A DNA stretch of 62,956 bases from positions 1 to 62,956 of the forward strand of contig JACPKM010000002.1 in the NCBI GenBank assembly GCA_016187025.1. Direction: 5' to 3'. Under the pieces are notes generated by a model. The model was not told the origin of the DNA. It did not search any database and saw only the letters and a program-made list of their open reading frames with translations. Positions 1 to 62,956 of the stretch are shown here, piece after piece. Each line of letters starts with the position of its first letter. Position 1 is the first letter of the stretch. The translations under genes and the position numbers were made by a program. Origin of the DNA: Candidatus Daviesbacteria bacterium (GTDB taxonomy: Bacteria > Patescibacteriota > Microgenomatia > Daviesbacterales > UBA10151).

Positions 1-1
1 A

Positions 2-2752
2 GGAAGAAAGGCTGCCTTAAATTTAGCAGCTGCTTTTTTAGGGGGTGTATTTTTTTGGCTCTTAACCAATAGCTGGTGGCTTATCCCTACTTTTAATATC
101 AGCCCGGCTTTATTTGCAAATCAACATACAACAGATGATAGTTTAACCACATTAGTAGCCCTCTCTAACCAAACTAGCTTACCCTTTACTTTACGCCTGA
201 TTAACCCCTTTTATCTTTATTGGCATGCTGACTTTGGCAGTATCTACCAAACCCCACTTTTTGTATTTATATCCTGGCTTTTTATTTTGGTGGTATTTGT
301 AGGTTTTATCAAGGGACTTAAGGAAAAAACATATGCTATGTGGAGCCTTCTTTTTTTGATAGTCTTAATGTTGGCCAAAGGAGCAGCTCCCCCTTTCTCG
401 TTTCCTTATATATTTGGATTTTCTCACTTTTTCCCACTTGGAGTTATCAGGAATCCTTTTGAAAAACTGGGAATATTACTGCCTTTAATTTATGCAATTT
501 TATTTGCTTTGGGTTTTTGGTATCTACTTGTCACTTTGCCTAAACTGATTGGTAAATTTAAATCATATCTTGTTTTAGTAACTTTTGTTATCTTGCATTC
601 GGTATTTTTATGGCCTATGTGGGCAGGAAATCTATTTGGTAGCCTGGAAAAACCAATGTTTGTTCAAATACCAGAAAGCTACCATCAGGCCAACGACTGG
701 ATTAAAAACGACCTTTCCGATACTGCCAATAACTGGGATGGAAGAATTCTACATTTACCTCTACCCCAGTCAGAAGACATTACATACACTTGGCAGTATG
801 GTTACTCCGGGGTGGAACCATCTGCTGCCATATTTACCTCTTTGCCTTCAATTGCCAGAGGTTTAGATATCCCAGGAATTAGCAATGCTTTAGCAGGACT
901 TTCCTTTATATTTCATAAACCCTATGCCTCTAATCCAGGGGTAATAGTAAAGATGTTACAAGATTTTAATATTAGATATATCATTTTACATAAAGATATT
1001 GAGTGGAAAGAAAAACAGCTTTACAATCCTCAAGAAACAGAATTAATTCTTGATAAATTAGAGTTTTTAGAAAGAAAAGCAGGATTTGGAAATTTGATTA
1101 TATATAAACTGAAGTCAAACTATTTCAAGCATAAGATAACTCTTTTTGAAAATGCCCAACTCGTATCGACTCCTCATTCTTTTTCAATGTGGCCATGGTT
1201 ATTACATGATAAAAAATTAATGGTAACAACAGCAACAAGCTTTGATGGTGAGACTCCTAACGCAAAAGACGGTTTACTTTTTCCAAAAGATTCATTCAAT
1301 TATATAAATATAGATCAGAGCACAAAAGATTCAGTTATCAATCGAGTTCTAAATGATCCTTCATCAGCTGATCTGCTTTTTGAGCCAATGGCAAGGGTTA
1401 CTTCTTTATTGGTTGAGAATAGTGAGGTACTAGCAGACCAGCTGAATAAAAAGATTATTTTAAGTAGTAAAAAACTAGTTGAAGTAGCAAAGCTGAATGG
1501 GCTAGGTATAGAAGAATATCAAAATTATTTGGAAGATATATTTAAGAAGGATCCAAAACAGTCACGTTTATTTTTTTATATTCAGAGGACAGATTTTACA
1601 ACGACTTTTCTTTTGCATTCGCATTTATTAAAAATAATTCATAGATCAGATATTGCACTGTATTTAGAGAGTAGGTTAAAGGAATATAACTTTTTACCTG
1701 AATATCAGGAAGGGGTAACTGTTTTCAAGTTCGAAGTTCCTTACCCTCAAAGTTATCAAATTTTACTTCCTGATTATTTAAGTCAGGTTAGTAAAGAAGA
1801 TTTAAATGGTTTGCGAATCAGAGTAAATGACAAGTTTCAAAATTTTAGTTCCATCAACGGAAATTTGATCTCCTTCGGTGAACATAAATTCGAGAGAGGA
1901 CACTATGAAATAAGTATTCCCCAGCTTTTATCCAAAAATTTATTCTTGTCGTATGACCAGCTCATAAAAGCTGGTGATGTGAGTTTAAAAGGGGAAGTTA
2001 TTCAATTAGTTACCACCTCTGATAAAGTAAGTTTTATCGAGAATGAACTGCCCAATAATTTAGGAGGAGATACGTATAAAGTAAGTTTAGATGTAAAACA
2101 AACTAGTGGGAAGGGGTTTTATGTTCAACTAATCCAAGATACTGACAATGAGAACTCAATCGGACAAAAAAATTATCAAGTAAATCAATATATTAATCAA
2201 ATCCCCACTAGTGGTTTCCAAAGTTACAATCTTGTTTTACCTCCTTTAAGAACTACAACTCAGTTCGCAGCCATAAGAATTTTAGTTATCCCGCAGCAGA
2301 ACTTTTTTAGTGATTATCCGTCAATACATATTAGAAATTTTAAAATTCAAAAAATACTAGGAAAAGAGTTATTCCTAAAAAATTCTATAGGAGAAGAAAA
2401 TAGTGAACAAAAAGAAGTTTTAAGTAACGATATGATAAGTCCCGTGTTTTATCATGGTAAAGTGCGTATCTCAAAACCCACATTTTTAATATTTAACGAG
2501 ACATTCCATCCAGAATGGAAACTAGTTTTAGACGACGGTAAAAGAAAATATTTTCCAAAGTCTCATTTAATAGCAAATCTGTATGGCAATGCCTGGTACA
2601 TAGATGAGGTTGGTGAATATAATTTTAAAATAGAGTTTTCGCCCAAGAAGATTGTTAATATAGGTGTGACTGCTGGAATAGCGACCACGATTTCATTGTT
2701 AATTTTTACGCTATATAAGATGTTAAAACATCGAAAGAATGAGCCGCTTTGA
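2..2752 (+). CDS. Large GT-C-type membrane glycosyltransferase (YfhO/AftD-DUF3367-like), 5'-truncated by window edge
   Basis: The frame of the 287..2752 ORF is open back to base 2 (GRKAALNLAAAFLGG...). N-terminal TM block, RxxSxPS/RYxxLHKD-type loop motifs, a jelly-roll/CBM-like segment, and a YfhO-like C-terminus (LIFNETFHPEW...NLYGNAW...IEFSPK + TM). Confidence 0.6.
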   Translation, partial: GRKAALNLAAAFLGGVFFWLLTNSWWLIPTFNISPALFANQHTTDDSLTTLVALSNQTSLPFTLRLINPFYLYWHADFGSIYQTPLFVFISWLFILVVFVGFIKGLKEKTYAMWSLLFLIVLMLAKGAAPPFSFPYIFGFSHFFPLGVIRNPFEKLGILLPLIYAILFALGFWYLLVTLPKLIGKFKSYLVLVTFVILHSVFLWPMWAGNLFGSLEKPMFVQIPESYHQANDWIKNDLSDTANNWDGRILHLPLPQSEDITYTWQYGYSGVEPSAAIFTSLPSIARGLDIPGISNALAGLSFIFHKPYASNPGVIVKMLQDFNIRYIILHKDIEWKEKQLYNPQETELILDKLEFLERKAGFGNLIIYKLKSNYFKHKITLFENAQLVSTPHSFSMWPWLLHDKKLMVTTATSFDGETPNAKDGLLFPKDSFNYINIDQSTKDSVINRVLNDPSSADLLFEPMARVTSLLVENSEVLADQLNKKIILSSKKLVEVAKLNGLGIEEYQNYLEDIFKKDPKQSRLFFYIQRTDFTTTFLLHSHLLKIIHRSDIALYLESRLKEYNFLPEYQEGVTVFKFEVPYPQSYQILLPDYLSQVSKEDLNGLRIRVNDKFQNFSSINGNLISFGEHKFERGHYEISIPQLLSKNLFLSYDQLIKAGDVSLKGEVIQLVTTSDKVSFIENELPNNLGGDTYKVSLDVKQTSGKGFYVQLIQDTDNENSIGQKNYQVNQYINQIPTSGFQSYNLVLPPLRTTTQFAAIRILVIPQQNFFSDYPSIHIRNFKIQKILGKELFLKNSIGEENSEQKEVLSNDMISPVFYHGKVRISKPTFLIFNETFHPEWKLVLDDGKRKYFPKSHLIANLYGNAWYIDEVGEYNFKIEFSPKKIVNIGVTAGIATTISLLIFTLYKMLKHRKNEPL

Positions 2753-2768
2753 TATAATTTGTATTTAG

Positions 2769-3002
2769 GTGGGTATGGAGATTAGAACTATTTTACTATT
2801 TTTATGGTTTTTAATTGTGTTGAAATTCAATCTTTCGAGTAAAGTTTCTTTCACTTTAGCCTTAGCAGCGATTTTAATCAGCGGTATTTTTCTGGTTTTA
2901 GGTTTTAATGGGTTTGGCTTAAGAGTAATAACTTATTCATTTGGCTTACTGACCATTGGGTATTTTCAGTACCTGAGGGAATTAAAATCAAATGCTAAAT
3001 AA
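2769..3002 (+). CDS. Small hydrophobic membrane protein
   Basis: 77 aa, 2-3 hydrophobic segments; fills the gap between two GT-C genes and overlaps the next start; TGnTATAAT at 2750-2758 upstream. Confidence 0.6.
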   Translation: MGMEIRTILLFLWFLIVLKFNLSSKVSFTLALAAILISGIFLVLGFNGFGLRVITYSFGLLTIGYFQYLRELKSNAK

Positions 3003-5697
3003 AAAACTCTTATTTCTTTTTGTTGTTATCTTAAGTGTTTACTGGATTTTATTTACTCCTGGACCCAAGGTTGCGAATGATCTTCCTATTACTTCAGGAG
3101 AATCTATAAAAGCCTTTTTTAGTTTACCAAAGATTTGGACTTCCCGAGATTCTGTGGGGTTAGGTGAGTATACTGTTTTTACCTTATGGTCATGGCCGAT
3201 CAACGCGGTTGTTGGACTTTGCGCACTTGGAGGTTTAAGCTTTAGCGCTATCGAAAAGCTCCTTACTCTGCTTGCTTTAATACTAAGTATATTCGGTATT
3301 TGGAAAATAGGAGAAAGGTATAATCTATCCTTCATAGCAAGAATAGTCTCTGCTGCTTTTTATGTTTTAAATACTTATCTATTACTTGTAATTGATGGAG
3401 GACAAATATCAATTGCTTTAACCTATGCCTGGTTTCCAGTAGCGTATTTTCTACTGGAGAAATCTATTTACAGTAATTTAAAGGCGAAGCTTATTTCCGG
3501 GACCGCAGTTTTTATTCTGGGTTCTTTGGATATAAGATTTATATTTTTAATGACTTTAGTTTTAATAATTAGATTTTTCTATGAATTATTATTTCTGCAA
3601 AATAAAAAGTTTTTAGATTGGTTTAAAAGTTGGGTTACGCTTGCAATAATTGTTGTTTTTATAATAGTTGGCCTTAACTTTTATTGGTTGCTTCCTCTAT
3701 TTCTAGTACCACTTCAATTTGATGCTTATCGAGGATTAATCCAGACATCATTTATTAACTCGCCAACCCTAGGACACGCTTTTTTAATGATTACTCCTCA
3801 TTGGTATAAAAATATTTTTGGTCTTATTTCGCCTTTAAAATGGGAGTTTATTCTGATCCCTATCTTAGTTTTTTTGGCGCCTATTCTAAGATACAAAAAT
3901 TATATAGTAGGTTTTTGGGTACTTATTGCATTGTTGGCAATTTTTCTTACCAAGGGTTCACAAGAACCATTTCCTCAATTTTACCCCTGGATTTTTGAAA
4001 CCATACCAGGATTTTCTTTATTTCGAGACACCACTAAATTCTACTTTCTAATCGCCCTAGCGTATAGTCTATTACTAGGAATCACAGTTAGTGAAATTGA
4101 AAAAAAATTAAAGCATAAGCGTTTAGTTAACCTATTTGTTTTCTCAATAATTTTATATTTTATATTTCTTTTAAGGCCTGTATGGTTAGGTGAGATGACT
4201 GGAACTTTTTCTCTTCCAAGATACCAAAAGGAATACGAAGAATTAAGTGAGGCATTGAAAAAAGATTCTCAGTTCTCTAGAGTTTTTTGGATTCCCAACA
4301 GAACACCACTAAGCTACACAAGTGCAATTCATCCAGCTGTTGAGGCGTCAAGAATATATGACCAAAGACCATTTGCATCAGGAATAGTTGGCAGTTACGA
4401 GTTGTTTAATTTTCTAAGAGAAGGACCATTTATCCAGGAGATGTTTAATGTTTCAGGAATTGGGTATCTTGTTTATCCATATCTTGACTCACTAAGAGAA
4501 CCTAGTAGTAACAACAACAACACGGAGTATTATTATGACTTTTTAGAGCAATTGTCTAATCTTTCCTGGCTTGAGAAACTTGAAAGTGTCAAAATCCCGA
4601 CCTTTAAGGTTAAGAATCCTCAGAGTAAATTTTTCTTAACTTCAAATACCTGGTATGTTATTGGGTCTGATGAAATACTAAATGAAGCGACTAAAAGCGC
4701 AGACTTATCTTTATCAAATAATGCGCTTGTTTTCTTAGATAAACATCCAGGCCTTATTTCAACATTGCTGGAATCATCATCAACCTTACTTACTCTTTAC
4801 GAAAAAGACTTAACCGATTTGACTGCAAGTTTTATTTCTAAAGAGAACCTCTACTTTCCTTCTCAAGCTTTAGCCTCCGAACCGAATAAAAATGGATGGT
4901 GGAAAAGGGAATCAAGTGATTTCTTATGGTGGCGGAATTTTCTCCAGCAAAAATACAAAATAGACAACCAGGATTATTATTTAGGAGGAGGTCTTTCAAT
5001 AAGCGAGGGGGAAAATGAGCTTCTATTAACCAGAGATAAACTAGCTAATGGGAAATTATTGCTTGCCAGGGTGATGCTAAGTCCAAAATCCGGAGAAATG
5101 ATATTTTATCAAGAAGATAAAGTTATTGGAAAAGTAAACACTTACGAAAATTTAGGTAAAAGCTATAAAAAAATTACCGGCAGTAAGGATATTCCAGACA
5201 GGGTATTTGAATATGAAAAGGCTAACTTTAAATGGTTTGTGATAGGAGAAATCAATGATCAGCCCTTAAAAATTAAAACTTCTGGAGATATTAATGTAAT
5301 AAATGCACTTGCAGCAATCAATACCAAAGATTGGGAAAGGTACATTAATAAAGCTAAAGAATTAGAAGACCGCAATAGAATAATAGAGTTTAAAGAAGCT
5401 AATACTCAAGGTGCAAAAGGCAAGGTAGTGTATGAGCAAGTAGATCCAACCAAGTATAAAATAAAGGTTGAGAATTTAGATAGTGAAACAATGCTTGTGT
5501 TTAGCGAGAAATATGATCCTCACTGGAAAATAAATGGTAAATCCTCAGTTTCTGTATATGGATTTTTAAATGGATTCATGTTAACTAATGGAGAATACAT
5601 AGTAGAATTTGAGCCTCAAAAGCTTGTTTATTATGGTTTTCTAGTTAGTGTTGCTACATTATTGGTAATACTCTTGCTTCTTATTAAGCTAAAATAA
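2992..5697 (+). CDS. Large GT-C-type membrane glycosyltransferase (YfhO/AftD-like), paralog of the upstream gene
   Basis: 901 aa; about 10 N-terminal TM helices, FSLFRDTTKF and RVFWIP motifs, large extracytoplasmic domain, C-terminal LVFSEKYDPHW...NGF...VEFEPQK + TM. Confidence 0.6.
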   Translation: MLNKKLLFLFVVILSVYWILFTPGPKVANDLPITSGESIKAFFSLPKIWTSRDSVGLGEYTVFTLWSWPINAVVGLCALGGLSFSAIEKLLTLLALILSIFGIWKIGERYNLSFIARIVSAAFYVLNTYLLLVIDGGQISIALTYAWFPVAYFLLEKSIYSNLKAKLISGTAVFILGSLDIRFIFLMTLVLIIRFFYELLFLQNKKFLDWFKSWVTLAIIVVFIIVGLNFYWLLPLFLVPLQFDAYRGLIQTSFINSPTLGHAFLMITPHWYKNIFGLISPLKWEFILIPILVFLAPILRYKNYIVGFWVLIALLAIFLTKGSQEPFPQFYPWIFETIPGFSLFRDTTKFYFLIALAYSLLLGITVSEIEKKLKHKRLVNLFVFSIILYFIFLLRPVWLGEMTGTFSLPRYQKEYEELSEALKKDSQFSRVFWIPNRTPLSYTSAIHPAVEASRIYDQRPFASGIVGSYELFNFLREGPFIQEMFNVSGIGYLVYPYLDSLREPSSNNNNTEYYYDFLEQLSNLSWLEKLESVKIPTFKVKNPQSKFFLTSNTWYVIGSDEILNEATKSADLSLSNNALVFLDKHPGLISTLLESSSTLLTLYEKDLTDLTASFISKENLYFPSQALASEPNKNGWWKRESSDFLWWRNFLQQKYKIDNQDYYLGGGLSISEGENELLLTRDKLANGKLLLARVMLSPKSGEMIFYQEDKVIGKVNTYENLGKSYKKITGSKDIPDRVFEYEKANFKWFVIGEINDQPLKIKTSGDINVINALAAINTKDWERYINKAKELEDRNRIIEFKEANTQGAKGKVVYEQVDPTKYKIKVENLDSETMLVFSEKYDPHWKINGKSSVSVYGFLNGFMLTNGEYIVEFEPQKLVYYGFLVSVATLLVILLLLIKLK

Positions 5698-5712
5698 GTA
5701 TAATTAAAACGA

Positions 5713-6987
5713 ATGTTAAATAATATCAGGCCTCTCCTGGCTACAGCTACTTTTAGACAGTCAGCAATAACGTTTAGCGGTACTGTTATTAGTGGTTTAC
5801 TTGGGGCACTTTTTTATATATTAAGTGCGCGTTTCCTAGGCCCCTCAGATTTTGGTTTTCTAGTGGTTGCGATTATGGTTTTGACACTCATAACAGATAT
5901 TTCTGATTTAGGAGTTGATACAGGTTTGGTGAGGTTTGTAGGCAAATATTGGAAGTCAGATTCCAACAAAGCTCTTAAGTTTATCAAACTTTCTATTAAA
6001 GTAAAACTCGTGTCTTCGATTTTGATGGTGTTGCTCGGACTTTTAATATCTCCTTTTCTGGCCACAAATATTTTTAGAAAAGATCAGCTTTTGCAACCAC
6101 TGTTTATTTCATTTATCGGTGTTTTTGGAATGCAGTTTTATATGTTTTCTAACTCACTTATGCAGGCACTGCAAAAATTCTGGGTTTGGAGCAGCTTTCA
6201 GGTAGGTACAAATTTAGTAAGACTTTTGATGATTATGGCTTTATTTCTATGGAATAAATTAGATTTACTTGCTGTTTTAATTGTCTATATTTCAATTCCT
6301 TTTGTTGGTTTTTTCATTTCTTTACTATTTTTCCCAAAAAACTTTTTAAAGGTACAAAATGATTCAGAAATAGGCAGAGATTTTTACCATTACAGCAAAT
6401 GGATAGCTCTTTCAACCTTCTTAGCAGCTTTTTCGGCAAGACTGGATACATTTATTTCTGCAAGGTTGATAAGCTCTGTAGAGCTTGGCTTTTATGCAGT
6501 AGCTAATCAGCTTGTAGCTGTTATTCCTCAGATAATTGGAGCATTAGGTGTGGTGCTGGCGCCTAAAATGGCTGGCATGGCTTCTAATAAAGATCTGATT
6601 GTTTATTTAAAAAAGACAGAGATGATGGTTGCAGGGCTGGCAGGAGCAGCAATTCTTCTTATACCAGTTGTGATTTGGTTGATTCCAATTTTGTTTGGCA
6701 GTGAATACTCTCAGGGAGTGCCAATTCTTTTTACAATTTTACTCCTGGCAATGCTGGTTTTCTTGCTTTCGGCGCCAATTCATAATGCTATATTTTATTA
6801 CTTCGGTTACTCTAAATTGTTTATCTATTTATCAATTGTGCATCTTTTGATAATAAGTATTTGTGGTTGGGTTTTAATTTCTCTTTACGGTGCTATAGGT
6901 GCAGCAATTACAGTGCTTTTGGCAATGATTGTAAATTTTACAATTTCACTGCTCTGGCTATTAAGAAGGATAAATAGTAATGAGTAA
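5713..6987 (+). CDS. wzx: Wzx-type oligosaccharide flippase (MOP superfamily)
   Basis: 424 aa multi-TM; ARFLGPSDFG, DLGVDTGLVRF, ELGFYAVANQL, YGAIGAA motifs. Confidence 0.85.
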   Translation: MLNNIRPLLATATFRQSAITFSGTVISGLLGALFYILSARFLGPSDFGFLVVAIMVLTLITDISDLGVDTGLVRFVGKYWKSDSNKALKFIKLSIKVKLVSSILMVLLGLLISPFLATNIFRKDQLLQPLFISFIGVFGMQFYMFSNSLMQALQKFWVWSSFQVGTNLVRLLMIMALFLWNKLDLLAVLIVYISIPFVGFFISLLFFPKNFLKVQNDSEIGRDFYHYSKWIALSTFLAAFSARLDTFISARLISSVELGFYAVANQLVAVIPQIIGALGVVLAPKMAGMASNKDLIVYLKKTEMMVAGLAGAAILLIPVVIWLIPILFGSEYSQGVPILFTILLLAMLVFLLSAPIHNAIFYYFGYSKLFIYLSIVHLLIISICGWVLISLYGAIGAAITVLLAMIVNFTISLLWLLRRINSNE

Positions 6988-7822
6988 GATTTGGGCCAAT
7001 ACCATTGTCCAAAACGAAGAAAGGTATCTTTGGTTTGCGGTGATGAGTGTGATAAATTTTGTTGATAAGGTACTAATATGGGATACGGGAAGCAGTGATA
7101 ATACATCAAAAGTTGTCGAGGAGTTGATAAAGGTTAACAAAAGCAAAATTGATTTCAGAGAAATAGGTCCTGTAGATCCAGTGGCGTATACATCTGTCCG
7201 GCAAAGAATGCTTGAGGAGACAAAAAACGATTGGTTTTTGATAGTAGATGGTGATGAGGTTTGGTGGGATAAATCGATTAAAAAATTAGTTGATTTAGTT
7301 AACAAGCAAGGGGACAAACTAGATTCAATAGTTACTCCCTATTACAATATTGTAGGCGACATTTATCATTATCAGGAGAAAGAGGCAGGCAAATATAGGA
7401 TTGATGACAAAAAAGGACATATTAATATAAGAGCTGTTAACAGAAAAATTCCAGGAATTCATTTTGAAAAGCCACATGGGCAACTGGGGTTATATGATTT
7501 GAATCATTTATTAATCCAAGATAGGCCTCAAGCGGAAAGAGTTTTTCTTGATGCGCCGTATATGCATTTTACAAATATGATTAGATCTAGCAGCAGAAAA
7601 CTAGATGAGAAAGTTCCCAAGAGGTCATTTAAGCTAAAATATGAAATTGGCAAAGAATTTCCTAATGACTTTTTGTTTCCGGAAGTTTTCTACCGAGAAT
7701 ATCCTTCCTTTATCAAGTCGCCATTTCAGAAAATGAGTAAGTCTTTTTATCTAAAGTCTGCAATTTTATCTATTCCAAGAAAGGTAAAAAGAAGGTTGCT
7801 TAAGTCAAAATCTGGTTACTAA
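6980..7822 (+). CDS. Glycosyltransferase family 2
   Basis: NEERY...DTGSSDNT and DxD motif (VDGDE). Confidence 0.85.
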   Translation: MSKIWANTIVQNEERYLWFAVMSVINFVDKVLIWDTGSSDNTSKVVEELIKVNKSKIDFREIGPVDPVAYTSVRQRMLEETKNDWFLIVDGDEVWWDKSIKKLVDLVNKQGDKLDSIVTPYYNIVGDIYHYQEKEAGKYRIDDKKGHINIRAVNRKIPGIHFEKPHGQLGLYDLNHLLIQDRPQAERVFLDAPYMHFTNMIRSSSRKLDEKVPKRSFKLKYEIGKEFPNDFLFPEVFYREYPSFIKSPFQKMSKSFYLKSAILSIPRKVKRRLLKSKSGY

Positions 7823-7824
7823 CT

Positions 7825-8610
7825 ATGAAAAACTCCCTAGATATTTGGCACACTGAAAAATATTACACCAAAGCAGGAGAGGCAAGTCTTGATGATAATC
7901 ATCCAGGGATGAAAGCGCTGCTTTTATCAAGCAAAGATGCAAACACTATTTTAGACCTAGGTTGTGGTGAGGGTACAAGATTAAATCTTTTAAAGGGTAG
8001 CGGCAAAAGGTTAGTAGGGATTGATATTTCTGATAAGGCAATTGAGATGGCAAGGTTAAAGTACAAAGGTATAGAATTTGTACAAGGTGACCTTGAGAAT
8101 TTGCCTTTTGATGAAGATGAGTTTGACCTTGTTTATTCTGCATTTGTACTGGAGCATTTGGTTGACCCAATGAAAGTCTTAAATCAGGCTTTAAAAGTTT
8201 TAAAAAAGGGGGGAAAAATAGTATTACTTGCCCCCAATTATGGAGCTCCTAATCGTTGCTCGCCACCTTTTAAAGGATCCAGATTAATAAAAATTTTCAT
8301 AGGATTAATTGATGATATAAAATCGATTTTTTTCAAAAGCCAGAAACTTTGCTGGAATAAAGTAGAGCCTATATCAACAAAGGAGCAATATGATATCGAT
8401 TGGGATACCACAATTGAGCCTTATATAAGATCCTTAGTTGACTATTTATCTGTAAAAAATGTTAGGATGATAATTGCGAATTCTTGCTGGGGTGAAGAGC
8501 TGCCTAATGCAAAATATTTTCAAAGGATTTTCCGCTTTTTAGGAGATGGAAATATTTACCCGTTTGTTTTCTGGGGTCCCCATTTAGTATTTGTAGGAGA
8601 GAAGATATGA
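7825..8610 (+). CDS. Class I SAM-dependent methyltransferase
   Basis: ILDLGCGEG motif I, GIDIS, FDLVYSAFVLEHL. Confidence 0.9.
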   Translation: MKNSLDIWHTEKYYTKAGEASLDDNHPGMKALLLSSKDANTILDLGCGEGTRLNLLKGSGKRLVGIDISDKAIEMARLKYKGIEFVQGDLENLPFDEDEFDLVYSAFVLEHLVDPMKVLNQALKVLKKGGKIVLLAPNYGAPNRCSPPFKGSRLIKIFIGLIDDIKSIFFKSQKLCWNKVEPISTKEQYDIDWDTTIEPYIRSLVDYLSVKNVRMIIANSCWGEELPNAKYFQRIFRFLGDGNIYPFVFWGPHLVFVGEKI

Positions 8611-9293
8611 TTTCAGGAAAGCCGACTTTAGAAAGTATGAGTATTGCAACCTCGTATAACCAGTGGACTTTTAATCTTTTTAAAAAATACTTAAAAGGAG
8701 AAATACTGGAAGTTGGTTGCGGGATCGGTAATTTTACCGGTTACCTTGCCCAACACGGAAGTGTTACTGCAATTGATATAGAACAGGAATATATTATAAA
8801 TTTATCCAAAGAGAAGAAAGCAAATATAACTTATAAAATTGCTGACATATCTTCAAAAAAGTTTTCAATTGGCAAAAAGTTTAATGCTATTGTTTGTATA
8901 AATGTTTTAGAACATATCAAAGATCATAAAACTGCACTAGAAAATATATCTAGTGCACTCAAAGAAGATGGATATTTAATTTTACTTGTTCCTGCACATC
9001 AGTTTTTATATGGAGAAATTGATAAAAACATTGATCATTTCAGAAGATATGATAAAAAACAGTTGCAAAACTTATTAATAAATGCTCAATTTAATATAAG
9101 AAATATTCGAAAGCTAAATCTGTTAGGAGCAATAGGATGGTTTATTACAGGAAAAGTTTTAAAAGAAAAGGATGTTGATGAAAATAAAATTAAGTTATTT
9201 GATTTAGTTTCTCCCCCATTTCTTTTTTTTGAAAAAATTATAGAACCACTAATTGGTACATCGCTTTTGGCTATAGCAACAAAAAAACTGTGA
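8607..9293 (+). CDS. Class I SAM-dependent methyltransferase
   Basis: ILEVGCGIG, NVLEHI, LLVPAHQFLY...DHFRRY. Confidence 0.9.
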   Translation: MISGKPTLESMSIATSYNQWTFNLFKKYLKGEILEVGCGIGNFTGYLAQHGSVTAIDIEQEYIINLSKEKKANITYKIADISSKKFSIGKKFNAIVCINVLEHIKDHKTALENISSALKEDGYLILLVPAHQFLYGEIDKNIDHFRRYDKKQLQNLLINAQFNIRNIRKLNLLGAIGWFITGKVLKEKDVDENKIKLFDLVSPPFLFFEKIIEPLIGTSLLAIATKKL

Positions 9294-9997
9294 AATTATC
9301 AATAATTATTCCTATTTTTAACGAGCAAAAAACTGTAGAAGAGCTGATTACAAAAGTCCTGGAGGTTTCATTACCTAGGGGTGTTAAAAAAGAGATAGTT
9401 GTTGTAAATGACGGATCGACAGACAGTACCTTAAAAATTTTGCAAAAAATTAAGGGTAATATAAAAATTATTAATCATGAAAAAAATCAAGGAAAAGGAG
9501 CTGCAATAAGAACAGGTATAAAGCACTCCAGTGGAGATTTGTTCATAATTCAGGATGCAGATTTAGAATATAATCCTTCTGATTATAAAAAATTGTTAAT
9601 ACCGATACTCACAAATAATGCTCAAGTAGTTTACGGCACAAGGCTGGTTAATTATCCTTTGAAGATTTGGGGTAAGGATAAAACAGTAATGCCTGTTCAT
9701 CTGATTGCAAATAAGTTTTTAACTGGTTTTACAAACTTAGTTTACCGAAGTCATCTTACAGATATGGAGACATGTTATAAGCTATTGACTAGGAATTTAC
9801 TGGAAAAATTAAGCCTTAAATCAGAAAAGTTTGACTTTGAACCAGAAGTCACAGCCAAAATATTAAGATTAAATATTCCTATTGTAGAAGTGCCTATAAC
9901 GGTTAAGCCAAGAACTTATAAGGAAGGTAAAAAAATCGGTTATAAAGATGGAATAGCTGCTATTTGGACTTTAATTAAGTATAGATTCATAAATTAA
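9290..9997 (+). CDS. GT2 polyprenol-phosphate glycosyltransferase (DPM1/GtrB-like)
   Basis: IIPIFNE, VNDGSTD, NQGKGAA, QDADLEY, TDMETCYK, FDFEPE; makes lipid-P-sugar donors for GT-C enzymes (family knowledge). Confidence 0.85.
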   Translation: MKLSIIIPIFNEQKTVEELITKVLEVSLPRGVKKEIVVVNDGSTDSTLKILQKIKGNIKIINHEKNQGKGAAIRTGIKHSSGDLFIIQDADLEYNPSDYKKLLIPILTNNAQVVYGTRLVNYPLKIWGKDKTVMPVHLIANKFLTGFTNLVYRSHLTDMETCYKLLTRNLLEKLSLKSEKFDFEPEVTAKILRLNIPIVEVPITVKPRTYKEGKKIGYKDGIAAIWTLIKYRFIN

Positions 9998-9999
9998 AT

Positions 10000-10977
10000 A
10001 TGAAAATTGCAATACTGAGTAGGTATCAAAAAGTATATAGTAGGGGAGCTGAAAACTTTGTGTATGAGCTTTCCTCAAGGCTTAAGAAAAGCCATGATGT
10101 TGATATCTTGTCAGGTAAAGACGCAGATAACCTAGCTTTAATCATTTCTAATAAGTATGATTTGGTAATACCCATAAATGGTAGATCTCAATCTCTCAAA
10201 GTATCTCTGGGTAGACTTATAGGGGGAAAATATAAAATTATTATTACAGGACAGAGTGGTATAGGCAAAGATGATATTTGGAATATTGTAGTAGGTAAGC
10301 CTGATGTTTTTGTAGCGCTTACAAAAAAAGCTAAGAAGTGGGCTGAAGCCTTTGCTTGGGGCTCTAAGGTTGTTTGTATACCAAACGGTGTAGACTTACA
10401 AAAATTTAACCCCAGTGGAAATAAACATAGTTTTTCTTCGAATAAACGGAAACTTAACTTACCAGAAGGCCCTATTGTTTTATCTGTTGGTGCACTGGAA
10501 TGGTATAAAAATCATCAACAAGTGATCAAAGCTGTGTCAATTATGAAGGATGTTTCGCTGGTAATAGTTGGAGAAGGTCCTCAAAGACAGGAGTTAGAGC
10601 AGATGGGAAATGAAATGTTAGGTAGTAGGTTTATGATTTTAAAGGCATCTTACAAGGATATGCCTTCTGTCTATAGATCAGCAGATGTTTTTACCTTGCC
10701 TTCATGGGATAGAGAAGCTTTTGGTCTAGTGTATTTGGAGGCTATGGCTTCTAATTTGCCAATTGTTGCACCAGATGATGAAACGCGAAGGGAAATTATT
10801 GAGGATGCAGGAGTTTTTGTAAATATTGATGATAGTGAAAATTATGCGGAAGGCTTGCGAAAAGCTTTAAATGCAAATTGGCAGGATAAACCTCTAAAGC
10901 AGGCAAAAAAATACGACTGGGATAAAATCACTCAAGAATACAATGATCTTATACTTTCATTATCAAACTTAAAATAA
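10000..10977 (+). CDS. Glycosyltransferase family 4
   Basis: IPNGVD, EAFGLVYLEAMA (E-x7-E) motif. Confidence 0.9.
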   Translation: MKIAILSRYQKVYSRGAENFVYELSSRLKKSHDVDILSGKDADNLALIISNKYDLVIPINGRSQSLKVSLGRLIGGKYKIIITGQSGIGKDDIWNIVVGKPDVFVALTKKAKKWAEAFAWGSKVVCIPNGVDLQKFNPSGNKHSFSSNKRKLNLPEGPIVLSVGALEWYKNHQQVIKAVSIMKDVSLVIVGEGPQRQELEQMGNEMLGSRFMILKASYKDMPSVYRSADVFTLPSWDREAFGLVYLEAMASNLPIVAPDDETRREIIEDAGVFVNIDDSENYAEGLRKALNANWQDKPLKQAKKYDWDKITQEYNDLILSLSNLK

Positions 10978-10986
10978 AGCTTAAAA

Positions 10987-11751
10987 ATGATCTCGTGTAT
11001 TATTGTTAACTTAAATGAAGCAGAAAACTTAAAAAAGTGTTTGCAGTCTCTTGGAGATTTTGCAAAAGAAATTATAGTGGTTGATTTAGGGTCAACGGAT
11101 AATAGTTTAGAAGTAGCCAAAGATCATAATGCTACGGTTATAAATCATCACAGGGTAGATTATGTAGAGCTGGTAAGAAACTTTTCTATATCAAAAGCTA
11201 AATATGACTGGATATTAATACTAGATCCAGATGAGCAAATCCCATCACAACTTAAAAAGGTATTAGGAGATATTATAAAGGGGCAAGAATATAGTGCAGC
11301 AAACATTCCCAGAAAAAACATTTTTTTGGGTAAGTGGATTGCCCATACCAACTGGTGGCCTGATAGACATATCCGTTTTTTCAAGAAAGGTTCAGTTAAG
11401 TGGTCAGATAAAATTCACAGTTATCCTAAGGTGGAAGGAAAAGTATTTCAAGTGCCTGAAAAAGAGGAGTTGGCAATTGTACATTTAGGGTATGCAAATT
11501 TTTCTCAATTTATTAAAAGACAGAATAGGTATTCATCAATTGAGGCAGAGAACAGATACGGTAAAGGTATTAGAACTTCCCCGATTAATTTTTTTTGGTG
11601 GCCGACTAGAGAATTTTTAGTAAGATACATCAGACATAAGGGGTTTCTGGATGGGTTTTTAGGTTTTGCACTGGTTTTTTTGATGATGGTATATCAGCTG
11701 ACTGTTTTTGTAAAAATTTGGGAAATTAAAAAAACAAAACTAAAACAATAG
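10987..11751 (+). CDS. Glycosyltransferase family 2 (WaaE/KdtX-like)
   Basis: VVDLGSTD, RNFSI, LDPDE, WWPD, FLDGFLG motifs. Confidence 0.85.
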   Translation: MISCIIVNLNEAENLKKCLQSLGDFAKEIIVVDLGSTDNSLEVAKDHNATVINHHRVDYVELVRNFSISKAKYDWILILDPDEQIPSQLKKVLGDIIKGQEYSAANIPRKNIFLGKWIAHTNWWPDRHIRFFKKGSVKWSDKIHSYPKVEGKVFQVPEKEELAIVHLGYANFSQFIKRQNRYSSIEAENRYGKGIRTSPINFFWWPTREFLVRYIRHKGFLDGFLGFALVFLMMVYQLTVFVKIWEIKKTKLKQ

Positions 11752-11754
11752 CTC

Positions 11755-13176
11755 ATGATTTTTGTAATTATTACGGTAGCTTTTTTGATACGCTTGATTA
11801 GTATAAATCAAAGCTTATGGTTGGATGAGGCCATTATTGTTGAGCATTTAAAAAATATTTCGTTTTTCGATGCTATCTCAAAATATGCTATTGCAGATTT
11901 TCACCCACCAGGGTATGTAATTTTAATTTGGAGCTGGATTAGATTGTTTGGATCAAGTGAAATATCAGTAAGAATCCCATCAGTAATATTTGGGATAGGA
12001 ACAATAATATGTGTTTATTTAATAGGTTACAAGTTAGTCTCAACATGGTTTGGAGTATTATCATCGCTTTTTCTTGCAGTTAATCCGCTTCATGTTTACT
12101 ACAGTCAGGAAGCAAGAATGTATTCTTTTGCAGCATTTGATACCTCTTTAAATATGCTCTTTTTTATAAAACTTTTAAATAAGGAAAAGTATTCTTTTCT
12201 AGGCTTTATATTAAGTGGTATTTTGCTTTTAAGCTCTGATTATTTAGCAATTTTTATCATTTTTACTCAACTTGCTTTCCTAGTTTTGACAAAGCGTTAT
12301 TCCTTTGTTAAAAAATGGCTTCTTGGATTTTTAATTTCATCAGCTTTTTTAATTTGGTGGGTTCCCTTGCTTATAAAGCAATTTCAGCTGGGTTTAACAA
12401 CCGCAGAAAGAGTACCAGGATGGAAAGAAGTTGTCGGAGGTTTTGGCCTAAAGCCTGCAATTTTAACATATACAAAATTTATCATCGGCAGAGTTAGTAT
12501 TGATAACAATTTAATTTATGCCCTAGTTTTACTTCCTACCTGTTCAATCTTTTTATTCCTTTTAATAAAAAGCTTTTATACAACTTCAAAAGAAAAATAT
12601 ATTCTGCTTAGTTGGTTGTTTGTTCCGACACTCATTACCTGGCTCATATCAGCTTTTCTGCCTATATTTAGTTACTTTAGAATGCTGTTTGTTTTACCAG
12701 CTTTTTTGATGCTGATTGCTTTGGGAGCAGTTACATTAAAAAAAGCGTCAAGGAAAATATTTATTTTCCTGGTGTTACTTATCCAAATTACTTGTACTTT
12801 TATTTATTTATTAAGCCCCAACTTTCACAGAGAAGACTGGAAAGGTTTAATAACATTTATTGAACAACAACCAAATACTAAACTAGTTTTACTAGAGAAC
12901 ACATCTCCAGTTTCTCCAATTAACTATTATGCTGAGAATAGGCAAGTTTACAAGGGTGCCCTCAAAACTTTTCCTGCTTATAATAGTAATGATATTGTTG
13001 ATTTAGAAAAAGAGCTCCAGAATGTAGAAAAAACTTATCTTGTTGATTATTTGGTTGAAATCAGTGATCCTAATAGACAAGTTGCCAAAAAGCTTGAAAG
13101 CTTGGGATTTGTTAACACAAATACGTATAATTTCAATGGGGTAGGATTTGTATATGAATATGCAAAAAATAACTAA
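11755..13176 (+). CDS. GT-C membrane glycosyltransferase (PMT_2/ArnT-like, GT39/83)
   Basis: QSLWLDEA, DFHPPGY, FGSSEISVRIPS, HVYYSQEARMY. Confidence 0.8.
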   Translation: MIFVIITVAFLIRLISINQSLWLDEAIIVEHLKNISFFDAISKYAIADFHPPGYVILIWSWIRLFGSSEISVRIPSVIFGIGTIICVYLIGYKLVSTWFGVLSSLFLAVNPLHVYYSQEARMYSFAAFDTSLNMLFFIKLLNKEKYSFLGFILSGILLLSSDYLAIFIIFTQLAFLVLTKRYSFVKKWLLGFLISSAFLIWWVPLLIKQFQLGLTTAERVPGWKEVVGGFGLKPAILTYTKFIIGRVSIDNNLIYALVLLPTCSIFLFLLIKSFYTTSKEKYILLSWLFVPTLITWLISAFLPIFSYFRMLFVLPAFLMLIALGAVTLKKASRKIFIFLVLLIQITCTFIYLLSPNFHREDWKGLITFIEQQPNTKLVLLENTSPVSPINYYAENRQVYKGALKTFPAYNSNDIVDLEKELQNVEKTYLVDYLVEISDPNRQVAKKLESLGFVNTNTYNFNGVGFVYEYAKNN

Positions 13177-14551
13177 ACTAGCAAAAAATAACCTAGGGGT
13201 ATTTTTTTTGGCAGTTTTTTTGATAGTACATGCTCTTGTCTTACAAAGAATGATATTTTTCCCTTATCCAGAATTTTTTATTTATCCTTATTTAACAAAC
13301 AGCGGACTAAAGCCTTATAGCCAAATTTTAGATCAACATTTTCCCGGGCTAATGTTTTTGCCGATTAACTTTGATAATTTGGGTATGCACACAGAAAACC
13401 AGGCTCGGTTGTGGTTACTGGGACTGGTTATGCTTACTCATGTTTTATTATTTATTGTTTCAAGTAAGGTTTTTAAAAGTAGAACAAAAGCACTATTTGT
13501 AAATTTTCTTTATCTTGTATGGCAGCCTTTTTTTGAGGGTTGGGTTTTTTGGATTGATAATTTTATCCCACTTTTTACCCTTTCTAGTTTTTATTTTACC
13601 TATAAATATATAAATGAAAATCCAGCAAAAAAATATCTAGTACTGGGTGGATTGGCACTTGGAATTGGAGTTGTATTCAAACAAACGGTCATTCCTTTGT
13701 CAGGACTACTATTTTTGTATTTATTGTGGCAAACAAGATCAATAAAAAATGCAACTTACTATTTGGTAGGGTTGTTGATCCCTACCGGTTTGATGGCTGC
13801 ATACTATGTTAAACAAAATACATTTTATGAGTTTTGGTATTGGACAATTATTTTTAATTTGACAGTATATTCAAAAATAGGATTGCATGTAGACAGACCC
13901 TTAGGATATTTTACAAGAGTAGGACTGGTATTTGGGTCATCTGTTTTTGCCTTACTTTCAAAAAAGAAAAGAGAAGTAGGTCTTTTAATGGTATTTTTGC
14001 TTGGATCCTTATTCGGAGCTTTCGATAGGTTGGACTTTGTGCACTTACAACCAGCTTTACCCTTTGCAATTATTGCAACAGCAATGGGATTTGAAGCAAT
14101 ATTTAAGCGTAAATTAATAAACGTTTTCATTATGCTTTATTGCTTTGTTACTGTTTGGTGGCTAGGGGTTTTTTATAAAGGTCATATTTCTGACAGGGTA
14201 CTTTTTTTTGATAGCCAGACCAAAACTATTTCAGAAATAGTCAAAAAAAACATTAAACCAAAAGAGCGAATTTTTGTTTTTGGTGCAGCTCCACATCTTT
14301 ACCAAATGTCAAATTCTTTACCTGCTGGTGATATTTTCGTTTTTCCATTCCCTTGGTTTACAATAGTTTCAGAGGATAGAATACTTGAGGGCTTGAAAAA
14401 AGACACCCCAAATATTGTGGTATATGACTCTTCACCAAAATTTAATAATTTAAAGATAACTAAGTACATGAGCAAAATAAATGAATATATCTTAAAAAAT
14501 TATAGACCTGCTGAAAGTGTAGGAAGTGTTCAAATTATGAAAAAAATTTAA
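13154..14551 (+). CDS. GT-C-type multi-TM glycosyltransferase
   Basis: About 11 TM; loop-1 PYSQILDQHFPG, FKQT motif, C-terminal soluble domain. ATG at 13154 or 13160 preferred over TTG at 13148. Confidence 0.65.
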   Translation: MNMQKITKLAKNNLGVFFLAVFLIVHALVLQRMIFFPYPEFFIYPYLTNSGLKPYSQILDQHFPGLMFLPINFDNLGMHTENQARLWLLGLVMLTHVLLFIVSSKVFKSRTKALFVNFLYLVWQPFFEGWVFWIDNFIPLFTLSSFYFTYKYINENPAKKYLVLGGLALGIGVVFKQTVIPLSGLLFLYLLWQTRSIKNATYYLVGLLIPTGLMAAYYVKQNTFYEFWYWTIIFNLTVYSKIGLHVDRPLGYFTRVGLVFGSSVFALLSKKKREVGLLMVFLLGSLFGAFDRLDFVHLQPALPFAIIATAMGFEAIFKRKLINVFIMLYCFVTVWWLGVFYKGHISDRVLFFDSQTKTISEIVKKNIKPKERIFVFGAAPHLYQMSNSLPAGDIFVFPFPWFTIVSEDRILEGLKKDTPNIVVYDSSPKFNNLKITKYMSKINEYILKNYRPAESVGSVQIMKKI

Positions 14552-14592
14552 CTTCCCTTTCATTTTCTAATCTAAAACCTTAAAATTATCTT

Positions 14593-15606
14593 ATGCGAGT
14601 TGGAATGGATATATCTCAAATAGCTCACGGGGGTGGAGTGTCAGTCTATACTGAGTGTTTAGTTAGAGAGTTGCTAAAACACAAAGCTTTCGATTACACC
14701 TTTTTCTACTCATCTTTTAGAAAACCATTAAAGGTAAGAATTCCATACGTTAAAAAATACATGCTGCCCCCGTCTATTTTTGAACTACTGTTTAATAAAA
14801 TAAGAAATGTAAAAATTGAAAAATTCCTAGGCTCCCTTGATGTTTTCCATAGCTCCGATTGGGTGCAACCCCCCACTGATGCTAAAAAAGTTACCACCTA
14901 TCATGATGTAATTCCTCTGAAGTTTCCCGAATGGTCCCATCCGAAAATTGTTGAGGTTCATAAAAAGAGAATCAAGTTGGTAGAAGAAGAAATTGATGTT
15001 GTCATAGCAGTGTCTCAGGCTACAAAAAGAGATTTAATGGAAGTTTCTAAAATACCATCAGAAAAGATCGAAGTAATTTACGAAGGTGTGAGGGAAGATA
15101 TGAAACCTCAGGATGGTGAAAAAGTAACAAAATTTAAGGAAAAGTATAATTTACCTGAAAAATTTATTTTAGCAATTGGTGGTATTGGTGAAAGAAAAAA
15201 TATTCAAAGAATTAAAGAGGCTGCAAATGGATACAACCTAGTAATTTCTGGAGAGACTATACCTTGGGTGAAAGATAGTGAACTGCCTTTGCTATATTCA
15301 TCAGCCAGCGTGTTGCTTTACCCGTCTTTGTATGAAGGGTTTGGATTGCCGATTGTAGAGGCTATGGCCTGTGGTGTTCCAGTCGTTACTTCTGATAGTT
15401 CTTCGATGCCAGAGGTTGGAGGAGATGCAGCAGTTTATGTTGATCCTTTTAATGTTGAAGATATAAAAGAAAAGTTAAACGAGGTATTAAATGATGCTAA
15501 AATGAGAGATCAGCTTATCAAAAAAGGAGTTGAAAGAGCAAAACAATTTAGTTGGGAAAAGTGTGCTGCTCAAACAGAAGAAATATATAAAGGATTAAGC
15601 AAGTGA
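14593..15606 (+). CDS. Glycosyltransferase family 4
   Basis: YEGFGLPIVEAMACG, QFSWEKCA. Confidence 0.9.
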   Translation: MRVGMDISQIAHGGGVSVYTECLVRELLKHKAFDYTFFYSSFRKPLKVRIPYVKKYMLPPSIFELLFNKIRNVKIEKFLGSLDVFHSSDWVQPPTDAKKVTTYHDVIPLKFPEWSHPKIVEVHKKRIKLVEEEIDVVIAVSQATKRDLMEVSKIPSEKIEVIYEGVREDMKPQDGEKVTKFKEKYNLPEKFILAIGGIGERKNIQRIKEAANGYNLVISGETIPWVKDSELPLLYSSASVLLYPSLYEGFGLPIVEAMACGVPVVTSDSSSMPEVGGDAAVYVDPFNVEDIKEKLNEVLNDAKMRDQLIKKGVERAKQFSWEKCAAQTEEIYKGLSK

Positions 15607-16772
15607 AAATTTGGATTGATGCAAAGGAAGCAAACGTAAGACAGCGACTTGGGTCTTCTCAGGTGGCCTTTGGTTTGCTACAAGCCTTTGAAAAAATTGA
15701 TCACGGCAACGAATACACAATAGTAATTCCTTCTGCTCCCTTAGAAGATTTTCCTAAACAAAGAAATAACTGGAGTTATAAATTATTAAGGCCAAGCAAA
15801 CTATGGACAAGAATTGCATTGCCGATAAGTTTGTATACATCCAAACAAAAGCCTGACCTAATCTTTTCTCCTACTCACTATATTCCTAGATTCTCACCAG
15901 TTAAAAGAGTAGTTACCATTTTTGATTTAGGATTTTTGCATTTTCCAGAGACATTTAAAAAAAGGGATCTTTGGCAGCTGAAAAATTGGACTAAATTTTC
16001 AGCAGAATTTGCAGATCATATCATCACCATTTCTAACTCTTCTGCAAAAGATATCGTTAAAACATACGGTGTTAGAAAAGATAAGATAACAGTTGCATAT
16101 CCTGGATATGATAAAAACATTTTTAGTAGAAATGATGAGCTGCAAAAAAGTGGACAGGTTTTAAAAAAATATGGTATTGATGGTCAATTCATCATATATG
16201 TAGGAACAATACAACCAAGGAAAAACCTAGTGAGATTAATGGAGGCTTTTTCAAGAATTGAGAATCTTAAGCTTGTTATAGTAGGAAAAACCAAGGGTTT
16301 AGGAAGAGCAGGCTGGAAATATGAGGAAACTCTTATAACCCCCCAAAGGCTAGGAATAGAGGATAAGGTTATATTTACAGGATTTATACCCACTGAAGAG
16401 TTGCCGTTTTTAATATCTAATGCTGTTGCAATGATTCAGCCTTCGCTATGGGAAGGGTTTGGGATTCCGGTTTTAGAATCAATGGCCTGTGGCACACCTG
16501 TATTAGTATCTAATCTCTCATCTCTTCCTGAAATTGTGGGAGATGCCGGTTTAACATTTGATCCATACTCAACAGACCAGATGGAACAAGCCATCAGAAC
16601 AATCTCAACAGATAAAAAAATTAGGCAATCTTTATCAAAAAAAGGTTTAGAGCAAGTGAAGAAATTCTCTTGGGATAATATGGCAAAAATAGTATTGAAA
16701 GTATTTAAGGCGGTGACCACAGGTCATCCTGAGTATAATCGAAGGACGAAGGGAATCGAAGGATCTCTATGA
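15603..16772 (+). CDS. Glycosyltransferase family 4 with repeat-derived C-terminal tail
   Basis: PRKNL, WEGFGIPVLESMACG; the last ~16 aa (GHPEYNRRTKGIEGSL) are encoded by a REP-like element. Confidence 0.9.
   Translation: MKIWIDAKEANVRQRLGSSQVAFGLLQAFEKIDHGNEYTIVIPSAPLEDFPKQRNNWSYKLLRPSKLWTRIALPISLYTSKQKPDLIFSPTHYIPRFSPVKRVVTIFDLGFLHFPETFKKRDLWQLKNWTKFSAEFADHIITISNSSAKDIVKTYGVRKDKITVAYPGYDKNIFSRNDELQKSGQVLKKYGIDGQFIIYVGTIQPRKNLVRLMEAFSRIENLKLVIVGKTKGLGRAGWKYEETLITPQRLGIEDKVIFTGFIPTEELPFLISNAVAMIQPSLWEGFGIPVLESMACGTPVLVSNLSSLPEIVGDAGLTFDPYSTDQMEQAIRTISTDKKIRQSLSKKGLEQVKKFSWDNMAKIVLKVFKAVTTGHPEYNRRTKGIEGSL
16723..16767 (+). repeat. REP-like element (GTCATCCTGAG...CGAAGGATCTC type)
   Basis: ATCCTGAGTATAATCGAAGGA matches 61991-62011 at 19/21; three CGAAGG units. 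Confidence 0.7.
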
Positions 16773-17686
16773 ATGTTTCAATTGTTATCCCTAACTGGAA
16801 TGGAGCTGAAAAATTACAAAAACATTTACCTGCTGTTTTGAAATCGGCAAGACATAGCACTGTTGCAGAGATTATAGTAGTTGACGATAAGTCAACTGAT
16901 CAAAGTGTTGAAATAATAAAAAGGGATTTTCCAGATGTTAAACTGGTTCAAAAAGACAAAAACACAGGTTTTTCTTCTAATGTTAATTTAGGAGTTAAAA
17001 GCTCAAGCGGTGATTTTATTGTACTGCTAAACTCTGATGTTAGTCCAGAGGAAAATTTTTTAGATGAGGCGTTACCTCATTTTAAAGATCAAAAAGTTTT
17101 CGCTGTTGGATGTAACAGCGGAGGAGGGTGGTCCAGAGCTGAATTTAGGAATGGCTTCTTTTGGCATAGCCAGGTAGACAGTGTTGATAAGGAGGAGTCT
17201 CACCAGACTCTGTGGGTGTCAGGAGGAAGTGGGATATTTAGAAAAAGTATCTGGGAAGAACTTCAGGGGCTAGATAATTTATTTGATCCTTTTTATGAAG
17301 AGGATTTAGACTTAGGTTATAGAGCAACCAAGAGGGGTTATATTAACATCTGGGAGCCTAAGAGCAGGGTTGAGCATTATCACCAAGGTGTTACCTCCGG
17401 TAAGAAAGAGGTAGGAGTAATCAAAAAGCACTTTTCATCTGAAAAGATTGCCAGGATCGCCCAAAGGAATCAGCTAATATTTACCTGGAAAAATATTACA
17501 AGTTCTATACTAACTGCAGAACATAAAAAGGCTTTAGGTTTAATGCTTATCAAGCATCCAAAATACTGGCAAGTTTTTCTTTCGGCACTGGTCACATTAC
17601 CCCAAATATTAGAAAAAAGAAAAGTAGAGGAAAGAGAGGCAAAATTAACCGATGAAGAGGTTTTGAGTATGTTTAGTAGTTTTTAG
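16769..17686 (+). CDS. Glycosyltransferase family 2
   Basis: IPNWNG, VDDKSTD, LLNSD, YEEDLDLGYR. Confidence 0.9.
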   Translation: MNVSIVIPNWNGAEKLQKHLPAVLKSARHSTVAEIIVVDDKSTDQSVEIIKRDFPDVKLVQKDKNTGFSSNVNLGVKSSSGDFIVLLNSDVSPEENFLDEALPHFKDQKVFAVGCNSGGGWSRAEFRNGFFWHSQVDSVDKEESHQTLWVSGGSGIFRKSIWEELQGLDNLFDPFYEEDLDLGYRATKRGYINIWEPKSRVEHYHQGVTSGKKEVGVIKKHFSSEKIARIAQRNQLIFTWKNITSSILTAEHKKALGLMLIKHPKYWQVFLSALVTLPQILEKRKVEEREAKLTDEEVLSMFSSF

Positions 17687-17687
17687 G

Positions 17688-17696
17688 TGATATACT
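17688..17696 (+). promoter_or_regulatory. Extended -10 internal promoter (leaderless)
   Basis: TGATATACT, 6 nt before ATG 17703. Confidence 0.6.
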
Positions 17697-17702
17697 TTTA
17701 TT

Positions 17703-18353
17703 ATGTTATTTGTAGAGCATATTCGTTTAAGATTTAGGAAGGGATTACCAAATATTGTTATTCAGGATAAAAACGGGCAAGTACTAAGTTTTTCTCAGGC
17801 TTTAAGCAAGGTTGTTAATAGGTTTTTTAATTACATACTTGATCTTGAGATTTTTATTATTAGGCTTTCTGGGTTAGTACCGATTTATTCTTTCAGATGG
17901 ATAGTTTATATTTTAGCTGGAGTTGAAATTGGCCGCGGATCCCACTTCCATATGGGTACCCAGTTTTTCAATCCTGCCAATGTAAAAATTGGCAGAGATA
18001 GCATCATCGGCCAGAATACATTCTTAGATGGAAGAGATAAGTTAATTATCGGAGATCATGTTGACATCGCATCAGATGTTATGGTCTACAACAGTGAGCA
18101 TGATATCCACTCAGAAGATTTTATGCCGATTAGTGCTCCGGTTGAGATTGGGGACTATGTTTTTATTGGTCCCAGGTCAATTATCTTACCAGGTGTTAAA
18201 ATAGGCAAAGGGGCAGTTGTTGGTGCGGGTGCGGTAGTTACCAAGGATGTTCCTCCATTTGCTATTGTAGGAGGAGTTCCTGCAAGGGTAATTGGAAACA
18301 GAGCCATTAAAGACCTGCGTTATAAGCTTGGTAGGGCTAGACTATTTCAATGA
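17703..18353 (+). CDS. Hexapeptide-repeat (LbH) acyltransferase
   Basis: IGDYVFIGPRSIILPGVKIGKGAVVGAGAVVTKDVPPFAIVGGVPARVI. Confidence 0.9.
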   Translation: MLFVEHIRLRFRKGLPNIVIQDKNGQVLSFSQALSKVVNRFFNYILDLEIFIIRLSGLVPIYSFRWIVYILAGVEIGRGSHFHMGTQFFNPANVKIGRDSIIGQNTFLDGRDKLIIGDHVDIASDVMVYNSEHDIHSEDFMPISAPVEIGDYVFIGPRSIILPGVKIGKGAVVGAGAVVTKDVPPFAIVGGVPARVIGNRAIKDLRYKLGRARLFQ

Positions 18354-18904
18354 AAGTATTTTTTATCTCCTTTTCATTAGTTCTCCTTTTGTATATGGTT
18401 ATTCCAGGGCCAACGAAAGTTTCAGATTTTGCTCACCTGCCAGACTCTATTAAATCTGATCTTGAAGGTGATACTATTCAGATTCCAAATGTATCAGCAT
18501 ATTTTTCAAATAACTTTAGAGATTATTCAACAAACTTTTATAGGAAAGAGTATAAAAGTAATACCTGGTTACCAATCCTGCCTTTAAGGCTCAATCATCC
18601 TCCGGAGTTTGCTTTTACTGCAATCAAAAAGCACACTGATAGCACATATCTTGAAGAGTTTGTTTATCCTTTGCGTGATTCTTTATATGTGAATGGTTTA
18701 GAGCCATTTTACGAGAATGGAGATCCAAGATATCCAGGTGCTACTCAATTTGACGCTGGAGGAAAATCCTTATACACTAAAGTTACACTGCGCTATTATC
18801 CTTCGGCATTGTGGGTGAAATTGCTAGTATGGGTGGGAATAATGTCTTCTATTTATTTACTTTGGCATACAGGGAAAAGGGTATTATATGAAGACAGATC
18901 TTAG
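18350..18904 (+). CDS. Hypothetical membrane protein in glycan locus
   Basis: N- and C-terminal hydrophobic segments; ATGA overlap with the upstream gene and overlap with the downstream gene. Confidence 0.7.
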   Translation: MKVFFISFSLVLLLYMVIPGPTKVSDFAHLPDSIKSDLEGDTIQIPNVSAYFSNNFRDYSTNFYRKEYKSNTWLPILPLRLNHPPEFAFTAIKKHTDSTYLEEFVYPLRDSLYVNGLEPFYENGDPRYPGATQFDAGGKSLYTKVTLRYYPSALWVKLLVWVGIMSSIYLLWHTGKRVLYEDRS

Positions 18905-19778
18905 TTTATCTATTATCAACTATAAAACTAGGCAGTTAACCCAAAAGTGCCTAGAAAGTATTTTTAACAAAAAGTGGAAGGTGGATTATGAGGTGTGGGT
19001 ACTAGACAATGCTTCAAACGATGGATCAGTGGAATATTTAAAAAATAAGTTTCCTCAGACAGAAATTGTCAGCAATGATAAAAATGTCGGTTTTGCCCAA
19101 GGACATAATTTGATTTTAGAAAAGATCACAACCAAATATGTACTAATCCTTAACTCAGATACTGAGGTTTCTGATGGGGTTTTGGATAACATGTATAAGT
19201 TTATGGAGCAAAATCCTCAAGTAGGAATTGCAAGTTGTAAAATCTTAGGATTTGATAACAGATTGCAACCAAATGGTGGTGATTTACCTTTTGGAATAGC
19301 ATTAGTGTCGTGGTTGTTGAACCTGGAAAGCTTTTTTAAAAATTTGCCAAATTTTCACAGACAAGAGAGCGATTACTATCAGCAGATCCATGAGGTAGGA
19401 TGGGTTTCAGGCAACTTTATGATAGCAAGAGTAGATGTTTTGAGATCAGTTGGACTTTTTGCTAAAGACTATTTTATGTATTTTGAGGATGTGGATTTGT
19501 GCTTTAAAGTTCGAAAAGCAGGATATAAAGTTATGATCAATCCTCAACTATCAATTAGACATCTTTCAGGTGGTAGCGCTGATGATCCTAAATTCAGACA
19601 GTGGGCAGGAGAATATAAAGGGCTATTAACATTTTATAAAAACCATTACGGAGAGGGGGTAAGTTTACTATTAAAATTGGTTATACAATTGACTACAATA
19701 TTAAGAATAATAGCTTTTGCTATTGTGGGAAAATTTGATTATTCTAAAACATATGTCAAAGTTATCAGTAATATTTGA
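18888..19778 (+). CDS. Glycosyltransferase family 2 (WbbL-like)
   Basis: DNASNDGS, NVGFAQGHN, LNSD, YFMYFEDVDLC. Confidence 0.9.
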   Translation: MKTDLSLSIINYKTRQLTQKCLESIFNKKWKVDYEVWVLDNASNDGSVEYLKNKFPQTEIVSNDKNVGFAQGHNLILEKITTKYVLILNSDTEVSDGVLDNMYKFMEQNPQVGIASCKILGFDNRLQPNGGDLPFGIALVSWLLNLESFFKNLPNFHRQESDYYQQIHEVGWVSGNFMIARVDVLRSVGLFAKDYFMYFEDVDLCFKVRKAGYKVMINPQLSIRHLSGGSADDPKFRQWAGEYKGLLTFYKNHYGEGVSLLLKLVIQLTTILRIIAFAIVGKFDYSKTYVKVISNI

Positions 19779-21180
19779 AAAAATACTATTTATATTAATA
19801 GTTTTTCTATTTGGTTTTATCCCTTTGTATCCAAAATTCCCCTTGGAAAATATTCCAGGAACTTTTGTAGCAATAAGATTAGAAGATTTATTTATTGCTT
19901 TAGCAGTTGTAATTTGGTCAGTTCTTATTAGTCTAAAAAAAGAGTGGAAAAAAGTTATCTCAGATAAAATTAATATTGCCTTGTTTACCTTTTTCTTTGT
20001 AGGGCTTGTCTCTTTACTCTCTGGTATTTTTCTTACCCAATCTGTAACTGAATGGCATTTGGGACTGCTTCATTACTTTAGACGCATAGAATTTATGATC
20101 CTGCTTCCAATAGTATTTACAGTTATAAACAATAAAAAAAGATTACTAATAATACTGGCTGTAATATCTTTGACAGTGCTAAGCGTAAACATCTACGCTT
20201 TGGGGCAAAAGTATCTAAACTGGCCTGTTATATCAACAACTAATTCTGAATTTTCTAAGGGCTTAATTTTATATCTTACTCCTGGTGCAAGGGTTAATTC
20301 CACCTTTGCTGGTCATTATGATTTAGCTGTTTTTCTGATGATGTTTTTGATAATGGTAACTGGATTATTTTTCTCATTCAAAAACTTTATTTTAAAAGCC
20401 TGGATGCTTTTACTGTCTGGTTTGTCTACCTTAGTGCTGATTATGACAGCAGCAAGGGTTTCTTTTGTAACCGCTTTAATTGGTATCATTTTAACCCTAA
20501 TGTTTGCACACAAAAATAAATTTGTCGTGATAATAGTAATTTTTGGAATATTAGCTATGGTTTATCCATCACAGCTAAGGGATAGGCTAATTTCGACCGT
20601 AACTGTTAATTTACTGGAACAGGGGCAAAGGTATGTTCCGACCAATGAAAAACAGACTATAAGAAATAGATTAAATATACCTACTTTAGCAACCCCTGAT
20701 TCTACAGATTCTGCATGGACTAGCATACCAAGGTCCACAGATTCTGCAACTACTGCCTCAGATATAACTCCCGGAGAGCCGGTTGATAGTACTGATTTGG
20801 CTGTTTATAGATCTTTTGGAATTAGATTCAATATTGAATGGCCAAGGGCACTAAATGCCTTTTCTAAAAATCCCTTTCTGGGAACAGGTTATTCATCTTT
20901 AGGGCTTGCAACAGACAATGATATTTTAAGATCTTTGGGTGAAGTAGGGCTTTTAGGAACTATTGCATTTGCACTAATTTTAGTTGGTGTATTTAAAAAA
21001 GTTTTCAGGAGTATAAAAAACTCGGATGGGTTAATCAGATATTTTGCATGTGGTGTGCTTGCGCTGATAATAGCTTTTATATTAAACGGGTTATTTATTG
21101 ATGTTTTTGAAGCCTCAAAAGTTACAGCTGTGTTTTGGATGGTGTTGGGTCTTGCAATATCTATTGAGAAAACAAAATGA
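19753..21180 (+). CDS. O-antigen ligase/polymerase family (Wzy_C) membrane protein
   Basis: RVNSTFAGH, TAARVS, RFNIEW, PFLGTG, DNDILRSLGEVGLLG. ATG at 19753 preferred. Confidence 0.8.
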   Translation: MSKLSVIFEKILFILIVFLFGFIPLYPKFPLENIPGTFVAIRLEDLFIALAVVIWSVLISLKKEWKKVISDKINIALFTFFFVGLVSLLSGIFLTQSVTEWHLGLLHYFRRIEFMILLPIVFTVINNKKRLLIILAVISLTVLSVNIYALGQKYLNWPVISTTNSEFSKGLILYLTPGARVNSTFAGHYDLAVFLMMFLIMVTGLFFSFKNFILKAWMLLLSGLSTLVLIMTAARVSFVTALIGIILTLMFAHKNKFVVIIVIFGILAMVYPSQLRDRLISTVTVNLLEQGQRYVPTNEKQTIRNRLNIPTLATPDSTDSAWTSIPRSTDSATTASDITPGEPVDSTDLAVYRSFGIRFNIEWPRALNAFSKNPFLGTGYSSLGLATDNDILRSLGEVGLLGTIAFALILVGVFKKVFRSIKNSDGLIRYFACGVLALIIAFILNGLFIDVFEASKVTAVFWMVLGLAISIEKTK

Positions 21181-22628
21181 AACTTTTTACAAAACCAATC
21201 TTTTATTTATTGTTAATTGTATTAGGGGCATTTATATTAAGACTGTACAAAATTGATGCTCCTTTGGCAGATTGGCATTCCTGGCGACAAGCAGACACAG
21301 CAGCAGTTACAAGAAACTTTATAAAAGAAGGCTTGAATCCGTTCTTTCCCAAGTTTGATGATATTTCAGCAATTTCTGAAAACCCTTTAGTAAACCCAAA
21401 CCGGTTTCGGTTTGTAGAGTTTCCAATTTATAACATTTTTACCTACCCTCTTTATTTATTTTTTGGCATAAACGAAGCTTATCATCGTTTAGTTTCTGTA
21501 CTTTTTTCTTTAGGCAGCATTGTATTTATTTATCTAATTACAAAAAAATATGCAAATACTTTTGTTGCGCTTCTGTCTGCATTTATATTTGCATTTTTAC
21601 CTTTTAGTATCTTTTTTTCCCGGACTATTTTACCCGAGCCCACTTTTCTATTTTTTTCTTTGGGGATGCTGTATTTTGTAGATAAATGGATTACCAACAA
21701 AGGAAAATCAGTTGCACTGATAGCATATATTTTTACTGCAGTGGCATTTTTAATAAAGCCTTGGGCAATATTTTTTACCCTTCCCGTAATTTATTCTTTT
21801 TTTCAAAAACATCAAAGAATATGGCCTGTTCCTTTAAAATATGTTTTTTTTGTAATTCTCGCTTTGGCACCGTTTTTACTATGGAGGCTTTGGATACTAC
21901 AGCAACCTCAAGGTATTCCTGCATCTAGCTGGCTTTTAAATAGTGATGCAATACGGTTTAAGCCCGCTTTTTGGTGGTGGATAATTTCAGAAAGAATTGG
22001 AAGGGAAATACTGGGAGCAACAGGCGCAGTTTTATTTTATATAGGTATTTTAAAAAGACCAAAAAATTATTTTTTTCACACCTGGCTTATTTCTTCTTTA
22101 CTGTTTATCGTGATTTTTGCAACTGGGAATGTAAGGCATAATTATTATCAAATTTCTTTCGTCCCAATTGCCTCTATTTTTACTGCACTGGGATTTTACT
22201 ATCTTGTTAAGGGCTCAAGAGAGTTAATTGTTAGGCTTTGGACTATACCTGTTGCGATTCTTTTTTTGGCGCTAACGTTTTATTTTACCTGGCTTCAGGT
22301 AAAAGGGTTTTATCAAATAAACAACCCAGTTATTGTTGAAGCTGGTAAAAAAGCGGATCAAATATTACCCAAAGATGCATTGGTTGTTGCTCCCTATAAC
22401 GGAGATACAGCATTTTTGTATCAAACTAACAGAGCTGGGTTTCCCTTTGTTCCTTTACCCGTTCCTGACTTGATTACTCAGTTTGGAGTAACGCATTTTG
22501 TATCTACCTCAAAAGATGATCAGACAAACTGGGTAATGAAACATTTCAAGATTTTAGAGGAAAATGACAAATACGTAATAGTGGATTTGCGAGAAATTAC
22601 AACATCTTTTGACAAGGAGACAATTTAA
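21177..22628 (+). CDS. GT-C membrane glycosyltransferase (PMT_2/ArnT-like)
   Basis: WHSWRQADT, EFPIYN, FFSRTILPE, HNYYQ. Confidence 0.75.
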   Translation: MKLFTKPIFYLLLIVLGAFILRLYKIDAPLADWHSWRQADTAAVTRNFIKEGLNPFFPKFDDISAISENPLVNPNRFRFVEFPIYNIFTYPLYLFFGINEAYHRLVSVLFSLGSIVFIYLITKKYANTFVALLSAFIFAFLPFSIFFSRTILPEPTFLFFSLGMLYFVDKWITNKGKSVALIAYIFTAVAFLIKPWAIFFTLPVIYSFFQKHQRIWPVPLKYVFFVILALAPFLLWRLWILQQPQGIPASSWLLNSDAIRFKPAFWWWIISERIGREILGATGAVLFYIGILKRPKNYFFHTWLISSLLFIVIFATGNVRHNYYQISFVPIASIFTALGFYYLVKGSRELIVRLWTIPVAILFLALTFYFTWLQVKGFYQINNPVIVEAGKKADQILPKDALVVAPYNGDTAFLYQTNRAGFPFVPLPVPDLITQFGVTHFVSTSKDDQTNWVMKHFKILEENDKYVIVDLREITTSFDKETI

Positions 22629-23818
22629 TGAGGGTTCTTATGTTAACCCCTTATCTGCCATTTCCTTTGCTAACAGGAGGTCAAACCCGTTCATATAATT
22701 TAATTAAAAGGCTTTCAGCGCTAGGTCATGAAATTACTTTACTGTGTTTGGTAAAAAATGAAGATGAAAGGAAATATGTTCCAGAACTGCAAAAGTTTTG
22801 TAAAGAAGTACAAGTTTTTATTAGACCCTCAAAACCCTGGACGCTAAATAATATTTTAAGAACCGGTTTTAGCTTTTATCCTTTTTTAGTTATAAGGAAT
22901 TGGGCTCATGGAGAAAAAGCCTTTATAGAAAATATGCTAAAAGTGGAACAATTTGACCTAATTCATGCTGAAACCTTTTATGTTATGCCTCATATTCCAA
23001 AAACAAAAATACCTATTCTGCTTGTGGAGCAGACGATTGAGTATTTGGTATACAGACATTATGTAGAAAAATATCCGCTCCCTTTTATGAAACCGTTTTT
23101 ATATATAGATGTATCAAAGCTTAAATTTTGGGAATTAAAATATTGGAAACAAGCAAATAGAGTTATTGCTATGTCTGAGGAGGATAAAAGGATAATGCTT
23201 AAGATAAGTACAGCCTTAAAGGTTGATATAGTTCCAAATGGAGTCGACAGTGGTTATTTTGACCATAAGATTTCATCTAAGCTGGCAGATCCAGTAGTGC
23301 TATATTTGGGAAACTTTACATGGTTACAAAACAGAGAAGCAGTAAGAATTTTAGTAGACCAGGTTTGGCCTATTATTAAAGCCAAACACCAAAATGCTCA
23401 ATTGTGGATTATAGGAAAAGACGCAGAGAAATTTTTTCCTAAGCTATCAAAGGATGGTATCAGGGTGGAGGAGGTAAAGGATGTGAGAGGTATTTATCAG
23501 CAGGCTAGTGTGCTTGTAGCTCCAATATATGGTGGGGGTGGTACAAGATATAAAAACTTTGAGGCTTTTGCATCAGGCTTGCCTGTAGTGACAACCTCAA
23601 TTGGTATAGGAGGGACAGAGGCAAAAGATGGGGTACATGTTATTATTAGGGACACCCCAGACCAAATAGCCCAAGCAGCTATAGATTTACTAGAAGATGA
23701 GCAAAAGTATCAAGAAATTGCGCGAAACGCAAAAAAACTAGTTGAGCAAAGATATGATTGGGATCCAATCGCCAAAAACTTAAGCATAATTTATGAAGAA
23801 CTTGGACAAAAAACTTAG
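22628..23818 (+). CDS. Glycosyltransferase family 4
   Basis: VPNGVD, GGGTRYKNFEAFASGLPVV. Confidence 0.9.
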   Translation: MRVLMLTPYLPFPLLTGGQTRSYNLIKRLSALGHEITLLCLVKNEDERKYVPELQKFCKEVQVFIRPSKPWTLNNILRTGFSFYPFLVIRNWAHGEKAFIENMLKVEQFDLIHAETFYVMPHIPKTKIPILLVEQTIEYLVYRHYVEKYPLPFMKPFLYIDVSKLKFWELKYWKQANRVIAMSEEDKRIMLKISTALKVDIVPNGVDSGYFDHKISSKLADPVVLYLGNFTWLQNREAVRILVDQVWPIIKAKHQNAQLWIIGKDAEKFFPKLSKDGIRVEEVKDVRGIYQQASVLVAPIYGGGGTRYKNFEAFASGLPVVTTSIGIGGTEAKDGVHVIIRDTPDQIAQAAIDLLEDEQKYQEIARNAKKLVEQRYDWDPIAKNLSIIYEELGQKT

Positions 23819-24677
23819 CATTAGTATAGTTAACTTTAATTCAGGTGAGTACTTAACAGAGTGTTTGAAATCACTTGAAAGGGTCAAAGGTGAGCTAAAT
23901 TTTGATGTTTGGGTTGTAGATAATGCCTCAACAGATGATTCTTTTATTAAGGCGAAAAAACTGTTTCCTCAAATTAACTTAATAGGAAATAAACAAAACT
24001 TAGGGTTTGGAAAGGCTCATAACCAAGTTGCAAAAATAGTTGATACTCAATATATTCTTTTTCTTAATCCGGATACAAAAGTATTACCGGGTACACTAAA
24101 GTTTATGGCAGAGTTAATGGATAAAAATGCTAATATAGGAATATCAGGATGTAGGGTTGAAAAAGCAGATGGGACACTGGACTGGGCATCTCATAGAGGT
24201 TTTCCTACACCTTGGGCCTCATTATTATATCATTTTCTAAAAAATGATTCTTTATATCATCAAACAGACAAAAACATGAGTCAAATCCATGAAGTTGACT
24301 GCTTAGTAGGAGCTTTTATGTTTGCCAGGAAATCAGTTTTAGATAAAGTTGGATATTTTGATGAAGATTATTTCTTATATGCAGAGGATATTGATTTATG
24401 TTTTCGGGTAAAAGAAGCAGGTTTTAAGATCATCTATGCTCCAGATGTTAAAGTTGTTCACTTGAAGGGAGTGAGCAGTGGTATAAAAAAACATTCGCAA
24501 AACATCTCCCAGGCCTCGGCTGAATCCAGAAAAAAATCTCTCGATTACTTTTATTCAACAATGATACTGTTTTATAAAAAACATTTACAATCTAAATACC
24601 CCTTTTTTATCAATTGGTTAGTGTTTTTTGGAATCAAGCTAAAATGGTTTATTGCCAAGCGTAGCTTAACAGTTTAA
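23793..24677 (+). CDS. Glycosyltransferase family 2 (WbbL-like)
   Basis: VDNASTD, LNPD, FLYAEDIDLC. Confidence 0.9.
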   Translation: MKNLDKKLSISIVNFNSGEYLTECLKSLERVKGELNFDVWVVDNASTDDSFIKAKKLFPQINLIGNKQNLGFGKAHNQVAKIVDTQYILFLNPDTKVLPGTLKFMAELMDKNANIGISGCRVEKADGTLDWASHRGFPTPWASLLYHFLKNDSLYHQTDKNMSQIHEVDCLVGAFMFARKSVLDKVGYFDEDYFLYAEDIDLCFRVKEAGFKIIYAPDVKVVHLKGVSSGIKKHSQNISQASAESRKKSLDYFYSTMILFYKKHLQSKYPFFINWLVFFGIKLKWFIAKRSLTV

Positions 24678-24685
24678 GGATTATT

Positions 24686-25798
24686 GTGAAAATTGGAATC
24701 GATTCTAGATTAATCAATGAATCAGGTATAGGAAGGTATATAAGAAACCTTCTTTTTTATCTACAAAAAATAGATAAAGAAAATGAATACTTTATTTTTT
24801 TACTGGAAAAAGATTTTGACAATTCATCATTTAAGAAAAATTTTAATAAGGTTAAGGTTGATTTTGGGTGGTATGGGTTAAGTGAACAATTAAAATTTCC
24901 TAAAATATTAGCAAGATTTAATTTAGACCTTGTTCATTTTCCTCATTTTAATATCCCCATTTTTTTCAACAGCAAATTTATTGTGACAATCCATGACTTA
25001 ATTCATCAGGATTTTCAAATGAGGCGGGCAACCACCAGAGACCCATTTACGTATCAAATAAAAAAGCTAGGCTACAATCAAATATTTAAAACAGCAGTTA
25101 GAAACTCAAGTAAAATTTTAGTGCCTTCAGAACATGTAAGGCAGCAATTAATCGATAGATGGAGAGTAAGCGTTGATAAAATTGTGATAACGCCTGAGGG
25201 AGTTGATGATCAAATTATTAAATTTTCTGAAAATTTATCAACTAGTAAAGTATCAGAAATACTAGATAGGTTGCATATTAAAAAACCATATATATTTTAT
25301 GTAGGAAATGCTCATCCTCACAAAAATATTCAAAGACTTATTGAGAGTTTTTTGTTAATTAAAGAAAAAAGACCAGATTTAAATTTAGTGCTTTCAGGAA
25401 ACAGCCACTATTTTTGGGAGCAAATTATTAAAGAAAATAAAAATAATTCAATTCAGTTTACCGGAAAGGTGACAGATGAGGAGCTTGTGGCTTTGTATAA
25501 GAGTGCAAGCTGTTTTGTGATGCCATCTTTAGAAGAAGGATTTGGTATCCCTCTTTTAGAGGCGTTTTTGTGCAAGTGTCCAGTGGTTTCATCGAGTGCT
25601 GGATCTTTAAAAGAAGTGGGAGGTGACGGGACATTATACTTTGACCCTAAAGATAATGTTGATATGGCGGAAAAAATATTAACAGTTGTTGATGATAAAA
25701 AGGTGCAAAATGAGCTAATCAACAACGGCCTTGGGCAAGTAAGCAAGTTTAGCTGGGAAGATTTGGCTAAAAAAACACTAGAAGTTTATCTAAAATGA
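24686..25798 (+). CDS. Glycosyltransferase family 4
   Basis: PHKN, EEGFGIPLLEA, FSWE; GTG start. Confidence 0.9.
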   Translation: MKIGIDSRLINESGIGRYIRNLLFYLQKIDKENEYFIFLLEKDFDNSSFKKNFNKVKVDFGWYGLSEQLKFPKILARFNLDLVHFPHFNIPIFFNSKFIVTIHDLIHQDFQMRRATTRDPFTYQIKKLGYNQIFKTAVRNSSKILVPSEHVRQQLIDRWRVSVDKIVITPEGVDDQIIKFSENLSTSKVSEILDRLHIKKPYIFYVGNAHPHKNIQRLIESFLLIKEKRPDLNLVLSGNSHYFWEQIIKENKNNSIQFTGKVTDEELVALYKSASCFVMPSLEEGFGIPLLEAFLCKCPVVSSSAGSLKEVGGDGTLYFDPKDNVDMAEKILTVVDDKKVQNELINNGLGQVSKFSWEDLAKKTLEVYLK

Positions 25799-26862
25799 AG
25801 ATTGCTTTAGTTCATGATGACTTGGTTCAATGGGGCGGGGCAGAAAGAGTATTTGAAGGTTTAACAAAAATCTTTCCCGAGGCGCCCATATACACATCTT
25901 TATATGATGAGAATAATGTTGAGCTTTTCAAAAGATTTAAAGGTAAAAGAATAATTACTTCCTTTGTGCAGAAAATACCCGGATGGAGACAAATGTATAA
26001 AGGGCTGCTTCCATTGTACCCAATTGCATTTGAGCAGTTTGATTTTTCAGACTATGACTTTGTTATTTCCCACTCTACCAGGTTTGCCAAAAACATTATA
26101 ACCAAACCAAACACAAGACATTTTTGTTACTGTCATACACCACCCCGTTTTTTATGGAATTTATCTAATGAAAAAGTAAACAATTTACTTGAGCCATATT
26201 TAAGCTTTTTAAGAGTTGCTGATCAAATTTTTTCTAACAGGGTAGATAAATTTTTGGCTGGATCCAAGAATGCTCAAGACAGGATTAAAAAAATTTATCA
26301 CAAAGATTCTGATATCTTATATCCTTTTGTTGATTTGGCACGTTTTCAAAATATAACTGCATTTGATGGTGGGTATATGATGGTGATAGCCAGGCTTAAC
26401 TACTATAAACGAGTAGATTTGGTTATAAAGGCTTGTCAAAAGCTGGATATCCCATTAAAAATTATTGGTTCTGGTTCATTAAAGGATTCACTGGAAAATC
26501 TATCTGAGAAAGGCAATACTCAAATAGAGTTTTTAGAAAATTTAGACGAGAGTATTTTACTAAGAGTTTTATCAGGTGCAAAAGCTTTGATTATTCCAGG
26601 AATTGAGGATTTTGGGTTAGCCTCTTTAGAGGCTCAAGCTTTTGGAAAACCAGTTATTGCTTATGGGCAGGGAGGTGTTTTGGAAACTGTTGTAGAAGGT
26701 AAAACAGGTATTTTTTTTGATAAACAAGATGTTAACTCACTTGTTAGGGCAATAGAAAAACTTGAAAATTTAAACATTGATCCAAACGCATGTATTGAAA
26801 ATACTTGCCTTTATAGTTTTGAAAAATTTGAAAAAAATGTTAAAACTATTATCAGTACTTGA
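25795..26862 (+). CDS. Glycosyltransferase family 4
   Basis: WGGAERV, YCHTPPRFLW, EDFGLASLEAQA. Confidence 0.9.
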   Translation: MKIALVHDDLVQWGGAERVFEGLTKIFPEAPIYTSLYDENNVELFKRFKGKRIITSFVQKIPGWRQMYKGLLPLYPIAFEQFDFSDYDFVISHSTRFAKNIITKPNTRHFCYCHTPPRFLWNLSNEKVNNLLEPYLSFLRVADQIFSNRVDKFLAGSKNAQDRIKKIYHKDSDILYPFVDLARFQNITAFDGGYMMVIARLNYYKRVDLVIKACQKLDIPLKIIGSGSLKDSLENLSEKGNTQIEFLENLDESILLRVLSGAKALIIPGIEDFGLASLEAQAFGKPVIAYGQGGVLETVVEGKTGIFFDKQDVNSLVRAIEKLENLNIDPNACIENTCLYSFEKFEKNVKTIIST

Positions 26863-26904
26863 TAGTTAAAAATTTCAGGGTTAGACTATGTTCACTTAAT
26901 TTTT

Positions 26905-27534
26905 ATGCTATATGATTTTTTAAAAAGGGCACTGGATATAATTGTATCAGCAGTGTCTTTGGTTTTTCTTTCACCTTTAGTTTTAATCATTGCATTGGCA
27001 ATCACACTTGATTCCAAAGGGCCTATTTTCGCAGAAACCCCAAAAAGGGCTGGTAAAACAGGCAAGTTATTTAATATATATAAGTTTCGTTCTATGGTGG
27101 AGAACGCCCAAGAAATTTTAGACAATAACCCGCAACTTCTTGAGGAATATAAGAAAAATAATTACAAAATTTTTAAGGATCCCAGGGTTACTAGAGTAGG
27201 AAAGTTTATAAGGAAGTACTCACTTGATGAATTTCCGCAAATTGTAAATATTCTAAAAGGAGAAATGAGTATGGTAGGGCCGAGAGCCTACTATCCGTAT
27301 GAGCTGGAAGAGCAATCGATGAAATATCCCCAGTCTAGAAAGTATGTTAAAATAATTTTATCGGGTAAACCCGGTCTAACTGGGGTTTGGCAAGTATCTG
27401 GAAGGTCCAATATTAACTTTGAGAAAAGAGTGGAGATGGATGCAAAATACGTTGAAAGACGCTCAATTTTATACGACTTCTGGATTATGCTCAAAACTAT
27501 TCCTGCAGTACTTTCTGGAAGGGGGGCAGTATGA
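26905..27534 (+). CDS. Priming phosphoglycosyltransferase (Bac_transf, PglC/WbaP C-terminal type)
   Basis: KRALDI, KFRSM, DPRVT, RKYSLDEFPQ, GPRA, KPGLTGVWQVSGRS. Confidence 0.92.
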   Translation: MLYDFLKRALDIIVSAVSLVFLSPLVLIIALAITLDSKGPIFAETPKRAGKTGKLFNIYKFRSMVENAQEILDNNPQLLEEYKKNNYKIFKDPRVTRVGKFIRKYSLDEFPQIVNILKGEMSMVGPRAYYPYELEEQSMKYPQSRKYVKIILSGKPGLTGVWQVSGRSNINFEKRVEMDAKYVERRSILYDFWIMLKTIPAVLSGRGAV

Positions 27535-29408
27535 TTAATCTAACAAAGAAACTAGAACGAAAACCTAAAAGTATACAATCGCGTAAAAAAAGATGGTTGA
27601 TTGTTTCAGGCATTTTAATATTTATCTTTCTTATTACTACTTTTTTGGCTGTTAGAGGAGTTTACACAGCAGGTAAGGGATTATCATCTCACGGTAAAGC
27701 TTTGGCAACTGCGGTCAATTCGCAAAACTATGATTTAATTCTACAAGAAGTAAAAGAAACCCGTTCGTCCTTGGGAGCAATTAACACATCGTTAAACTTT
27801 CTTTTCTGGGCAAATTTTATTCCCTTTATGAACGGTTATTATTCCGATGCAAAGAAGTTTTCTGCCGCTGGACTAGAAGATCTTGTTGCTGTTGAAACCA
27901 TATTAAACAAATTAGAACCACAAAAGAAAGAGCTAGGGTTTAACAATCAGCCTTTAGCTGGACAAGATAGAATAGCTCAAGGTATCAAGCTTTTGAAAGC
28001 ATCAATTCCTCATTTAGATTCTGTAGAGAAAAACTTTGACAAAGCATCTGATTTGGTAAAAGATATTAATACTCAAAAATATCCTGAAGAGTTCAAGGGG
28101 GTTAAAGTTAGAGATTTGTTAACTAGCAGTAAAAACTTTATTATCGGTGCGAGCCTTGCAGTTACCAAAAATAGAGATGCTTTAGTAGTTGCACCATCTG
28201 CACTTGGAGAGCCTTCAGCTAAAAACTACTTAATGCTTTTCCAAAATGATAAAGAAATTAGACCAACTGGAGGATTTTTGACTGCTTTTGCCACTTTAAA
28301 AGTAGATAGAGGACAAATCAGTACTACCACATCAGATGATATTTATAGGTTAGATGAAAGACTGCTTGCAACCTGTGAGAGCAAAATCTGTCCCCTATCC
28401 CCGCCTGCTCCAATTGTTAAATATTTACCAGAGGTGGATGGTAAACCAAGAAAAGCTTGGAGCATGAGGGATTCAAATATCTCACCTGATCTTTCAGTAT
28501 CAGCAAAAGAATTCGAGAGAATGTTTCAACTTTTAGGCCAGGGGTTACCTTTTGATGGAATTATTTATATAGACACCCAGGTTGTAGAAGAGATCATTGA
28601 GGTTACTGGACCAATTGAGGTATTAGGAACAAAATATTCTGCAGAGATGGATAAAAGATGTAATTGTCCTAATGTTATTTACGAGTTAGAAAATTATGCA
28701 GAGATCGCTGCAAAAGGCGAACAGGACAGAAAAGCAATTTTGGGTGTTTTAATGCAGCAAATCCTAACCCGGGCATTAGGAACAGATGTTGAAAAAATGC
28801 CTCAGCTTGTTGAAACCGTTGCCCGTTTAGCAAATCATAAACACGTAATTTTTTATATGCATGATGATAATACTCAGCAAGCATTAGCAAAGCTTAACTG
28901 GATTGGAGAGGTAAAGAAATTTGGTGGTGATTATTTGCATATAAATGATTCAAACTTTGCTGGAGGAAAGTCTAATCTTTATGTAAATCAAACTGTTACA
29001 CAAGAAATAAACACCCAAAAGAATGGAACAGTTAAGAAAAAGATTACTATTGAGTATAAAAACCCGCAACCCTTTAACACATGGTTAAATGGAATCAACA
29101 GGGACTATGTAAGATTTTACGTTCCAAAAGGAAGTAAGCTTTTATCTTCAAAAGGATCTGAGGACAAAGTAAATACAATTGAGGATTTAGATAAAACAGT
29201 TTTTGAAGCATTCGTGACTGTCAGGCCTCAAAACTCCAGAAAACTTGAGCTGGAGTATGAAGTTCCATATGATCCAAAAGGAAGTTACAAATTAATGATA
29301 CAAAAGCAACCCGGCGCAAAAGATTTTAAATATAAGATTAAATTAAACGGTAAACAGGTGGAGGATTTTATACTAGATATGGACAAGGAATTTAGATATG
29401 AATTGTAA
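27531..29408 (+). CDS. DUF4012-type membrane-anchored extracytoplasmic protein
   Basis: Single TM, helical stalk, FQNDKEIRPTGGF, RDSNISPD, DGIIYID, GGKSNLY motifs. Confidence 0.75.
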   Translation: MINLTKKLERKPKSIQSRKKRWLIVSGILIFIFLITTFLAVRGVYTAGKGLSSHGKALATAVNSQNYDLILQEVKETRSSLGAINTSLNFLFWANFIPFMNGYYSDAKKFSAAGLEDLVAVETILNKLEPQKKELGFNNQPLAGQDRIAQGIKLLKASIPHLDSVEKNFDKASDLVKDINTQKYPEEFKGVKVRDLLTSSKNFIIGASLAVTKNRDALVVAPSALGEPSAKNYLMLFQNDKEIRPTGGFLTAFATLKVDRGQISTTTSDDIYRLDERLLATCESKICPLSPPAPIVKYLPEVDGKPRKAWSMRDSNISPDLSVSAKEFERMFQLLGQGLPFDGIIYIDTQVVEEIIEVTGPIEVLGTKYSAEMDKRCNCPNVIYELENYAEIAAKGEQDRKAILGVLMQQILTRALGTDVEKMPQLVETVARLANHKHVIFYMHDDNTQQALAKLNWIGEVKKFGGDYLHINDSNFAGGKSNLYVNQTVTQEINTQKNGTVKKKITIEYKNPQPFNTWLNGINRDYVRFYVPKGSKLLSSKGSEDKVNTIEDLDKTVFEAFVTVRPQNSRKLELEYEVPYDPKGSYKLMIQKQPGAKDFKYKIKLNGKQVEDFILDMDKEFRYEL

Positions 29409-29414
29409 CCTTAT

Positions 29415-29936
29415 ATGTTTAATATAGAAGGAATAGAAACGAGAATTAGAGATATAAGACGAGGATTTAATAGCGTTAGGTCTTTTGTAGGAAGAAATAA
29501 AGACGCATGGCCTCTAATAATTGTGGTTGGTGTACCGCTTGGTTTGACTGGACTGGAGTATGGATTTATAGTTCCTCAAAGAGCTGCAGCGAATACTGCA
29601 AGATTATCGGCGCTTTATAATGAAAGAAGTACAGCAGAAGCAACAAGAGTTGCACAACAAGAAGCATTAAGAAAAGACTTTGAAGATACCGGAGGAGTAG
29701 ATCTTGACTATGAGAATCTATCTAGTGTACTAATCAGATTAAGAGCTAGTGCTAAATTGGCAAAGTCAAGAGAAGATGTTATAGCAGAAGCTTTTACAAG
29801 AGTGAATAATACCACGGGCTGTCTAATTTCTAGTACGCTTTATTTACCAGAAGAAAGAGGTAAGCAACCTATACGAAATGAGGCATACGTTTTAACATTA
29901 AATTGTGGATCTACCCCTACTGTTATTTCTCAGTAA
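29415..29936 (+). CDS. Hypothetical single-TM protein
   Basis: 173 aa; basic N-terminus, one TM, helical segment, two Cys near the C-terminus. Confidence 0.65.
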   Translation: MFNIEGIETRIRDIRRGFNSVRSFVGRNKDAWPLIIVVGVPLGLTGLEYGFIVPQRAAANTARLSALYNERSTAEATRVAQQEALRKDFEDTGGVDLDYENLSSVLIRLRASAKLAKSREDVIAEAFTRVNNTTGCLISSTLYLPEERGKQPIRNEAYVLTLNCGSTPTVISQ

Positions 29937-29979
29937 GATATCACATAAATAAAAGGATCTCTAATATAGAATTGGGCAG

Positions 29980-30612
29980 ATGAAAGCATTTAAAACAGAA
30001 GGGATTATTTTAAAAAGAAAAAACTTTGGTGAAGCAGATAGAATTTTAACTGTTTTTACTTTACATAAAGGAAAAGTGTCAGTGCTGGCAAGAGGTGTCA
30101 GAAAAATTACCTCAAGAAGAGCTGGAAATGTGGAACTTTTAAATAGGGTTACCATCTATCTTCATCCCGGAAAAAACTTCATGATTTTAACTGAGGCAAG
30201 CGCAATTAATACATTTCAGCCTCTCAAAGAAGATTTAACCTTGTCTACTTATGCTTACCATTTAATTGAAACAACAGATAAATTAACTGCAGAAAACCAG
30301 GAAAATCCCCTACTGTATGCTGACTTAGTAGATGTATTGTCAAGGCTATCTAAAAAGCCCAGGCAGCTTTTAATAAGAGCATATGAAACAAAAATGTTAA
30401 CACATACGGGTTTTTGGTCCTTAGAAAATTTAAAAGATATTAGTAGTGAAATTAAAAATCTTCTTAAAATATTAGAACTTGGAAGTTGGGAGAAAATAGA
30501 AAAATTAGAGATTAATCAAAGACAAGCTCTGGAAATAGAAAGAATTCTAAGGTATTATCTAGAGAAGGTAATAGAAGGGCCTTTAAAAAGCAGGCAATTT
30601 CTAAAAAAATAG
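29980..30612 (+). CDS. recO: DNA repair protein RecO (no Zn finger)
   Basis: EGIILKRKNFGEADRILTVFT...ARGVRK N-terminal OB motif. Confidence 0.9.
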   Translation: MKAFKTEGIILKRKNFGEADRILTVFTLHKGKVSVLARGVRKITSRRAGNVELLNRVTIYLHPGKNFMILTEASAINTFQPLKEDLTLSTYAYHLIETTDKLTAENQENPLLYADLVDVLSRLSKKPRQLLIRAYETKMLTHTGFWSLENLKDISSEIKNLLKILELGSWEKIEKLEINQRQALEIERILRYYLEKVIEGPLKSRQFLKK

Positions 30613-30613
30613 T

Positions 30614-31924
30614 ATGTCTGATGATTTAATGCAAAAGATTGTAGCACTTTGTAAGCGCCGGGGGTTTATCTACCCTGGTTCTGAGATCTATGGAGGATTG
30701 GGAGGAACATGGGACTATGGACCCTTAGGATCACTTCTTAAAAAAAACCTAAAAGATTTATGGTGGAAAGAAATGGTTCAATTTAGAGATGATATAGTGG
30801 GAATGGATGCTGCCATTATGATGAATCCTAGGGCTTGGGAGGCTTCAGGTCATGTGGAAGCTTTTACAGATCCTTTAGTTGAATGTAAGATTTGCCATCA
30901 GCGCTTTAGGGCTGATAAAGAGCAAGAGATTAAAGAACATGAAACTTCTCATAAAGGTGAAAAGGTCGAATGGACTGAACCGATGAATTTTAACCTGCTA
31001 GTTAAGGCTTATTTAGGAGTACTAGAGGGAAAGCAGTCAGAAATTTATTTGAGAGGTGAGATCACAAATGGAGTACATGTTAATTTTAAAAATGTGCTAG
31101 ATTCTACTAGAGTTAGAATTCCTTTTGGCATAGCTCAAATCGGAAAAGCTTTTCGCAATGAAATTACGCCAGGAAATTTCACCTTTAGATCAAGAGAATT
31201 TGAACAGATGGAAGTGCAGTTTTACATAAAACCTGATGAATCAGAAGGAAAAAAATGGTTTGATTATTGGAAACAAAATAGAATGGATTGGTATTTATCT
31301 CTAGGAATAAAAAAAGAGAACCTAAGATTTAGGGATCATGCAGAAACGGAAAGAGCTCATTATGCCAGGGCTGCAACAGATATTGAATATAATGCACCCT
31401 TTGGTTGGAGTGAGTTTATGGGTATACACCATCGAGGAGATTGGGATTTATCCAGACATCAGAAATATTCTGGACAAGATTTGTCCTACCGTGATCCGGA
31501 AACAAATGAAGAATATATTCCTTGGGATATTGAAACATCGGCTGGTGTAGATCGATCAGCCCTATTTTTACTTATTGACGCATATTCTGAAGAGAATGGA
31601 AGAGTTGTACTAAAACTTCATCCAAAACTTGCGCCATACAAGGTAGCGGTATTTCCTTTACTTGCTAATAAACCAGAGCTTGTAGAAAAAGCCGGAAAAA
31701 TTTATGAAGACTTAAAGCAAGATTATCAGGTTTCCTGGGATGCTAGAGGAAATATTGGAAAAAGATATGCAGCTCAAGATGAAGCTGGTACACCTTATTG
31801 TGTTACTGTTGACTTTGATAGTCTAAAAGATAATACTGTTACTATAAGGGATAGAGATAGCGCAAAGCAGGAGAGAATAAAGTCTTCTGAAATCCGCAAC
31901 TTTCTAAAAGGGAAACTTTCGTGA
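30614..31924 (+). CDS. glyQS: Glycine--tRNA ligase, alpha2 type
   Basis: LCKRRGF, GKAFRNEITP, FRSREFEQME, IETSAGVDR, GKRYAAQDE. Confidence 0.97.
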   Translation: MSDDLMQKIVALCKRRGFIYPGSEIYGGLGGTWDYGPLGSLLKKNLKDLWWKEMVQFRDDIVGMDAAIMMNPRAWEASGHVEAFTDPLVECKICHQRFRADKEQEIKEHETSHKGEKVEWTEPMNFNLLVKAYLGVLEGKQSEIYLRGEITNGVHVNFKNVLDSTRVRIPFGIAQIGKAFRNEITPGNFTFRSREFEQMEVQFYIKPDESEGKKWFDYWKQNRMDWYLSLGIKKENLRFRDHAETERAHYARAATDIEYNAPFGWSEFMGIHHRGDWDLSRHQKYSGQDLSYRDPETNEEYIPWDIETSAGVDRSALFLLIDAYSEENGRVVLKLHPKLAPYKVAVFPLLANKPELVEKAGKIYEDLKQDYQVSWDARGNIGKRYAAQDEAGTPYCVTVDFDSLKDNTVTIRDRDSAKQERIKSSEIRNFLKGKLS

Positions 31925-32778
31925 TTCCAAAACTAACTGCCTTTATACTCACCCATAAAGTTACTGTTGCACTCGGTTTGGTGTTAGCTATTGCTTTTAT
32001 GGGAGGAGGAGTATTTTTGTTTAACACCTTCCAAAAAGCGCAACAAGAAGCTCCTCTTGAAGAAACAGAGATTACTTTTGATGCCGAAGGTCCTTATGTA
32101 AAACTGTTCCCAAGAAGAGATGGAAATGCCCTTGTAATGCAGATTCAAAGAATTGCTTCATACGATTCGTTTGCTTACGCGATAACTTATACAGATATTG
32201 ATGGTATCGATAGAGGAGCTGGTCATGAGGATACCTGGATCAATATTGAAAAAGGTAAAGGTGAATATGAGCAAGAGATTTTATTTGGATCTTGTAGTAA
32301 AAACGTTTGTAAATATGACCAAGGAGTAGAAAACGGCACCTTAGTTTTAAGGATTAGAAAGGGAAATAAAGCTTCTAGGATGAATCTACTTTGGCATCTG
32401 CAAAAGCCGGATGTGGCTTTGGGAAATTTGACCTCAGGGGATAATAATTTTAGTTACAAATTAGATCAAAAAAGAGAAGAATTGGCTTTGATTGGGTTTA
32501 CTATTATAAATGATGTGACTGGCGTACCTAAGCTGCCAAATGAAAAGGAGGTTCTAGGGAAAGTATATTCAGTTAATGTTTCTATATCAAAAGCTCTTCC
32601 TGAAGGACAGGCAGCAGTTAATTTAGCTGAAAATCCCCCATCAGATGCAAAAGTAGCAAGGTATAATTTCAGTGAAAATAAATGGGTAGAATATGAGACA
32701 AAAATTGATGGAAGTAAGCTTTCTGCCAAAGCCGATGGAGAAGGAATCTTTGCAGTGTTAGCAGATAAAGAAAAATAA
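31921..32778 (+). CDS. Hypothetical membrane-anchored extracytoplasmic beta-rich protein
   Basis: N-terminal TM, CSKNVC Cys pair, beta-strand-rich C-terminus; GTGA overlap with glyQS. Confidence 0.75.
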   Translation: MIPKLTAFILTHKVTVALGLVLAIAFMGGGVFLFNTFQKAQQEAPLEETEITFDAEGPYVKLFPRRDGNALVMQIQRIASYDSFAYAITYTDIDGIDRGAGHEDTWINIEKGKGEYEQEILFGSCSKNVCKYDQGVENGTLVLRIRKGNKASRMNLLWHLQKPDVALGNLTSGDNNFSYKLDQKREELALIGFTIINDVTGVPKLPNEKEVLGKVYSVNVSISKALPEGQAAVNLAENPPSDAKVARYNFSENKWVEYETKIDGSKLSAKADGEGIFAVLADKEK

Positions 32779-32892
32779 TCCTTTATAGATTAGAAGTTTT
32801 CAGACTTCATTTTTTAAATCTTACATTATCTATTGACAATTAACATTCATTTGGTGGAAAATGAGAACAGATGGTGAAACTGCCCAAAAAAT

Positions 32893-33291
32893 ATGTTTTT
32901 GGGTAGCTTTAAAACTGATTTTAGCGGAAAGAATAGGTTAATTTTACCAAAGAGATTTAGGAAAGAATTAGGTAGTGAAGATAAGTTTTATATACTTTTG
33001 GGGGGAAATGGAGAAGTTTGGGGATTTGATCCAATAAATTGGTCAAAACTGGCAGAAAGTATCTTAAAATTCCCACTCTCCACTGAAGAGGGTAGGGTAG
33101 CAAGACTCAAGCTTTTTCCCAAGGCTGAGGAATGTGTTTTAGACAGTCAGGGAAGATTTATCTTACCTCAAGAGTTTATGGAGAATATAAAGATTAAGAA
33201 AGAGGTTTTAATAATTGGAGCAGGTGATCATTTTGAAATCTGGGATTTAAGTCTTTGGGGAAAACACCAGGAACGACTTGAGAAGGAATAA
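32893..33291 (+). CDS. mraZ: Division/cell wall cluster regulator MraZ
   Basis: MFLGSF...KNRLILPKRFR, DSQGRFILP, GAGDHFEIWD; first gene of dcw. Confidence 0.92.
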   Translation: MFLGSFKTDFSGKNRLILPKRFRKELGSEDKFYILLGGNGEVWGFDPINWSKLAESILKFPLSTEEGRVARLKLFPKAEECVLDSQGRFILPQEFMENIKIKKEVLIIGAGDHFEIWDLSLWGKHQERLEKE

Positions 33292-33296
33292 GTCAC

Positions 33297-34196
33297 ATGG
33301 AAGGGTATCATAAAAGTGTTTTACTGAGTGAGGTTTTGGAGTATTTGGAAGTTAAGCAGGGTAGGTGGTATGTAGATTGTACGCTAGGAGATGGGGGACA
33401 TAGTCTGGGGATTTTAAAGCGAGGTGGAAAAATTATAGGCATTGATACCGATCAAGAGGCCTTAGATAGGGCAAGCGGAAGATTTAAACAAGAAGGAATA
33501 GAGCAAGACAACTTTAAATTAGTAAAGGGTAACTTTAGAGATTTAAAGCAAATATTAAAGCAGACGGACACTGATCAGATAATTTTGGCAGGAATCTTAT
33601 TTGATTTTGGGGTTTCGAGTTTGCAACTTGAGAGTCCCGAAAGGGGCTTTTCTTTTAACAGTGAAGGCCCTTTAGATATGCGGATGGACAAAAACTTAGC
33701 CGTTACAGCAGCAGATTTAGTAAACGGATTAAACAAAGGAGAATTATATGAATTATTTTCTAAACTGGGTGAGGAGAGATTTGCTCGGCCCTTGGCTGAA
33801 GCTATTGTTGGCACCCGTGCAATAACAAAATTTAATACAACCAAACAATTGGCAGACTTAGTAACAGGTGTTTATCGTAGGTTTGGAATTAAAAACACCA
33901 AAATCCATCCTGCTACAAAAGTCTTTCAGGCTTTGAGAATGGCAGTAAATGATGAGCTAGGAGTGATACGGGATGGATTAGGACAAGTTTCGGAGGTTAT
34001 TGGTAGCAGCGGCCGGATTGTGACCATAAGCTTTCATTCTTTGGAAGATAGAATTGTAAAAAATACTTTTAAAGAATGGCAAGAACAAGGTTTGGGACAG
34101 ATTGTAATTAAAAGACCAGTTGTTCCAAACGAAGATGAGGTTATAAAAAACCCTCGATCCCGGTCAGCAAAACTAAGGGCTTTTGAAAAAAGATGA
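33297..34196 (+). CDS. rsmH: 16S rRNA m4C1402 methyltransferase
   Basis: HKSVLL, DCTLGDGGH, RGFSF, HPATKVFQALR, SFHSLEDR, NPRSRSAKLR. Confidence 0.97.
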   Translation: MEGYHKSVLLSEVLEYLEVKQGRWYVDCTLGDGGHSLGILKRGGKIIGIDTDQEALDRASGRFKQEGIEQDNFKLVKGNFRDLKQILKQTDTDQIILAGILFDFGVSSLQLESPERGFSFNSEGPLDMRMDKNLAVTAADLVNGLNKGELYELFSKLGEERFARPLAEAIVGTRAITKFNTTKQLADLVTGVYRRFGIKNTKIHPATKVFQALRMAVNDELGVIRDGLGQVSEVIGSSGRIVTISFHSLEDRIVKNTFKEWQEQGLGQIVIKRPVVPNEDEVIKNPRSRSAKLRAFEKR

Positions 34197-34495
34197 CTAT
34201 CATAAAAACTTTTGATAACGGATATGTTGAGACCTCTTCTTGGAGGAAAAGGAGGTATTTGCTTCCTGTAGGCTTGCTTCTGGTTTTGCTTATGCTAGCC
34301 GAGATTTGGGCAAATAATACTTTGGTAACATATGGAGAAAAGTTTGAAAGTATTTCTAGATTGAGGTTATCTTTGGAAATAGAAAACCAAGTGCTGGAAA
34401 ATAAAATAGCCAAAGAAAGCGCACTTTCTCATATTGCAACCGAATCAGCCACCCTTGGATTTTCCCAAGTGGAAAGCATACAATATATTCGTTAA
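34193..34495 (+). CDS. ftsL: FtsL-like cell division protein
   Basis: Position between rsmH and ftsI; basic N-terminus, one TM, coiled coil. Confidence 0.7.
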   Translation: MTIIKTFDNGYVETSSWRKRRYLLPVGLLLVLLMLAEIWANNTLVTYGEKFESISRLRLSLEIENQVLENKIAKESALSHIATESATLGFSQVESIQYIR

Positions 34496-36225
34496 TGCGA
34501 ATCGTAATTGTTAAATACTTCTTCTTGCTGTTTTTCTTAGCAATAACTTCAAGACTATTTTACTGGCAAGTTGTTAAGGCTGACGAATTATCAGCTAAAG
34601 CAGAAAACCAGCATTTTAAACGGGTGCAAATTGGAGCAAGAAGAGGCAATATTTATTACTCTAATGGTTCAATGCTTGCATCAACCAATCCGGTATTTTC
34701 TCTTTATGGTCTTCCTAAAGTGATCCCAGATGCAGAAAAAGTTAAAGTATCCCAAGATCTTGCCAAAATAATCGCAAATGAAAAGTATAAAAATATCGTG
34801 GAGGAGGAGGAATATAAAAAGGCCCTGTCCTCAATAAAAGAAGATTTTTCTTCAAAGTTAACGCAAGATCTTTATTGGGTGTTACTCAGGAAAAATATAG
34901 ATATGGAAACAAAAGAAAAAATTGAGGGTTTAAAATCTCCAGGGTTAGGGTTTGAGAGTTCAAGCGGCAGGTTTTATCCGGAGGGCTCCTCTTCTGCACA
35001 TCTTTTAGGATTTGTGGGCTTTAATGCCCGGGGGGAATCAACAGGATATTTTGGCATTGAAGGATTTTATGATGGTGATTTAAAGGGAATACCAGGAATT
35101 GTCAGGCATGAAAAAGATGCGATGGGACTTCCTATATTAATAGGTAAGTTTTTGACCACTGAATCAAAAAATGGGAAAGATTTAGGTTTAAACATTGACC
35201 AGTCTGTTCAGTTTATAGTTGAAAGAGCTTTGAAAAAGGGGGTTGAAAAATATGGAGCAAAAGCAGGGTCTGTGGTGGTAATGGATCCTAAAACAGGAGA
35301 TATCTTAGCACTAGGTGCATTTCCAAACTATGATCCTTTGAAATATTATGATTTCCCAAAGGACTATTATAAAAATCCAATTGTGGCAGAACAATATGAG
35401 CCAGGTTCAACTTTTAAAGTATTGGTAATGGCGGCAGCAATAAATGAGGATTTAGTAAAACCAGATACAAAATGTGATATCTGTGATAAAGCTATTTCAC
35501 TGGGAGGATTTACTATCAGAACCTGGAATAATAAATACTACCCCAACGCCACCATGAAAGAGGTGATAGTACACTCAGACAATACTGGAATGGTTTTTGT
35601 AGCAAAAAAGCTGGGTTTAGATAAAATGTACAAATACATTCAAGATTTTGGGTTTGGGCAACCTACACAGATAGATTTACAAGATGAAACATCACCTGAT
35701 ATTAGGTCAAAAGATACCTGGAGAGAAATCGATCTGGCAACTTCTTCTTTTGGTCAGGGTATTGCAGTAACCCCAATTCAGATGGTCCGGGCTGTAGCAG
35801 CGATAGCAAATAAGGGCTATTTGATGGAACCGCATGTTGTTAAAGAAATTCAGGATGGGGAGGAAAAGTTTGTTGTAAAACCTAAAATTGTCAGACAAGT
35901 GATCAGCGAGAATGCAGCAAAAATAATGACCGAGATTATGGTGGCAGCAGTTGAGGAAGGAGAGTCGAAATGGGTAAAACCAAAGGGTTTTAAGGTAGCA
36001 GGAAAAACTGGTACAGCCCAAATTCCTGTTGCTGGACATTATGACCCAAATAAAACAATTGCCTCCTTTGTTGGTTTTGCGCCGGCAGATGACCCAAAGT
36101 TTGTCATGCTTGTAAGATTTGATCAACCAACCTCATCAATTTACGGTTCAGAAACTGCAGCTCCCACTTTTTTTGAAATAGCCAAAGAGCTATTTACATA
36201 TTTTAAAATTGCACCATCTGAATAG
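34495..36225 (+). CDS. ftsI: Class B penicillin-binding protein (FtsI)
   Basis: RRGNIY, RFYP, EPGSTFK (SxxK), HSDN (SxN), GKTGTAQ (KTG). Confidence 0.93.
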   Translation: MRIVIVKYFFLLFFLAITSRLFYWQVVKADELSAKAENQHFKRVQIGARRGNIYYSNGSMLASTNPVFSLYGLPKVIPDAEKVKVSQDLAKIIANEKYKNIVEEEEYKKALSSIKEDFSSKLTQDLYWVLLRKNIDMETKEKIEGLKSPGLGFESSSGRFYPEGSSSAHLLGFVGFNARGESTGYFGIEGFYDGDLKGIPGIVRHEKDAMGLPILIGKFLTTESKNGKDLGLNIDQSVQFIVERALKKGVEKYGAKAGSVVVMDPKTGDILALGAFPNYDPLKYYDFPKDYYKNPIVAEQYEPGSTFKVLVMAAAINEDLVKPDTKCDICDKAISLGGFTIRTWNNKYYPNATMKEVIVHSDNTGMVFVAKKLGLDKMYKYIQDFGFGQPTQIDLQDETSPDIRSKDTWREIDLATSSFGQGIAVTPIQMVRAVAAIANKGYLMEPHVVKEIQDGEEKFVVKPKIVRQVISENAAKIMTEIMVAAVEEGESKWVKPKGFKVAGKTGTAQIPVAGHYDPNKTIASFVGFAPADDPKFVMLVRFDQPTSSIYGSETAAPTFFEIAKELFTYFKIAPSE

Positions 36226-36243
36226 TGATAAAATTTAGTGGTC

Positions 36244-36606
36244 ATGAAAACAGTATATCTTTGTGCTCCTAATAAATTAGGAGATTTAATTTTAAAGTTA
36301 ATTAAAAGGATAGAAGCTCAAGGTTTTAAGGTTTTATCACCTTTTATTCACACTAATCAACATGCTACCAATGAAGAAATTTTTAAAAGAAATATAGAGA
36401 TGATTAAAAATGCAGATATATTTGTTGTAGTCTTAAAAGAATACGGAAAGGACCTGACTGCTGAGGTTGGAATGGCTTATGCTTGGGGTAAACCGATGGT
36501 GGGGATTGATTATAATGCCGATAAAAATGATGTTATGGCCTACTATGCATTTAGTGAAATCATAAAGCCGGTAGCTCTCGAAAAAACATTAGAAAAATAC
36601 AAATAA
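36244..36606 (+). CDS. Nucleoside 2-deoxyribosyltransferase / DNPH1-like nucleotide hydrolase
   Basis: VYLCAP...VLSP...IFKRNIEMIKNADI...TAEVGMAYAWGKP; ATG at 36244. Confidence 0.8.
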   Translation: MKTVYLCAPNKLGDLILKLIKRIEAQGFKVLSPFIHTNQHATNEEIFKRNIEMIKNADIFVVVLKEYGKDLTAEVGMAYAWGKPMVGIDYNADKNDVMAYYAFSEIIKPVALEKTLEKYK

Positions 36607-36607
36607 A

Positions 36608-37084
36608 ATGTCTAGTAAAGTAGAGAAGTGTGATCATGCAAGTGTTGGAATGTTCGTCTGGAGAGATGACCATCTGCTACTAATTGAAAGGAAAGAATTC
36701 CCCTTTGGTTTTGCTCCTCCGGCAGGGCATGTAGATAATCATGGATCTTATGAGAAGGCGGCAGAAAATGAGTTAAAAGAAGAAGTTGGGTTAAGGTCAG
36801 TTTCCCTTAGCTTAATGATTGAGGGGTGTAAAGAAAATATATGTCGGCGTCCCGGAGGTACCTGGCACCACTGGAGGATATATAGAGTAGAGGCACAAGG
36901 AAATATACAAAGAAGTAGGACAGAAACTAGGCGTGCGGGCTGGTACTCTTTAGAAGAAATAAAATCATTATCTGACAAAACAGTACAATATTTAAACGGT
37001 GGGATTTCTAATGAAAACTGGCGGATGGATCCTGGAATCGAGACAGTGTGGTATGAATGGTTTAGAGAGTTAAAAATAATCTAA
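36608..37084 (+). CDS. NUDIX hydrolase
   Basis: PAGHVD...AAENELKEEVGL Nudix box variant. Confidence 0.88.
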   Translation: MSSKVEKCDHASVGMFVWRDDHLLLIERKEFPFGFAPPAGHVDNHGSYEKAAENELKEEVGLRSVSLSLMIEGCKENICRRPGGTWHHWRIYRVEAQGNIQRSRTETRRAGWYSLEEIKSLSDKTVQYLNGGISNENWRMDPGIETVWYEWFRELKII

Positions 37085-37203
37085 TTAAGAATGCTTTGTC
37101 AGAAAATAATAGAAGGATTGAGAGATTGATAGAAGAATTAGGTCATAAATTTACAATTATTAAGCTTGAGCAATTAGAAGAAATCCTCACAAAATATAAA
37201 TAA
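37066..37203 (+). pseudogene. Start-less remnant resembling the C-terminus of the upstream NDT gene
   Basis: Open frame ends FTIIKLEQLEEILTKYK*; the NDT ends SEIIKPVALEKTLEKYK*. No ATG/GTG start near its 5' end. Confidence 0.4.
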
Positions 37204-37219
37204 CCAAGAAGCCCATAGT

Positions 37220-37248
37220 TTGACTTTAAAGCAAAAAAAGTATAATAT
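37220..37248 (+). promoter_or_regulatory. Promoter of the inserted gene at 37258
   Basis: TTGACT-N17-TAATAT, overlapping TATAAT at 37241. Confidence 0.55.
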
Positions 37249-37257
37249 TATACCTCT

Positions 37258-37764
37258 ATGTCAGGTCCAGAAAGCACTAATCCTTCTCCATACAGTGCAA
37301 AAAAAGAAGGAGTCAGACTAGTTATTGATGGTATAGGTTTTGGAGTTGTTACGGGCTTAGAAGTATTTAGAGCAGGATTAGTCAATACAAAAATTTCCTT
37401 AGAAAGATCAATTACGGGTGATGAGATACCCATACTTGATCCAAACTCTACTCTTTCAAATATTCTTCAAAATGGAGGAGACTTTTACGATGGGTTTTGG
37501 ATTAGTTTAGCCACATATAACCTAGTAACTGGAATTGATTACATCCTGAGTAGATTTACAAAAAGATACATGCCACAAAGAGTTAAGCTTGGATTTAGTA
37601 TGCTTGCAGCTGTTGGGGGAGTTGTTGCTTACGAATCTGGAAAACTATCTCAATTTCTTGGCGGAACATTTGATCCCTCAGATATACCTGCAGGGTTACT
37701 TGGAGCAGCAGCGTATTTAGGAGTAAACTATTTAGCAAGATCATATACTGAAGCAAGAAGATAA
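37258..37764 (+). CDS. Hypothetical membrane protein, weakly VanZ/DUF2809-like
   Basis: 3-4 TM; VVAYE..SQ..GGTFDPSDIPAGLLG resembles the E..Q...TFD..D motif. Confidence 0.45.
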   Translation: MSGPESTNPSPYSAKKEGVRLVIDGIGFGVVTGLEVFRAGLVNTKISLERSITGDEIPILDPNSTLSNILQNGGDFYDGFWISLATYNLVTGIDYILSRFTKRYMPQRVKLGFSMLAAVGGVVAYESGKLSQFLGGTFDPSDIPAGLLGAAAYLGVNYLARSYTEARR

Positions 37765-37810
37765 GCTTTACTTATAGATTAAAAAAGGATAACTTTTTAT
37801 AATTACTCTC

Positions 37811-39037
37811 ATGCATCAAATCAAAAAGTATTTAAAAGCACTTTTTCCTCAGTGGGTAATAAATAATTTTTGGCATTTACCAAAAGCTATTTTGGCAAAT
37901 TTAGTTTATGGTTTTCCTTCAAAAAAATTAAAGGTCATTGGGGTCACTGGAACTGATGGAAAGACAACAACTGTAAATATGATTTATTGCATATTAAAAA
38001 ATGCAGGAAAAAAAGTTTCAATGGTTTCAACAATTAATGCTGAAATTGCTGGAAAATCTTATGATACAGGATTTCATGTTAGCTCTCCCGATTCTTTTAC
38101 TGTTCAAAGCTTTGCCAAAAAAGCAAAAGATCACAAGGACGAATTTTTAATATTGGAAGTTACCTCTCATGCCCTGGATCAATACAGATTCTGGGGAATC
38201 AATTTTGACATAGGAGTAATTACAAACATAACTCATGATCATCTGGATTATCACAAAAGCTGGGAAAACTACTTTCTAACTAAGGCTAAATTAATCAAAG
38301 GCGTGAGGGTAGCTGTAATTAACAAAGATGAGAAACATTTTAATAGGTTATCAAAGTTTATAAATCCAAACTCTAAAATTTTAAGCTTTGGGTTTTCACC
38401 CAAAGCTGATTTTAATCCTAAAAGCTTTTCATTAAACTTAAAACTAATTGGAGAGTATAACATTTTGAATGGACTGGCCGCAGCTGCTGTATGTGCAAGT
38501 GAGCAAGTAAGCACATCGGCTATCAAGTCAGCTTTACCAAGCTTTGTAAACCTTAAAGGTAGGATGGAGGAGATCAAAAATAGTAAAGGAATAAAAATTA
38601 TCATTGATTTTGCTTCTACCCCAAACTCCTTAGAGCAGGCATTAAAAGCTTTAAGAAGACTTACAAAAGGTAAGTTAATCTCTATTTTTGGTTCGGCCTC
38701 TGAAAGAGATTTTAAAAAGCGTCCGCTTATGGGGCAAGCATCTGCAAAATATGCAGATATAACAATACTGACCGATGAGGATCCAAGATTTGAGGATAGG
38801 TACAAAATTATTGATGAAATTGCAGCTGGTGTATATAAAATAAAAGGCAAAAAAAACATAAAGCTTTTTAAGCAACCTGATAGACAGGAAGCTATTAAGC
38901 TTGGAATAAGCCTTGCCAAAAAGGGAGATTTGGTGGGAATATTTGGAAAAGGGCATGAAAAATCAATTAGTTTCAAAGGTCAAGAAATCCCCTGGTCAGA
39001 TGAGGAGGCAGTTCAAAAGGCGTTAAATGATAGATAA
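37811..39037 (+). CDS. murE: MurE-type Mur ligase lacking the usual N-terminal domain
   Basis: GVTGTDGKTT, LEVTSHAL, TNITHDHLDYH, GRME, IIDFA, TDEDPR, GKGHE. Confidence 0.88.
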   Translation: MHQIKKYLKALFPQWVINNFWHLPKAILANLVYGFPSKKLKVIGVTGTDGKTTTVNMIYCILKNAGKKVSMVSTINAEIAGKSYDTGFHVSSPDSFTVQSFAKKAKDHKDEFLILEVTSHALDQYRFWGINFDIGVITNITHDHLDYHKSWENYFLTKAKLIKGVRVAVINKDEKHFNRLSKFINPNSKILSFGFSPKADFNPKSFSLNLKLIGEYNILNGLAAAAVCASEQVSTSAIKSALPSFVNLKGRMEEIKNSKGIKIIIDFASTPNSLEQALKALRRLTKGKLISIFGSASERDFKKRPLMGQASAKYADITILTDEDPRFEDRYKIIDEIAAGVYKIKGKKNIKLFKQPDRQEAIKLGISLAKKGDLVGIFGKGHEKSISFKGQEIPWSDEEAVQKALNDR

Positions 39038-39611
39038 AGTTAAACTAATTATTAACTCATTTGGTGAAACTAGGGTAAAGGCAAATGAGTTGCTTTCAAA
39101 CCATACTTTTTTAAGAATTGGAGGACCTGCCTCAGCTTTTTATATAGCATTTACTCAAAGTGAGCTAACAAAAATTATTGAAACTTGCAGAGATTTGAAA
39201 GTCCCTTTTTTGATTTTTGGTACTGGTAGCAAAATTGCTATTTCAGATCAAGGCTTTTTAGGTGTTGCTATCAAAAACAGGACCAAAAATATTCAAACAA
39301 TATCTGTAAAAGGTAAGGTTACTAAAGTTGGAATAGGTATTGCTGAGGCTTTGATCGAGGTTGAGTCAGGTGTCAGTATCAACAAGTTTATTGAATATTT
39401 AACATCCCAAAACCTTTCTACCTATGAGTTTATTAATATTCCAGGGACTATAGGGGGAAATTTATTTTTAAACCATTCTTTGCAAACTAAAGTAGAAAGT
39501 ATTAAAGTACTAGATCAAGGAAACACAGTTGATATAATAAATGCTCGTGATTTAGACTTAAGAAAGCATATTATTTTATCAGCAGTATTTCGTATTAAAG
39601 CCAAAAATTAA
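39027..39611 (+). CDS. murB: Truncated MurB-like FAD-binding protein
   Basis: HTFLRIGGPA, GTGSK, NIPGTIGG; stops at 194 aa directly before murA with no C-terminal domain. Confidence 0.7.
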   Translation: MIDKVKLIINSFGETRVKANELLSNHTFLRIGGPASAFYIAFTQSELTKIIETCRDLKVPFLIFGTGSKIAISDQGFLGVAIKNRTKNIQTISVKGKVTKVGIGIAEALIEVESGVSINKFIEYLTSQNLSTYEFINIPGTIGGNLFLNHSLQTKVESIKVLDQGNTVDIINARDLDLRKHIILSAVFRIKAKN

Positions 39612-39612
39612 G

Positions 39613-40872
39613 ATGCGCTATTTGATTGAAGGTGGAAAAAAGTTAATAGGTGAGGTGCAAATTTCCGGAAACAAAAATTCTGTTTTTCCTTGTGTGGCTG
39701 CTGCTCTTTTAACAGATCAAGAGGTTGTTTTAGAAAATGTTCCTCAAATAAGGGATGTTGAGATTTTAGTGCAGATACTCAAAGATTTGGGAGTTAAAGT
39801 AAGTCTTGATAAAAATGTTTTGACAATTAATGCTGAAGGATTGAGAAAGTATTCTTTGGCAGATGGTTTAGCAATAAAGCTGAGAGGGTCGATTGTTTTG
39901 GTTGGTGGTTTACTTGGAAGAATGGGTAAAGTAAGCTTTCATCATCCGGGTGGGGATATCATAGGAAAAAGAAGTATTGAAACACACTTATTAGGCTTTA
40001 AATCCCTAGGCGCAACAGTAAAAAAAGATGATCTTAATTTCTCTGTACATTATGCAGACAAACTGCCTTCAGAGGATGTAAACATATTTTTGCCTGAGGC
40101 CTCTGTAACTGCCACTGAAAACATTATTCTTGCGTCAGTTCTGGGAAAAAGAGTGGTGATTTTGAGAAATTGTACAAAAGAGCCTCATGTTGTTGATTTG
40201 TGCAAAATGCTTGTACAAATGGGAGTATCAATTGAAGGTATTGGTACTGATACATTAATTATCACCTCATCTGAGAGACTAAATGGTACTAGGTTCAGAA
40301 TTGGCGCTGACCCAATTGAGATTGGGACATACGCAATAGCAGCAGCTATCACCAATGGAAAGATTACCCTTTCTGGAGTGGATTCTACTGATTTTGATCC
40401 AATGTTTTGTGTTTTAGAGAGAATGGGAGTTAAAATTGAAAAAAAGCAGGAGCAGCTGGTTTGCTTTACTGATTTACTCAAGTCAATAAGTAAAATTCAA
40501 ACAAATATCTGGCCTGGATTTCCCACAGATTTGATGAGTGTTGCAGTGGTGTTGGCAACTCAAGCAAAAGGAATAACTCTGTGTCATGACTGGATGTATG
40601 AATCAAGGATGTTTTTTGTTGATAAGCTAATTGCTATGGGAGCCCATATTACTTTGGCTGATCCACACAGAGTATTAGTCTATGGACCAGCAGGACTAAA
40701 AGCCCGGGAGCTAGAAACTCCTGATATAAGAGCTGGAATGGCCTTAGTTTTGGCTGCGCTTGTTGCCAAAGGTAAAAGCATTATAAACAGGGCAGAGTTA
40801 ATAGAAAGAGGATACGAGGATGTAGTCGGTAAGTTGAGAAGTTTAGGTGCTGATATTGAAAGAAAAGAATAA
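39613..40872 (+). CDS. murA: UDP-GlcNAc 1-carboxyvinyltransferase
   Basis: SGNKN, LRGS, PGGDIIGKR, SVTATEN, PGFPTD, TPDIRAG, IERGYE. Confidence 0.96.
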   Translation: MRYLIEGGKKLIGEVQISGNKNSVFPCVAAALLTDQEVVLENVPQIRDVEILVQILKDLGVKVSLDKNVLTINAEGLRKYSLADGLAIKLRGSIVLVGGLLGRMGKVSFHHPGGDIIGKRSIETHLLGFKSLGATVKKDDLNFSVHYADKLPSEDVNIFLPEASVTATENIILASVLGKRVVILRNCTKEPHVVDLCKMLVQMGVSIEGIGTDTLIITSSERLNGTRFRIGADPIEIGTYAIAAAITNGKITLSGVDSTDFDPMFCVLERMGVKIEKKQEQLVCFTDLLKSISKIQTNIWPGFPTDLMSVAVVLATQAKGITLCHDWMYESRMFFVDKLIAMGAHITLADPHRVLVYGPAGLKARELETPDIRAGMALVLAALVAKGKSIINRAELIERGYEDVVGKLRSLGADIERKE

Positions 40873-40926
40873 TCTGGATAAATTCTGGCTGTCCAAAAAG
40901 AACAAATATTAAAGTATAATTGGAAC

Positions 40927-42120
40927 GTGGATATTACAAGACATCCTATTTGGAAAGGTGTTGCCCCTTATAAAAAGCCCTTCCATTTTTTAAGAATTAA
41001 GCTTGCCCGTCAATATGCAAAATTGATTCCTGCGGACCGTTTTATAGGAGTCACCGGTTCAGTGGGAAAAACAACTACTGTCCAAACATGTAAAGCAGTC
41101 TTGAGTAAAAAGCTTAAAACTTTAGCTACAACTGAAACCTCCAAAAACGTTAATTTAGACCCCATCTTTAATATACCAATGACCCTTTTAAGGATTAGCC
41201 CAAAAGTTAAGAAGATTATTTTGGAAATGGGTGTTGAATACGTGGGTGATATGAGCATTTATTTAGATATTGTTAAACCTAAAACAGCGATACTTACCAA
41301 GATTTCCTATGTTCATTCTGAATTTTTTGGAAGCGTAAATCAAATTATAGAAGAAAAAAGTAAACTATTTGCACAGTTGCCAAATGATGGTTTGGCAATT
41401 TTAAATTGGGATGATCTGAATTCAAGAAGAGTTGCAGAAAAATGCAAAGCTCAAGTTGTCTATTACGGTACAGATTCATCAGTCTGTTTGGTTTGGGCAG
41501 AAAATATCAGGATAGAAAATTATAAAACAGTTTTCGAGCTAAACTGTGGTGTGGAAAGAGTAAGAGTAGAGCTTAAACTTTTGGGTACTCATCAAGTCTA
41601 TGCTGCACTAGCAGCAGCAACTCTGGGAGTATCAGAAAACATTTCACTGATAAAGATAAAACATGCTTTGGAGTCTGTAGTTCCTGATGAACACAGAATG
41701 CAAACTTTCGAAGGCCCAAATGGCTCGATTATTTTAGATGATACTTATAATGCAGATCCTAGTGCAGTTGAGGCAGCAATAGATACTTTACTCCAAATTC
41801 CCGCCAGAAGAAGGGTGATAGTCTTGGGGGAAATGAAAGAGTTAGGATCTTATACAGAGAGTATGCATCAGGAAATAGCCAGAAAAATATATAAAGAAAA
41901 AGTGGATTTGGTTTTTCTAGGACAGGGAAATGCGAATTTGGTTGCAGAGGAGTTAAAAAGACTTGGATTTATGGAGAATAGAATGGAGGTTAATTTGCAG
42001 AATTCTCAGATGGTTGCAAAGCTTATCCAGACACTTGAAAAAGGAGATGTATGTTTGGTGAAAGGCGCCCACTCTGTTAGACTAGATGAGGTGGTCAAAA
42101 GAATAACCAAGAAAAATTAA
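40927..42120 (+). CDS. murF: UDP-MurNAc-tripeptide--D-Ala-D-Ala ligase
   Basis: GVTGSVGKTTT, LEMG, DDTYNA, LGEMKELG, VKGAH; GTG start. Confidence 0.92.
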   Translation: MDITRHPIWKGVAPYKKPFHFLRIKLARQYAKLIPADRFIGVTGSVGKTTTVQTCKAVLSKKLKTLATTETSKNVNLDPIFNIPMTLLRISPKVKKIILEMGVEYVGDMSIYLDIVKPKTAILTKISYVHSEFFGSVNQIIEEKSKLFAQLPNDGLAILNWDDLNSRRVAEKCKAQVVYYGTDSSVCLVWAENIRIENYKTVFELNCGVERVRVELKLLGTHQVYAALAAATLGVSENISLIKIKHALESVVPDEHRMQTFEGPNGSIILDDTYNADPSAVEAAIDTLLQIPARRRVIVLGEMKELGSYTESMHQEIARKIYKEKVDLVFLGQGNANLVAEELKRLGFMENRMEVNLQNSQMVAKLIQTLEKGDVCLVKGAHSVRLDEVVKRITKKN

Positions 42121-42126
42121 AAAACT

Positions 42127-43137
42127 ATGACACAACTGTTAGGTTTGGTTTTATTATCCTTTACTATTACAAGCTTTTTCATGGTTCCCTTTATTGATTT
42201 TTTGTTTTACTTAAAGAGACGATTTGAGGTTAATAAATTTGATAGTGGTGATCACAAACAAACTCCTATTCATGATCAGTTAATGAAAGGAGATGAGGCT
42301 ATTCCCTCAGGAGGGGGAATCCTTTTGGTTGCGCTGCTTACAATACTTAGTATTATTTATTCTTTCTTTACACCCTTTAAGGATTTGGCGGGACTGAAAA
42401 TTCTTCTGTTTGCTTTAGTGTCATTTGGCCTACTTGGCTTAATAGATGATATCAAAGCAATCACCACAAAAAGGCAGGGAAAGTTTTTAGGACTGGGTAG
42501 AAAGACTTTATTTATTATTCAGGCGTTTCTTGCACTTATTATTGCCTGGTTTTTGTATTCTTTTATTGGTTTAAACAACATTTATGTATCAGGGATTGGT
42601 AATTTTATTATCGGTTGGTGGTATATTCCCCTGGCAGCATTTGTGATTATTTCTTTTGCAAATGCTTTTAATATCTCTGATGGTTTGGATGGCTTATCTT
42701 GTGGCCTTTTGACAATTTGTCTGTTTGCTTTTTTGGCACTCGCATCAGCAACACTTGATCTTAACTTGGCATCATTTATAGGTATTTGGATAGGGTCACT
42801 TTTTGCCTACCTTTATTTTAATATTTGGCCAGCTAGGATTTTTCTAGGGGATGCTGGAGCATTTGGGTTTGGAGCAACACTGGCTGTTGTAGGCTTACTG
42901 ACCGGAAAAATTTTGGCGCTTGGAATTATAGGAGGCATGTTTGTTTTAATTGTTGGCTCCTCCCTACTGCAAATTCTTTCTAAGAAAATATTTCATAAAA
43001 AGATATTGCCTGTTGCACCAATTCATATGTATTTTAAATACATTGGATGGGAAGAGCCTAAAATTGTAATGCGTTTTTGGTTAGCTCAGGCCCTATTTGC
43101 AATTTTCGGTTTATGGATGGCTCTTTTGGCAAAGTGA
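42127..43137 (+). CDS. mraY: Phospho-MurNAc-pentapeptide transferase (divergent)
   Basis: GLIDD, NISDGLDGL, FLGDAG, APIHMYF..GWEEPKIVMRFW; dcw position. Confidence 0.88.
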   Translation: MTQLLGLVLLSFTITSFFMVPFIDFLFYLKRRFEVNKFDSGDHKQTPIHDQLMKGDEAIPSGGGILLVALLTILSIIYSFFTPFKDLAGLKILLFALVSFGLLGLIDDIKAITTKRQGKFLGLGRKTLFIIQAFLALIIAWFLYSFIGLNNIYVSGIGNFIIGWWYIPLAAFVIISFANAFNISDGLDGLSCGLLTICLFAFLALASATLDLNLASFIGIWIGSLFAYLYFNIWPARIFLGDAGAFGFGATLAVVGLLTGKILALGIIGGMFVLIVGSSLLQILSKKIFHKKILPVAPIHMYFKYIGWEEPKIVMRFWLAQALFAIFGLWMALLAK

Positions 43138-43141
43138 CCAT

Positions 43142-44242
43142 ATGAAACTGCATAATGCTTATCTTCATGCCCAACAAAAATTAGTTGATTTGCAACTTCT
43201 GCTGATTGTTATAGCTTTGGTAATTTTTGGTTTGATTATGGTTTATGACTCATCAGTAATTCAGGCATTAAGGGATTATAAAGATGGATATTTTTATATA
43301 AGGCAGCAATTGATTTGGGTAGGTATTGGTGGGGTGCTGGCATTTTTCTTGGCAAATATAAACTATCAAAAACTGAAAATAATGTCAGTCCCTTTAATTG
43401 CCTTTTCACTTATTTTGCTGATTGCTGTTTTTATTCCGGGTTTGGGAGTATCGGGTGGGGGAGCACACAGATGGTTAAAGTTAGGGTTTGTTACTATTCA
43501 GCCTGCCGAAATTATAAAGCTTACCTCAGTAATTTACCTTGCTACTATATTTGAGAAAAAAGCACGCATTTTGCCATTTATTATTCTGGTTGGGCTAACA
43601 GGTTTTGTTATGGCAGTTTTGCAAAAGGATTTAGGTTCAACAATTGTTTTTGTTTTAACCTCAGCCATAATCTTTTTTATTAGCGGAGGATCGCTAATGT
43701 ATTTTTTGCTAGCAATTCCTCCAGCAGTGATTAGCTTACTTGTCTTAGTCTTAACTTCTGAGTACAGAAGAAAAAGGATATTGGCATTTTTGGACCCGTT
43801 TTCCGATACGCAAGGGTTTACTTACCATATTTCTCAAGTGTTAATTGCTCTTGGGTCAGGTGGAATATTTGGTTTAGGACTGGGCCAATCTAGACAAAAG
43901 TTTGAATATATTCCTGAGGTTTCAACTGATTCTATTTTTGGTGTAATCGGTGAGGAGTTAGGGTTTTTGGGAGGGATAGTGTTAATTTCTCTTTTTGTTT
44001 TACTTATTTTCCGAGGAATTAAGATAGCGCAACAAATTGATGATAATTTTGGAAAAATTTTGGCTCTGGGACTGACTGCAATGTTAGGAATTCAAGCGAT
44101 TGTTAATCTGTCCTCCATGGTAGCGCTTTTGCCGCTGACTGGAGTACCACTGCCTTTTATCTCTTATGGAGGATCAGCTTTAGTTGCAAATCTAATGGCG
44201 GTAGGTATACTTTTAAATATCTCTAAAAATATAAAGCTATGA
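43142..44242 (+). CDS. ftsW: SEDS peptidoglycan polymerase FtsW
   Basis: GAHRW, IQPAE, QKDLGS, PEVSTDSIF, GVPLPFISYGGS; ATG at 43142. Confidence 0.93.
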   Translation: MKLHNAYLHAQQKLVDLQLLLIVIALVIFGLIMVYDSSVIQALRDYKDGYFYIRQQLIWVGIGGVLAFFLANINYQKLKIMSVPLIAFSLILLIAVFIPGLGVSGGGAHRWLKLGFVTIQPAEIIKLTSVIYLATIFEKKARILPFIILVGLTGFVMAVLQKDLGSTIVFVLTSAIIFFISGGSLMYFLLAIPPAVISLLVLVLTSEYRRKRILAFLDPFSDTQGFTYHISQVLIALGSGGIFGLGLGQSRQKFEYIPEVSTDSIFGVIGEELGFLGGIVLISLFVLLIFRGIKIAQQIDDNFGKILALGLTAMLGIQAIVNLSSMVALLPLTGVPLPFISYGGSALVANLMAVGILLNISKNIKL

Positions 44243-45348
44243 ACGTACTTCTCGCTGGTGCTCACTTTACCCCTGCTGTTGCAGTAATAGAAGTTCTAAA
44301 AGATCTCCCAAATATTAAGTTAGTTTATGTGGGAAGAAAAACGACCCTAGAGGGTGATCCGTCTTTATCAGCAGAATCACAAGTTTTACCAAAATTAGGG
44401 GTAAAGTTTATTCCAATTACCACAGGAAGATTGCAAAGAAACTTAAGCTTCTATACTTTTATTTCTCTGCTAAAGATTCCTGTTGGATTTGTCCAATCAT
44501 TTTTTATTATTGTTAAAGAAAAACCAGATGTATTACTTTCTTTCGGCGGGTATGTATCTGTTCCGTTGGTTATTGTAGCTTGGTTATTTTCAATTCCTAT
44601 TATTGTACATGAGCAAACCATGGTGTCAGGTTTGGCAAATAAAATTAGTGCAATTTTTGCCGATAAAATAGCTTATTCTTTCTCTGTCAAAAAGTTTAGC
44701 AAGAAAGAAGTTTTGACTGGTAATCCCTTGAGAGGCGAGATAATAAACTATAAAGATGTTATATTAACAGAAGGATTTGAAAAGATAATATATTTTGCTC
44801 GTAATAAAAAACTTCCACTGGTTTTGGTAACAGGTGGCAATCAGGGTTCGCATACTCTAAACGTATTGATTGAGAAATCATTAGAAGAGTTATTAAAAAC
44901 TTGCTGTATTATTCATCAAACCGGGGATTCTAACTTCAAAGATTATGACAGGTTAAGATTTTACCAGACTGATAGATACCTTCCGGTTAAATTTATTGGT
45001 AACGGAATTGGTAAGCTTATCAAGTACTCTGATTTAGTAGTATCAAGAGCTGGTGCAAATACGCTAATAGAACTTTCTTTTTTTGAAAAACCAGCAATTG
45101 TTATTCCCTTACCGTATTTGTACCAAGATGAACAAAATAAAAATGCTGATTATTTTGAAAAACTTGGTTTAGTGCAAAAAATACCCCAAAAAGATTTAAA
45201 CAATGCAGATTCTTTGGTAAAAAAAATAAAAGAATGTTTGAAAGATTTAGAAAGTCTAAATCAGAAAGCTAAGGGCGCAAGGCAAGTAGTTTTCAAAGAT
45301 GCGGCAAAAAGGCTGGCCATAGAAACTATCAGTTTGGTAAATCGCTAG
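44239..45348 (+). CDS. murG: Lipid II GlcNAc transferase MurG
   Basis: AHFTPA, SFGGYVSVP, HEQT, TGNPLR, GGNQG, SRAG, EQNKNA. Confidence 0.9.
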   Translation: MNVLLAGAHFTPAVAVIEVLKDLPNIKLVYVGRKTTLEGDPSLSAESQVLPKLGVKFIPITTGRLQRNLSFYTFISLLKIPVGFVQSFFIIVKEKPDVLLSFGGYVSVPLVIVAWLFSIPIIVHEQTMVSGLANKISAIFADKIAYSFSVKKFSKKEVLTGNPLRGEIINYKDVILTEGFEKIIYFARNKKLPLVLVTGGNQGSHTLNVLIEKSLEELLKTCCIIHQTGDSNFKDYDRLRFYQTDRYLPVKFIGNGIGKLIKYSDLVVSRAGANTLIELSFFEKPAIVIPLPYLYQDEQNKNADYFEKLGLVQKIPQKDLNNADSLVKKIKECLKDLESLNQKAKGARQVVFKDAAKRLAIETISLVNR

Positions 45349-45380
45349 GATAAGCTACTAGGCTCATATGCAAATTTATT

Positions 45381-46268
45381 ATGTTTTTATCTAGAAAGCA
45401 AAATCACAGAAAGTTTTCAACCCGGATAAAAAAATCCCGTTTTTATATTAAAACTGCATTTTTTGCCATAACTATTTTACTTTTACTTTTTGGAATTTAC
45501 TATCTAGTTTTTATATCGGATATTTTTTTGATAAAGGAATTTAAACTTACAAAAGATAGGACAGATTGCATCGATACAAACGAGATTGAGAATAATTTAA
45601 CAACCGAAAAGTATAATTTTTTCACTATAGATAAAAAGCCTATTTTAGCCAACCTACAAAAAAGGTTTTACTGTGTAAAAGATTTGAAAGTTAAAAAGGT
45701 ACTTCCCGATAAGATAGAATTAATATTATCTAATAGAGAAAAAAAAGCAGTTGTAACTAGTTTAGGAAAAGAGGCATCAATATCTGCTTTAATTTTAGAT
45801 GCGAGTTTTGATTCTTCTGCCAGCGCCATTGCTTCTTATTCGGGACTTATCAAAGGAGACAAAGAACGGTTTTTTATTGACCGGGAAGGTATGGTTTTTG
45901 ATAGAGCCTTAGAAGAAAATAATCTGCCAACAATATACCTAGCAGGCAATTTGAAACTAGGAGAAAAAATAGCGGGTGATCAAATAATAAAAGTATTGGA
46001 GATTGTTGAAAAACTTGCTTCCTTTGGTATGCCTGTTAAAGATGCTAAATTTATTTCAGAAAAGGATTTAGCAGTTAATTCTTTGCCCTATGTGGTATTT
46101 AATCTTGCAGCAGATATATACCCTCAACTGGCGTCTTTACAACTTATCCTGAACAAAGCTAAAATAGACAATAGGAACATTTCCCAAGGGGAAATAAGTG
46201 AAAAAAATATTGAGTTTATCGACTTACGGTACGATAAACCTGTTGTAAGACTTGCCCCCGAAAAATAA
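45381..46268 (+). CDS. ftsQ: FtsQ/DivIB-like protein
   Basis: Basic N-terminus, TM, POTRA-like KKVLPDKI, C-terminal FIDLRYDKPVVR; lies before ftsA. Confidence 0.75.
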   Translation: MFLSRKQNHRKFSTRIKKSRFYIKTAFFAITILLLLFGIYYLVFISDIFLIKEFKLTKDRTDCIDTNEIENNLTTEKYNFFTIDKKPILANLQKRFYCVKDLKVKKVLPDKIELILSNREKKAVVTSLGKEASISALILDASFDSSASAIASYSGLIKGDKERFFIDREGMVFDRALEENNLPTIYLAGNLKLGEKIAGDQIIKVLEIVEKLASFGMPVKDAKFISEKDLAVNSLPYVVFNLAADIYPQLASLQLILNKAKIDNRNISQGEISEKNIEFIDLRYDKPVVRLAPEK

Positions 46269-46288
46269 TAGTAAAGGGAAAGAAAAAT

Positions 46289-47569
46289 ATGGCAAAAGAT
46301 AAAGTTGTTTGTGGAATAGATGTTGGATCTTCTAAAATTTCCACCCTGATTGCATCAGTTGATGAAAATGGAAAAATAAACTTAATAGGCGTTTCAGCTA
46401 CACCCTCAAAAGGAGTCAGGAAAAATCAAGTTGTAGATATCGAAGAAGCAGTCAGAGCAATAACCGAATCAGTAGAAGCAGCAGAAAGAATGGCAGGATA
46501 TTCTATATCAAATTCTTTTGTTTCAGTAGGTGGTCCTCAAATTGAGAGCACCAATTCCCACGCGGTTGTAGCCGTAGCTCAACCTGAAGGTGAAATTAAA
46601 GAAAGCGATATTTTAAGAGTAAATGATGCAGCCAAAGCTATAGCCCTGCCTTCTTCCAGAGAAATTATTCATGTAATTCCAAGAACCTTTACAGTCGATG
46701 GTCAAGAGGGTATCAAAGATCCAGTAGGAATGACCGGAATAAGGCTTGAAACTGAAACTCACATTATTTCCGGTTCAAGCACTTCGATTAGAAATTTAGT
46801 TAAATGTGTATCTGAAGTAGGGATTGAGGTAAATGAGTTAGTGTTTAACGGTATTGCTTCTTCTTTGGCAGTTTTGACTGAAACCGAAAAAGAACTAGGA
46901 GTTGTATTGGTAGATATAGGGGGTGAAACAACAGATGTGGTGATTTTTGTAGATGGGTCAATTGCCTATTCATCTGTTGTTCCGATTGGAGCAAGGCATA
47001 TCACATCTGATTTAGCAGTTGGATTAAGAGTTTCTCTGGAATCAGCAGAGAAAATCAAGCTATCTTTAGGCAAGATAATAAAGACTCCTTCTATGCCAGA
47101 GGAAAAAGTGGAAGGCAAGAAAAAGGAAGAAGAGAGTTTAGATCTTAAAGCTTTAGGAATTGACGAAGACGTACAAAAAATCTCTAAAAAGGCGGTTGTA
47201 GATGGAATTATTAGACCACGGCTTCAGGAGTTGGTTAAGTATATCGGTAAGGAAATTAAAAAGAGTGGATTTGGAACTCAAATACCTTCAGGTTTGGTAA
47301 TCTGCGGAGGAGGTGCTCAGACTGTGGGAGTTTTAGAGCAAGCAAAATATGTCTTAGGTTTTCCAGCCAGACTAGGAAAGATTGAAGGACTGGCAGGTAT
47401 GGTTGATGAGATTGAGTCTTCAGCTTTTTCAGCAGCCGCAGGTTTAATTTTTTACGGCGTTGGTCAACCTACTCCCACAGAATATAAATTACCCGTTCTA
47501 TCAGCAAACCTACCTTTAAGAAATTTAGTTCAAAAAGGGGTAGCTCTTATTAAATCTCTTCTGCCTTAA
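46289..47569 (+). CDS. ftsA: Cell division protein FtsA
   Basis: GIDVGSSKI, VDIGGETT, C-terminal amphipathic helix. Confidence 0.96.
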   Translation: MAKDKVVCGIDVGSSKISTLIASVDENGKINLIGVSATPSKGVRKNQVVDIEEAVRAITESVEAAERMAGYSISNSFVSVGGPQIESTNSHAVVAVAQPEGEIKESDILRVNDAAKAIALPSSREIIHVIPRTFTVDGQEGIKDPVGMTGIRLETETHIISGSSTSIRNLVKCVSEVGIEVNELVFNGIASSLAVLTETEKELGVVLVDIGGETTDVVIFVDGSIAYSSVVPIGARHITSDLAVGLRVSLESAEKIKLSLGKIIKTPSMPEEKVEGKKKEEESLDLKALGIDEDVQKISKKAVVDGIIRPRLQELVKYIGKEIKKSGFGTQIPSGLVICGGGAQTVGVLEQAKYVLGFPARLGKIEGLAGMVDEIESSAFSAAAGLIFYGVGQPTPTEYKLPVLSANLPLRNLVQKGVALIKSLLP

Positions 47570-47576
47570 AAAGTTA

Positions 47577-47605
47577 TTGTAAGTCTTGATGTTATCTGCT
47601 AAAAT
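47577..47605 (+). promoter_or_regulatory. ftsZ promoter
   Basis: TTGTAA-N17-TAAAAT with extended TG. Confidence 0.65.
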
Positions 47606-47623
47606 CCTGCCAAAGAGCATATT

Positions 47624-48781
47624 ATGTTGATTAAACCTGATGTTCAGAGATTTGCAAAGATTAAAGTAATGGGTTTAGGTGGTGGCGGAACAAACGCATT
47701 AAACTCAATGATTTCTCTTCAGCAAATTCAAGGTGTCGAATTTGTGGCAATCAATACTGATGCCCAAGCTTTGATGAGTAATCAGGCTCCTACAAAAGTT
47801 CAGATTGGTGAAACATTAACCCGGGGTTTGGGATCTGGTGGTAACCCTGAGGTAGGTCAGCAAGCAGCTGAGGAATCTATTCAAAAACTTCAAGATGTTT
47901 TGCAAGATGCGGATATGGTATTTTTAACTGCTGGTATGGGTGGAGGAACAGGAACAGGTTCAATACCTATAGCAGCACAGGTTGCCAAGAGTTTAGGTGC
48001 CCTGACTGTAGCGGTTGTCACAAAGCCGTTTGCGTTTGAAGGTACCAGGAGAATGATGGTGGCAGAGGATGGGGTTGAGAAACTAAAAGATAAGGTAGAT
48101 GCTTTGATTGTTATCCCAAACCAAAGACTTTTGGAAGTGGTAGATAAAAATATGTCTCTTCAGGAAGCTTTTAAGTTAGCTGATTCGGTTTTGGGTCAGG
48201 GTGTACAGGGAATTTCTGATTTAATTACCATGCCAGGACTGATCAATGTAGACTTTGCTGATGTTAAGTCTATTATGAGTAGCGCTGGTTCTGCCTTGAT
48301 GGGTATTGGTGTTGCAGGAGGAGAAAATAGGGCAGCTGCTGCAGCTAGAATGGCTATTGCCTCACCTTTGCTTGAGGTTTCAATAGAAGGGGCCAAAGGG
48401 GTACTATTTAATATAGTTGGTGGACCAGATTTGGGTATGAATGAGGTTAATGAGGCAGCCCAAGTTATAGCTCAAGCAGCGGATCCGGATGCAAATATAA
48501 TTTTTGGTGCAACGATCAAAGAAGACCAGATAGATCAGGTTAAAGTATCAGTTATTGCAACTGGTTTTGACGAGACCAGAAGGAGATTAAGAGAGTATGT
48601 TGGAACAGGGGTTGGATCATCAGCGCAGCAAGGATCAAACTGGAGAAGTGATCCTTATACCAACAACAGACCAATCCAACAGCAATCAGCTCAAGAAGAG
48701 GAAGAAGTAGCCCACGAGACAATAAGGGATGAAGAGGAAGAAGATTTGGAGATTCCCGCTTTTTTGCGTTCAGGCCGCTAA
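47624..48781 (+). CDS. ftsZ: Cell division protein FtsZ
   Basis: [24 protein letters not shown]-terminal LEIPAFLR. Confidence 0.98.
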
Positions 48782-48821
48782 AATATTGCCTTTTGCCTCA
48801 TATAAACGTAGAATTAACTTC

Positions 48822-51692
48822 ATGAGTTTTAAACAAGTCTTATCACAAATTGATTTTCCGGCTTTGGAACAAGAACTTTTAGATTACTGGTACAAAGAGG
48901 GAATAATTGAAAAATATTTAACAAAAAATAACTCATCTGATAAAAAATTCTCATTTTTAGACGGGCCGATTACTGCCAATAACCCGATGGGTGTGCATCA
49001 TGCCTGGGGTAGAACATATAAGGATCTTTGGCAGAGGTTTTTTAATATGTCAGGGTACAAACAGAGATTCCAGAATGGATTTGATGAACAGGGTCTGTGG
49101 GTAGAGGTAGAGGTTGAAAAAGAATTAGGCTTAAAAAGCAAAAAAGATATTGAAAACTTGGTTCCTGGTGATAAGCATGCCTCTTTAGAAAAATTTACCA
49201 ACCTTTGTAAGCAAAGAGTTGAGAAATTCTCAGGGATCCAAACAGAACAATCAAAAAGATTGGGTTATTTCATGGATTGGGATAATTCATATCATACCTC
49301 ATCTGATGAAAACAATTATTGGATTTGGCACTTTCTTAAAACAGTTTATAAAAAAGGCTGGGTTTATAAAGGTTATGATAGTGTGCCTTGGTGTCCGCGC
49401 TGTGGTACTGCAATTTCCCAGCATGAAATTGAAGCAGATGGATACAAGGTTTTAACACATGAGTCGGTATATGTTGAATACCCGATTGAAGGTAGACAAA
49501 ATGAGTATTTGCTAATATGGACAACCACCCCCTGGACTTTACCAGGAAACGTAGCTGCAGCGGTTGATCCTAATAAAGATTATGTTCAGGCCTCAGGTGA
49601 GGTAGCGGACAATAAATATTATCTGGGAAAACTGGCAGCAGAAAAGCTTAATTTAAAGGTTGAAGAAACTATTACTGGGAAAGAGCTGGTTGGCTTAAGC
49701 TATAAATCTCCTTTTGATCACTTACCAAGAATTAAAAAAGCCTTTGGACAGTATAAACATCAGGTTATTGCAACAGACCCACTAATTTTACCTATTTCTG
49801 ATGAGGAAGGAACAGGGATTGTCCATATAGCCCCAGGTGCAGGAACAGAGGATTTTCAACTAGGTAAAAAATTAGGTCTGCCAGTAGTTGAGTTAATAGA
49901 TGAAGAGGCAAGTTATTTACAGGATTTGGATGAGTTCTCTGGTAAAAATGCCAAAAATGATCCAAAAGTCATTTTTGATTATTTAAAGGAATTTGAAGAG
50001 GGTGAGTATTTATTTGATATTGTACCCTTTACTCACAGATATCCAACTTGTTGGAGATGCAAAACTGAGCTTGTTTGGAGAGTTGTTAATGAATGGTATA
50101 TTTCAGCAGATAAAAAAGATGACTCAGGAAAAACTTATAGAGAACAGATGAAAGATGGTATTAAAAACATTAACTGGATACCAAAATGGGGATATGAAAG
50201 GGAGCTTGATTGGTTAAATAATTTGCATGATTGGTTAATATCGAAAAAAAGATATTGGGGACTTTCCCTGCCTATTTGGGAATGCACCCATTGTGGGAGT
50301 TTTGAAGTTATAGGTGGCTATGAGGAGCTTAAAGAGAGAGCAGTTGAAGGGTGGGATGATTTCGAAGGACACTCGCCACACAGACCATGGATTGATCAGG
50401 TAAAAATAAAATGTGGCAAGTGTGGCAAGATAGTTTCTAGGATTCCAGATGTAGGAAACCCTTGGCTTGATGCAGGAATTGTACCTTTTTCAACTATGCC
50501 CAAAGAATGGTTTCCAGCAGATTTTGTAACAGAAAGTTTTCCTGGACAGTTTAAAAACTGGTTTTATTCCTTGATTGCTATGAGTACTGCTTTGACTGGT
50601 AAAAATCCTTTTAAGAACCTACTTGGGTTTGCTTCAGTTAGGGATGAAAAAGGGGAAGAAATGCATAAATCAAAAGGTAATGCCATTGAGTTTAATGAGG
50701 CAGCTTCCAAAATTGGTGCAGATGTTATGAGATGGATGTACACAATGCAAAACCCTGAGAATAATTTAAATTTTGGTTTTGGTCCGGCAGGAGAGATAAA
50801 AAGAAGGTTTTATCTAATTCTCTGGAACTCATATAAATTTTTTGTAGATTATGCAAATCTGGCAGACTGGCAACCAGAGGGTATCTCCACTCCTGAGTCA
50901 AATCTTAAAACAATAGATAAGTGGATTAGAACAAAGCTTAACAAGCTTTGTCTGGATGTTAACAAAAGTTTGGTTAAATTTGATGCCATGACGGCTTCAA
51001 GATCAATAGAAGATTTTGTAATCCGTGATATGTCAACCTGGTATATAAGAAGATCTCGGGACAGAGTTGGAACGAATGTCAACTTAGCAGATCAGAACGC
51101 TTTCTTTGAAACCCTCTATGATGTTTTGCATATTTTATCCCGTTTACTTGCTCCATTTGTTCCCTTTATTGCTGAAGAAATATATAGAAACTTAACCAAA
51201 GAGGAATCTGTTCACCTGGCAGCTTATCCGCAAGGCGATGAAGCCCTTCATGACCCTCATTTAATAGAAGATATGAAATTATTAAGAGATATAGTAGAAA
51301 TTAGTCATGCCAAGAGAAAAGAAGCAAATGTGAAGCTCAGACAACCTTTGGCCAGTTTGAGTTATTGCGGTGTTAAAAAACTTGATGCGGATTTAGAAAA
51401 AATATTAGCGGATGAAATAAATGTTAAAGCAGTTAAGCACGATAACTTATCAAAAGAGGTAATGGCTGTTGAGCTGGACATAAATATTACTCCTGAGCTT
51501 GCAGAAGAAGGTGAGGCAAGAGAGCTAATAAGACAAATTCAGCAACAGAGAAAAATGCAAAACTTAACTTTAGCTGATAAAACTAAGATTGAAGTTGCAT
51601 CTTGGCCAAAAACTTATGAGGATTATATTCTTAAATCTACAGCATCTGTTTCTATACAAGAAGGTTCAGAGCTGAAAGTAACCAAAATATAA
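48822..51692 (+). CDS. ileS: Isoleucine--tRNA ligase (IleRS2, eukaryote-like type)
   Basis: DGPITAN, HHAWGR (HIGH), WTTTPWTLP, GTGIVHIAP, DWLISKKRYWG, MHKSKGN (KMSKS); ATG at 48822. Confidence 0.96.
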   Translation: MSFKQVLSQIDFPALEQELLDYWYKEGIIEKYLTKNNSSDKKFSFLDGPITANNPMGVHHAWGRTYKDLWQRFFNMSGYKQRFQNGFDEQGLWVEVEVEKELGLKSKKDIENLVPGDKHASLEKFTNLCKQRVEKFSGIQTEQSKRLGYFMDWDNSYHTSSDENNYWIWHFLKTVYKKGWVYKGYDSVPWCPRCGTAISQHEIEADGYKVLTHESVYVEYPIEGRQNEYLLIWTTTPWTLPGNVAAAVDPNKDYVQASGEVADNKYYLGKLAAEKLNLKVEETITGKELVGLSYKSPFDHLPRIKKAFGQYKHQVIATDPLILPISDEEGTGIVHIAPGAGTEDFQLGKKLGLPVVELIDEEASYLQDLDEFSGKNAKNDPKVIFDYLKEFEEGEYLFDIVPFTHRYPTCWRCKTELVWRVVNEWYISADKKDDSGKTYREQMKDGIKNINWIPKWGYERELDWLNNLHDWLISKKRYWGLSLPIWECTHCGSFEVIGGYEELKERAVEGWDDFEGHSPHRPWIDQVKIKCGKCGKIVSRIPDVGNPWLDAGIVPFSTMPKEWFPADFVTESFPGQFKNWFYSLIAMSTALTGKNPFKNLLGFASVRDEKGEEMHKSKGNAIEFNEAASKIGADVMRWMYTMQNPENNLNFGFGPAGEIKRRFYLILWNSYKFFVDYANLADWQPEGISTPESNLKTIDKWIRTKLNKLCLDVNKSLVKFDAMTASRSIEDFVIRDMSTWYIRRSRDRVGTNVNLADQNAFFETLYDVLHILSRLLAPFVPFIAEEIYRNLTKEESVHLAAYPQGDEALHDPHLIEDMKLLRDIVEISHAKRKEANVKLRQPLASLSYCGVKKLDADLEKILADEINVKAVKHDNLSKEVMAVELDINITPELAEEGEARELIRQIQQQRKMQNLTLADKTKIEVASWPKTYEDYILKSTASVSIQEGSELKVTKI

Positions 51693-52784
51693 ATGGGGTT
51701 TCTATCTTTGCTGTATAATCCATTAACTTTAGGAAGTGCCTTACTTCTTTCTATTAGTATTTTGATCATTTACTCTTCATCTGTGAACTTGGCTTTTCAG
51801 CAAGCATCTTTTGTTTTTTTTGGTTTTATTATTTATTTTCTAGTTTCTAAGCTTGACTATAGAATACTAAAAAACTTTTCAATCTATGCATACATTTTTA
51901 CAATTTTGCTTCTTTTAATAGTTTTAGCATTAGGGATTGAAACCAGAGGTTCAGTTAGATGGATCCCGCTGGGTTTTTTTAATATTCAACCATCAGAACT
52001 GGCAAAGCCAGTGTTGATATTAATGCTTGCTAACTTTTGGTCAAAGAGTTTACCCAGCTGGAGAAATATAGGTATTAGCTTACTGATTGCTTTGCCTGTT
52101 GTTTTTCTAGTTTTTGAGCAGCCAGATTTAGGATCAGCACTAACCATATTTGCAATCTGGGTTGGAATGCTAATTCCGGTAAAAATTTCTTTTAAAAAAC
52201 TGCTTGTTTTACTAGTGATTTTGATTCTAATGGCTCCTGTTGGATGGTTTAGTCTAGAAGATTATCAAAAACAAAGGATTTTTAGTTTCCTATCACCATA
52301 TGAGGATCCTTTGGGGATTGGATACAATATTATCCAGTCAACCATTGCAGTAGGATCAGGGCAGTTTTTGGGAAGGGGATTGGGACATGGTACTCAGTCT
52401 AGATTGCAATTTCTCCCAGAATCAAGGACAGATTTTATTTTTGCTTTTATAGCTGAGGAGTTGGGATTTATGGGGGCTATGATTATAATCGGCCTGCACG
52501 TTTTTCTAATATATTACTTGTTTAAAATAGCAGATCAAGCACGGGATAAATTTGGCTACTTAATTATCTTTGGAATAGTGTCTATGTTGTTTTTCCAATC
52601 ATTTGTAAATGTGGGAATGAATATCGGAATTTTGCCTATTACTGGTATTACCCTACCCCTGGTTTCCTATGGTGGAAGCTCACTTTTGGCAACTTTACTA
52701 AGTTTAGGGTTGGTTTTGTCTATAGCAAGATATAGGAAAAAAATCGATTCTGAGAGTATTAGAGTTGACATTAGTCCGTCTTAA
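51693..52784 (+). CDS. rodA: SEDS protein RodA
   Basis: GSVRWI, IQPSE, QPDLGSA, PESRTDFIF, GITLPLVSYGGS. Confidence 0.88.
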   Translation: MGFLSLLYNPLTLGSALLLSISILIIYSSSVNLAFQQASFVFFGFIIYFLVSKLDYRILKNFSIYAYIFTILLLLIVLALGIETRGSVRWIPLGFFNIQPSELAKPVLILMLANFWSKSLPSWRNIGISLLIALPVVFLVFEQPDLGSALTIFAIWVGMLIPVKISFKKLLVLLVILILMAPVGWFSLEDYQKQRIFSFLSPYEDPLGIGYNIIQSTIAVGSGQFLGRGLGHGTQSRLQFLPESRTDFIFAFIAEELGFMGAMIIIGLHVFLIYYLFKIADQARDKFGYLIIFGIVSMLFFQSFVNVGMNIGILPITGITLPLVSYGGSSLLATLLSLGLVLSIARYRKKIDSESIRVDISPS

Positions 52785-52793
52785 GGTTAGAAT
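52765..52793 (+). promoter_or_regulatory. Sigma70 promoter for rplU (leaderless)
   Basis: TTGACA-N17-TAGAAT, 7 nt before ATG 52801; the -35 lies inside the rodA 3' end. Confidence 0.85.
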
Positions 52794-52800
52794 TTTCAAC

Positions 52801-53121
52801 ATGTTAAATTTTGCGGTTTGTGAAATCAATAAAAAACAATATCTAATTTATCCAGGAAAGAAATTTTCTGTAGACTTTCTAGGAGAAGGAGTTAAAAGTC
52901 TGGAGGCATCTGTATTGCTGTTATCTGAGGATGGAAACATAAAAATCGGAAAGCCCTACCTGGATAAAAAAATTACCTTGGAATGTTTAGGGGATAAAAG
53001 GGGCGAAAAAATTAGGGTTGCCAAATTCCATGCTAAAGCAAATTATAGAAAAGTAACCGGATCACGGGCAAAATTAACAGAGGTTGTTCTAAAAGCTGAA
53101 TCAAAAAAGGATAAAAAGTAA
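52801..53121 (+). CDS. rplU: 50S ribosomal protein L21
   Basis: FAVCEINKKQY...GEKIRVAKFHAKANYRKVTG; ATG at 52801. Confidence 0.93.
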   Translation: MLNFAVCEINKKQYLIYPGKKFSVDFLGEGVKSLEASVLLLSEDGNIKIGKPYLDKKITLECLGDKRGEKIRVAKFHAKANYRKVTGSRAKLTEVVLKAESKKDKK

Positions 53122-53126
53122 TCTTT

Positions 53127-53173
53127 TGCGTGAAAAAGATATAGTTGATTTAATTTTTCACGCAGTATAAGAT
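53127..53173 (+). promoter_or_regulatory. rpmA-parB promoter overlapped by an 11-bp inverted repeat
   Basis: TTGATT(53145)-N17-TAAGAT(53168); TGCGTGAAAAA-N16-TTTTTCACGCA. Confidence 0.5.
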
Positions 53174-53191
53174 TAAAACGAAAATAAAAAC

Positions 53192-53437
53192 ATGGCACAT
53201 AAAAAGGGTGGTTCAACAACTAAGAAAAATAGAGACTCGATTTCAAAGCGCTTAGGCGTTAAAAAATATGGTGGAGAAAAAGTGATTTCTGGAAATATTA
53301 TTGTCAGGCAAAAGGGAAACAAATTCTATCCGGGTGAAGGTACAAGACAGGGAAACGATTATACAATCTTTGCAGTCACCTCAGGGAAAGTTTTTTTCAA
53401 AAAGAAATTGAGTAAGACGATTATCCAGGTGTCTTAA
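53192..53437 (+). CDS. rpmA: 50S ribosomal protein L27
   Basis: MAHKKGG...[11 protein letters not shown]...GNIIVRQKG. Confidence 0.96.
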
Positions 53438-53447
53438 GGAATTTATA

Positions 53448-54302
53448 ATGGAAGAAGTAATTAACGAGCTAGAGCTAGATTTATTACAACCAAACCCCCT
53501 TCAACCCCGTGGACTAATTACTCCTGAATCTTTATCAGAGCTTGCTGAATCAATTAGAGCTCATGGAATTTTAGAACCTTTGGTAATTGCCAAAACTCCT
53601 GCAGGATTTCAGATTATTGCTGGTGAAAGAAGGTGGAGAGCAGCCAGGCTCATTGGTCTTGTCAGAGTACCAGTTATTATCAGAGAAACCACTCCTCAGG
53701 GAATGTTGGAGATGGCGATTGTGGAAAACGTTCAGAGGATTGACTTAAATCCACTGGAGAGAGCACAGGCTTATAAGAGGTTGATGGAAGAGTTTGGTTT
53801 AACCAATGCTGAAATTGCTGAGCGGGTTTCAAAAAGTCCTTCTTATATATCAAATACCATTAGATTACTAACCTTACCTGATGCTCTAAAAGACGCTTTG
53901 ATGGCTGGTGCAACAAGTGAGGGTCATGCACGAGCTTTGGCAGCATTGGAGGACCCACATCTGATAATTAATGCCTATAAGGAAGTATTAAAAAGAAATC
54001 TGTCTGTAAGGGGTACAGAGGAGCTTGTTAGAAGAATGCGGGCCAAAGAAGGAATTGGGCCGAAGAGAAGCTCTGTTGTCTCTCAAATGCACATTGTTTC
54101 CGATGAGTTGGATAGGGTCCAAAATGATTTAAGTAATGTATTTTCCGCCCGGGTAGAAAAAGCTAGTGTCAAATGTGTTCAAACAGGTAAGAAAATGAAA
54201 CTGGAGTTTTTAATAGAAGGTGATCCAGGTAAAACTTCACCACTTCTTGGAGATATCCATCAAGCAATTGTAGGTTATTTTAATCTGAAGGGCGATGTTT
54301 AA
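53448..54302 (+). CDS. parB: ParB/Spo0J CTPase
   Basis: PNPLQPR, GILEPL, IIAGERRWRAA, ENVQRIDLNP, HTH, GHARAL. Confidence 0.95.
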   Translation: MEEVINELELDLLQPNPLQPRGLITPESLSELAESIRAHGILEPLVIAKTPAGFQIIAGERRWRAARLIGLVRVPVIIRETTPQGMLEMAIVENVQRIDLNPLERAQAYKRLMEEFGLTNAEIAERVSKSPSYISNTIRLLTLPDALKDALMAGATSEGHARALAALEDPHLIINAYKEVLKRNLSVRGTEELVRRMRAKEGIGPKRSSVVSQMHIVSDELDRVQNDLSNVFSARVEKASVKCVQTGKKMKLEFLIEGDPGKTSPLLGDIHQAIVGYFNLKGDV

Positions 54303-54942
54303 TTAGCCCAAAAGATTGAGGTGGCCAGTATCTAAATAGAACTTTTCCGATAATCTCTTGCTTAGTAACTCCACCCCATTCCCTTGAATCAGATGAATGC
54401 GGTCTATTATCCCCAATCACCATATAGTGGTTTTCGGGTATTTTGATTAAATCATCCTCACCTAAAAAGTTGCCTGAGGGTGTTGTGGTTCTGTTAGGTA
54501 AATAATCTTCTTCAAGAACTTTTCCGTTAATTAAGACTTTATCATTTGCAATTTTAATTGTTTCACCTGGTAATCCAATAATGCGTTTTATAAAATCCTG
54601 GGATTCATCACGCGGATTTTTTAAAACTATTACATCTCCTCTTTGTGGCTGGTTAAATCTATAAGTAAGCTTGTCAGTTAAAATGTAATCTCCGTTGTTG
54701 AAGGTAGGAAACATTGATAGGCCGGATACTTTATGGGGTTGTGCAACAAACAAATAAATAAGGGCAAAAATTGCTCCAAATACTACAACAGTTTGTATAA
54801 AATCTGCTAGATGTGAACCTAAGCTTCTCAAAAACCCATTGTTTGATCCTTCGGGCTTGTTTTGTGGGCTATAGCTTGATAAAGGATCTGATTCATCCTG
54901 TGGGGTAAAAGCTTTTGCTTGGGGGATTTTAGTTGGATCCAT
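54280..54942 (-). CDS. lepB: Signal peptidase I
   Basis: VSGLSMFPT (Ser), FIKRIIG (Lys), GDNRPHSSDSR. Confidence 0.96.
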   Translation of the reverse strand: MDPTKIPQAKAFTPQDESDPLSSYSPQNKPEGSNNGFLRSLGSHLADFIQTVVVFGAIFALIYLFVAQPHKVSGLSMFPTFNNGDYILTDKLTYRFNQPQRGDVIVLKNPRDESQDFIKRIIGLPGETIKIANDKVLINGKVLEEDYLPNRTTTPSGNFLGEDDLIKIPENHYMVIGDNRPHSSDSREWGGVTKQEIIGKVLFRYWPPQSFGLIKHRPSD

Positions 54943-55011
54943 AACGGTTATTATCTCAGAAAATAAAGTTGAGATGCAATATCTGTAGTGATATTATAGT
55001 TAAGTTTACTT

Positions 55012-55085
55012 GGTTGTGTAGCTCAGTTGGTTAGAGCGCTTCATTCACATTGAAGAGGTCTCTGGTTCGAGTCCAGACACGACCA
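55012..55085 (+). tRNA. tRNA-Val(CAC)
   Basis: Cloverleaf: acceptor GGTTGTG/CACGACC, D-stem GCTC/GAGC, anticodon arm CTTCA-TTCACAT-TGAAG, T-loop TTCGAGT; discriminator A; CCA not encoded. Confidence 0.95.
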
Positions 55086-55093
55086 CATTTAAC

Positions 55094-55102
55094 TGCTACA
55101 AT
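55094..55102 (+). promoter_or_regulatory. Extended -10 promoter (leaderless) for the second glycan module
   Basis: TGCTACAAT, 6 nt before ATG 55109. Confidence 0.6.
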
Positions 55103-55108
55103 TGATTT

Positions 55109-56335
55109 ATGGATTTTGTACTAAAGCAAGCCTCTTGGCTCTTTACTGCCCAGGTCATTGCCCGAATAATTAGTTTTTTTTATGTAATTTTTCTTGCAAG
55201 AGCTTTAGAGGTTTCTGATTATGGTTTGTATACAATAGCCCTTGCTTATTTTTCCCTAGTTTCATCTATTGCTGATTTTGGTTTTAGTAGGTTTTTAACA
55301 AGGGAAGTAACAAGACAAAAAGAACAAACCGCTGAACTATTATTTAGCGTATCAATCCTCAGGTTAACAATAACCTCGTTCATTTTTGCCCTGTTTGCAG
55401 TTTTTCTTTATATGGTTGATCCAGACAAGCTGCGCACTGCACTAATTTTGCTTGCAATTATAGCAGTGATTCCTCAGGTGCTAGGACAAACCTTTGATGC
55501 GATATTTATTGCCATGCAAAAACTGCAGTTTTCAGCAATTGCTTTGTTTTGTGCAAATTTAACCACTGTGTTGACCGGAGTTTATTTGGTGCTTAATGGA
55601 TATGGAGTGTTTGGAGCAATTAATGCCTTGATTTTTGGCCAGACATTATTTTTTATTAGTGCACTAATATTTCTTTTGAAAAAAGATCCTCATGCAATTT
55701 TTTCCCAAGTTAGGTTAAACACCCTTAAAAGAATTTCCCAAGGGTCTTTACCATATGGGTTACTGGCTATTTTAGGGCTTTTGTATTTTAAAGTTGATGT
55801 TTTAATGCTTACTTACATGAAAGGAAGTTATGAAACAGGTATTTATGGGGCTGCTTTTAAATTCTTAGAAGCAATTGTTTTTATTCCAAGCAGTTTAGCA
55901 GTTGCCCTTTTTCCCATTATGGTCAAACTTCATGATTTAGATAAAAGTAAAATTAAACATCTATATTTTAAAAGTTTTAAATTAATGCTTTTAGCAGGTC
56001 TATTTTTTATGTTGGTATTTTATTTTGTGTTACCTAAGTTTGTTAAAATATATTTACCTAATTACTTGGCATCAATTTCAGTGCTTAAGGTTTTGGCATT
56101 TGTGATACCTTTTATGTTTGTTCATGTTCCAGGAGCACAGATCTTGCTTGCAACAGACAAATATTTAAAACAGATAATTTATTTTTCACTTATAACTTTA
56201 GGTTTTAATATCATTGCAAATTTTATTTTTATTCCTAAATATGGTGCTGTTGCAGCTGCTTGGACATCAGTTGCATCTGAGATTTTATCTTTTATTATTT
56301 TCTTTCATTTTGTGAGGGTTAAATTTCTTAAATGA
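55109..56335 (+). CDS. wzx: Second Wzx-type flippase
   Basis: ARALEVSDYG, ADFG...TRE, ETGIYGAAFK, PKYGAVAAA. Confidence 0.85.
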   Translation: MDFVLKQASWLFTAQVIARIISFFYVIFLARALEVSDYGLYTIALAYFSLVSSIADFGFSRFLTREVTRQKEQTAELLFSVSILRLTITSFIFALFAVFLYMVDPDKLRTALILLAIIAVIPQVLGQTFDAIFIAMQKLQFSAIALFCANLTTVLTGVYLVLNGYGVFGAINALIFGQTLFFISALIFLLKKDPHAIFSQVRLNTLKRISQGSLPYGLLAILGLLYFKVDVLMLTYMKGSYETGIYGAAFKFLEAIVFIPSSLAVALFPIMVKLHDLDKSKIKHLYFKSFKLMLLAGLFFMLVFYFVLPKFVKIYLPNYLASISVLKVLAFVIPFMFVHVPGAQILLATDKYLKQIIYFSLITLGFNIIANFIFIPKYGAVAAAWTSVASEILSFIIFFHFVRVKFLK

Positions 56336-57012
56336 AAACAGTTTACCAAAAGTTAGTTGAAATACATGGTTTTTCTAATGCCCAAAGAAAGATATTGGGT
56401 TTGGTCAAAGGTGGGGAAGTGCTGGAAGTTGGTTCATCGTCAGGGTATATGACCAGAGAGTTTATCAAAAAAGGCAATGTTGTTGATGTAATAGAAGTAG
56501 ATAAAAATGCTATTAGTAGTTTAGTAGGGTTAGCAAGAAAGGTTGTCGTTGGTTCAGTAGAGGATAGAAATGTTCAGAAAAAGATTAACACAAAATATGA
56601 TTTTATTATTTGTGCAGATGTTTTAGAGCATTTAGTTTACCCTGAAAAGGTTTTAATCTTTTTAAGAAATAAACTTAAAAGAGAAGGAAGAATTTTAATT
56701 TCAGTACCAAATATTGCTTGTTGGAATATGAGAGTTGATTTACTAAGAGGAAAATTTGATTATCAAGAAAGTGGTCTTTTAGACAAATCTCATTTAAGAT
56801 TTTATACTTATAATAGTTTTCTTAGGATGTTAAAGAATTGTAAGGTAAAAGTAGAAAATATTTATCCGTCTGAAATGAAAATACCATTTGAATATAGTTT
56901 ACTAAAGCTGCCAATTTTAGGAAATGTTCTCGTTAATACATTAAAACCAATTCTTGTTAAGTTGTTCCCTAATCTAATTATTTATCATTATGTTGTCCAG
57001 GCAAGAGTATAG
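56332..57012 (+). CDS. Class I SAM-dependent methyltransferase
   Basis: VLEVGSSSG, ADVLEHL, GLLDKSHLRFYT. Confidence 0.88.
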   Translation: MKTVYQKLVEIHGFSNAQRKILGLVKGGEVLEVGSSSGYMTREFIKKGNVVDVIEVDKNAISSLVGLARKVVVGSVEDRNVQKKINTKYDFIICADVLEHLVYPEKVLIFLRNKLKREGRILISVPNIACWNMRVDLLRGKFDYQESGLLDKSHLRFYTYNSFLRMLKNCKVKVENIYPSEMKIPFEYSLLKLPILGNVLVNTLKPILVKLFPNLIIYHYVVQARV

Positions 57013-57994
57013 ATACATAGTTTCAGTCATAATTCCAAATTGGAACGGAGAGCATCTTTTAAAACTATGCCTTCCTTCCTTAAAAAAGCAAACATTTAAA
57101 GATTTTGAGATTATTGTTGTTGATAATGGTTCAGGGGATGGTTCAATTGACTATATAAAAAAATATCATCAAAAAGTAGTAGTTTTGCCGCTTGATAAAA
57201 ACTACGGTTTTGCAGCTGCTGTTAATGCTGGTATTAAAAAAGGGAAAGGAAGATTCTTAGTACTTTTAAACAATGATACTGAGGTAGATAAAGATTATTT
57301 ATTCTTTTTAGTAAAATCTGCCGAAGAACAAAAGCAGGCTGGATTTATTGCGCCTAAAATGCTCAACTTTTATAAAAGAGATTTAATTGATTCAGCAGGA
57401 GATACTATTGATGTTGTGGGTCATCCATACAATATTGGAATGCATCAAAAAGACGGAGATAAATTTAGTAAACCCAGAGAAGTTTTCATGGTTACTGCTG
57501 GAGGAGGACTATTTAAAAAAGAGGTTTTTGACAAAGTGGGTTTGTTTGATGAGGATTACTTTACTTATATGGAAGATGTGGATTTGTGTTTAAGAGCTCA
57601 GTTACAAGGTTTCCGGGGTTGGTATGAGCCACGCTCTATTGCATATCATATACACAAGGCAACATCAAATAGAATAAAACCCTTAATGGAGTATTGGCAA
57701 TTCCGAAATATGACTCAAAATATTATCAAAAATTATCCAGCAGCTTTATTTAAAAAAAATCTTAACTGGCTAAAAATTATTTTAGTAAATCTAAATACTG
57801 TTAGATTCTTGGCGATTCATGGTTACTTGTGGCAAGGCCTAAAAGCAGAAATCTATATTTTATTAAACCTTCCAAAGCTTTTGAAAAAGAGGTCTGAAAT
57901 ACAGAGTAAAAAAACAGTTGCTGATGATTATTTTATCAGTAATTTTATTGAAAAAAGAATTACTTTTTTTGGTTTGTTAAAAAAGGGTATTTAG
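56990..57994 (+). CDS. Glycosyltransferase family 2
   Basis: IPNWNG, DNGSGDGS, LNNDT, YMEDVDLC. Confidence 0.9.
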   Translation: MLSRQEYRYIVSVIIPNWNGEHLLKLCLPSLKKQTFKDFEIIVVDNGSGDGSIDYIKKYHQKVVVLPLDKNYGFAAAVNAGIKKGKGRFLVLLNNDTEVDKDYLFFLVKSAEEQKQAGFIAPKMLNFYKRDLIDSAGDTIDVVGHPYNIGMHQKDGDKFSKPREVFMVTAGGGLFKKEVFDKVGLFDEDYFTYMEDVDLCLRAQLQGFRGWYEPRSIAYHIHKATSNRIKPLMEYWQFRNMTQNIIKNYPAALFKKNLNWLKIILVNLNTVRFLAIHGYLWQGLKAEIYILLNLPKLLKKRSEIQSKKTVADDYFISNFIEKRITFFGLLKKGI

Positions 57995-59186
57995 TAGGAA
58001 TAAGCATTATCCAAATAAGGATAAATGGGTAAAAAAGAGAGTTGTTAAAAATGCTGTGTGCCAGCAAACCTACCAAGCCAGAAATTAACACCACCCCAGT
58101 TACGTCTTTACTAATATTAAAAATCTTCCAACCTGTATAAATTAAACTAGATAAAAGTAAAAGATAAAAGATTAATCCGACTAATCCGGTGGTTGCTAAA
58201 ATATGCAAAAGGCTAAAGTCGTTTGATGTTGATCCTCTGCTATTTAAGAATTGTTTATCAGCAATTTTATAATCCCTGAGGGCATATTTATAAGCATTAA
58301 AACCTACTCCTAAAATAGGAGATTTTTGCCAGATGGTATAACCTTGTTGCCAAGTTGTTAATCTAAAACTTGCAGAAGCCGAGCGATCAATACCTCTGGG
58401 TTTTGATACAAGCTGAGTATAACCCCAAAATGAAACAAACAGTAATACGAATAATGTTATTGAAAGAACTGCCAAGCGCATAGATTTTAAAAAAGCTGAA
58501 AAAGTAGTTGTAGAAAATAGAAACATTAAATAACTGCTTCTAGAAAATGTCAATGTAAGTGCCAAATAAAGTAAGATAAATACTGCTATTTTGTAATTTT
58601 TTCTAAACTTTAGCATATTCCATAAACCCATCAGTAAAACTATAGTTAAAACCAAAAAGCCTCCGGTAAAATTTGGATCAATAAATGAAGAAGCCAGTCT
58701 GAAAAAATGAGGATCCCATCCTCTGCTTTCCAAAAATCCTAGATCCGGAAATAAAACTAGCTGTACAAGTCCTAGTAATGCTATCGTAATCCCTGACATC
58801 AACAAAAAGATATGAGTTTTTTCAAAGATGGTGTTTTTGTAAGAGTATACAAACCAACCAAAGTAAAAAATTACAAATATTCTAAAAATATATAGAAAAC
58901 TATTAAGGGTTTCTTGAAAAGACAAATTCAGAGGAGTAAAAATCAGTGAAATTGTTGCTACCCCCAAAAAAGCAAAACCCACTTTTATAAATATAGGAAT
59001 ATTTTTAATAAGACTTTTATAATAAAAAGCAGAAAAAACAGTATAAGCAGATAGTGTTAAATCCAGTAAAGTAACACCACCCAGCCCTAAGGGCATTTTT
59101 ATTATTTGGCCAAAAACCAAAGATAAAAAAATGGCATAAAGACTAAAATTATTTACAACTAATTTGAGTTGAGTAAGACTAATCAT
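57960..59186 (-). CDS. O-antigen ligase/polymerase family (Wzy_C) membrane protein
   Basis: RLASSFIDPN, LTFSRS, FRL..W, PILGVG, GLVG, HSIFNN. Confidence 0.82.
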   Translation of the reverse strand: MISLTQLKLVVNNFSLYAIFLSLVFGQIIKMPLGLGGVTLLDLTLSAYTVFSAFYYKSLIKNIPIFIKVGFAFLGVATISLIFTPLNLSFQETLNSFLYIFRIFVIFYFGWFVYSYKNTIFEKTHIFLLMSGITIALLGLVQLVLFPDLGFLESRGWDPHFFRLASSFIDPNFTGGFLVLTIVLLMGLWNMLKFRKNYKIAVFILLYLALTLTFSRSSYLMFLFSTTTFSAFLKSMRLAVLSITLFVLLFVSFWGYTQLVSKPRGIDRSASASFRLTTWQQGYTIWQKSPILGVGFNAYKYALRDYKIADKQFLNSRGSTSNDFSLLHILATTGLVGLIFYLLLLSSLIYTGWKIFNISKDVTGVVLISGLVGLLAHSIFNNSLFYPFILIWIMLIPTKYPFLTNQKK

Positions 59187-59920
59187 TCAGAGGGTTTATA
59201 AATTACTTTTCTCGCAACTTCGGTTTCGTTACCAGCACTATCTCTTGCTTTAACCGTTAAAATATTTTCTCTATCATTTATAGAAACAGACTGCTGGAAG
59301 TTGCCCTCAGAATCAAGAATAATTTTTTGGGAATTTATAAAAATGTTAGTACCCGGATCAGTTTTACCTTTTACCGTCACTTTTTTATCTCCACCTGTAA
59401 TAGTTTTATTGTCTTCGGGCTCACCAATTTCTAAAGTTGGTTTTTCATTATCATAAAAAACTTTTAATGTTTTAGAGGGGAGGCTTCCATTTTCTTTGTC
59501 ATCTATTGTTTTGCCGTAAATGTTGTTTGTTCCCAAACTTAAATCTATTTTGTCAGTAGTAAAACTGCCATCTGGTTTTGTTTTGGCCTCTATGATTTGT
59601 TTGTCCTCAACGTAAATAGCAACCTTAGAATTGGGTGCAGCATAGCCTTCTATAATAATCTGGGATGAATTTGTAGATTCAAATGGAATAGTTAAAACAG
59701 GAGGAGCAAATAAACTATTATCGGCTGTACTGACTTGGTTTATTTGGTTATTTGGTTTAAGAATACCTGATATTAATCCCAGTGCACCTATAAAATTAGG
59801 TAAAACCCACATAAGTGTTGCATACAAAATTAAAATTATGAAAATAATCGAAAGAGTAAACTTCCTTTTACTTTTCTTAGCTTGGTTGCGGGCTAGACGA
59901 GAGCTATATTTATAAGCCAT
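59183..59920 (-). CDS. Membrane-anchored protein with two bacterial Ig-like domains
   Basis: N-terminal TM; IEGYAAP...GTNNIYG and VKGKTDPG...NILTVKARDSAGNE repeats. ATG at 59920 preferred. Confidence 0.78.
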   Translation of the reverse strand: MAYKYSSRLARNQAKKSKRKFTLSIIFIILILYATLMWVLPNFIGALGLISGILKPNNQINQVSTADNSLFAPPVLTIPFESTNSSQIIIEGYAAPNSKVAIYVEDKQIIEAKTKPDGSFTTDKIDLSLGTNNIYGKTIDDKENGSLPSKTLKVFYDNEKPTLEIGEPEDNKTITGGDKKVTVKGKTDPGTNIFINSQKIILDSEGNFQQSVSINDRENILTVKARDSAGNETEVARKVIYKPSE

Positions 59921-59999
59921 AGATATGAGAATAGTATAGAAACTTAAGCTCATCGATTCAAGAAGAATATTTACAATGTTTTTAGTATAATTTTTATGC

Positions 60000-60087
60000 G
60001 CGGTGGTAGTTCAGAGGGTTCGCTACGCAAGTGCGAACGGGAGTCCTGTGGACTCCCAGGAAGAATGTCTTTTCTGCGAAGCAGGAA
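60000..60087 (+). other. Partial tRNA-Gly 5' half copy with hairpin insertions
   Basis: 60000-60014 is identical to the first 15 nt of the tRNA (60132-60146); AGAATGTCT resumes at 60062; three hairpins; no T-arm or 3' acceptor strand. Confidence 0.7.
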
Positions 60088-60131
60088 TCTGATACAAGAT
60101 ATATCATTCCGACGCACTCTTAATATAATTT

Positions 60132-60206
60132 GCGGTGGTAGTTCAGTGGTAGAATGTCTCCTTCCCAAGGAGAAGGTCGAGGGTTCAAATCCCTTCCACC
60201 GCTCCA
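60132..60206 (+). tRNA. tRNA-Gly(CCC)
   Basis: Acceptor GCGGTGG/CCACCGC, anticodon arm TCTCC-TTCCCAA-GGAGA, T-loop TTCAAAT, discriminator T, encoded CCA. Confidence 0.96.
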
Positions 60207-60357
60207 AACCGGAATGGTTTTGAAATATTCCATTTCTGCCCTTCAAAGCAAGATTTTCTCCAGCTACAGTCCTGAGTGAAATCGAAGGGTTCGAGCCTAA
60301 TTTTTTAGAAGGATTTTGCCAGCTTCAGAAAATTTATACCGGTGAGGAGGTTCGAAC
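60207..60357 (-). pseudogene. Possible degraded C-terminus of a large serine recombinase
   Basis: With one frameshift the minus strand reads KFEP...EAGKILLK/KLGSNP[repeat]...NLALKGRNGIF into the tRNA 3' end. Resemblance to CPR recombinase tails is recalled, not searched. Confidence 0.35.
60270..60288 (+). repeat. 19-bp direct repeat copy 1 (REP-like)
   Basis: TCCTGAGTGAAATCGAAGG, identical to 61992-62010. Confidence 0.85.
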
Positions 60358-60388
60358 TTGTTTCATTTAAGAAATGTACTGGAGGTAG

Positions 60389-61003
60389 CTACACTTCCAC
60401 TAGTTCTACGCCATCATTATTCACAACGAATGCTTGATTGTCATTTAGTTTTTTCAATTTGTACTTATCCCCATATTGGTTGAATATTTTTTCAAGATAA
60501 GAAGTATATTTAGGGTTATCTGCATGAGGTAGGATTACAAAATCTACAAAACTTAGTCCTTCATATGACTTGAGTTCCTTACCAAACTCACCATCGTCAT
60601 ATATCTTGTCTACTTCAATATTGGGACAAGCAAGCAATGACCCAGCGCTTGATCCTACGTATATTTTCCCTTTTTTGACCAGGTCTTTAGCTAATTCAAT
60701 AAATCCACTCTTTTGAGCTTTTTCTAGTAAATAAGAGGTATTGCCTCCCGCTACAAAAATTATGTCTTTATCTAAAAGACTTTTTTCTAATTCATCTCTA
60801 GCTTTGCCTTTTATATCCAACTCTTCAACTTGAAACCCTAAATCAATGAGCTTTTTTCTATCTTCTTCCATCCAGGGTTTTTCTTGGTAAAGGTCTCCAG
60901 CAGTTGGGATAAATGCTACTGTCATTTCTTGGGGAGATTTAGGCAGTAAAGGAATGAGTTTGTCTAAAGTTTTAGATGCAACAGATGTTAGATAAATTAA
61001 CAT
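60389..61003 (-). CDS. Peptidase S51 (PepE-like)
   Basis: AFIPTA, VAGGNT, GSSAG nucleophile elbow, ILPH. Confidence 0.88.
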   Translation of the reverse strand: MLIYLTSVASKTLDKLIPLLPKSPQEMTVAFIPTAGDLYQEKPWMEEDRKKLIDLGFQVEELDIKGKARDELEKSLLDKDIIFVAGGNTSYLLEKAQKSGFIELAKDLVKKGKIYVGSSAGSLLACPNIEVDKIYDDGEFGKELKSYEGLSFVDFVILPHADNPKYTSYLEKIFNQYGDKYKLKKLNDNQAFVVNNDGVELVEV

Positions 61004-61275
61004 TATTTAAATTGAATTTGAAGGGTAGTATTGAGAGCTGCTGCGACTTTTTTAAGCAATGCAATTGAAGGACTTGTCCTTCCTTGCTCTAAACGGGAAA
61101 TAACAGATTGGGTAGTATTCATCCTCTTAGCCAATTCTTTCTGAGTAATTTTATTCTCAATTCGGGCACGAATGATAGCCTTAGCAATTTCAAACTCAGG
61201 TTGTGAATCCTCGTAGAGTTTTTTAAACTCAGGATCTCTTAGTAGTTTTTGTTTATAAGTGTTCCAGTTGGTCAT
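61003..61275 (-). CDS. XRE-family HTH antitoxin (HigA-like)
   Basis: IIRARIENKITQKELAKRMNTTQSVISRLEQG..PSIALL; ATG at 61275 fits the promoter. Confidence 0.88.
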   Translation of the reverse strand: MTNWNTYKQKLLRDPEFKKLYEDSQPEFEIAKAIIRARIENKITQKELAKRMNTTQSVISRLEQGRTSPSIALLKKVAAALNTTLQIQFK

Positions 61276-61281
61276 AAAGTA

Positions 61282-61310
61282 ATGATATCGCAAATTTGCG
61301 ATATTGTCAA
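61282..61310 (-). promoter_or_regulatory. Antitoxin-specific sigma70 promoter with palindromic operator
   Basis: TTGACA-N17-TATCAT, 6 nt before ATG 61275; perfect 20-bp palindrome ATATCGCAAATTTGCGATAT at 61285-61304. Confidence 0.85.
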
Positions 61311-61313
61311 TAA

Positions 61314-61673
61314 TTATTTTCCAATCTTTCTTAGTTTATATTCCTGTAAACGTTCTTCTGTGACTTTAATCTCTTTAGTTGGAGTCTTCTGCTTTTTCTT
61401 TTTAAAACCATGTAAGATAAGGAATATTTTACCTGTTATAGTAACATACAAAATTCTAATGCTATCCGAGCCTAAAATACGATACTCCCATAAATCGGTT
61501 CCGGTAAATTTTTTAATATGAGGATAACCACCTTCTAGCCCAAATGTTTCCAGCAGTTCAAAAGCATGAGCAATTTTTAAATTAGCTTTCTTATCAAGGG
61601 AATCAAAAAACCCTTCAACTGGTTTTTCACCTCTGGCATTTTCATATAACTCAATTTTCCATTTATTATCCAT
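61314..61673 (-). CDS. RelE/ParE-family toxin (HigB/Gp49-like)
   Basis: YENARGEKPVEGF...PHIKKF...LWEYRI...RILY...LHGFKKKKQKTP..EI; toxin precedes antitoxin. Confidence 0.88.
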   Translation of the reverse strand: MDNKWKIELYENARGEKPVEGFFDSLDKKANLKIAHAFELLETFGLEGGYPHIKKFTGTDLWEYRILGSDSIRILYVTITGKIFLILHGFKKKKQKTPTKEIKVTEERLQEYKLRKIGK

Positions 61674-61706
61674 AAAGTTATTATATCTGAAAAGTAATGC
61701 TTATAT

Positions 61707-61915
61707 TCAAACCCGTATCCTATTTGATTTTCCAAAGATCTCTTCAAACATAAAGAAATTCACATCCTTAAGGTAACTTTTAAATTCATCCATTTCTGCA
61801 ATTAATCTTGGAGTGATATAATCGTTAAAGATTCTTTTTATTACGGAGCTAAGGGGTAAGTCTGGATTCCCTTGGAGATACGTTTTGATATAGTCATCGT
61901 GCTCAAATACGCTTG
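61707..61915 (-). pseudogene. Probable 3' gene remnant whose 5' end is replaced by a REP-like hairpin
   Basis: The first ~21 codons of the 61707..61979 ORF translate the repeat (SDPSTTSDALSTSSLRA); the rest looks protein-like but has no identifiable family. Confidence 0.35.
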
Positions 61916-61978
61916 CCCTGAGCGAACTTGTACTGAGAGCATCCGAAGTAGTCGAAGGGTCCGAGACAAGTACGCTCA
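61916..61978. repeat. Nested REP-like hairpin
   Basis: TGAGCG-A-ACTTGT ... ACAAGT-A-CGCTCA stem enclosing CTGAG...GTCGAAGGG. Confidence 0.65.
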
Positions 61979-61991
61979 CCAGCTCTTACAA

Positions 61992-62010
61992 TCCTGAGTG
62001 AAATCGAAGG
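61992..62010 (+). repeat. 19-bp direct repeat copy 2 (REP-like)
   Basis: Identical to 60270-60288. Confidence 0.85.
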
Positions 62011-62054
62011 ACAATCAACAGTTATAAACACAAATGTACATAAAATAACAACAG

Positions 62055-62648
62055 ATGAGAAGAATAGTACTTTTTTCAACACCAACAGAAAATAATATTA
62101 GTAAGGTTTTGGGTCTCGTTTTCCCAGAAGAGATAAAAAACAAAGTATTTGCATATATGCCCAGTGATGGCGAGAATTGTCCTCAAAAATATAGAGATGA
62201 ATGGAAGGGACATGCAGAAAAGCACAATGCTAAATTCAGATATATTGATAATTCAGTTGAAAATGCTACTGAGGAAGTAGATAAACTATTGGGGTCAAAT
62301 ATTCTAATAATCACTGGAGGGAACACATTTAAACTACTGAACAATTTAAAAAAGTCAGGATTAGATAAAGCAGTACAAGAATTTTCAAAAAAGCCTGAGT
62401 TTGTACTGGTAGGATTTAGTGCTGGAGCGTTAGTCTTAACACCTACTATCGAAGTATGCAATTTACCTAATTACGACAAAAATGAAGTTGGGTTGAAAGA
62501 TCTCACAGGCCTAGGTATTATAGATTTTGAAGTTTTTCCTCACTATTTAGAACAAGAACACAGAAATTTACTCGATAAATATAAGTCGCAAGCTAAAAAC
62601 AAAGTCAAGGAGATTACAAATGAAGATTGTTTGGTTATAGATTTATAA
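62055..62648 (+). CDS. Second peptidase S51 (PepE-like)
   Basis: FAYMPSDG, ITGGNTF, GFSAG, VFPHY. Confidence 0.88.
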   Translation: MRRIVLFSTPTENNISKVLGLVFPEEIKNKVFAYMPSDGENCPQKYRDEWKGHAEKHNAKFRYIDNSVENATEEVDKLLGSNILIITGGNTFKLLNNLKKSGLDKAVQEFSKKPEFVLVGFSAGALVLTPTIEVCNLPNYDKNEVGLKDLTGLGIIDFEVFPHYLEQEHRNLLDKYKSQAKNKVKEITNEDCLVIDL

Positions 62649-62720
62649 AACTGTCTATTTTTAGACGTTCCTTAAGAATTTTTAACTGAAGAACTAATTC
62701 TTGAGTGATATAATTTGATA

Positions 62721-62754
62721 GGTTCGAGCGAAGTACGGTCACCCGCTCGTAACC
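62721..62754 (+). other. Hairpin / degenerate tRNA-Gly-like 3' fragment
   Basis: GGTT-CGAGCG-N13-CGCTCG-T-AACC; contains GGTTCGA...TCACCCGCTC; TGATATAAT at 62706-62714. Confidence 0.45.
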
Positions 62755-62817
62755 GGACTTGTTTTAGAAATTCTGCCAACTTGTCCTCAAAAATAATCTT
62801 TTCTCTGTTTCAATCCT

Positions 62818-62956
62818 CCTGACTTCGCCAATTACGTACCCCAATTGAGTTTTGCAAGCTTGAGAAGGTCTTTGGTTTCCTGATCTTCCACCTCACTATA
62901 TTTAGAAATCCGTTCTCCACTGGCGTTATTTTCCACAATCACTTCTTTTATTTGAT
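62818..62956 (-). mobile_element. Possible right end of an IS1634-like element (transposase C-terminus plus terminal IR)
   Basis: Minus ORF >62954..62832 (QIKEVIVENNASGERISKYSEVEDQETKDLLKLAKLNWGT*) abuts CCTGACTTCGCCAA (62818-62831). Family assignment is from recalled terminal style only. Confidence 0.35.

Follow-up and report, generated by a model that had tools for sequence, protein, structure and literature searches.

The window, by which we mean the whole stretch of 62,956 nt of DNA that was analysed (Candidatus Daviesbacteria bacterium, contig JACPKM010000002.1), carries an intact tRNA-Gly(CCC) gene at 60132-60206, and directly 5' of this gene lies a 132-nt unit (60000-60131) that repeats the first part of the same tRNA. 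From 5' to 3' the unit is made up of positions 1-19 of tRNA-Gly(CCC), a 44-nt core of two hairpins standing in the place of U20, tRNA positions 21-29, a GCGAAGC mini-hairpin and an AT-rich spacer (Table 1). More specifically, the 15-nt sequence GCGGTGGTAGTTCAG is found exactly at 60000-60014 and at 60132-60146, which are its only two occurrences in the window, while the count expected by chance is none (100 shuffles). This repeat, with a TATAAT before each copy, had been pointed out in a first-pass annotation made from the sequence, and both are present as claimed. The same holds for the two hairpins within the D-loop, the AGG...AGG sequences that flank them and the GCGAAGC hairpin, and the core is predicted to fold in the way that was proposed. 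A second repeat, missing from that annotation, marks the other border of the insert: AGAATGTCT, corresponding to tRNA positions 21-29, has two copies, at 60062-60070 and 60151-60159. As AGAATGTCT is repeated after the insert, the upstream piece is a copy of tRNA positions 1-29 in which U20 is replaced by 44 nt (60018-60061).

Table 1. Features of the unit and of the adjoining tRNA gene, in window coordinates.
Feature	Position	Strand	Basis and remarks
TATAAT box	59987..59992	+	Sequence; 8 nt before the first copy; putative promoter element
Segment A, copy of tRNA-Gly(CCC) positions 1-19	60000..60017	+	Sequence comparison
Core hairpin 1, GTTCGC-TACGCAAGT-GCGAAC	60018..60038	+	Predicted folds; covariation in 42 family members (helices 3 and 4)
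Core hairpin 2, GGGAGTCC-TGT-GGACTCCC	60039..60057	+	Covariation, helix 5: 6/7 pairs changed on both sides
AGGA, 3' end of the core	60058..60061	+	Comparison with the intact copy and with filled/empty pairs
Segment B, copy of tRNA positions 21-29	60062..60070	+	Sequence; A21, D-stem 3' strand GAAT, G26 and the first 3 nt of the anticodon stem
Hairpin 3, TTCTGC-GAA-GCAGGA, including GCGAAGC (60076-60082)	60072..60086	+	Sequence and fold; at the place of the anticodon arm
AT-rich spacer X	60087..60131	+	Weak hairpin 60084-60110; second TATAAT 60124-60129, 2 nt before copy 2
Intact tRNA-Gly(CCC), CCA encoded	60132..60206	+	ARAGORN; Rfam 71.8 bits

Segment A covers the acceptor 5' strand, the D-stem 5' strand and the D-loop through G18 G19, and it differs from the intact gene by a single change, U16 to A at 60015. 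Within hairpin 1, the GTTCGC/GCGAAC stem is continued by an inner AC/GT pair and closed by a GCAA loop; hairpin 2 is identical to hairpin 2 of the unit found at the tRNA-Thr gene of the same genome. Folded as DNA, the core has a z-score of -4.95, with none of 200 shuffles as good, and the whole 132-nt leader folded as RNA has a z-score of -2.86. The TATAAT-N8-G1 spacing at the upstream copy is that of the uninterrupted gene in another genome (G016), suggesting that the TATAAT at 59987-59992, which goes with the upstream copy, represents the promoter context native to the tRNA gene; a consensus scan for a -35 partner of this box returned none. The duplicated tRNA-Gly 5' half with its double-hairpin insert is confirmed as real.

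The upstream copy was also considered as a tRNA in its own right. Over 60000-60119 there was no ARAGORN call and no Rfam tRNA at E<=10; a triloop hairpin takes the place of the anticodon arm, and the 62 nt downstream are dissimilar to a tRNA 3' half, so that a functional tRNA was rejected. A decayed full-length copy with a relic T-arm and acceptor strand was rejected as well, since the similarity is at the level of shuffles; indeed, local alignment of spacer X with the tRNA 3' half was no better than shuffles (p = 0.95). An Rfam search of 60000-60131 gave no family at E<=10, and at the gathering threshold the only matches are two tRNAs, neither of them on the upstream element.

A family of tRNA half-copies with a double-hairpin core

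The 117 nt between the two window repeats matched three further places in the same genome, which contains at least six units: at Gly-CCC, at Gly-GCC (two in tandem, at the end of contig C2), at Thr-GGT, at Pro-UGG and at Lys-UUU. Together with those read in two relatives, the units share a plan in which tRNA positions 1-19 are followed by a variable hairpin 1, a hairpin 2 of the form GGGAGTC...GACTCCC, AGGA, tRNA positions 21 to about 26-33, often a GC-rich hairpin with a GAA or GAAA loop, a spacer and finally the intact cognate tRNA. In this genome every upstream duplicate of a tRNA 5' half carries the core, core-less duplicates being none.

A covariance model trained on five copies was used to search 96 genomes of the Daviesbacteria-type family of the CPR, and it gave more than 100 matches in 57 of the 96 genomes, representing 34 of 63 genera. 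When a class-level sample of 301 genomes was considered, every matching genome fell within the Daviesbacteria-type family and none of the 281 genomes from outside the family matched. When 185,579 species genomes were scanned for an exact pattern, 13 stretches were returned, ten of which are contigs of Daviesbacteria-type MAGs; the three others proved on inspection to be high-GC coding sequence and were taken as chance matches. Metagenome contigs provided 23 additional stretches with the element, while a scan of viral contigs gave 0 matches. All of the genomes compared are MAGs. A search of this kind across CPR genomes had been proposed in the first-pass annotation, and half-copies with D-loop inserts indeed recur there with stems that covary; instead of the unique, unconserved sequence that the annotation had also envisaged, there is a family of more than 100 matches with strong covariation. 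Among 42 aligned members, pairing holds in 98.2% of the cells, against at most 46% in slid controls, and changes on both sides are seen in 16 of the 19 pairs, in an alignment that was fitted to the model and thereby favours structure somewhat.

These data bear on the possibility that the arrangement is a chance similarity or an artefact of repeat assembly. Assemblers do struggle at such places, as contig C2 ends inside a tandem pair of units, and tRNA-Gly(GCC) is absent from that assembly. However, the architecture is found in dozens of independently assembled MAGs and in metagenome contigs, the 15-nt repeat is unexpected by chance, and the copy in the window is embedded in unique flanking sequence, 2.7 kb from the contig end. 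We consider the probability of an artefact negligible.

Several parts of the unit vary between members. Hairpin 2 may hold an expansion of about 50 nt with a small hairpin of its own. GC-rich hairpins with GAA or GAAA loops are found 3' of segment B in Gly, Pro, Lys, His and Arg units, whereas some units are without hairpin 3 and spacer, the Thr unit having just TTTT before the gene. Segments A and B track the sequence of the cognate tRNA, genome by genome, which fits gene conversion or a recent origin of the copies. The closest relative of the window unit is the Gly-GCC unit of its own genome, to which it is 80% identical with segment B and hairpin 3 included, suggesting that the Gly-CCC unit was probably copied from the Gly-GCC unit by recombination between the similar Gly genes. 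In the units tabulated, the distance from the half-copy to the 5' end of the next matching tRNA is 5-99 nt, with no ORF between.

Such regularities could point to a function, and the main rival to an insertion element is a functional structured leader or tRNA-like small RNA, in which the D-stem together with the two hairpins would form a three-way junction serving as a regulatory domain. This domain might bind a protein or a ligand, or pair transiently with the nascent 3' half of the cognate tRNA, and so gate folding or RNase P processing. Consistent with this, the unit is always co-oriented with the cognate tRNA and immediately 5' of it, so that the two must be co-transcribed. The strong covariation of the stems, the convergent GC hairpins after segment B and the co-variation of segments A and B with the cognate tRNA between genomes speak for a leader as well, although hairpin 3 and the spacer are wanting in some units, the TTTT of the Thr unit being the clearest example. 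The first-pass annotation had further suggested that both 5' strands could pair with the single 3' acceptor strand. At the window locus this is borne out, the acceptor 5' strands of the half-copy and of the intact gene being identical at 7/7 positions, which also favours a leader; as a conserved property of the family it is not. In 29 units tabulated, the acceptor strand is identical to that of the next tRNA in 16; elsewhere it differs, and about 6 of 13 differences (hand count) are wobble-compatible. There is thus no bias towards changes that preserve pairing, and no support for a conserved competition over the 3' acceptor strand.

Filled and empty loci, and cores outside tRNA genes

Orthologous loci differ in the presence of the unit. 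At the Gly-CCC locus of two other genomes (G003 and G009), recognized by the same upstream Ig-like gene, the tRNA comes directly after that gene and the unit is absent. In G101, tRNA-Phe is followed by 5 nt, a unit and then tRNA-Gly(GCC), while in G092, of the same genus, the intact Gly gene begins 5 nt after Phe with no unit between them, and the flanks of the two loci are 89-99% identical. The Phe-Gly locus is empty in three more members of that genus (G096, G097 and G106), and in G105 it holds a remnant only, consisting of segment B, hairpin 3 and spacer. The comparison of these loci indicates that gain or loss of units takes place on short time scales, and that loss can be precise, as would be expected if the segment A copies recombine with each other.

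Conservation is also seen, as Phe-Gly and Thr-GGT units are common to several genera, with compensatory changes in the stems and a spacer that diverges. The retention of units at these loci across genera despite divergence of the spacer is a further point for a functional leader. Against this, the unit is missing in 39 of the 96 family genomes and, at the Phe-Gly locus, in most congeners, and its loss is precise.

The core also lies outside tRNA genes. It is found within the C-terminal tail of ribosomal protein S16, in the same frame, downstream of the part recognized as Pfam S16 (residues 13-71); in less certain cases than S16, it is embedded in open frames that precede an L1 domain or a LamG domain, and antisense in another ORF. 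Further small palindromic repeats (CACCTCGG...CCGAGGTG, GTCATCCTGAGC...GAAGGATC and GTCATTGCGAGG...GCAATC) hold a core in their loops, and at 12 of 17 non-tRNA sites the flanks are predicted to pair into a stem that encloses the core. One site provides a clean filled/empty pair, in which G108 reads ...CCTCGGATGG[GTTCTGCACGAAGTGCGAACTGGTCTCCATTGGAGACCCAGGA]GGCCCGAAGG... and G103 reads ...CCTCGGATGG-T-GGCCCGAAGG..., or, in short form, ...GGATGG[43 nt]GGCCC... and ...GGATGG-T-GGCCC.... Here an insertion of 43 nt stands in place of one T after TGG, in the loop of a palindrome, and the flanks are not duplicated. The change in the tRNA D-loop is alike, from TCAGTGG-T-AGAG to TCAGTGG[...AGGA]AGAG, TGG being the left flank both at the tRNA sites and in G108. 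A duplication of the flanks at the coding-region copies was considered and rejected, because the apparent repeat is a pre-existing palindromic element that is present free of the core in G103 and G104.

That the identical core occurs antisense, within protein-coding frames and in palindromic repeats of an unrelated kind is hard to reconcile with a functional leader, as are the acceptor-strand differences without bias towards wobble-compatible ones. In the form in which the first-pass annotation had offered it, as a structured leader controlling tRNA maturation, this explanation keeps the conserved structure and the co-transcription on its side and has against it the precise loss, the copies in reading frames and in antisense and the missing pair-preserving bias; we consider it unlikely. 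The option of a small element that targets tRNA D-loops, raised in the same annotation, is the best supported of those proposed there, the same D-loop position being used in the 5' copies of at least ten tRNA species. Presence and absence at orthologous loci strengthen it; its target has to be widened beyond tRNA, to TGG^T in the loop of a hairpin.

The plain insertion at a non-tRNA site also bears on a scar of site-specific integration, in which an attL-like junction would survive as the upstream half, the attP site would mimic the 5' part of the tRNA, the recombinase would have the hairpins as its binding repeats and the body of the integrated element would have been deleted. A partial duplication that restores an intact gene is indeed integrase-like, and two tRNA-Pro genes have duplicates of their 3' ends downstream. 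However, tRNA sequence (segments A and B) lies on both sides of the core, whereas in a scar the core would be at a crossover boundary, and at a non-tRNA site the same core is a 43-nt insertion free of duplication. Moreover, among the more than 100 matches no unit encloses cargo or adjoins an integrase. Between the partial and the intact tRNA copies of the units tabulated there is no recombinase gene or cargo, and a duplication of an integrase att site was rejected on this ground. We find an integration scar very hard to credit.

Candidate enzymes and proposed origin of the units

The element is short and non-coding, and genes that might act on it were searched in the family. GIY-YIG genes are abundant as small genes in the family, and none was found in this genome. 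In G092, a small GIY-YIG gene comes right after tRNA-Gly(GCC), beside a different double hairpin; among the matches listed, the closest pair of a GIY-YIG gene and a core is about 750 nt apart. Canonical IS200 TnpA is encoded in ten family genomes, and the nine intact genes are all in genomes that carry the element, while most element-bearing genomes, this one included, are without canonical TnpA. An origin as the ends of an IS200/IS605 element was rejected, as the end hairpins of canonical IS200 copies, compared in six family genomes, show no relation to the core. Y1-like (RAYT-like) genes of about 230 aa are present in 83 of the 96 family genomes, irrespective of the element. Reverse transcriptase genes were found in 24 of the 96, are missing from most of the unit-rich genomes and were not found in this one. 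The tRNA splicing endonuclease PF01974 had no match in this genome, which is 98% complete, whereas the archaeal controls were positive. In summary, none of the enzymes considered (transposase, GIY-YIG nuclease, reverse transcriptase and splicing endonuclease) could be tied to the element.

These results argue against an insert of the intron type. The first-pass annotation had listed an intron-like insert among its options, and this one is not supported, because the interrupted copy has no 3' half and neither a splicing endonuclease nor a reverse transcriptase was found in the genome. More specifically, an intron or split tRNA of the BHB type was rejected since the upstream copy stops at position 29, a separate intact gene follows and PF01974 is missing, and a group I or group II intron since the insert is 44 nt long and has no Rfam intron match. 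A hammerhead core was rejected as well: the junction, compared by eye with the hammerhead motif CUGANGA...GAAA, does not fit, and a GAAAC in one copy is unconserved.

A mobile element acting at the level of RNA was weighed in the same context. An intron-like RNA would reverse-splice into loops, such as the D-loop at U20, and the units would be cDNA of modified 5' tRNA halves integrated beside the gene. The extent of the copies, from position 1 to about 29-33, is that of the classic 5' tRNA half, the insertion sites are loop nucleotides exposed in RNA, and the same replacement of a single U is seen in two unrelated contexts. Yet the reverse transcriptase is as rare as described above, this genome has no splicing endonuclease, and a 43-nt core free of similarity to Rfam ribozymes or introns would be an improbable catalyst. 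In addition, the repeat before the second copy contains a TATAAT box, which is not expected in a transcript. We give such an RNA-level element a slim chance, although a little more than an integration scar. For each of the intron, the retro-element, the integrase scar and the artefact, a test contradicts the reading.

The core looks like an undescribed tiny mobile element, and neither a tRNA intron nor an assembly error. Our preferred reading, to which we assign a probability of roughly 60%, is that it is a small non-coding insertion element that targets structure, survives at tRNA genes only in redundant 5' fragments and is co-transcribed with the gene as a leader. According to this reading, a miniature element would move at the DNA level and insert beside TGG in the loop that a short hairpin leaves single-stranded, with the hairpin loop itself probably recognized as the target. 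The D-arm of tRNA genes would be the commonest target, and the loops of other small palindromic repeats, some of them in reading frames, would be used as well. Insertion into a functional tRNA would inactivate the gene, and survivorship may thus explain the half-copies: only redundant 5' fragments beside an intact gene would be seen to carry the core. As one possibility, short tandem duplicates free of the core would be quickly lost, and an inserted core would break the homology and stabilize the duplicate. By recombining with each other, the segment A copies would allow the unit to be lost precisely, and recombination would also homogenize units or spread them among similar tRNA genes. Once in place, the unit would form a structured 5' leader of the tRNA transcript, and RNase P would presumably cut this leader off. 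The data require no host function for the unit.

A bolder form of this reading can be put forward tentatively, and we hold it at clearly less than even odds. The element would then represent a new class, namely a double hairpin of about 43 nt that encodes no protein, is mobilized in trans, is aimed by shape at the loops of short hairpins and replaces the T in TGG^T, with the tRNA D-arm as its main target and the duplicated 5' halves as safe landing pads beside essential genes. As a variant of this tentative reading, the three-way junction scaffolded by the tRNA would have been co-opted as an expressed RNA.

Comparison with known elements and implications

Rickettsia palindromic elements (RPE) are protein-less, hairpin-forming repeats of 100-150 bp, restricted to a lineage, present in many copies and patchy between relatives; they are tolerated in reading frames, where they are translated, and in or next to RNA genes. 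Like them, the element described here is short, non-coding, hairpin-forming, multi-copy, lineage-restricted and variable at orthologous sites, and it is in frame in S16. Unlike them, it measures about 43 nt, and up to about 110 nt with an expanded hairpin 2, it strongly prefers one nucleotide of the tRNA D-loop and replaces a single T, and at tRNA genes it is always within a duplicated 5' half.

The end-only elements of the IS200/IS605 type (PATEs) and the REP/RAYT system offer a second comparison. As in these, mobility would depend on hairpins in single-stranded DNA, the left flank has a fixed short motif (TGG), and there is no target-site duplication at the clean G108/G103 site. In contrast to ends of the IS608 type, the hairpins of the element abut its ends and leave no space for the spacing between guide and cleavage site, and, differently from PATEs and REP-RAYT, the hairpins of resident IS200 elements are unrelated to the core and Y1/RAYT-like genes are uncorrelated with it. 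By analogy, the element would work most like palindromic repeats of the RPE and REP type and like hairpin-dependent single-strand transposition.

Two groups of larger elements target hairpins too: class C group II introns, which use terminator stem-loops, and the IS1111-attC group, both of them kilobase-sized and encoding their own enzyme. As with these, the target of the element is apparently set by a stem-loop and not by a long sequence; unlike them, the element encodes nothing.

Non-canonical tRNA introns and split or permuted tRNA genes of archaea have been reviewed (PMC3978253). Similarities with those systems are an insert in the D-loop of a tRNA and halves that are encoded separately, and, in some relatives, an outer tRNA is split around another gene, as in archaeal split tRNAs. 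The differences from archaeal tRNA introns are that the host is bacterial (a tmRNA is present), that no splicing endonuclease was found in it, and that the interrupted copy has no 3' half and is adjoined by a complete conventional gene. The papers searched contained no description of an element of this kind.

For annotation, the element accounts for puzzling tRNA half-genes and for tandem repeats at which assemblies of CPR genomes break, and the covariance model allows such units to be annotated or masked. Should the element prove mobile, it would rank with the smallest known insertion elements that are structured, a hairpin loop at one tRNA nucleotide would set its target, and its movement would point to a nuclease or transposase specific for structure in these bacteria, whose genomes are of 1 Mb. 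The element would furthermore show how essential single-copy tRNA genes coexist with an element able to destroy them. If the unit instead has a function as a leader, it would represent a novel kind of control element that mimics tRNA. Some signs in the family fit an expressed functional RNA too, namely the Phe-Gly and Thr-GGT units found in several genera, the recurrent GC-rich hairpins and the tracking of the cognate tRNA by segments A and B.

Nested tRNAs and nested elements

In several related genomes (loci L032, L033, L057 and L135), we observed an outer pseudo-tRNA whose 5' half carries the double-hairpin core in its D-loop and whose expected anticodon-loop place is occupied by an entire tRNA of another kind (Val, Met or Pro). 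The outer 3' half, consisting of the 3' strand of the anticodon stem, the T-arm and the 3' strand of the acceptor, follows 3' of the inner tRNA, and the inner tRNA-Met of L033 is flanked by a 13-bp helix. An outer shell of this kind is absent around the tRNA-Val(CAC) of the window (55012-55086).

Outside tRNA genes, the core of genome G108 is hosted by the palindrome CACCTCGGATGGTGGCCCGAAGGGACTCCTCCGAGGTG, which is variably present at the same locus among congeners (L111 of G103 and L119 of G104 versus L115, L118 and L114). This presence or absence at one locus marks the palindrome as a separate small insertion element, so that elements are nested within each other.

Decay and tandem repetition of units

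Between tRNA-Phe and tRNA-Gly of another relative (L092, G105:C6), we found the remnant of a unit. It has kept segment B and the spacer along with a decayed third hairpin, and lacks segment A and the core. Partial deletion is therefore a further route of unit decay.

In the genome of the window, contig C2 terminates within a tandem pair of identical 131-nt Gly-GCC-type units (G000:C2:300464-300714), and a tRNA-Gly(GCC) gene is absent from the entire assembly. The assembly was therefore probably broken at the end of C2 by the repeat, and the true copy number may differ from two.

3'-end duplicates and interrupted tRNA-Asn genes

A second type of element was observed in the same genome. It consists of an insert and, behind it, a second copy of the tRNA 3' end, and is placed about 105-125 nt 3' of tRNA-Pro(UGG) and tRNA-Pro(GGG). 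The duplicate spans the 3' side of the T-loop to the acceptor end (16-17 of 18 positions identical), and GAAATTTRACTGCGCTTGTCGCTGTTCA is common to both inserts. This element is the mirror image of the 5'-half units.

In several family members the anticodon loop of the tRNA-Asn(GUU) gene is interrupted after CTGT by about 230 nt that look like a group I intron. These interrupted genes were missed by ARAGORN, which called no tRNA-Asn in the genome of the window.

Coordinates of the features (G000, genome of the window; L numbers, stretches of individual genomes, with positions counted within each)
Feature	Location	Strand
Nested tRNA arrangement	L032 1501-1730	
Nested tRNA arrangement	L033 1501-1760	
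Nested tRNA arrangement	L057 1501-1740	
Nested tRNA arrangement	L135 about 8590-8860	minus, as stored
Insert and duplicated tRNA-Pro 3' end	G000:C1:9418-9522	minus
Insert and duplicated tRNA-Pro 3' end	G000:C4:331718-331860	
tRNA-Asn(GUU) with insertion	L039 1630-1990	
tRNA-Asn(GUU) with insertion	L043 and L046	minus
RAYT-like Y1 protein, example	G000:C9:7363-8037 (L087 864-1538)	

Small protein genes

RAYT-like Y1 proteins, frequently multi-copy, were found in 83 of the 96 family genomes; they are about 220-250 aa long and align to the Y1 transposase profile over its C-terminal two thirds alone. Downstream of the tRNA-Gly(CCC) of the window lie ORFs of 204, 96 and 119 aa (60389-61673, minus strand). 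By its sequence appearance the 96-aa product resembles an XRE-type HTH protein, and together with the 119-aa ORF it looks, judged by eye, like a toxin-antitoxin pair.

In L089 (G092:C10, minus strand), a tRNA-Gly(GCC) is followed after about 60 nt by a GIY-YIG gene of 80 aa. Ahead of this gene are two short hairpins, TCATTTGAC-TTT-GTCAAATGA and GGTTCGCCC-AAA-GGGCGACC, together with a repeated copy of the 3' end of the tRNA (CCGCTCCC). Among the matches listed, small GIY-YIG genes of this kind number 2-18 per genome in the family.
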